From positions 1 through 5,118 of the IMG/VR virus record IMGVR_UViG_3300029517_000155: a stretch of 5,118 bases of DNA. One strand, given 5' to 3'. Positions 1 through 5,118 of the stretch are shown in pieces. The notes below the pieces were generated by a model. That model did not search any database, had not been told where the DNA came from, and worked only from the letters and a program-made list of their open reading frames with translations. How positions within the stretch are numbered: position 1 is the first letter of the stretch; every line of letters begins with the position of its first letter. The translations under genes and the position numbers were made by a program. The stretch comes from a virus (taxonomy: Duplodnaviria; Heunggongvirae; Uroviricota; Caudoviricetes).

Positions 1-55
1 ACTTAAAGGTATTAAAAACAACTTTTTGTCTTTTTACCTTCCCGTTTCGCTCAAG
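1..55. other. host chromosomal flank, B' arm of an attB(lambda)-type site
   Basis: Reverse complement reads CTTGAGCGAAACGGGAAGG directly 3' of the lambda core, matching the B' arm of E. coli attB as I recall it (..CTGCTTTTTTATACTAACTTGAGCGAAACG..). Recalled, not searched. Confidence 0.6.
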
Positions 56-70
56 TTAGTATAAAAAAGC
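56..70 (-). other. lambda-type attachment site core (O) at an attR (P-O-B') junction
   Basis: Exact 15-mer TTAGTATAAAAAAGC on the + strand, the reverse complement of the lambda common core GCTTTTTTATACTAA. It has lambda P-arm-like sequence on one side and attB B'-like sequence on the other. Confidence 0.85.
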
Positions 71-212
71 TGAACGCGAAACATTAAAAACCATTAATAT
101 CAATGTGTTACAATATCTTTAGTCTAAAAAATAGACTACATAATGCTACAAAACACAACATATCCAGTCACTATGAATCAACTACTTAGATAGTATTAGT
201 GACCTGAGACAG
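71..212 (-). other. lambda attP P-arm-like region with Int arm-type binding sites
   Basis: Reverse complement closely resembles the lambda P arm (..caggtcactaatac.atctaagtagttgattcatagtgactggatatgttgtgtttt..cgtttc.cgttca-core). CAGTCACTAT at 165-174 is a perfect match to the arm-type consensus (P2-like), and the reverse complement of 195-206 is a P1-like site (caggtcactaat). Confidence 0.8.
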
Positions 213-257
213 AGCATTAGCGCAAGGTGATTTTTGTCTTCTTGCGCTACTTTTTTG
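213..257 (+). terminator. tI / sib-like intrinsic terminator hairpin downstream of att
   Basis: GCGCAAG (220-226) pairs with CTTGCGC (241-247) and the stem extends to about 10 bp via flanking TTA/TA(A/C); it is followed by TTTTTT (251-256). It lies about 160-190 bp from the att core on the P-arm side, where lambda tI/sib sits, and resembles the lambda tI sequence as I recall it. Confidence 0.6.
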
Positions 258-419
258 TTATCAAACATGTCGCACTCCAGAGAAGCACAAAGCCTTGCAA
301 TCCAGTGCAAAGATTTGTGTGCCTCAGTTTTGTCTAAGTGTTCTACTGAAAACATAGTAAAATCGGCAACAGCTGGAAATCATTCAATACTCGCACTATC
401 GAAAGTTCACCAGCCAACC

Positions 420-460
420 GCAGCACGTTCTTGCATACGACGTGCTGCGGTTTTCTTTAT
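420..460 (+). terminator. candidate rho-independent terminator
   Basis: Perfect 9-bp stem GCAGCACGT (420-428) / ACGTGCTGC (440-448) with an 11-nt loop, followed by GGTTTTCTTTAT. The T-tract is on the + strand only. Confidence 0.35.
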
Positions 461-609
461 GATTTATGCACAATGGACAATTTGAAATTATTGATGATTG
501 TATGGTGCATCGTTTTCTGAACCTACACTGATTTTTTGGTATAGCCTTGCCTAGCCAGTCTTACCGGATCAAACTCTTCGCTATTGCAATACTAACCAAA
601 ATCATCAAT

Positions 610-638
610 TTGACAGCGATTAACCAGAATAATAGTAT
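610..638 (+). promoter_or_regulatory. candidate sigma70 promoter for the diguanylate cyclase gene
   Basis: TTGACA (610-615), a 17-bp spacer, then TAGTAT (633-638). A (TA)n tract at 683-694 lies in the predicted leader, and the AGGTG Shine-Dalgarno at 701-705 is 5 nt before the ATG at 711. By eye only. Confidence 0.25.
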
Positions 639-710
639 ACTATCACCAGTAAGAAATTATCGTTATTTGTAGCGATACATATTATATATATATCATTCTC
701 AGGTGCGTAC

Positions 711-2042
711 ATGATTATCAACCAGGTACCTATAAAAATAAAAATCTTCATCTTTTTATTTTCATGCATCTCTATTATATTTTTGTTACTGCATGCAAAT
801 AATGGAATATACATAACACAAACAACACAAATAAGTTATAGTGTTTTCATTATTGGGCTTTTTTTCATAAACCTGATGATTTTTATTTTTCTATTGCTTT
901 ACTATGTTTCTAATCAGAGACAAAGTTATCTCTTAATTCTTTCATTCGCGTTTTTGAGCAACACGTATTATTTATTAGAAGTGGCTATTATTTCTTTATC
1001 TCCGTTAGGTAACGATTTATCTACAATCTATCAGAAATCAAATGATATCGCAATATATTATCTATTCCGTCAGTTCAGCTTTATATCTATAATCTTTCTG
1101 GCTGTTTATTCCACCAATGTTAAAAACAAAAGTGTTTTAGAAGATAAAAGAAACATAATAATTGTTGTTTTGTCAATATTAATTCTTTTTATTACTCCGT
1201 TTGTAGCAAAAAATCTAAGCAGTGACAATATAAAATATAGTCTTAATATTATACAATACTCGCTGAATCGTCATTTGCCGACGTGGAATATCGTGTACAC
1301 CAAAATAATATCAGTATTTTGGCTTGTATTACTTATCAGCTCATGCATCAGCATACGTAATTACTCAAAAATATGGTTGTGTATAATACTTATTAGTATA
1401 GTGTCAGTATGCAATAATCTAATTTTATTGTATTTTATTGATAAATCCCATCCTGCATGGTACATGACAAAATTTCTTGAATTGATATCAATGATTTATA
1501 TCATTTCAACACTCATGTATTATGTTTTCAGGAAATTAAATCATGCTAATCATATGGCAATTCATGATCCACTAACGAATACATACAATAGAAGATACTT
1601 TATTGACTCATTGAAGAATATATCAAAACACCATGATTTCTCAGTAATAATGTTAGATATTGACAATTTCAAAAGCATCAATGACAAATGGGGGCATCAT
1701 ATGGGTGATCAAGTCATAGTAATGGTTACCAGAATAATAAAAAAATCCATCAGGAAAGAGGATATATTAGGGCGCTTAGGCGGTGAGGAGTTCGGTATTA
1801 TCATTAAAGGTAATACTCAAAAGCTCTTGCTATCAATTGCAGAGCGAATCAGAAAAAACATTGAAGAGCAATGCTCGGAAAAATTATTATCGCATGGACC
1901 TGAGAAAATAACTGTCAGTATTGGTTGCTTTACTTCAAAAGAGAATAATCTCAGTCCATCTGAAATGTTAGTCAATGCCGATAAAGCGTTATATCAAGCC
2001 AAAAGAACCGGAAAAAACAAGGTGATAACTCACTCAAAATAA
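711..2042 (+). CDS. membrane-anchored diguanylate cyclase: about 8 predicted TM helices (MASE-like integral-membrane N-terminal domain) plus a C-terminal GGDEF domain; possibly DgcX-like
   Basis: 443-aa ORF with a good RBS. The first ~270 aa form about 8 hydrophobic stretches. The GGDEF domain starts at DPLTNTYNRRYF and carries an intact active-site GGEEF (nt 1779-1793) and an RxxD I-site (RKED, nt 1752-1763) five residues upstream. GC content is roughly 25-30 percent against about 50 percent in the flanking phage genes. Confidence 0.93.
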   Translation: MIINQVPIKIKIFIFLFSCISIIFLLLHANNGIYITQTTQISYSVFIIGLFFINLMIFIFLLLYYVSNQRQSYLLILSFAFLSNTYYLLEVAIISLSPLGNDLSTIYQKSNDIAIYYLFRQFSFISIIFLAVYSTNVKNKSVLEDKRNIIIVVLSILILFITPFVAKNLSSDNIKYSLNIIQYSLNRHLPTWNIVYTKIISVFWLVLLISSCISIRNYSKIWLCIILISIVSVCNNLILLYFIDKSHPAWYMTKFLELISMIYIISTLMYYVFRKLNHANHMAIHDPLTNTYNRRYFIDSLKNISKHHDFSVIMLDIDNFKSINDKWGHHMGDQVIVMVTRIIKKSIRKEDILGRLGGEEFGIIIKGNTQKLLLSIAERIRKNIEEQCSEKLLSHGPEKITVSIGCFTSKENNLSPSEMLVNADKALYQAKRTGKNKVITHSK

Positions 2043-2071
2043 ACACCTTTTTAAAATACAGCCCCAATAAA

Positions 2072-2104
2072 CTGCAGAATATTATCCCATATAATATCCT
2101 GCAG
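2072..2104. terminator. hairpin between convergent genes, possible bidirectional terminator
   Basis: CTGCAGAATATTAT (2072-2085) pairs with ATAATATCCTGCAG (2091-2104) at 13 of 14 positions around a 5-nt loop. It sits between the cyclase stop (2040-2042) and the minus-strand tfa remnant stop (2116-2118). The U-tract is weak on both strands. Confidence 0.35.
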
Positions 2105-2115
2105 TTCGTAATGCA

Positions 2116-2208
2116 CTATTCGATAATGGGTCCTGTTGGCCATTCAATATCCGGTGCAGTTGTTGTATTAACACGGTTCAGCAACACCCGATACTTCTTC
2201 CAGGCTTC
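2116..2208 (-). pseudogene. tail fibre assembly protein (lambda Tfa-like) C-terminal remnant
   Basis: Minus-strand translation [30 protein letters not shown]-stop is nearly identical to the lambda Tfa C-terminus as I recall it (..[32 protein letters not shown]). No N-terminal part is present, and it is in frame with the upstream pin remnant. Confidence 0.6.
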
Positions 2209-2442
2209 CACCACCAGCACGACAAGATGCCGCATACAGTGACCCAGTCAGTCCAGTTTCCAGACAACCAGTGCGTCACCTTTTTGAAGGCGCTTTAAAG
2301 CACGTTTTAATCCAGGTCGGCCTGTCCTTATTCCGCTTAATTTATCTTCAAATATTTGTTCACATCCTGCACAAACAAGAGCGTTTCGTTGCAGGTCTGT
2401 ATTCTGGTCATTTGTTGATACCCTTACATAGCCAATCAGCAC
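2209..2442 (-). pseudogene. serine DNA invertase (Pin/Gin/Cin/Hin family), N-terminal fragment with an in-frame stop
   Basis: From the GTG at 2442-2440 (GGGAG Shine-Dalgarno 7 nt upstream) it encodes (M)LIGYVRVSTNDQNTDLQRNALVCAGCEQIFEDKLSG.R..RPGLKRALKRLQKGD.LVVWKLD, matching the Pin N-terminus including the catalytic-serine motif YVRVSTNDQ. A TGA at 2248-2250 sits where Pin has Arg (KLD-R-LGRSM). Weak similarity continues ([12 protein letters not shown] vs LGRSMKHLISLV) and then switches to Tfa-like sequence, so the resolvase C-terminus and HTH are missing. Confidence 0.85.
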
Positions 2443-2496
2443 GCTGAATCTCCCGTCCAAAAGCACAAATCATGCCATGCAGGCCAGAAACCGCCA

Positions 2497-2522
2497 TTAT
2501 CTAAAACCTCGGTTTACAGGAA
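2497..2522. other. gix/pix-type 26-bp crossover site for a Gin/Pin invertase
   Basis: TTATCTAAAACCTCGGTTTACAGGAA has a reverse complement (TTCCTGTAAACC GA GGTTTTAGATAA) one mismatch from the Mu gix site as I recall it (TTCCTGTAAACCGAGGTTTTGGATAA). It is about 55 bp upstream of the pin start and exactly at the start of the tail-fibre variable-domain reading frame. Confidence 0.8.
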
Positions 2523-2723
2523 ACGGTAAATCAGGCTTCTGGCGCATTACAGAAAAACCAGAACGGCGCAGATATTCCGGGAAAAGATACCTTCACCAAA
2601 AACATTGGTGCCTGCCGCGCATATAGCGCATGGCTGAATATTGGTGGCGATAGTCAGGTCTGGACAACTGCGCAATTTATTTCGTGGCTGGAGAGTCAGG
2701 GGGCATTTAACCATCCTTACTGG

Positions 2724-3467
2724 ATGTGCAAAGGCTCATGGGCTTATGCAAATAATAAGGTTATTACAGATACAGGTTGCGGAAATATTTGTCTTGCAGG
2801 TGCTGTGGTGGAAGTTATTGGCACTCGCGGCGCAATGACCATACGCGTTACTACGCCGAGCACGTCCAGCGGTGGCGGAATTACTAACGCTCAATTCACT
2901 TATATTAATCATGGTGATGCTTACGCTCCTGGCTGGCGACGAGACTACAACACGAAAAACCAGCAGCCTGCATTTGCTTTAGGGCAAACAGGACGCAGGG
3001 TCACAAATGATAAAGCTGTTGGCTGGAACTGGAATAGCGGTGTTTATGATGCAGATATCAGTGGTGCATCGACATTAATCCTCCACTTCAATATGAATGC
3101 GGGGAGTTGCCCTGCTGTACAGTTCCGCGTGAATTACAGGAACGGCGGTATTTTTTATCGTTCAGCGCGTGATGGTTATGGCTTTGAAGCTAACTGGTCA
3201 GAGTTTTACACCACAACACGCAAACCCTCTGCGGGGGATGTTGGTGCATATACGCAGGCAGAATGTAACTCAAGGTTTATTACAGGTATTCGCCTTGGCG
3301 GTCTGTCATCTGTTCAGACATGGAAAGGCCCCGGCTGGTCTGACAGGTCAGGTTATGTCGTTACGGGTTCAGTTAACGGAAACCGTGATGAATTAATTGA
3401 TACAACTCAGGCAAGGCCAATTCAGTATTGCATTAATGGGACGTGGTATAACGCGGGGAGTATTTAA
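2724..3467 (+). CDS. phage side tail fibre protein, C-terminal variable (receptor-binding) segment; orphaned partial gene
   Basis: The open frame begins straight after the stop at 2502-2504, inside the pix site, and reads ..NQASGALQKNQNGADIPGKDTFTKNIGACRAYSAWLNIGGDSQVWTTAQF.. before the first ATG at 2724. This is typical of the variable C-terminal cassette of e14/Mu/P1-type invertible tail-fibre genes. There is no constant N-terminal part and no convincing RBS at 2724; the stop is directly followed by tfa. Confidence 0.75.
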   Translation: MCKGSWAYANNKVITDTGCGNICLAGAVVEVIGTRGAMTIRVTTPSTSSGGGITNAQFTYINHGDAYAPGWRRDYNTKNQQPAFALGQTGRRVTNDKAVGWNWNSGVYDADISGASTLILHFNMNAGSCPAVQFRVNYRNGGIFYRSARDGYGFEANWSEFYTTTRKPSAGDVGAYTQAECNSRFITGIRLGGLSSVQTWKGPGWSDRSGYVVTGSVNGNRDELIDTTQARPIQYCINGTWYNAGSI

Positions 3468-3469
3468 CG

Positions 3470-5118
<1,649 letters not shown>

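Follow-up and report, generated by a model that had tools for sequence, protein, structure and literature searches.

An attR-type junction of a lambdoid prophage at attB(lambda), with dgcX inside the prophage boundary

Features of the window and the prophage boundary

The window, i.e. the whole analysed stretch of 5,118 nucleotides, carries at its left end a short host flank, an exact lambda core and a lambda-like P arm, followed by a gene for a predicted diguanylate cyclase and by remnants of other prophage genes. Its main features are reported below by coordinates and strand.

1-55, unstranded: host sequence from the ybhB side of the ybhB-ybhC intergenic region, with the B' arm of attB(lambda)
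52-60, plus strand: B' core-type Int site, CAAGTTAGT
56-70, minus strand: common core O, GCTTTTTTATACTAA, exact, equivalent to lambda 27738-27724, annotated there as misc_recomb
59-65: 7-bp overlap (strand-exchange) region, within core O
64-72, minus strand: C core-type Int site, CAGCTTTTT, 0/9 mismatches to lambda
71-215: P arm
216-256, plus strand (int-sense): sib/tI, a hairpin with a U-run behind it; 40/41 positions shared with lambda 27578-27538
257-323, unstranded: terminal part of the collinear lambda homology, on the b-region side of sib, 95% identical up to 323
349-460, plus strand: conserved lambdoid b-region piece, 89% identical to lambda 24265-24162
711-2042, plus strand: dgcX, predicted MASE4-GGDEF diguanylate cyclase (Pfam MASE4 7e-36, GGDEF 1e-44)
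2116-2466 (approximate), minus strand: remnant of a pin/gin-type serine invertase
2724-3988, plus strand: half of an invertible tail-fibre segment, frozen in one orientation
3986-5118, minus strand: the first ~390 aa of gpA, joined in frame to an internal J piece, assigned by Pfam and by alignment to lambda

The 15-bp lambda core GCTTTTTTATACTAA occurs exactly once in the window, at 56-70 on the minus strand, while about 0.03 chance matches would be expected even with up to 2 mismatches. On its left side, alignment of 1-70 to the ybhB/bio side of the ybhB-ybhC intergenic attB of K-12 MG1655 revealed 100% identity, and among 5,426 complete E. coli genomes those with an empty site, K-12 derivatives included, matched 1-70 at 100%, the alignment ending there. 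Divergence from the K-12 B arm begins at base 71, where the lambda P arm is found instead; in the test for an empty attB the host B arm (the ybhC-proximal, …GCCTGC side) was absent directly after the core, and the sequence is lambda-like after base 70. The B' core-type site, whose definition is taken from the established lambda literature, was read directly from the sequence: CAAGTTAGT differs from the lambda C' site CAACTTAGT by a single base, the one which distinguishes B' from C'.

On the phage side, positions 52-323 align to the reverse strand of lambda (27742-27471) over 272 bp, without gaps and at 88.6% identity, the lambda position being 27794 minus the window position throughout this alignment. 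The initial annotation, made from the sequence alone, had described an exact core 15-mer lying between B'-like host sequence and a lambda-like P arm, and had taken 1-260 for an attR prophage boundary. The alignments agree with both statements, as the coordinates of flank, core, P arm and sib/tI fill this interval. The two comparisons on which that description hinged also favoured it: flank 1-55 is identical to K-12 throughout, and the P-arm similarity holds in a real alignment.

Sites of the P arm and the sib/tI hairpin

Identity to lambda is unevenly distributed along the aligned region and ends abruptly at position 323, as indicated by the values for single segments.

71-135: 72%
136-215: 91%
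216-323: 95-96%
beyond 323: 22%, unrelated

The core-type, arm-type and Xis 13-mer definitions used to place protein sites were those of the established lambda literature and of PMC7145599 and PMC4880445. The following sites were located in the P arm.

98-110, plus strand: IHF site H2, TATCAATGTGTTA, an exact match to WATCAANNNNTTR; 2/13 mismatches to lambda, both in the NNNN positions
122-136, unstranded: Fis site F, GTCTAAAAAATAGAC; 3/15 mismatches to lambda, with the outer G/C pair and the central A-tract kept
133-162, minus strand: Xis filament region X2, X1.5, X1, kept in HK106, 720R6 and E24377A
133-145, minus strand: Xis site X2, 1/13 mismatches to lambda
150-162, minus strand: Xis site X1, 0/13 mismatches to lambda
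165-174, plus strand: arm-type Int site P2, CAGTCACTAT, 0/10 mismatches, inside the lambda 'int 2' feature
176-188, plus strand: IHF site H1, AATCAACTACTTA, exact IHF consensus, 0/13 mismatches to lambda
195-205, minus strand: arm-type Int site P1, AGGTCACTAAT, 0/11 mismatches, inside the lambda 'int 1' feature

Sites C, H2, F, X2, X1, P2, H1 and P1 are all placed at lambda spacing, and the differences from lambda fall mostly in the spacers. The IHF consensus WATCAANNNNTTR is matched exactly twice within the arm (98-110 and 176-188), against 0.48 occurrences expected in the whole window, and CAGTCACTAT at P2 is the sole exact match to the arm-type consensus in the window. The presence of arm-type Int sites in the P arm, also proposed in the initial annotation, is thus borne out by P2 and P1, both free of mismatches and located within the corresponding lambda features. 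Measured between their midpoints, F and the overlap are 67 bp apart, and the F-X block extends from +59 to +99 relative to the core centre, in agreement with the values reported for lambda, i.e. a Fis site '~65 bp' from the core and 'attR 53-100' (PMC7145599). At the level of sequence, the accessory IHF, Xis and Fis sites of an attR are all represented. In the allele carried by the window, the Fis site forms a perfect inverted repeat, GTCTA-AAAAA-TAGAC.

The P arm is most similar to the attP of HK106, a free temperate phage (93% identity over 52-460), and is an HK106-type allele and not lambda's own. A five-way alignment of the window, lambda, HK106, the attR of the 720R6 prophage and E24377A revealed that the invariant columns correspond to the protein sites, while the variable ones are found in the C-H2 and H2-F spacers. 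Purifying selection acting on a functional att arm would leave a contrast of this kind. The natural allele offers in this sense a small illustration of constraint, with conserved sites and with spacers (71-135) which have drifted to 72% identity.

The sib/tI element is the retroregulator and terminator of int transcripts, and in the lambda prophage sib is separated from int. The element detected here corresponds to lambda sib/tI, as it is a long, GC-rich hairpin with a U-run behind it, located on the P side about 150-195 bp from the core and on the int-sense strand. It was assessed by folding, as its loop is above the 8-nt limit of a simple terminator scan, and a free energy of -22.4 kcal/mol (z = -4.75) was obtained, compared to -24.3 for the lambda equivalent. 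The sole difference from lambda, A250C, opens a basal pair at a cost of about 2 kcal/mol; it is shared only with metagenome contig L008 and is absent in lambda, HK106, 720R6, E24377A, SL124 and contig L009. Since sib is parted from int in a prophage, no effect of the change is evident here.

The b-region piece at 349-460 (~110 bp) is common to lambda, HK106, HK75, phi80 and Stx phages. Positions 418-455 on the plus strand form a 14-bp hairpin followed by a T-run (-24 kcal/mol, z = -5.25). A Rfam scan gave no match at gathering score, partial matches to CssrB and IS009 being below threshold. The one to CssrB, a Shigella sRNA, lies opposite the strand of the 418-455 hairpin and scores 44 bits, against a gathering value of 76.

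By definition, attR is P-O-B'. The window reads B'-O-P on the plus strand and hence P-O-B' on the minus strand, which identifies the junction as attR. With a probability of about 96%, region 1-260 is the attR (P-O-B'), on the reverse strand, of a lambdoid prophage of lambda specificity which occupies the canonical attB(lambda), flanked by ybhB (bio) and ybhC (gal), and was generated by Int/IHF recombination of a HK106-type attP with attB. No observation speaks against this assignment. As such it is a textbook lambda-type structure, already known, and adds nothing new on the biology of site-specific recombination. Its value is one of annotation, as the junction sets the prophage boundary at base 70, with bio on the left and prophage on the right. 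From this boundary it follows that everything from base 71 on, dgcX included, is phage-derived cargo and not core chromosome.

Defective prophage, orientation and the attL side

Four blocks to the right of the core, reported below with the corresponding lambda coordinates, map to lambda in reverse.

349-450: lambda 24265-24162, b region
2138-2213: lambda 22535-22460, 3' end of tfa
3981-4192: lambda 17847-17636, internal piece of J, 95% identical
4191-5117: lambda 1877-951, gene A, 97.6% identical

All four blocks are reversed, as expected for a prophage read from attR toward attL. In three relatives which share this attR, E24377A, SL124 and C1, the ybhB stop codon lies 36 bp before the equivalent of window base 1, with bioA and bioBFCD beyond it; as ybhB and bio are directly to the left in these genomes, the left end of the window is the bio side and the prophage runs rightward. 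The minus-strand, lambda-like gpA agrees with this orientation. A location at the bio-proximal prophage/host junction, which had also been proposed from the sequence alone, therefore fits the setting of all three relatives.

The prophage is defective, with two deletions, gpA::J and J::tfa, and a pseudogene of pin. A single ORF contains the Pfam matches GpA_ATPase, GpA_nuclease (limited to the first 73 of its 294 positions) and Ig_J_second. At 4191/4192, on the minus strand, lambda position 1877 is joined to 17636, with a loss of about 15.8 kb which includes head and tail genes; the same junction is present in SW070917, where J runs further. At 3981-3985 the J fragment, at lambda 17847, meets tail-to-tail the tfa 3' end (3470-3988) of the invertible segment, and the junction provides tfa with a novel C-terminus (172 aa). 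The pin/gin-type remnant retains ~78 codons of the N-terminal part, interrupted by a stop at codon 65, and continues in frame into the final ~30 codons of a lambda-type tfa (…DIEWP…); its identity as pin rests on a Pfam Resolvase match and on the RefSeq annotation of relatives.

Megablast with the full window and with 3700-4500 recovered the J::tfa junction from none of the 5,426 complete E. coli genomes, and an exact 39-mer across the 3985 junction had no match in GTDB species representatives. It is present at 99.8-100% identity in several human-gut metagenome contigs, those carrying the 172-aa tfa being at most 4.6 kb long, which does not suffice to extend to attL. Metagenome contig L008 (3802-4595) contains the J::tfa junction, with J continuing upstream to lambda 17054, and does not contain the gpA::J deletion; SW070917 carries the gpA::J deletion and does not carry the J::tfa junction. 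The occurrence of the two junctions both apart and together points to either recombination between remnants or chimeric assembly.

The whole window was found in no single complete E. coli genome (megablast, 5,426 genomes), and the state of its gal-side end is for this reason deduced only from relatives. The lambda attL consists of GCTTTTTTATACTAA between B (…GAAGCCT) and P' (GTTGGCATTATAAAAAAGC…CAGGTCACTATCAGTCAAAATA). In SL124 an attL adjoins ybhC, 6.5 kb to the right, and int is truncated by IS1. In E24377A a B-O-P' attL adjoins ybhC at 28.7 kb to the right, with Int and Xis identical to the lambda proteins at 353/356 and 71/72 positions, respectively. In C1, where ybhC is about 18.6 kb away, full-length int and xis are annotated beside it, and an attL core was not located. 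The distance between attR and attL varies among relatives, as decay of the remnant has taken a different course in each strain. The statement that int/xis and attL must lie far to the right, on the gal side, holds for the place, since in the three relatives int, and in SL124 and E24377A also attL, adjoins ybhC; 'far' amounts to between ~6 and ~29 kb.

The attB-resident remnant of C1 contains, at 25496-29739, a second integrase together with primase, Icd-like and BRO genes, located between J and a portal fragment; this composition suggests a P4-like satellite nested in a decayed prophage.

Junctions of the attR type, with at least 80% of 1-260 matched, were detected in 1,921 of the 5,426 complete E. 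coli genomes (~35%). The number of complete genomes containing attL together with at least 80% of int-xis is about the same (1,973).

Excision, dgcX and comparison with known systems

A course of events can be proposed from the roles of the attR sites in excision (PMC7145599, PMC4880445). The junction would have been formed by Int/IHF recombination within the 15-bp core, which is thereby bordered by host B' and by the phage P arm. During excision, IHF at H2 would bend the arm, and Fis together with three Xis protomers on F and X2-X1.5-X1 would bend it again; the N-terminal domain of an Int molecule would be placed on P2 and the catalytic domain of the same Int on B', and strand exchange with attL would take place in the 7-bp overlap at 59-65. 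In the sequence, all attR sites are intact, while protein binding and recombination are expected by analogy with lambda (PMC4880445, PMC7145599). The junction looks competent as an excision substrate, no disabling change being apparent, and the diverged stretch 71-135 (72%) and the three changes in the Fis site may affect how efficiently lambda Int, Xis and Fis would act on it. Excision itself depends on attL, Int and Xis, which are outside the window. Since the head and tail genes are deleted, the prophage can at most excise, and no particles can be produced.

Whether such an excision could occur at all is questioned by a reading which is given somewhat less than even odds: attL or a working int/xis may have been lost, leaving the intact attR inert unless Int and Xis are supplied by a superinfecting phage of lambda specificity. 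The heavy deletion of the prophage in the window and the great differences between the remnants found at the attB site of different strains are in keeping with such a loss, as is the 99.9% identity of window 1-3985 to SL124, where the remnant is 6.5 kb long and int is the IS1-truncated one. The right part of the window (gpA, and so probably nu1 and beyond) is however similar to E24377A and SW070917 and not to SL124, full-length int and xis are kept in E24377A and C1, and complete genomes with attL and at least 80% of int-xis (1,973) are about as numerous as those with the attR-type junction (1,921).

A P-O-B' structure is also found in lambda-bio specialised transducing phages and in laboratory lambda or DE3 lysogens, and a non-chromosomal origin of the window from such sources could be imagined because the visible host flank is merely 55 bp long and because the best full-length match to 1-300 in the phage database is the attR of DN1, a bio-transducing DE3 derivative. 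This origin is extremely improbable: DN1 and lambda are 88-90% identical to the window, whereas wild E. coli chromosomes reach 99-100%; all genes from gpA codon ~389 to J codon ~711 are missing and pin is a pseudogene, which is not compatible with a viable phage; and the window carries dgcX, absent from all 50,697 phage records. The reading as a chance core match or an empty attB, to which a short and AT-rich core might lend itself, was rejected in view of the expected number of chance matches (~0.03) and of the sequence to the right of the core, which for 253 bp follows the lambda P arm and b region and not the K-12 B arm.

The interpretation of 1-260 as the attR of a chromosomal lambdoid prophage bears directly on dgcX, a diguanylate cyclase gene known to be highly expressed in O104:H4. 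The gene has a GC content of 26-29%, and its locus is 99.3% identical at the DNA level to the E24377A locus. The combination of a MASE4 membrane domain and a GGDEF domain, encoded beside lambdoid prophage DNA at attB, identifies the predicted product as DgcX. It lies inside the att-bounded element, between the lambda-like b-region piece (349-460) and the tfa 3' end (2138-2213), and occupies the slot and orientation of lambda ea47. Neither its DNA nor its protein sequence had a match in the 50,697 phage records. The E24377A gene was named dgcX by Richter et al. 2014 (PMC4287979), who reported its position at attB beside prophage DNA and suggested that it hitch-hikes by specialised transduction. 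In the window dgcX is within the P-O-B' boundary and in the ea47 slot, and for this reason looks like a b-region moron rather than host DNA captured by specialised transduction. Its location inside the att-bounded element makes the published view of how dgcX travels slightly more precise.

The position of the gene is observed, while any mobility is speculation, and it is rather unlikely that the intact attR marks a still mobilisable, att-bounded cargo element containing dgcX. If attL were kept, and if Int and Xis were provided in cis or by a superinfecting phage of lambda specificity, the remnant could excise and be either lost or rescued into the helper. A mobilisable element of this kind, if real, would account for the uneven presence of dgcX among strains.

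Compared to the lambda attR described by Landy and co-workers (PMC4880445, PMC7145599), the window has the same core and B' arm and the same order and spacing of C, H2, F, X2-X1.5-X1, P2, H1 and P1, followed by sib/tI. The differences are the 72% identity of 71-135 and a limited number of changes, namely three in F, one in X2, two in H2 (N positions) and one at the base of the tI stem. Relative to the lambda b region, dgcX is found in place of ea47, and ea31 and ea59 are missing in the window. In the attR of DN1 and of the DE3 lysogen of BL21, annotated as 'attR site', the B' flank, the core and the P-O-B' architecture are the same, but the sequence is true lambda, 90% identical to the window, and continues into ea59 and the lambda b region.

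The attP of HK106 (Wanchaivirus; JQ086369, annotated as 'similar to lambda attP') shares with the window the spacer variants which set it apart from lambda, as well as the downstream hairpin piece of 349-460. HK106 differs in being a complete phage in the free state: P' and int lie across the core, tfa follows the conserved piece immediately, and dgcX is lacking. In the remnant of ETEC E24377A (PMC4287979), stf-tfa is located where the window has the pin remnant and half of the invertible tail-fibre segment, and the end-point of the gpA deletion is elsewhere; the two are otherwise alike, with 99.3% identity over window 1-2213 and the same attR, dgcX, tfa 3' remnant and gpA allele.

Follow-up and report, generated by a model that had tools for sequence, protein, structure and literature searches.

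The diguanylate cyclase gene dgcX lies inside a decayed lambdoid prophage at the lambda attachment site of Escherichia coli

Results

The open reading frame at positions 711-2042 (plus strand) of the window, meaning the whole stretch of 5,118 nucleotides that was analysed, is with high confidence dgcX, an accessory diguanylate cyclase gene carried as cargo by a lambdoid prophage that has decayed to a remnant at attB. Both dgcX and attR are intact although the prophage at attB has been reduced to this remnant. The gene was first described in the 2011 O104:H4 outbreak strain and in the enteroaggregative E. coli (EAEC) strain 55989 (PMC4287979).

Identification of dgcX

The open reading frame starts with ATG and encodes 443 amino acids without interruption. 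Its product is identical to WP_000586343.1 of EAEC 55989 at 439 of 443 positions (99.1%, full length and gapless), and the four substitutions relative to 55989 DgcX (A29E, P190S, I194T and K245Q) are all located in the MASE4 domain. At the DNA level, window 1-2213 exhibits 99.3% identity to the 55989 and E24377A loci, and the copies of E24377A and H10407 are 99.5% identical in nucleotides to the dgcX studied here. Richter et al. (2014, PMC4287979) named dgcX in the O104:H4 outbreak strain, 55989 and HUSEC041, and gave E24377A and H10407 as carriers at attB. In view of the 99.1% amino acid identity to 55989 DgcX and the 99.5% nucleotide identity to these listed carriers, the gene is dgcX, already described and partly characterised experimentally, and not a new one. 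The earlier note, which had pointed to a cyclase of this name and suspected that the gene might be described rather than novel, was right on both counts.

DgcX of 55989 and O104:H4 and the protein encoded here have the same length, the same MASE4-GGDEF layout and the same RKED and GGEEF motifs. The locus, between ybhB and a lambdoid prophage at attB, is also the same, as are the upstream region and the downstream tfa junction (99.3% over window 1-2213). The difference lies in the prophage, which is near-complete in 55989 (45 kb) and a heavily deleted remnant here. Comparison with K-12 DgcT (YcdT), which the earlier note had proposed, identified a paralogue with 37% identity over 408 aa (E 4e-83). 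DgcT exhibits the same MASE4-GGDEF layout, with an RxxD I-site (RPDD) and GGEEF in equal register, but it is encoded at a core-genome chromosomal site beside pgaABCD and not in a prophage.

Position of dgcX relative to the attachment site

The cyclase gene had been placed by the earlier note between tail-fibre genes and att, as cargo in the position of the b region of a lambda-like prophage, and the window bears this out on both sides of the gene. The 15-bp lambda att core GCTTTTTTATACTAA is matched exactly at window 56-70 (minus strand; 0.03 matches expected by chance) and forms the crossover region of attR, while a remnant of tfa, the tail-fibre assembly gene, is present at 2116-2214. Positions 1-55 represent the B' arm of attR: they are chromosomal DNA of the bacterium beyond ybhB and exhibit full identity to the ybhB-ybhC intergenic region of K-12. 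Base 1 is located 36 bp past the ybhB stop codon in SL124, E24377A, 55989 and Tig228. The empty attB of K-12, in this same intergenic region, agrees with the window at every position up to base 70 and is unrelated from base 71. Genomes in which attB is empty exhibit 100% identity over window 1-70, and the match ends there.

From base 71 to base 460, the window comprises the P arm of the phage attP, the sib/tI region and adjoining phage DNA. Phages HK106 and HK97 match window 52-460 with 93-97% identity at their annotated attP/sib regions, and lambda 27471-27742 matches window 52-323 with 89% identity. The genes bioA-ybhB precede dgcX in SL124, E24377A, 55989 and Tig228. A second copy of the core lies between ybhC and int in 55989 and likewise adjoins int/ybhC in SL124; in 55989, the two cores bracket int and xis through to J, lom, stf and tfa, followed by dgcX. 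Because the core lies between ybhB and dgcX, the divergence from K-12 begins at base 71 and the P arm and sib come next, the att sites enclose dgcX within the prophage, at a position that corresponds to the b region of lambda.

This position bears on the published account of the gene. The literature treats dgcX either as a hitchhiker acquired by specialised transduction, which was the proposal of Richter et al. (2014, PMC4287979), or as a gene that does not belong to a mobile element. According to the former proposal, dgcX would be chromosomal DNA beside the prophage and not phage DNA, which would agree with its absence from all sequenced phages among 50,697 records and with the chromosomal position, between ybcH and folD, of a paralogue of 67% identity. 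The att geometry, however, disfavours such an origin. Between the bacterial DNA and dgcX lie the att core and a P arm and sib of the lambda/HK97 type (390 bp), aberrant excision at this att would take DNA from the ybhB side and not the DNA from the P arm to tfa, and the cores of 55989 enclose everything from int through tfa and dgcX. At other loci, phage DNA is found on both sides of the gene (window 349-460 and the tfa 3' end), and the junction with tfa is as frequent as the full gene (767 genomes in each case). We therefore regard the hitchhiker origin as very unlikely and treat dgcX as prophage cargo.

Distribution and linkage to tfa

Among 5,426 complete E. coli genomes, dgcX was detected in 775 (14%), at a coverage of at least 80% in 767. 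Identity to the gene studied here reaches 99% or more in 674 genomes and lies between 90% and 95% in 86, and the exact dgcX sequence is present on at least 1000 contigs. A 284-bp junction comprising the dgcX 3' end, the spacer and the tfa 3' end was found at a coverage of at least 80% in the same number of genomes as the full gene, so that the linkage to tfa appears invariant. Linkage between the P arm and the dgcX 5' end was found in 593 genomes.

The arrangement of dgcX and tfa occurs at no fewer than four integration sites, with alleles down to about 81% identity. In addition to lambda attB, it is found at a torT-side locus (L015), which we take to be the HK022 attachment region, with 90% DNA identity over window 125-2213 and with tfa, a tail fibre gene, lom and J as neighbours. 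In the ycg region (L014), the homology covers window 349-2216 at 82% DNA identity, the encoded protein (P0007) exhibits 81% identity, and the neighbours are tfa, stf, lom and J. A remnant between argW and dsdC (L006, the Fec101-type locus) matches window 349-2210 at 90% DNA identity and is adjoined by a 96-bp tfa remnant. An attB-linked allele in Tig228 (L007, 6112-7461) encodes 449 aa with 98.1% identity; it comprises 1350 nt, compared with 1332 nt here, which implies an in-frame insertion of about 18 bp.

Phages HK97 and HK106 share window 52-460 and then reach tfa without dgcX, HK106 having 124 unrelated bp before tfa in its place. The DNA specific to dgcX relative to these two phages thus extends from window 461 to about 2115. 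In the collection of 50,697 phage records, DNA matches end at window 460 and none of the records carries dgcX; window 461-710 has no homology to any sequenced phage in this collection, and the best protein matches are unrelated GGDEF domains of less than 40% identity. A search of the PLSDB plasmids with window 600-2100 gave no match. In IMG/VR, 15 loci exhibit 99-100% identity, but as these are mostly short prophage fragments from isolate genomes, they say little about carriage in virions. The most complete carrier prophage examined is that of 55989, in which terminase and rusA are both frameshifted.

Paralogues of dgcX

The paralogue of 67% identity (P0010) is located between nfrB-nfrA-ybcH and folD without phage flanks, and its homology to the window is restricted to positions 699-2112. 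It is found at L009 8001-9335 (also in L008 and L010) and in CP057162.1 (3123418-3140752). As its context is not a phage one, the dgcX family is not exclusively phage-borne. The objection that the gene might be a core chromosomal one outside any prophage nevertheless fails, since dgcX proper appears to be linked to tfa wherever it is whole and only this paralogue lies outside a prophage. The NfrB protein encoded beside the paralogue has an MshEN domain, a domain that binds c-di-GMP. The adjacency to nfr hints at either a dedicated local cyclase or an ancestral chromosomal home of the dgcX family.

A second paralogue, with 51% identity (P0013), is located between uspF and ynaM-ynaE-pinR-tfa-stf-lom-J, at the end of a Rac-type prophage. 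It is found at L011 8001-9341 (also in L012 and L013) and belongs to a cluster of 106 members, which includes E. marmotae and cryptic Escherichia clades. Richter et al. (PMC4287979) placed the dgcX copy of SE11 in this uspF/Rac-type prophage-end region. In the Rac-type locus, the GGDEF gene is flanked by copies of the hairpin at window 414-454 (compared over window 394-466), upstream at L011 7088-7160 (78%) and downstream at L011 9629-9670 (98%); these paired copies could mark a recombination or cassette boundary. A search of the E. coli literature for 'DgcY' found nothing relevant.

Signals flanking dgcX

Two hairpins precede the dgcX-specific DNA. The first, at 208-259 (plus strand), corresponds to the sib/tI retroregulation hairpin followed by a U-run; it is annotated as 'sib retroregulation site' in HK97 and exhibits a folding energy of -22.4 kcal/mol (z -4.75). 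The second, at 416-460 (plus strand), is a strong hairpin followed by UUUUCUUU, terminator-like and upstream of dgcX (-24 kcal/mol, z -5.25), and is common to HK97 and HK106. As both were missed by the promoter/terminator scan, they were folded directly instead. The two upstream hairpins would insulate dgcX from read-through from ybhB. Downstream, a hairpin at 2070-2106 lies between the convergent dgcX and tfa and is a possible bidirectional terminator (z -5.2 on the plus strand and -5.5 on the minus strand). The spacer between dgcX and tfa shares the conservation of the gene. This holds also for the 67% paralogue outside phage DNA, whose homology extends to window 2112.

The dgcX-specific upstream region (461-710, plus strand) was examined with a promoter scan. 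The earlier note had described promoter-like signals and a ribosome-binding site of the gene's own. The latter is present as AGGTG at 701-705, 5 nt before the ATG. For the former, TTGACA-17-TAGTAT at 610-638 is the best sigma-70-like match in window 1-2300, although the total number of promoter-like matches in 1-2300 is at chance level (12 compared with 12.7 in shuffles). The position of the dgcX promoter is a prediction from a consensus match. A -10-like TATA(C/A)T block and AGGTG are kept across diverged dgcX alleles and in the 67% paralogue.

Two overlapping small open reading frames, encoding 57 aa (minus strand) and 83 aa (plus strand), are present at 182-485 in the sib-proximal phage DNA. 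This stretch has no annotated gene in HK97 and HK106, and an O157:H7 record has a 'hypothetical protein' there; the two frames are probably not genes. In strain EC05 (NZ_CM169495.1, about 1393464-1396340), an IS1B splits the match to the dgcX locus near the upstream region or the 5' end, and this insertion might silence or re-drive dgcX.

Domain architecture and catalytic site of DgcX

The N-terminal part of the protein is a MASE4 domain (PF17158, residues 40-274; E 7e-36, 124.2 bits for a Pfam cut-off of 28.4). A Kyte-Doolittle scan of residues 1-274 identified nine hydrophobic stretches, several of which overlap, corresponding to about 6-7 separate segments. The C-terminal part is a GGDEF domain (PF00990, residues 283-437; E 1e-44, 152.7 bits for a cut-off of 23.8) that covers the full Pfam profile (1-161) and also matches the NCBIfam GGDEF model TIGR00254 (E 3e-48, 163.9 bits for a cut-off of 37.4). 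This agrees with published descriptions of DgcX, according to which the A-site and the I-site are both intact and the N-terminal domain, about 270 aa long, is common to YcdT and YeaI (PMC4287979); DgcX was later classed as a MASE4-GGDEF protein (Cimdins-Ahne et al. 2023, PMC10459773).

The catalytic motifs, which the earlier note had read as an intact GGEEF and RxxD, are confirmed by these domain matches and by alignment to PleD (1w25). The A-site GGEEF comprises residues 357-361 and aligns with PleD 368-372. The motif RKED at residues 348-351 is the sole RxxD of the protein, is separated from GGEEF by the five residues ILGRL, and aligns with R359-D362 of PleD. The metal, guanine and phosphate sites D316, N324, D333 and K431 correspond to D327, N335, D344 and K442 of PleD, and K435 replaces R446 of PleD, a conservative change.

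The function of near-identical alleles has been studied experimentally. A dgcX::lacZ fusion exhibited the highest expression among E. coli DGC genes and required RpoD and RpoS; in contrast to this 'blockbuster' expression, that of DgcT is very weak (PMC4287979). Overexpression of DgcX induces cellulose at 37 °C and represses swimming, without raising CsgD, and the E359A/E360A (GGAAF) and E360A (GGEAF) mutants abolish the effect of overexpression (PMC10459773); the numbering of these mutants fits the open reading frame studied here. Deletion of dgcX slightly improves swimming, and the effect of the deletion on biofilm in Fec101 is minor (PMC10459773). Based on these phenotypes, which depend on the catalytic motif (PMC10459773), synthesis of c-di-GMP is the predicted activity of DgcX. 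The weak deletion phenotype in Fec101 and the replacement of PleD R446 by K435 could be taken to indicate that the GGDEF protein is degenerate and serves as a receptor or scaffold for c-di-GMP, like the paralogue CdgI/YeaI, and not as an active cyclase, but we reject this role as extremely improbable because GGEEF and the metal- and guanine-binding residues are intact and the published phenotypes require E360 and the E359/E360 pair (PMC10459773).

The remainder of the prophage

The other genes of the window are truncated, clipped or fused, so that dgcX is its sole intact gene, as the earlier note had it. The tfa 3' remnant at 2116-2214 (minus strand) comprises 33 codons; it corresponds to a partial tfa in SL124 and to a full-length tfa in 55989 and E24377A, with homology to the latter two ending at window 2213. 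It is followed at 2248-2466 (minus strand) by a 72-aa N-terminal remnant of a Pin-type serine invertase (Pfam Resolvase, E 5e-18, profile 2-73 of 145), which is annotated as 'recombinase family protein' in SL124. The C-terminal, variable segment of a tail fibre is located at 2724-3467 (plus strand; Pfam gp37_C, E 9e-6), and a tail-fibre assembly gene at 3470-3988 (plus strand; Pfam Caudo_TAP, E 3e-33). The C-terminus of the latter is clipped at about 3985, where the homology to SL124 ends, leaving 172 aa compared with 177 aa in the intact SL124 protein.

A 212-bp internal fragment of the tail-tip gene J at 3981-4192 (minus strand) is 94% identical to the gpJ DNA of 55989 (L003 39043-39254) and matches Pfam Ig_J_second and NCBIfam lambda_TipJ. 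The 5' part of the gene for the terminase large subunit (gpA) at 4191-5118 (minus strand) is 98.7% identical to that of 55989 (L003 22361-23287) and matches Pfam GpA_ATPase and GpA_nuclease. Relative to 55989, about 15.7 kb of head and tail genes are missing, and this deletion fused the two. The resulting chimeric open reading frame (3954-5105, minus strand) encodes the terminase ATPase domain and the first part of the nuclease domain, joined to about 70 aa from the second Ig-like domain of J. The whole window was found in one place in none of the complete E. coli genomes, the best single-place coverage being 79%.

Window 2248-3988 is a remnant of a Pin/Gin-type invertible host-range segment of the tail fibre, and SL124 keeps a second tfa/fibre pair in the opposite orientation (L001 16032-16823). 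A search for inverted repeats in window 2100-5118 revealed no convincing crossover repeats for the invertase. The related prophages exhibit further cargo: in both 55989 (L003 16618-17700) and E24377A (L002 21560-22642), the prophage with dgcX has an OmpC-like porin gene between Q and the lysis genes, and a gene for an EmrE multidrug efflux protein follows ren in that of 55989 (L003 11069-11401).

Discussion

With regard to other accessory genes of lambdoid phages, dgcX resembles the morons, the genes of the lambda b region and the lom-type genes in being non-essential, att-proximal cargo located after the tail-fibre genes. It shares with morons an atypical GC content, hairpins on either side and a direction of transcription that does not follow the late operon, and it has a predicted promoter-like element of its own. 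The GC content of dgcX is 29.8% (27% in the MASE4 part), compared with about 48% in the phage remnants to the right of the gene; this low value points to a foreign origin and was counted in support of it. The presence of the same flanks in HK97 and HK106, which are free of dgcX, marks the gene as a dispensable insert. In contrast to morons, dgcX is not found in sequenced phages (50,697 records), and its product is a second-messenger synthase and not a surface or exclusion protein.

DgcX is an inner-membrane protein in which the N-terminal MASE4 domain is coupled to a GGDEF domain with an intact active site. From its motifs and the mutant phenotypes, the GGDEF domain is predicted to join two GTP molecules into c-di-GMP. 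Binding of c-di-GMP at the RKED I-site would result in feedback inhibition by the product, and MASE4 may gate the cyclase activity in response to a membrane or host signal. The additional c-di-GMP would lead to more cellulose and less flagellar motility, as published for near-identical alleles.

The gene occupies a slot between tfa and the attP P arm/sib region, convergent with the late operon and bracketed by hairpins. This slot, the convergent orientation and the hairpins suggest that transcription of dgcX in the lysogen probably starts at its own promoter and does not depend on phage development. Such a promoter would free dgcX expression from phage repression. The phage lineage could gain from the sessile phenotype of the lysogen, and dgcX would travel with phage particles.

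It also seems reasonably probable that DgcX-type MASE4-GGDEF genes are long-standing residents of lambdoid phages, held in a single slot between tfa and the P arm/sib region, and not chromosomal hitchhikers. This reading is based on the presence of the arrangement at lambda attB, the torT-side locus, the ycg region and argW-dsdC, on alleles diverging to about 81% protein identity, and on the 51% paralogue at the ends of Rac-type prophages. If it is correct, it would mean that the phage has been under sustained selection to raise the c-di-GMP of its host, for example because a matrix shields the lysogen from superinfection or because persistence in the gut is improved, and it would correct the published view of DgcX as being outside mobile elements.

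The strong biofilm formation and adherence of EAEC and of the O104:H4 outbreak strain are attributed in part to DgcX. As DgcX was already known, its recognition in a genome is a useful annotation and not a discovery. Three points are added here to the work of Richter et al. (2014) and Cimdins-Ahne et al. (2023). First, dgcX lies inside the att-bounded prophage and is phage cargo, not an adjacent hitchhiker. Second, it is apparently always joined to the tail-fibre assembly gene, across several integration sites. Third, it is fairly common, being present in about 14% of complete E. coli genomes and not in only a 'few strains'. These are modest corrections to the literature and do not define a new type of system. 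Nevertheless, the att geometry, the linkage to tfa and the prevalence of the gene bear on how the capacity for c-di-GMP synthesis spreads among E. coli lineages.

What the first reader, a model, noticed from the sequence alone, without database searches (positions are those of the whole stretch)
711..1530. Eight-helix integral-membrane N-terminal domain of unknown signal input
Residues 1-270 form about 8 hydrophobic segments by inspection, with almost no periplasmic or cytoplasmic loops of any size. That is the MASE-type architecture found on some E. coli cyclases, but I cannot assign the family from sequence alone. What a phage-borne cyclase senses (membrane state, phage infection, envelope stress) is unknown.
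Basis: inference. Interest (0 to 1): 0.55.

Follow-up and report, generated by a model that had tools for sequence, protein, structure and literature searches.

The report
DgcX cyclase's MASE4 membrane sensor domain
The eight-helix membrane region is real, but it is the already described MASE4 sensor domain of DgcX, a prophage-carried E. coli enzyme that makes the biofilm signal c-di-GMP, and the signal it senses is still unknown.

Summary
Window 711-2042 (+) encodes a 443-aa protein. Residues 1-273 form eight transmembrane helices, and the longest loop is 24 residues. This is supported by hydropathy, two AlphaFold2 models and a family-wide positive-inside bias.

It is fused to an intact GGDEF cyclase domain with a GGEEF active site and an RKED inhibition site.

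The protein is 439/443 identical to DgcX of enteroaggregative E. coli 55989 and sits at the same place, the lambda attB locus next to ybhB. DgcX was described in 2014 with the same features: a hydrophobic N-terminal domain of about 270 aa, eight predicted helices and an unknown signal. It was later named a MASE4-GGDEF protein.

Three small refinements came out of the work:
- The gene lies inside the prophage, 640 bp from an exact lambda att core, in the b-region position.
- The conserved MASE4 core is seven helices (TM2-8) with a GPCR-like fold, which has already been published for the paralogues DgcT and CdgI.
- The conserved polar residues lie in the periplasmic half of the helix bundle.

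The sensed signal remains unknown. Verdict: already known, low interest.

The parts
711..2042 (+). dgcX coding sequence (443 codons plus stop): MASE4-GGDEF diguanylate cyclase
   Evidence: ORF list. Pfam MASE4 plus GGDEF. 439/443 identical to DgcX of E. coli 55989. RefSeq annotates the same ORF in strain SL124.
711..1530 (+).
   Evidence: Hydropathy, AlphaFold2, positive-inside bias.
828..1532 (+). Pfam MASE4 match (residues 40-274), which spans TM2 to TM8
   Evidence: E = 7.4e-36, 124.2 bits, model positions 4-237 of 239.
732..800 (+). TM1 (residues 8-30). It lies outside the Pfam model, is poorly conserved and has lower pLDDT than the other helices.
819..911 (+). TM2 (residues 37-67); L50 and F60 are invariant
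924..998 (+). TM3 (residues 72-96); E90 is conserved in 17 of 23 relatives, near the periplasmic end
1017..1115 (+). TM4 (residues 103-135) carrying the family motif N111-D112...F119-R120-Q121
1146..1217 (+). TM5 (residues 146-169), followed by the conserved L-S-S motif (169-171)
1251..1286 (+). Short beta-hairpin (residues 181-192) in the longest loop (periplasmic by inference), ending at invariant W192
1290..1352 (+). TM6 (residues 194-214); W204 is invariant
1368..1433 (+). TM7 (residues 220-241); W222 is invariant and N236 conserved
1452..1562 (+). TM8 plus a continuous linker helix (residues 248-284) running into GGDEF; W250 and E257 are invariant
1557..2021 (+). GGDEF catalytic domain (residues 283-437)
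1752..1763 (+). I-site R348-K-E-D351 (RxxD), five residues upstream of the A-site
   Evidence: Read directly from the sequence. Described for DgcX in PMC4287979.
1779..1793 (+). A-site G357-G-E-E-F361. E359 and E360 are the residues mutated in the published DgcX catalytic mutants.
   Evidence: Read directly from the sequence. PMC10459773 (E359A/E360A).
610..638 (+). Best sigma-70-like promoter match upstream of dgcX (TTGACA-17-TAGTAT, 10 of 12)
   Evidence: This is a consensus match only; the number of such sites in the region is not above the shuffled expectation.
56..70 (-). Exact 15-bp lambda att core (GCTTTTTTATACTAA)
   Evidence: no match in any of 200 shuffles. Aligns to lambda 27724-27738.
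71..460 (-). Lambdoid P arm and sib region, which makes this junction an attR (P-O-B')
   Evidence: 88.7% identical to lambda 27471-27742, and 94-96% identical to HK106/HK97 up to position 460.
1..55 (.). Bacterial B' arm next to ybhB
   Evidence: identical in strains SL124 and 55989; there is no phage match before position 52.
2070..2106 (+). 16-bp stem and 5-nt loop hairpin 28 nt after the stop codon. It marks the end of the DNA block shared with the argU-site paralogue.
   Evidence: minimum free energy -16 kcal/mol, z = -5.3; homology runs 699-2112.

Best explanation
The segment encodes the MASE4 input domain of DgcX, an inner-membrane diguanylate cyclase carried as cargo in the b-region of a lambdoid prophage at attB.

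Shown here:
- The domain has eight helices. A poorly conserved TM1 is followed by the conserved seven-helix MASE4 core (TM2-8), which has a GPCR-like bundle fold.
- TM8 continues without a break as a helix into a GGDEF domain with an intact GGEEF active site and an RxxD inhibitory site.

Inferred mechanism:
- The topology is N-in/C-in.
- GGDEF enzymes must pair two catalytic domains to make c-di-GMP. I therefore propose that the MASE4 bundle sets, through the TM8/linker helix, how the two catalytic domains of a dimer face each other.
- The conserved polar and aromatic residues (E90, N111, D112, R120, S170/S171, W192, N236, W250, E257) all lie in the periplasmic half of the bundle. I propose that they form the site where a small amphipathic or lipid-like periplasmic or outer-leaflet signal, or a membrane property, is read.
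- Product feedback through the I-site limits output.

The identity of the signal is unknown.
For: Identity:
- Pfam MASE4 plus GGDEF.
- 99% identical to DgcX of strain 55989, at the same ybhB/attB locus.
- 37-38% identical over both domains to DgcT and CdgI.
- The published description matches (PMC4287979, PMC10459773, PMC5635695).

Architecture:
- Hydropathy.
- Two AlphaFold2 models with the same eight helices and a continuous TM8-linker helix.
- K+R bias of 12.1 inside against 5.3 outside.

More than a membrane anchor:
- N111, W192, W204, W222, W250 and E257 are invariant, and R120 is present in 22 of 23 relatives, down to about 20% identity.
- dN/dS for the MASE4 part is 0.16-0.20, close to the 0.11-0.14 of GGDEF.

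Receptor-like fold:
- The same resemblance is published for DgcT and CdgI (PMC10760455).

Catalytic competence:
- GGEEF and RKED motifs are present.
- Published E359A/E360A mutants lose the cellulose phenotype (PMC10459773).
Against: - No ligand or stimulus is known for any MASE4 protein in the papers I could search.
- The claim that the conserved residues cluster in the periplasmic half rests on their positions along predicted helices. It is not based on 3D coordinates, which the tools did not expose.
- The dimer was not modelled.
- dgcX is reported to be very highly and almost constitutively expressed (PMC4287979). Output could therefore be governed mainly by expression level and the I-site rather than by a signal.
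Confidence: 0.9

Rival explanations
1. The membrane domain is mainly an anchor or scaffold. It places a constitutively active, highly expressed cyclase next to membrane targets such as cellulose or PGA synthases (local signalling) and senses no ligand.
For: - The reported expression is very high and nearly constitutive (PMC4287979).
- Overexpression raises cellulose but not CsgD, which suggests a local, target-specific output (PMC10459773).
- There is no periplasmic domain.
- No ligand is known.
Against: - An anchor needs hydrophobicity, not invariant buried polar residues (N111, R120, E257) and four invariant tryptophans kept down to about 20% identity.
- Seven helices in a receptor-like bundle are far more than anchoring requires.
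- dN/dS is almost as low as for the catalytic domain.
Confidence: 0.25
2. The MASE4 bundle is a transporter or channel, and cyclase activity is coupled to substrate flux.
For: Eight membrane helices with conserved charged residues inside the membrane.
Against: - There is no Pfam, NCBIfam or PDB sequence match to any transporter family.
- All 60 listed structural neighbours are GPCR-fold seven-helix bundles: receptors, two designed GPCR-like proteins and the GPCR-like protein LYCHOS. No classical transporter or channel family is among them.
- No internal repeat or inverted-repeat architecture is evident.
Confidence: 0.03
3. The hydrophobic segments are a by-product of very AT-rich DNA (codons rich in Phe, Ile, Leu, Asn, Lys and Tyr), not a real folded domain.
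For: The segment has 27% G+C, against 48% in the neighbouring prophage DNA.
Against: - HMM match at E = 7e-36.
- Homologues exist in other genera with conserved motifs.
- Confident AlphaFold2 model with pTM 0.82.
- Purifying selection.
- Published phenotypes for the full-length protein (PMC10459773).
Confidence: 0.01

Closest known systems
DgcX of enteroaggregative E. coli 55989 and the O104:H4 2011 outbreak strain (Richter et al. 2014, PMC4287979; CAU96679.1 / WP_000586343.1)
   Same: - It is the same gene: 439/443 residues are identical.
- The locus between ybhB and a lambdoid prophage at attB is the same, and the upstream 710 bp are near-identical, with a handful of single-base differences.
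- The GGEEF A-site, the RxxD I-site and the hydrophobic N-terminal domain of about 270 aa are the same.
   Different: - Four substitutions: A29E, P190S, I194T and K245Q.
- The adjoining prophage in this window is much more decayed: a gpA-J fusion and a truncated invertase.
DgcT (YcdT) and CdgI (YeaI) of E. coli K-12, the chromosomal MASE4-GGDEF paralogues
   Same: - Same two-domain architecture, with 37-38% identity across both domains.
- The same MASE4 motifs are present: ND..FRQ, LSS, the invariant tryptophans and W-Y-x-x-R/K-x-x-E.
- The GPCR-like seven-helix fold is published for both (PMC10760455) and reproduced here for DgcX.
   Different: - DgcT and CdgI are core-genome genes. According to PMC5635695 they are repressed by CsrA and barely expressed, whereas dgcX is prophage cargo and reported to be very highly expressed.
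[quoted passage not shown]
Pfam MASE4 (PF17158), membrane-associated sensor domain
   Same: Full-length match well above the gathering score.
   Different: - The Pfam model covers seven helices (residues 40-274). DgcX has one more N-terminal helix outside the model.
- The family has no known ligand.
Eukaryotic GPCR seven-transmembrane fold (for example GABA-B, prostaglandin F2-alpha and adhesion receptors)
- The last membrane helix is followed by a cytoplasmic helix.
- The output is a nucleotide second messenger.
   Different: - Identity is 4-13% and there is no sequence-level match.
- The extra TM1 puts the N-terminus inside the cell.
- The cyclase is fused directly, with no G protein.
- Homology is unproven.
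MASE1 and MASE2 membrane sensor domains (for example on DgcE, PdeA and DgcC/AdrA)
   Same: They follow the same logic: multi-helix integral-membrane input domains with short loops, fused to GGDEF or EAL output domains.
   Different: There is no detectable sequence relationship; only MASE4 matches, even at E <= 10.

Membership tests
MASE4 (Pfam PF17158) | HMM score above the curated gathering threshold | tested here: met
   124.2 bits against a cut-off of 28.4, E = 7.4e-36.
MASE4 (Pfam PF17158) | Match covers essentially the whole model | tested here: met
   Model positions 4-237 of 239, residues 40-274.
MASE4 (Pfam PF17158) | Integral-membrane multi-helix domain with short loops | tested here: met
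   Eight helices by hydropathy and AlphaFold2; loops are 24 residues or shorter.
MASE4 (Pfam PF17158) | Family-conserved residues present (N111, D112, F119, R120, S171, W192, W204, W222, W250, E257) | tested here: met
   All are present in DgcX. In the DgcX clade the usual R of the W-Y-x-S-R-x-x-E motif is K254.
MASE4 (Pfam PF17158) | N-terminal to a cytoplasmic signalling output domain | tested here: met
   GGDEF at residues 283-437.
MASE4 (Pfam PF17158) | Responds to a defined signal | not testable with these tools
   No ligand is reported in the searchable literature.
DgcX orthologue group | Near-identity to the protein first named DgcX | tested here: met
   439/443 identical to the 55989 protein. 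55989 is one of the three strains in which dgcX was defined (PMC4287979).
DgcX orthologue group | Located beside lambdoid prophage DNA at attB (between ybhB and ybhC) | tested here: met
Active GGDEF diguanylate cyclase | Intact GG(D/E)EF A-site | tested here: met
   G357-G-E-E-F361, read from the sequence.
Active GGDEF diguanylate cyclase | RxxD I-site five residues upstream of the A-site | tested here: met
   R348-K-E-D351.
Active GGDEF diguanylate cyclase | Synthesises c-di-GMP | not testable with these tools
   Only published phenotypes of wild type against E359A/E360A mutants are available (PMC10459773).
GPCR superfamily | Seven-helix bundle with GPCR helix packing | tested here: met
GPCR superfamily | Detectable sequence homology | tested here: not met
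   4-13% identity in the structural alignments. A MASE4 profile finds no PDB chain at E <= 1.
GPCR superfamily | N-terminus outside the cell, with seven helices | tested here: inconclusive
Phage-encoded accessory gene (moron) | Lies between the prophage att junction and phage structural genes | tested here: met
   att core at 56-70, P arm at 71-460, dgcX at 711-2042, then tail-fibre genes. In 55989 the order is J-lom-stf-tfa-dgcX-ybhB.
Phage-encoded accessory gene (moron) | Found in sequenced phage genomes | tested here: not met
   No dgcX DNA and no MASE4 protein match in 50,697 phage records. No PHROG family matches the MASE4 part.

The most novel reading that the evidence does not exclude
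MASE4 may be a true ligand-gated, GPCR-like receptor. Its periplasm-facing pocket, lined by E90, N111, D112, R120 and E257, would bind a gut- or host-derived amphipathic small molecule. Lambdoid prophages would then spread this ready-made 'host signal to biofilm' switch between E. coli lineages; DgcX-clade copies sit at four different prophage integration sites. Showing this would give the first ligand for the family and a direct bacterial receptor-cyclase analogue of GPCR signalling.
Probability: 0.12. Interest if true: 0.6.

Novelty: already known. Interest (0 to 1): 0.15.

Why it matters
DgcX is a horizontally spread, reportedly very highly expressed c-di-GMP synthase. It is found in enteroaggregative strains, including the 2011 O104:H4 outbreak strain, and here in 775 of 5,426 complete E. 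coli genomes. The input to its membrane domain would say when these strains turn on matrix production in the host. That question is open and worth answering, but it is already posed in the literature for this very protein, and sequence analysis adds only refinements.

Tried and rejected
- **Word-indexed homologue searches** reached almost only the DgcX clade; the profile searches added a few DgcT-like fragments and Rahnella relatives. The one exhaustive search was run with a single sequence, so the count of 27 cluster representatives is a lower bound on family size.
- **Structure prediction.** I rebuilt the alignment without them as A5.
- **Fold search.** The afdb50 library was unavailable, so I could not look for other bacterial families with the same fold.
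- **Papers.** The two J Bacteriol 2016 papers that name MASE4 and survey dgcX are not held.
- **Anti-phage defence role.** There is no PADLOC match.
- **Viral structural relatives.** Nothing was significant in BFVD; there were only weak hits to GPCRs of eukaryotic viruses.
- **Periplasmic-loop lead.** All four differences from the 55989 allele lie at or near the periplasmic face, which suggested diversifying selection on the periplasmic loops. I rejected this: across the wider clade, periplasmic and cytoplasmic loops vary equally.
- **Chromosomal-ancestor lead.** A DgcX-like gene beside nfrBA-ybcH looked like a possible chromosomal ancestor. This is weakened because that copy also abuts argU, a prophage integration site, and the shared DNA is only the gene cassette.

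Full report
**1. What is in the sequence**

The only long ORF in the flagged region is 711..2042 on the + strand, 443 codons. RefSeq annotates the same ORF in near-identical genomes as 'sensor domain-containing diguanylate cyclase'.

Pfam splits the protein into two domains:
- MASE4 (PF17158), residues 40-274, E = 7.4e-36, 124.2 bits against a gathering score of 28.4, covering model positions 4-237 of 239.
- GGDEF (PF00990), residues 283-437, E = 9.6e-45.

No other MASE family appears, even at E <= 10. NCBIfam confirms the GGDEF domain but places the protein in no named equivalog.

**2. Checking the eight-helix claim**

- A 19-residue Kyte-Doolittle scan finds eight hydrophobic segments within residues 1-273 and none after them.
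- AlphaFold2 was run twice. One run used the full-length protein with 22 homologues (mean pLDDT 79.9). The other used the N-terminal 284 residues with 23 homologues (pLDDT 79.9, pTM 0.82).
- Both runs give helices 8-30, 37-67, 72-96, 103-135, 146-169, 194-214, 220-241 and 248-284.
- Loops are 4-24 residues. The longest, 170-193, holds a small beta-hairpin.
- TM8 runs on without a break as a helix into the GGDEF domain.
- Across 23 family members, lysine plus arginine average 12.1 per protein in the segments predicted to be cytoplasmic and 5.3 in those predicted to be periplasmic. This agrees with an N-in/C-in topology and a cytoplasmic cyclase domain.

The observation, its coordinates and the remark about short loops are therefore all confirmed.

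The published helix counts disagree: eight in PMC4287979 and six, from SMART, in PMC10459773. My results favour eight. TM3, TM4 and TM8 are the least hydrophobic, which may be why a stricter predictor misses two of them; that is inference.

The segment is not a side effect of AT-rich DNA (27% G+C). It matches a curated model, it has relatives at 20-38% identity that keep invariant polar and aromatic residues, and it evolves under purifying selection. dN/dS is 0.20 and 0.16 against two diverged copies, compared with 0.11 and 0.14 for the GGDEF part.

**3. Identity**

- The protein is 439/443 identical to WP_000586343.1 of E. coli 55989. 55989 is one of the three enteroaggregative strains in which Richter et al. 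defined dgcX (PMC4287979).
- The locus is the same. In 55989 the gene order is J-lom-tail fibre-tfa-dgcX-ybhB-bioA, and the 710 bp upstream of the gene are almost identical to the window.
- The A-site is G357-G-E-E-F361. The I-site is R348-K-E-D351, five residues upstream, as published. E359 and E360 are the residues mutated in the published catalytic mutants (PMC10459773).
- DgcX is 37% identical to DgcT/YcdT and 38% to CdgI/YeaI over both domains. These are the paralogues named in the literature (PMC4287979, PMC5635695, PMC10459773).

[quoted passage not shown] The 2023 paper calls it a MASE4-GGDEF protein. The finding therefore restates what is known.

**4. Setting: is it phage-borne?**

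- Window 56-70 is an exact copy of the 15-bp lambda att core (no match in any of 200 shuffles).
- Positions 71-323 align to the lambda P arm (lambda 27471-27723), and the match to HK97/HK106 extends to 460, including the sib site.
- Positions 1-55 are the bacterial arm next to ybhB.

This is an attR junction (P-O-B'). dgcX begins 640 bp inside it, between the P arm and the tail-fibre genes, where lambda has its non-essential b region. The gene is therefore cargo within the prophage boundaries, not flanking host DNA.

Its G+C content is 30%, against 48% for the neighbouring phage genes, as expected for an acquired accessory gene.

On the other hand, none of 50,697 deposited phage genomes contains dgcX DNA or any MASE4-like protein, and no PHROG family matches the MASE4 part.

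The prophage in this window is badly decayed:
- One ORF fuses terminase gpA to the second Ig domain of J.
- The Pin-type invertase is cut to its N-terminal half.

dgcX is present in 775 of 5,426 complete E. coli genomes.

**5. Family and fold**

- An exhaustive single-sequence search of 1.84 billion cluster representatives finds only 27 proteins at E <= 0.001. Where a source names the organism they are Escherichia or Rahnella, and PMC7232144 reports MASE4-GGDEF proteins in Enterobacter and relatives. The family looks small and enterobacterial.
- A MASE4 profile finds no solved structure by sequence.
- This is not new either. Genome Res 2023 (PMC10760455) reported DgcT and CdgI as GPCR-like seven-helix proteins fused to a cyclase.
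- The Pfam model spans residues 40-274, which is TM2-TM8. The conserved core is therefore seven helices, and TM1 is a poorly conserved addition that would put the N-terminus in the cytoplasm.

**6. How it most likely works**

Shown:
- The domain order.
- The continuous TM8-to-linker helix.
- The intact catalytic and inhibitory motifs.
- The strong conservation inside the membrane.

Established for GGDEF enzymes in general: two catalytic domains must meet for catalysis, so N-terminal domains act by controlling dimer geometry.

Inferred:
- MASE4 reads a signal and passes it down TM8.
- The conserved polar residues sit in the periplasmic half of their helices: E90 (17 of 23), N111 (23 of 23), D112 (20 of 23), R120 (22 of 23), S171 (22 of 23), N236 (17 of 23) and E257 (23 of 23). 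Invariant W192 and W250 lie at the periplasmic interface. This is roughly where GPCRs bind their ligands, and it suggests a small amphipathic or lipid-like signal, or a membrane property.

The main rival is that the domain only anchors and localises a constitutively expressed enzyme. The reported very high expression and the cellulose-specific output support that rival. The conserved buried polar residues and the low dN/dS argue against it.

**7. Verdict**

The whole picture is already published for this exact protein.

The refinements made here are:
- The gene's position inside attR.
- The one-plus-seven helix reading.
- Support for eight helices over six.
- The periplasmic-side placement of the conserved polar residues.
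- The small size of the family.
- The presence of DgcX-clade copies at four prophage integration sites.

The open question, what MASE4 senses, needs experiments.

Noticed in passing
window 3957-5105 (-): A single 383-codon ORF fuses the terminase large subunit gpA (ATPase domain plus the start of the nuclease domain) in frame to the second Ig-like domain of tail-tip protein J. An internal deletion has removed all head and tail genes. The same junction was found in only 2 of 5,426 complete E. coli genomes.
   Followed up: partly
window 2116-2466 (-): The window holds a tail-fibre-assembly gene remnant and only the N-terminal half (72 aa, Resolvase domain) of a Pin-type serine invertase. They sit next to a tail-fibre C-terminal piece (2724-3467, gp37_C) and an intact tfa gene (3470-3988). 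The tail-fibre inversion switch is dead.
   Followed up: partly
window 1-460: There is an exact lambda att core at 56-70, with the bacterial arm on one side and the lambdoid P arm and sib region on the other. This is an attR junction, so dgcX lies inside the prophage in the b-region position. An aberrant excision at this att site would have replaced the P arm, so the layout argues against a recent pickup of that kind.
   Followed up: yes
L012 7107-8438; L005 8001-9341; L009 8001-9335: DgcX-clade genes occur at three further prophage integration sites. One is the argW/intS-dsdC (CPS-53) site (92.9% nucleotide identity over the query; the gene and flanks align end to end, with the same tfa remnant downstream). 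One is the uspF end of a Rac-like prophage (51% amino-acid identity). One lies between ybcH-nfrA-nfrB and argU-folD in a genome whose flanks are about 90% identical to E. coli (63-68% amino-acid identity).
   Followed up: partly
window 699-2112 and hairpin 2070-2106: DNA similarity between the window and the argU-site paralogue runs only from 12 bp before the start codon to just after a strong hairpin 28 nt past the stop codon (16-bp stem, -16 kcal/mol, z = -5.3, no U-tract). The conserved unit is therefore the bare gene plus this hairpin. The role of the hairpin was not tested.
   Followed up: partly
L009 1571-7658: The argU-site paralogue sits directly downstream of nfrB (a glycosyltransferase with an MshEN c-di-GMP-binding domain), nfrA and ybcH. 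From my own knowledge, this is the c-di-GMP-dependent phage N4 receptor polysaccharide system. A functional link between that paralogue and NfrB is possible but untested.
   Followed up: no
window 610-638: The best sigma-70-like promoter match in the upstream region (TTGACA-17-TAGTAT, 10 of 12) lies about 70 bp before the start codon. This fits the reported very high expression, but it is only a consensus match.
   Followed up: no
H16 (NZ_CM169495.1) and protein clusters P0010, P0012, P0014: In strain EC05 the dgcX match is split in two pieces with an IS1B element under it. Several large clusters of truncated 'MASE4 domain-containing protein, partial' sequences also exist (for example 657 members of 170 aa). 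Some alleles may be disrupted, or these may be contig-end artefacts.
   Followed up: no
window 711-2042 against 2043-5118: There is a sharp composition step: dgcX has 30% G+C (27% in the MASE4 part), against 48% in the adjoining prophage genes.
   Followed up: yes
literature on DgcX: Published helix counts disagree: eight in PMC4287979 and six, by SMART, in PMC10459773. Hydropathy, AlphaFold2 and charge bias here support eight.
   Followed up: yes

Follow-up and report, generated by a model that had tools for sequence, protein, structure and literature searches.

Genes and features of the window

The window, by which we mean the whole analysed stretch of 5,118 nucleotides (positions 1 to 5,118 of the virus record IMGVR_UViG_3300029517_000155), carries a diguanylate cyclase gene, a fused pair of fragments from a serine invertase gene and a tail-fibre assembly gene, half of an invertible tail-fibre segment and two further fragments of lambda-type phage genes (Table 1). 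It is the bio-proximal end of a lambdoid prophage that has eroded, lies at attB-lambda and carries dgcX. In the related finished genomes, this DNA comes after ybhB-bioA. The gene dgcX has been described as always directly adjoining lambdoid prophage DNA, mostly at attB (Richter et al., PMC4287979), and its GC content of 27-31% compares with 46-55% in the prophage parts of the window. A good sigma-70-like site (TTGACA-17-TAGTAT) was observed at 610-638, upstream of the dgcX ATG at 711; the scan for promoters and terminators gave nothing beyond shuffled expectation. Positions 357-454, which are 87% identical to the left end of the cryptic prophage Qin of K-12, contain a GC-rich hairpin (418-451) with a T run after it.

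Table 1. Positions, strands and supporting evidence for the features of the window.
Feature	Position	Strand	Evidence or remark
dgcX, MASE4-GGDEF diguanylate cyclase	711..2042	+	Pfam; AT-rich cargo at the bio-proximal prophage end
tfa 3' end, codons ~164-194 and TAG (2116-2118)	2116..2210	-	tblastn, Pfam, co-linearity with E24377A
pin-like patch, codons 65-77, including TGA and His68	2211..2251	-	2211-2237 exact to e14 pinE
gin-type invertase 5' part, codons 1-64	2252..2442	-	96% identity to D108/P88 gin
gin leader/promoter region, gene to crossover site	2443..2496	.	co-linear with D108 and P88
gix crossover site, 26 bp, single	2497..2522	.	TTATCTAAAACC-TC-GGTTTACAGGAA
Sv', variable C-terminal tail-fibre segment	2505..3467	+	96% to S' of D108, P88 and Mu; Pfam gp37_C
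U', tail-fibre assembly gene of the G segment	3470..3985	+	Caudo_TAP, E 3e-33
lambda-type tail tip gene J fragment (second Ig-like domain)	~3986..4187	-	boundaries approximate
lambda-type terminase large subunit gpA fragment	~4188..5118	-	GpA_ATPase, GpA_nuclease; runs off the window

Of a Mu-type G segment only Sv'-U' is present; there is no Sv-U arm, no second gix and no constant part. The gix that remains matches the sites of D108 and P88 as well as those of EC958 Phi4 (Forde et al., Table 3). Its partner is missing, with no inverted repeat of at least 20 nt in window positions 2000-5118, so that the window lacks the two inverted 26-bp crossover sites that are retained in U14A, EC65 and EC958. 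The Sv' frame is open from the gix to a stop at 3465-3467 and has no constant part in its present orientation. U', which is 534 bp long in D108, P88 and SL124, ends five codons early, and the homology to these three stops at 3985. In the adjoining J fragment the Pfam domain Ig_J_second was matched at residues 314-379 of the 3957-5117 translation, and the gpA fragment retains the ATPase domain plus the initial ~70 residues of the nuclease domain, with 98.6% identity between 4191-5118 and a terminase pseudogene of E24377A. A long open reading frame on the minus strand (3954-5105) is an in-frame gpA-J chimera that runs on into the cut end of U'.

The U'-to-J and J-to-gpA joints are plainly deletions, a second and a third such scar in the window. 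The whole window was not found in any complete E. coli genome, the best coverage being 79% with a break at 3985, and the U'-to-J-to-gpA joint seems rare, though each of its parts is common. Since one gix only and half of the G segment remain, nothing in the window can flip, and the locus is frozen and inert.

The invertase stub and its joint to tfa

The minus strand from 2442 to 2211 corresponds to codons 1-77 of a Gin/Pin-type serine invertase gene, and the minus-strand translation of 2466-2116 (VLLDGRFSVLIGYVRVSTNDQ...) passes from this invertase part into a tfa part in one frame. The true start of the gene is the GTG at 2440-2442, which matches the start of D108 gin and of the RefSeq CDS WP_001378636.1, and not position 2466. 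In the RefSeq/PGAP annotation this CDS is a "recombinase family protein" of 64 aa, and PGAP already splits the scar into this protein and a "tail fiber assembly protein, partial". The Pfam Resolvase domain (PF00239) was matched over residues 3-86 with an E-value of 1.2e-20, covering only profile positions 2-94 of 145, and the Mu Gin structures 3UJ3 and 4M6F could be aligned 1:1 with the stub from residue 2 to about 78 (E ~1e-41). Gin consists of a catalytic N-terminal domain (residues 1-100, with S9 as the catalytic serine), an E-helix (101-137) and a DNA-binding domain (138-198) (PMC3575834). Measured against this architecture, the stub breaks off three quarters of the way through the catalytic domain, and the E-helix and DNA-binding domain are missing altogether; no Pfam match to the helix-turn-helix domain (HTH_7, PF02796) was obtained. 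The C-terminal part of Gin or PinE past residue ~77 was not found in any frame of the whole window by tblastn with full-length Gin and PinE, so that the refuting condition named in the earlier note, a continuation into a complete resolvase C-terminus in another frame, does not hold.

The catalytic Ser9 is kept (2416-2418) and the YVRVST motif is present. Neither of the catalytic arginines of the conserved DRLGR motif (R65 and R68 in Gin, R68 and R71 in gamma-delta) is left: the TGA that the earlier note had placed at an arginine position of the invertase is found at 2248-2250 and replaces catalytic Arg65, the first Arg of the motif, and the second, Arg68, is changed to His (CAC, 2239-2241), giving D-stop-L-G-H. 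With its catalytic domain incomplete, its E-helix and DNA-binding domain missing and a TGA at Arg65, the stub is dead and cannot recombine DNA, and its product would be at most a 64-residue peptide. Two ways around the truncation were considered and rejected: read-through or recoding of the TGA was ruled out, the C-terminal two thirds of the invertase being nowhere encoded, and tblastn ruled out that the invertase goes on in a different frame or at some other place in the window.

The joint to tfa lies between 2210 and 2211, within the interval of about 2205-2215 expected from the earlier reading. Sequence of pin type extends up to ...CGTGCTGGTGG (to 2211) and tfa sequence starts with TGGAAGCCTGGAA (from 2210); the joint is flush, with an ambiguity of at most 3 nt (2211-2213). 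No convincing microhomology was found at the joint, where a TGG repeat is present on both sides and GGA counts only given one point change. Downstream of the joint, the C-terminal end of the Caudo_TAP domain (PF02413) was matched at residues 79-105 of the translation (profile positions 104-130 of 131, E 3.5e-10), which is the C-terminal end only and not the full-length domain (131 positions; ~194 aa in lambda Tfa). By tblastn, residues 163-194 of E24377A Tfa were placed on 2214-2119 (E 2e-15), and in a protein alignment the conserved ...DIEWP end was common to the remnant, lambda Tfa, TfaR and TfaQ. The segment 2116-2208 is thus Tfa-like, as had been claimed, and the overall description of a dead, truncated invertase fused in frame and co-directionally to the 3' end of a lambda-type tfa was upheld by Pfam, the structural alignments and tblastn.

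Apart from the single TGA, no stop interrupts the frame between the GTG and the TAG of tfa, but joining of two fragments in frame is a one-in-three chance event and is evidence of nothing. The open frame and the 64-aa CDS called by PGAP could be taken to indicate that the chimeric frame specifies a functional protein, either an invertase made by read-through of the TGA or a Gin-Tfa fusion with a new role; however, with the E-helix and DNA-binding domain absent, Arg65 and Arg68 lost and a second stop present in the Phi4 allele of strain EC958, we regard this as extremely improbable. The scar is ordinary prophage wreckage and represents no new mechanism or family.

The invertase fragment is itself composite. 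From 2252 to 3985 the window matches gin-S'-U' with 96% identity to D108 and the P2-like phage P88 and with 94.5% identity to Mu. This Gin-type match ends at 2252, and over the 41 nt of 2211-2251 the gin genes of D108 and P88 diverge from the window, 27 of these nucleotides (2211-2237) being an exact match to e14 pinE. The TGA is located exactly at the switch from Gin-like to pin-like sequence. The N-terminus had been described in the earlier note as Pin-like with an intact catalytic serine motif; Ser9 is indeed intact, but codons 1-64 are Gin-like and the likeness to pin is confined to the short patch. No intact invertase with a Gin-like 5' part and the pin-like 2211-2251 was found in phages or E. 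coli genomes. A phage search with 2205-2330 (distant blastn) gave partial matches only, of Gin type over 2252-2329 and to invertases of P2-like phages over 2207-2281, and megablast of 2211-2442 against E. coli genomes gave two classes, either copies of the junction (100% coverage) or ordinary gin (2252-2442). Given that no intact parent was found, the stub would be either a further mosaic or derived from an unsampled lineage.

Distribution of the scar and inversion of the neighbouring segment

A 201-nt probe across the junction was found at a coverage of at least 80% in 536/5426 complete E. coli genomes. The identical joint together with the TGA is present at three or more prophage sites, attB-lambda/dgcX, Rac and trp-ompW, with the Rac copy found in PK8568 beside an intact pinR and the trp-ompW copies in THO-015, U14A, EC65 and EC958 Phi4. 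The same joint and codon-65 TGA were seen in alignments of EC958, THO-015, PK8568, SL124 and C1, and every copy examined carries both the TGA and the truncation. An assembly artefact or a chimeric contig is refuted by the identical joint in >500 independently finished genomes and has practically no probability left. Since the joint is common to 536 genomes at three loci it is not local, and the comparison indicates that the scar is old, common and mobile. The deletion within the window's own prophage that had been proposed in the earlier note is thereby contradicted: the scar is not a private event of this prophage.

The Rac copy of PK8568 is 100% identical to the window over 2211-2522, 80% identical over 2119-2210 and unrelated beyond. 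Across the three loci, the stub region 2211-2522 has an identity of 98-100%, as compared to 80% for the adjoining tfa remnant, and the leader (2443-2496) shows no difference between the dgcX and Rac copies. In the Rac prophage of PK8568 the stub-to-tfa scar is convergent with the intact pinR and the G segment has the opposite orientation to that in the window. Outside E. coli, in a scan with a 32-mer spanning the joint that included one genome per species and required an exact match, such that absence is weak evidence, the only match was in a 2.5-kb contig of a 'Bacillota' MAG (JAEWTL010000008.1). Positions 1-2500 of this contig are 99.6% identical to window positions 1-2443, and the contig is almost certainly mis-binned E. 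coli DNA, to judge from this identity.

The scar of a truncated invertase was already known. A "truncated invertase" with loss of the helix-turn-helix domain was published in 2014 for Phi4 of EC958 (ST131) (Forde et al., PMC4134206), without mention that this truncation is a fusion to tfa. In the same study, the 3106-bp segment of Phi4 was present in both orientations in culture, inversions of ~2-3 kb were detected in EC958 culture by long reads, and it was concluded that another enzyme must act in trans on the Phi4 segment (PMC4134206). Action in trans is established among these invertases: the e14 P segment is inverted by PinQ (PMC12529663).

Crossover sites of the Phi4 type are also present in U14A and THO-015. 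When EC65 was compared with U14A, the flanks were 100% identical and the 3119-nt segment between them was 99.8% identical and inverted, and the outer gix half-sites (GGTTTACAGGAA vs GGTTTACGAGAA) were exactly swapped at the common core ACCTCGGTTTAC. A corresponding difference was found at the dgcX locus, where E1316 and FMU073332 have Sv-U beside the same stub and the window and SL124 have Sv'-U'; the distal arm (614 nt) common to E1316/FMU073332 and SL124 is 100% identical and in inverse orientation. By these genome comparisons, and by the long reads of EC958, a segment with both gix is shown to be still flipped beside the dead stub by invertases acting in trans, and it is the identity of the acting enzyme that we infer. 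Because the truncation joint is a unique event, the flips postdate the death of the gene. Flipped copies could in principle also be acquired by homologous exchange with an infecting phage that carries the segment in the opposite orientation, but the exact half-site swap and the culture data from EC958 argue against such an origin.

In EC65, the Phi4 segment is in the orientation in which a tail fibre gene of 941 aa is intact, with a lambda-type N-terminus, a P88-type constant part and Sv'. In the other Phi4 orientation the same gene is a PGAP pseudogene, and its annotation therefore depends on the orientation that was assembled.

The high identity of 2211-2522 across loci relative to the tfa remnant, and the flipping of the segment beside a dead gene, raise the question whether the stub is kept by selection as a cis-element, that is, as a Fis-dependent enhancer and perhaps a promoter for the flipping in trans of an orphan G segment. 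The putative enhancer DNA in 2252-2442 is retained with 96% identity to D108 gin. Kahmann et al. (1985) reportedly placed the Mu enhancer within the invertase gene, and by its position this enhancer would fall within 2252-2442 of the window. The Hin enhancer is situated ~100 bp from a crossover site (PMC3798978). However, recent spread of one cassette explains the high identity equally well, nonsense mutations pile up in the stub, with a second TGA in Phi4, and the partner gix is gone from the window, so that any such role would be void for the window copy. We consider selection for a cis-element to be possible but rather unlikely. The same tentative standing applies to the more general idea that the dead stub is the retained Fis enhancer and gix of an orphan tail-fibre switch, kept flippable by lambdoid prophages in ~10% of E. 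coli through invertases borrowed from other prophages; if this were true, a single successful cassette, marked by the scar, would have spread from one prophage site to another, and its switch would since have been destroyed in the window.

Origin of the scar and comparison with known systems

From position 1 to 2213 the window is co-linear with ETEC E24377A (99.3%), in which a complete 194-aa tfa and an stf fragment come next after dgcX. Because E24377A is co-linear and has a complete tfa at the same place, the tfa end beside dgcX is in its native position, and the cassette would be the newcomer.

The feature is very probably a non-functional recombination scar in an eroded lambdoid prophage, which would have been made by cassette replacement and have spread, and which is dead in the window. 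According to this reading, a switching cassette of the Mu/P88 type, with the order constant S part, gix, Sv-U, U'-Sv', gix and gin, would have replaced the 3' portion of stf, together with most of tfa, in a lambda-type tail-fibre module. One crossover of the entry would have taken place in the tail-fibre gene; in EC65 the left joint is found just before the distal gix, where a lambda/Rac stf N-terminus (84-89%) passes into a P88-type constant part (91%). The right-hand joint would have arisen illegitimately, either flush or using no more than 3 nt of microhomology, and would have connected invertase codon 77 to tfa codon ~163 in a frame set by chance. Homologous recombination would then have carried the scarred cassette from one lambdoid prophage to another, with one crossover inside the short tfa remnant, which would account for identical stubs beside different tfa ends. 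Finally, in the window, a later deletion would have brought U' up against the J and terminase fragments, with loss of the second gix.

The direction of the two fragments follows from the source modules. In Mu and D108 gin has the same direction as S and U, and in lambda tfa has the same direction as stf; since both genes are co-directional with the tail-fibre genes of their modules, a co-directional gin-tfa order results when one module overwrites the other, and an ancestor with pin upstream of stf-tfa is needless because the overwrite gives the same order. Such an ancestor would be required if one internal deletion (from invertase codon 77 to tfa codon 163) had formed the joint, in a composite or tandem arrangement whose intact invertase preceded stf-tfa in the same direction. 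One deletion could leave a single flush joint, and the U'-to-J and J-to-gpA scars in the same window are plainly deletions, but the required layout was not found in any of the genomes or phages searched. Where the layout is known, com-mom or tail genes come after gin, and pinR and pinQ each face tfa convergently; furthermore, a deletion now seen in 536 genomes at three loci would have to be ancient and not local. An origin by deletion appears improbable, and replacement by a cassette is the simpler reading.

Under the replacement reading, the scar serves as a marker for the grafting of a Mu/P88-type switching cassette into lambda-type modules and traces how this cassette passed from prophage to prophage, the sites being attB-lambda, where the biofilm-related cyclase gene dgcX is also found, Rac, and trp-ompW (Phi4 of ST131). 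For annotators it means that one scar underlies two entries, each covering half of it: the 64-aa recombinase family protein and the partial tail fiber assembly protein. The exact swaps of gix half-sites across strains add to the published flipping of orphan segments in trans.

Among the systems compared, EC958 Phi4 has the same scar: EC958_1582 has the same joint and codon-65 TGA as the window and is ~98% identical over the stub, the mean column identity over the whole aligned stretch is 94%, and the proximal half of the gix is the same. Phi4 differs from the window in its location at trp-ompW, as opposed to attB-lambda by dgcX, in having both gix and an invertible segment of 3.1 kb where the window has one gix and half a G segment, in carrying a further TGA (codon 61), and in its tfa end. 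The tfa end of the window is closest to that of E24377A, whose Tfa is 91% identical to the remnant over the last 32 residues with an identical stop codon and downstream DNA, as compared to 72% over the last 32 residues for lambda Tfa. Relative to a complete Tfa, the window retains the C-terminal sixth only, residues 1 to ~162 being missing.

On the invertase side, the window shows an identity of 94-96% to the Mu, D108 and P88 counterparts in codons 1-64, the leader, gix, Sv' and U', and gin and Sv' are likewise divergently arranged. The genes of Mu, D108 and P88 have 193-197 codons and include the E-helix and helix-turn-helix, whereas the stub stops at codon 77, and in these phages gin is followed by com-mom or tail genes and not by tfa. 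The layout of the window is unlike those native to Mu, P1 and e14, as had been noted before. PinE of the cryptic prophage e14 is a serine invertase of the same subfamily with an overall identity of 74% to the stub, but it is not the parent of codons 1-64, and e14 has a different P segment with different crossover sites. In K-12, the pairs pinR-tfaR (Rac) and pinQ-tfaQ (Qin) resemble the window in that a serine recombinase gene adjoins a lambda-type tfa end; in these pairs the two genes are complete, separate and convergent, whereas in the window they are fragments, fused and co-directional.

Follow-up and report, generated by a model that had tools for sequence, protein, structure and literature searches.

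The 26-bp site at positions 2497–2522 of the window—the whole analyzed stretch of 5,118 nt—is very probably the gix site of a decayed Mu-type G segment: both its partner and its enzyme are lost, the local switch is dead, and the lone site is most likely inert. The feature is already known in kind: a phage host-range switch that is well understood has decayed in the ordinary way, and an apt annotation would be "gix remnant / gin pseudogene / S'v-U' remnant." The coordinates of the individual features are collected in Table 1.

Table 1. Features of the decayed G segment and its surroundings in the window
Feature	Position	Strand	Details
tfa 3' end (lambdoid tail-fiber assembly)	2116–2213	−	approximately 33 codons and stop, fused to the invertase stub
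Invertase remnant beyond the TGA (approximately 11 dead codons)	2214–2247	−	pin-like, run to the tfa junction
gin' (invertase 5' fragment)	2248–2442	−	GTG start at 2442, 64 codons, then TGA
Probable recombinational enhancer (putative Fis sites)	2293–2409	−	within the 5' coding region of gin'; inferred
gix, gin-proximal (equivalent to gixR)	2497–2522		two 12-bp half-sites around the core TC at 2509–2510
S'v, complete variable C-terminal tail-fiber cassette	2505–3467	+	320 codons and stop at 3465–3467
U', tail-fiber assembly chaperone	3470–3988	+	172 codons, Pfam Caudo_TAP
Deletion junction 1, U'/J	3982–3985		GTTT microhomology
Lambda-type J internal fragment, 212 bp	3986–4192	−	lambda 17636–17847, 95% identical to lambda J
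Lambda-type terminase large-subunit gene A fragment	4191–5118	−	lambda 951–1877, 97.6% identical

The crossover site and the invertase stub

The 26-mer at 2497–2522, TTATCTAAAACCTCGGTTTACAGGAA, is identical to the gin-proximal gix of phage D108, with 0 mismatches as judged by comparison with fetched reference loci, and differs from both Mu gix sites (gixL and gixR) by a single mismatch, a T for C at position 6. It features the architecture of Din-family sites, namely two imperfect 12-bp inverted half-sites around a 2-bp core, with TTATCTAAAACC as the outer and GGTTTACAGGAA as the inner half-site. On a generic consensus for crossover sites of the Din family (Gin/Cin/Pin/Hin), TTNTCNNAAACCNNGGTTTNNGANAA, which has 18 specified positions, the site scores 16/18; genuine sites of Mu, D108, and e14 score 15–17, the next best position in the window scores 13, and the maxima in shuffled sequence range from 11 to 14. 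A self-search of the window on either strand, allowing up to 3 mismatches, returns the 26-mer once, and a match occurs in 0 of 200 dinucleotide-preserving shuffles. The claim of a single 26-bp crossover site, made in the original prediction from the letters of the window, is thus borne out by the identity to the D108 site and by the shuffles.

A partner was sought in the window in two ways. No gix-like site lies within 9 mismatches of the 26-mer, and a search with up to 10 mismatches gives just two matches, both with 10; the generic consensus yields no second site in the 5.1-kb window above the level of shuffled sequence. The earlier statement that the window holds no second inverted site agrees with these searches, the next best matches having 10 mismatches and the consensus score staying at or below 13 elsewhere. 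A gix-like 26-mer with a TC/GA core would fit the pattern TTNTCNNAAACC-TC-GGTTTNNGANAA.

As judged by its sequence, 2497–2522 is a bona fide Gin-type gix and marks the end, on the gin side, of an invertible G segment of the Mu/D108 type. That the 26-mer is a chance likeness or mere tail-fiber coding sequence—and no recombination site—has next to no probability: its inner half-site and the next bases do encode the conserved tail-fiber residues NLGLQETV, but the 26-mer is identical to a functional phage site, holds the same place with respect to gin and S' that the site has in Mu and D108, was not matched in any shuffle, and is exactly where relatives are rearranged. The tail-fiber frame opens at the site, as had been predicted: a TAA at 2502–2504 falls into the outer half-site of gix, and the frame is open from 2505, inside gix. 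This TAA was considered as a disabling mutation and rejected; it is not a lesion because D108 carries the same base and because the outer half-site lies outside the invertible segment.

The invertase next to the site is a stub. It retains the catalytic Ser9 motif YVRVSTNDQ and is nearly identical to gin of Mu and D108 over 2252–2442 (191 nt), whereas codon 65 is a TGA in place of an Arg conserved in Gin and Pin (PinE). Pfam Resolvase matches gin' over profile positions 2–73 of 145 only, and the same 64-aa product is named "recombinase family protein" by RefSeq in the relatives. The last ~38 nt of the invertase remnant are pin-like and align to nt 171–236 of e14 pinE, not to gin; overall, the fragment is only 74% identical to pinE. 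The fusion to tfa is located at about codon 77, with a short TGG/CTGG run common to both sides. The tfa part is 99% identical to the end of the intact E24377A tfa and 93% identical to lambda tfa, and is annotated in the relatives as "tail fiber assembly protein, incomplete." No gene for a complete small serine invertase, which would combine a catalytic domain with helix E and a C-terminal HTH, adjoins the site in the window. As gin' has lost the rest of its catalytic domain along with helix E and the DNA-binding domain, it can give no active enzyme. Of the "truncated pin" in the original prediction, the truncation stands (64 codons, Resolvase positions 2–73 of 145); the assignment to pin does not, as the stub is mainly gin-like and pin-like only in its last ~38 nt. 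With one site and no enzyme in the window, there is no local inversion, and the prediction that the segment cannot invert is correct as far as the locus itself goes.

The 5' part of gin is also where the recombinational enhancer is expected. According to PMC3378877, the coding region of gin contains three Fis sites, about 550 bp upstream of where mom starts; set on the Mu annotation, these sites fall at about gin +115. The window retains gin +1 to +191, the putative enhancer-bearing part, almost unchanged compared with Mu. Loose matches to the Fis consensus at +53 and +101 are identical in the window, Mu, and D108, the consensus being too degenerate to discriminate. The enhancer is hence probably retained in the 5' region of gin'.

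A further element is located on the tfa side: a 16-bp inverted repeat at 2070–2106 (94% complementary, 5-nt loop) lies between the stop of dgcX and the stop of tfa'. It is kept in the relatives and is not followed by a T run, so it was not called by the terminator scan.

The silent cassette and the deletions

On the other side of gix, S'v encodes a product with 309/320 aa identical to D108 S'v and a Pfam match to gp37_C; at the nucleotide level, S'v is 94–96% identical to the S' of Mu and D108. The chaperone U' matches D108 U' at 171/177 residues and lacks its last 5 codons (PEQPE), the new TGA being created by the deletion junction; U' of ETEC6 is full length. Taken as a whole, window 2252–3985 is 94–96% identical to gin-gixR-S'-U' of Mu, D108, and P88, and the records of these three phages annotate a "G-segment boundary" at the corresponding base. 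In a promoter scan of 1950–2750, one promoter-like match was obtained, below the expectation from shuffles. Without an N-terminal part and without an evident promoter, S'v can give no tail fiber. The paired cassettes of an invertible segment—Sv-U and S'v-U' arranged tail to tail and alternately joined to Sc—are not present, since Sv, U, and Sc are deleted. S'v-U' in the window is a silent copy next to gin with nothing left to join.

As judged by a BLAST map against fetched loci, window 1–2213 corresponds to the E. coli chromosome next to ybhB/bio, followed by tfa'. The AT-rich gene at 711–2042 (+), between ybhB and the prophage remnant, encodes a diguanylate cyclase of the DgcX type (MASE4-GGDEF). 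dgcX is known at attB-lambda beside lambdoid prophages (PMC4287979), and its position in the window is as described for O104:H4, ETEC, and other strains.

The far end of the cassette is defined by a comparison with ETEC6 (locus L007), a relative that keeps two sites: window 1–3985 equals L007 9001–12985, and window 3981–4192 equals L007 18247–18458. Hence, L007 12986–18246 is missing from the window, a loss of 5.26 kb that comprises the end of U', U, Sv, the partner gix, the constant part of stf, lom, and the 3' part of J. The ETEC6 partner gix, L007 14550–14575, falls within the deleted stretch. "Frozen," as the original prediction had called the segment, is right in that local inversion is impossible, and falls short of the actual loss: one half of the segment is gone, and with it went the partner gix, the constant N-terminal tail-fiber part, lom, and the 3' portion of J. 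As the two ends of the junction share only GTTT, the deletion is illegitimate and no site-specific event. An invertase-mediated deletion via a pseudo-site was considered separately and ruled out: the breakpoint features the 4-bp GTTT alone and no consensus match, the best consensus score nearby being 13/18 at 4057–4082, within the range of shuffles.

The U'/J junction occurs in four independent gut-metagenome contigs (ENA) at 99.8–100% identity and is therefore real. Neither the window arrangement nor the U'/J junction occurs in 5,426 complete E. coli genomes, and an exact-junction scan of GTDB representatives and JGI metagenomes gave no match. A second junction joins the J stub to gene A with a 2-bp overlap; the gene A fragment matches Pfam GpA_ATPase and GpA_nuclease, and Pfam Ig_J_second is found in the fusion ORF that carries the J fragment. 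One contig with the U'/J junction, L023 (ENA ERZ1303571), aligns to the window only up to 4192 though it continues for another ~580 bp. This end of the match suggests that the U'/J deletion came first, the J/A junction being absent there.

The two deletions have also generated a 383-codon chimeric ORF at 3954–5105 (−), in which the ATPase domain and the start of the nuclease domain of terminase A are in frame with the Ig-like piece of J. It extends 35 nt into the 3' end of U' and is probably an accidental fusion.

A history of the locus can be proposed along these lines. A lambdoid prophage resident at attB-lambda, next to dgcX, would have received a G segment as a graft onto its stf, and at the right-hand graft junction the invertase gene would have been broken off near codon 77 and continued by the end of the tfa already there. 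In the intact form, as seen in the relatives, an inverted gix pair brackets Sv-U and U'-S'v, and inversion joins either Sv or S'v to the constant part of stf. In the window, a 5.3-kb deletion at the 4-bp microhomology has removed the partner gix and all partners of S'v, and a second deletion has left the J stub fused to terminase gene A. The lone gix could still be bound by an invertase acting in trans, since the site and the adjacent probable enhancer region are intact in sequence.

Orientation of the segment in two-site relatives

Two inverted gix sites are kept in the relatives ETEC6, F1005, ES1, MB10, and others. The order in ETEC6 is dgcX, tfa', gin', gix(+), S'v, U', U, Sv, gix(−), lom, and J, with the gix pair at L007 11497–11522 (+) and 14550–14575 (−), the latter inside a long lambdoid stf. 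Sc in the relatives is the N-terminal part of a lambdoid Stf. A flipped query allele was built in silico by exchange at the ETEC6 gix cores. The flipped gin'-gix-Sv junction occurs in 127 genomes (100% coverage, 99.9% identity) and the window-like junction in 125. Among the 40 matches listed per orientation, the same gin'/tfa' junction is found in 29 flipped and 19 window-like loci, counted as loci covering at least 88% of the 4.1-kb two-site query. Nine loci, normalized for orientation, fall into two haplotype groups that are ~30 SNPs apart over 7.4 kb, and either group (A and B) holds both orientations. Since one gin'/tfa' truncation is present in all nine loci and both orientations occur in each group, at least two inversions are indicated after the loss of the invertase. 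The simplest cause for inversions of such gin-less two-site loci would be an invertase from elsewhere.

Two routes to both orientations do without an invertase in trans: flips that predate the truncation, combined with spread of the flank by homologous recombination, or RecA exchange at short inverted repeats. Such routes would fit three observations. The crossover in the flipped relatives can be placed only within the 25-bp stretch that is identical in both gix sites; in haplotype group B, the orientations differ by ~5 linked SNPs, with orientation tracking the sub-lineage in a small sample; and in the flipped strain ET76 (L020, L021, and L022) e14 is missing from icd and Rac from ttcA, while ydfJ is uninterrupted (no Qin), so that none of the three K-12 prophage positions holds an invertase. 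However, the gin'/tfa' junction and the TGA are identical in every locus, which argues for one truncation that predates groups A and B, and the flipped structure agrees exactly with the product expected from exchange at the gix cores, the in-silico allele being matched at 100% coverage. For RecA in particular, a 25-bp identity is at or below the usual minimum for exchange. Both routes are hence judged unlikely, and an invertase acting from another locus stays the preferred cause. The relatives thereby provide evidence from natural populations that a G segment without its own invertase flipped at least twice, in support of cross-prophage action of Din-family invertases, for which experiments recently gave proof with PinQ on e14. 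That gin-less G segments are polymorphic in orientation at the population level is a side result of modest weight, with nothing new in kind, and is of relevance for the annotation of prophage tail fibers and for interpreting orientation differences between assemblies.

The two orientations differ in the state of stf. In the window-like orientation, in which Sv is joined to the constant part, stf is annotated as broken (L007 14052–16442; L012 8564–11443; L016 and L018 9053–11443). In the flipped orientation, the same S'v cassette as in the window is joined and completes an intact stf ORF of 945 aa (L011, L013, L015, and L017 8606–11443). As stf is broken with Sv and intact with S'v, the defect lies in the Sv cassette or its junction.

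Further loci bear on the fate of the segment. ETEC O6:H16 M9682-C1 (L010 9001–12212) carries the same gin' and gix with the opposite lock: here gin' is adjoined by Sv and a clipped U, beyond which a deletion other than that of the window leads into J. Different lineages have thus locked opposite cassettes by independent deletions. H130 (2022S01-140) and H157 (2022S01-140-18) carry a related G segment in opposite orientations; their names suggest one strain lineage, and their chromosome lengths are near-identical. Their match starts past the gin'/tfa' junction, at query position 253. The opposite orientations of this pair suggest active switching. The Logan contigs L026 and L027, which are flipped with Sc joined to S'v, end at most 1 nt from the equivalent of window 3985; these ends are probably an assembly-graph branch where U' alleles diverge.

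Action in trans and comparison with known systems

In this invertase family, mismatched core dinucleotides block productive exchange. The commonest resident sites, the pix sites of e14, have TT/AA cores, not the TC found at 2509–2510. Wild-type invertases work in an enhancer-bound invertasome, within one supercoiled domain, and strongly favor inversion of nearby inverted sites over deletion (PMC2724282, PMC3798978). Invertases do act across prophages: PinQ and PinE invert the P segment of the e14 cryptic prophage in trans (PMC12529663). Among 5,426 complete E. coli genomes, 203 carry full-length gin-like genes and 1,179 carry full-length pinE-like genes.

Exchange at the lone gix needs a second TC-core site, inverted and in the same supercoiled domain, and the lone gix is therefore most likely inert. 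The original prediction had raised the opposite case, that a Pin/Gin-family invertase from another prophage uses the lone site, with deletions or inversions involving a distant site. Spelled out, a resident Gin, Cin, or Pin-family invertase would pair the lone gix with a distant gix-like site and produce large chromosomal inversions or, rarely, deletions. We consider this very unlikely. The intact sequence of gix and of the probable enhancer region, the flips in gin-less two-site relatives, the frequency of gin-like and pinE-like genes, and the precedent of PinQ are consistent with it; against it stand the absence of a partner from the window, the different cores of the e14 pix sites, and the demand of wild-type invertases for an enhancer and one supercoiled domain, with inversion favored. 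In addition, the four independent contigs that share this genotype are all colinear with the window across the lone gix and show no rearrangement there. That the lone gix joins rearrangements in its host at all is highly improbable, and inertness remains the preferred reading.

A more far-reaching idea is that gin-less G segments at dgcX/attB have been kept switching by unrelated invertases, resident or incoming, and are exploited by the host, with S'v-U' and gix of the window as a reserve cassette. There is little likelihood that this holds. If it did, S'v-U' could be re-engaged by an incoming phage or prophage of the Mu, D108, or P1 type that brings a TC-core gix and its own invertase, and the host could make use of the product as with PinQ/StfE2 on e14, for example in the form of a Stf-S'v chimera that blocks phage receptors.

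The G segment of Mu and D108, with Gin and gix, is the system that the window resembles most directly. The gix is identical to that of D108; the order and orientation of gin, gixR, S'v, and U' agree; the nucleotide identity amounts to 94–96% over 1.7 kb; the S' frame starts inside gix; and the presumed enhancer-bearing 5' part of gin is kept. In contrast to Mu and D108, the window lacks gixL, Sv, U, and Sc, its gin is cut to 64 translatable codons, and the element that carries it is a lambdoid prophage in decay at attB-lambda and no transposable Mu-like phage. As the window has neither a pair of sites nor a complete invertase nor two cassettes with a constant part, it holds a remnant of the Mu/D108 system and no working member of it.

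The P segment of e14 with PinE is likewise an invertible tail-fiber segment in a defective E. coli prophage; its invertases cross between prophages, both orientations occur in deposited genomes, and the last ~38 nt of the window's stub are pin-like. However, e14 keeps both pix sites and an intact pinE, its cassettes are unrelated to those of the window, and its pix cores are TT/AA versus TC. No defense function is implied for the window.

The shufflon of the IncI plasmid R64 is operated by the tyrosine recombinase Rci at 19-bp sfx repeats and comprises several invertible segments. It has only the general idea in common with the window, namely that a DNA rearrangement swaps the C terminus of an adhesin-like protein. 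The window, unlike R64, carries the stub of a serine recombinase (Pfam Resolvase), and its parent element had one pair of 26-bp gix sites; a single 26-bp gix and no family of sfx-type repeats is found. "Shufflon," the term chosen in the original prediction, is thus a misnomer for a serine-invertase G segment without Rci or sfx.

The remaining systems are the K-12 cryptic prophages Rac and Qin, in which we take pinR and pinQ, respectively, to lie beside tail-fiber genes with the invertase intact, and the Shigella boydii locus, which presumably carries pinB with an invertible B segment. To our knowledge, Rac and Qin have no invertible segment of their own. Like the window, these would be lambdoid or defective prophages with a gene of the Din invertase family by tail-fiber and tfa genes and with varied decay, a likeness that is one of description. 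Compared with Rac and Qin, the window presents the reverse: the site and the cassette are kept and the enzyme is lost. The study of PMC12529663 reports inversions only in e14. The P1 record notes a 93% identity of the C segment to the Shigella pinB locus.
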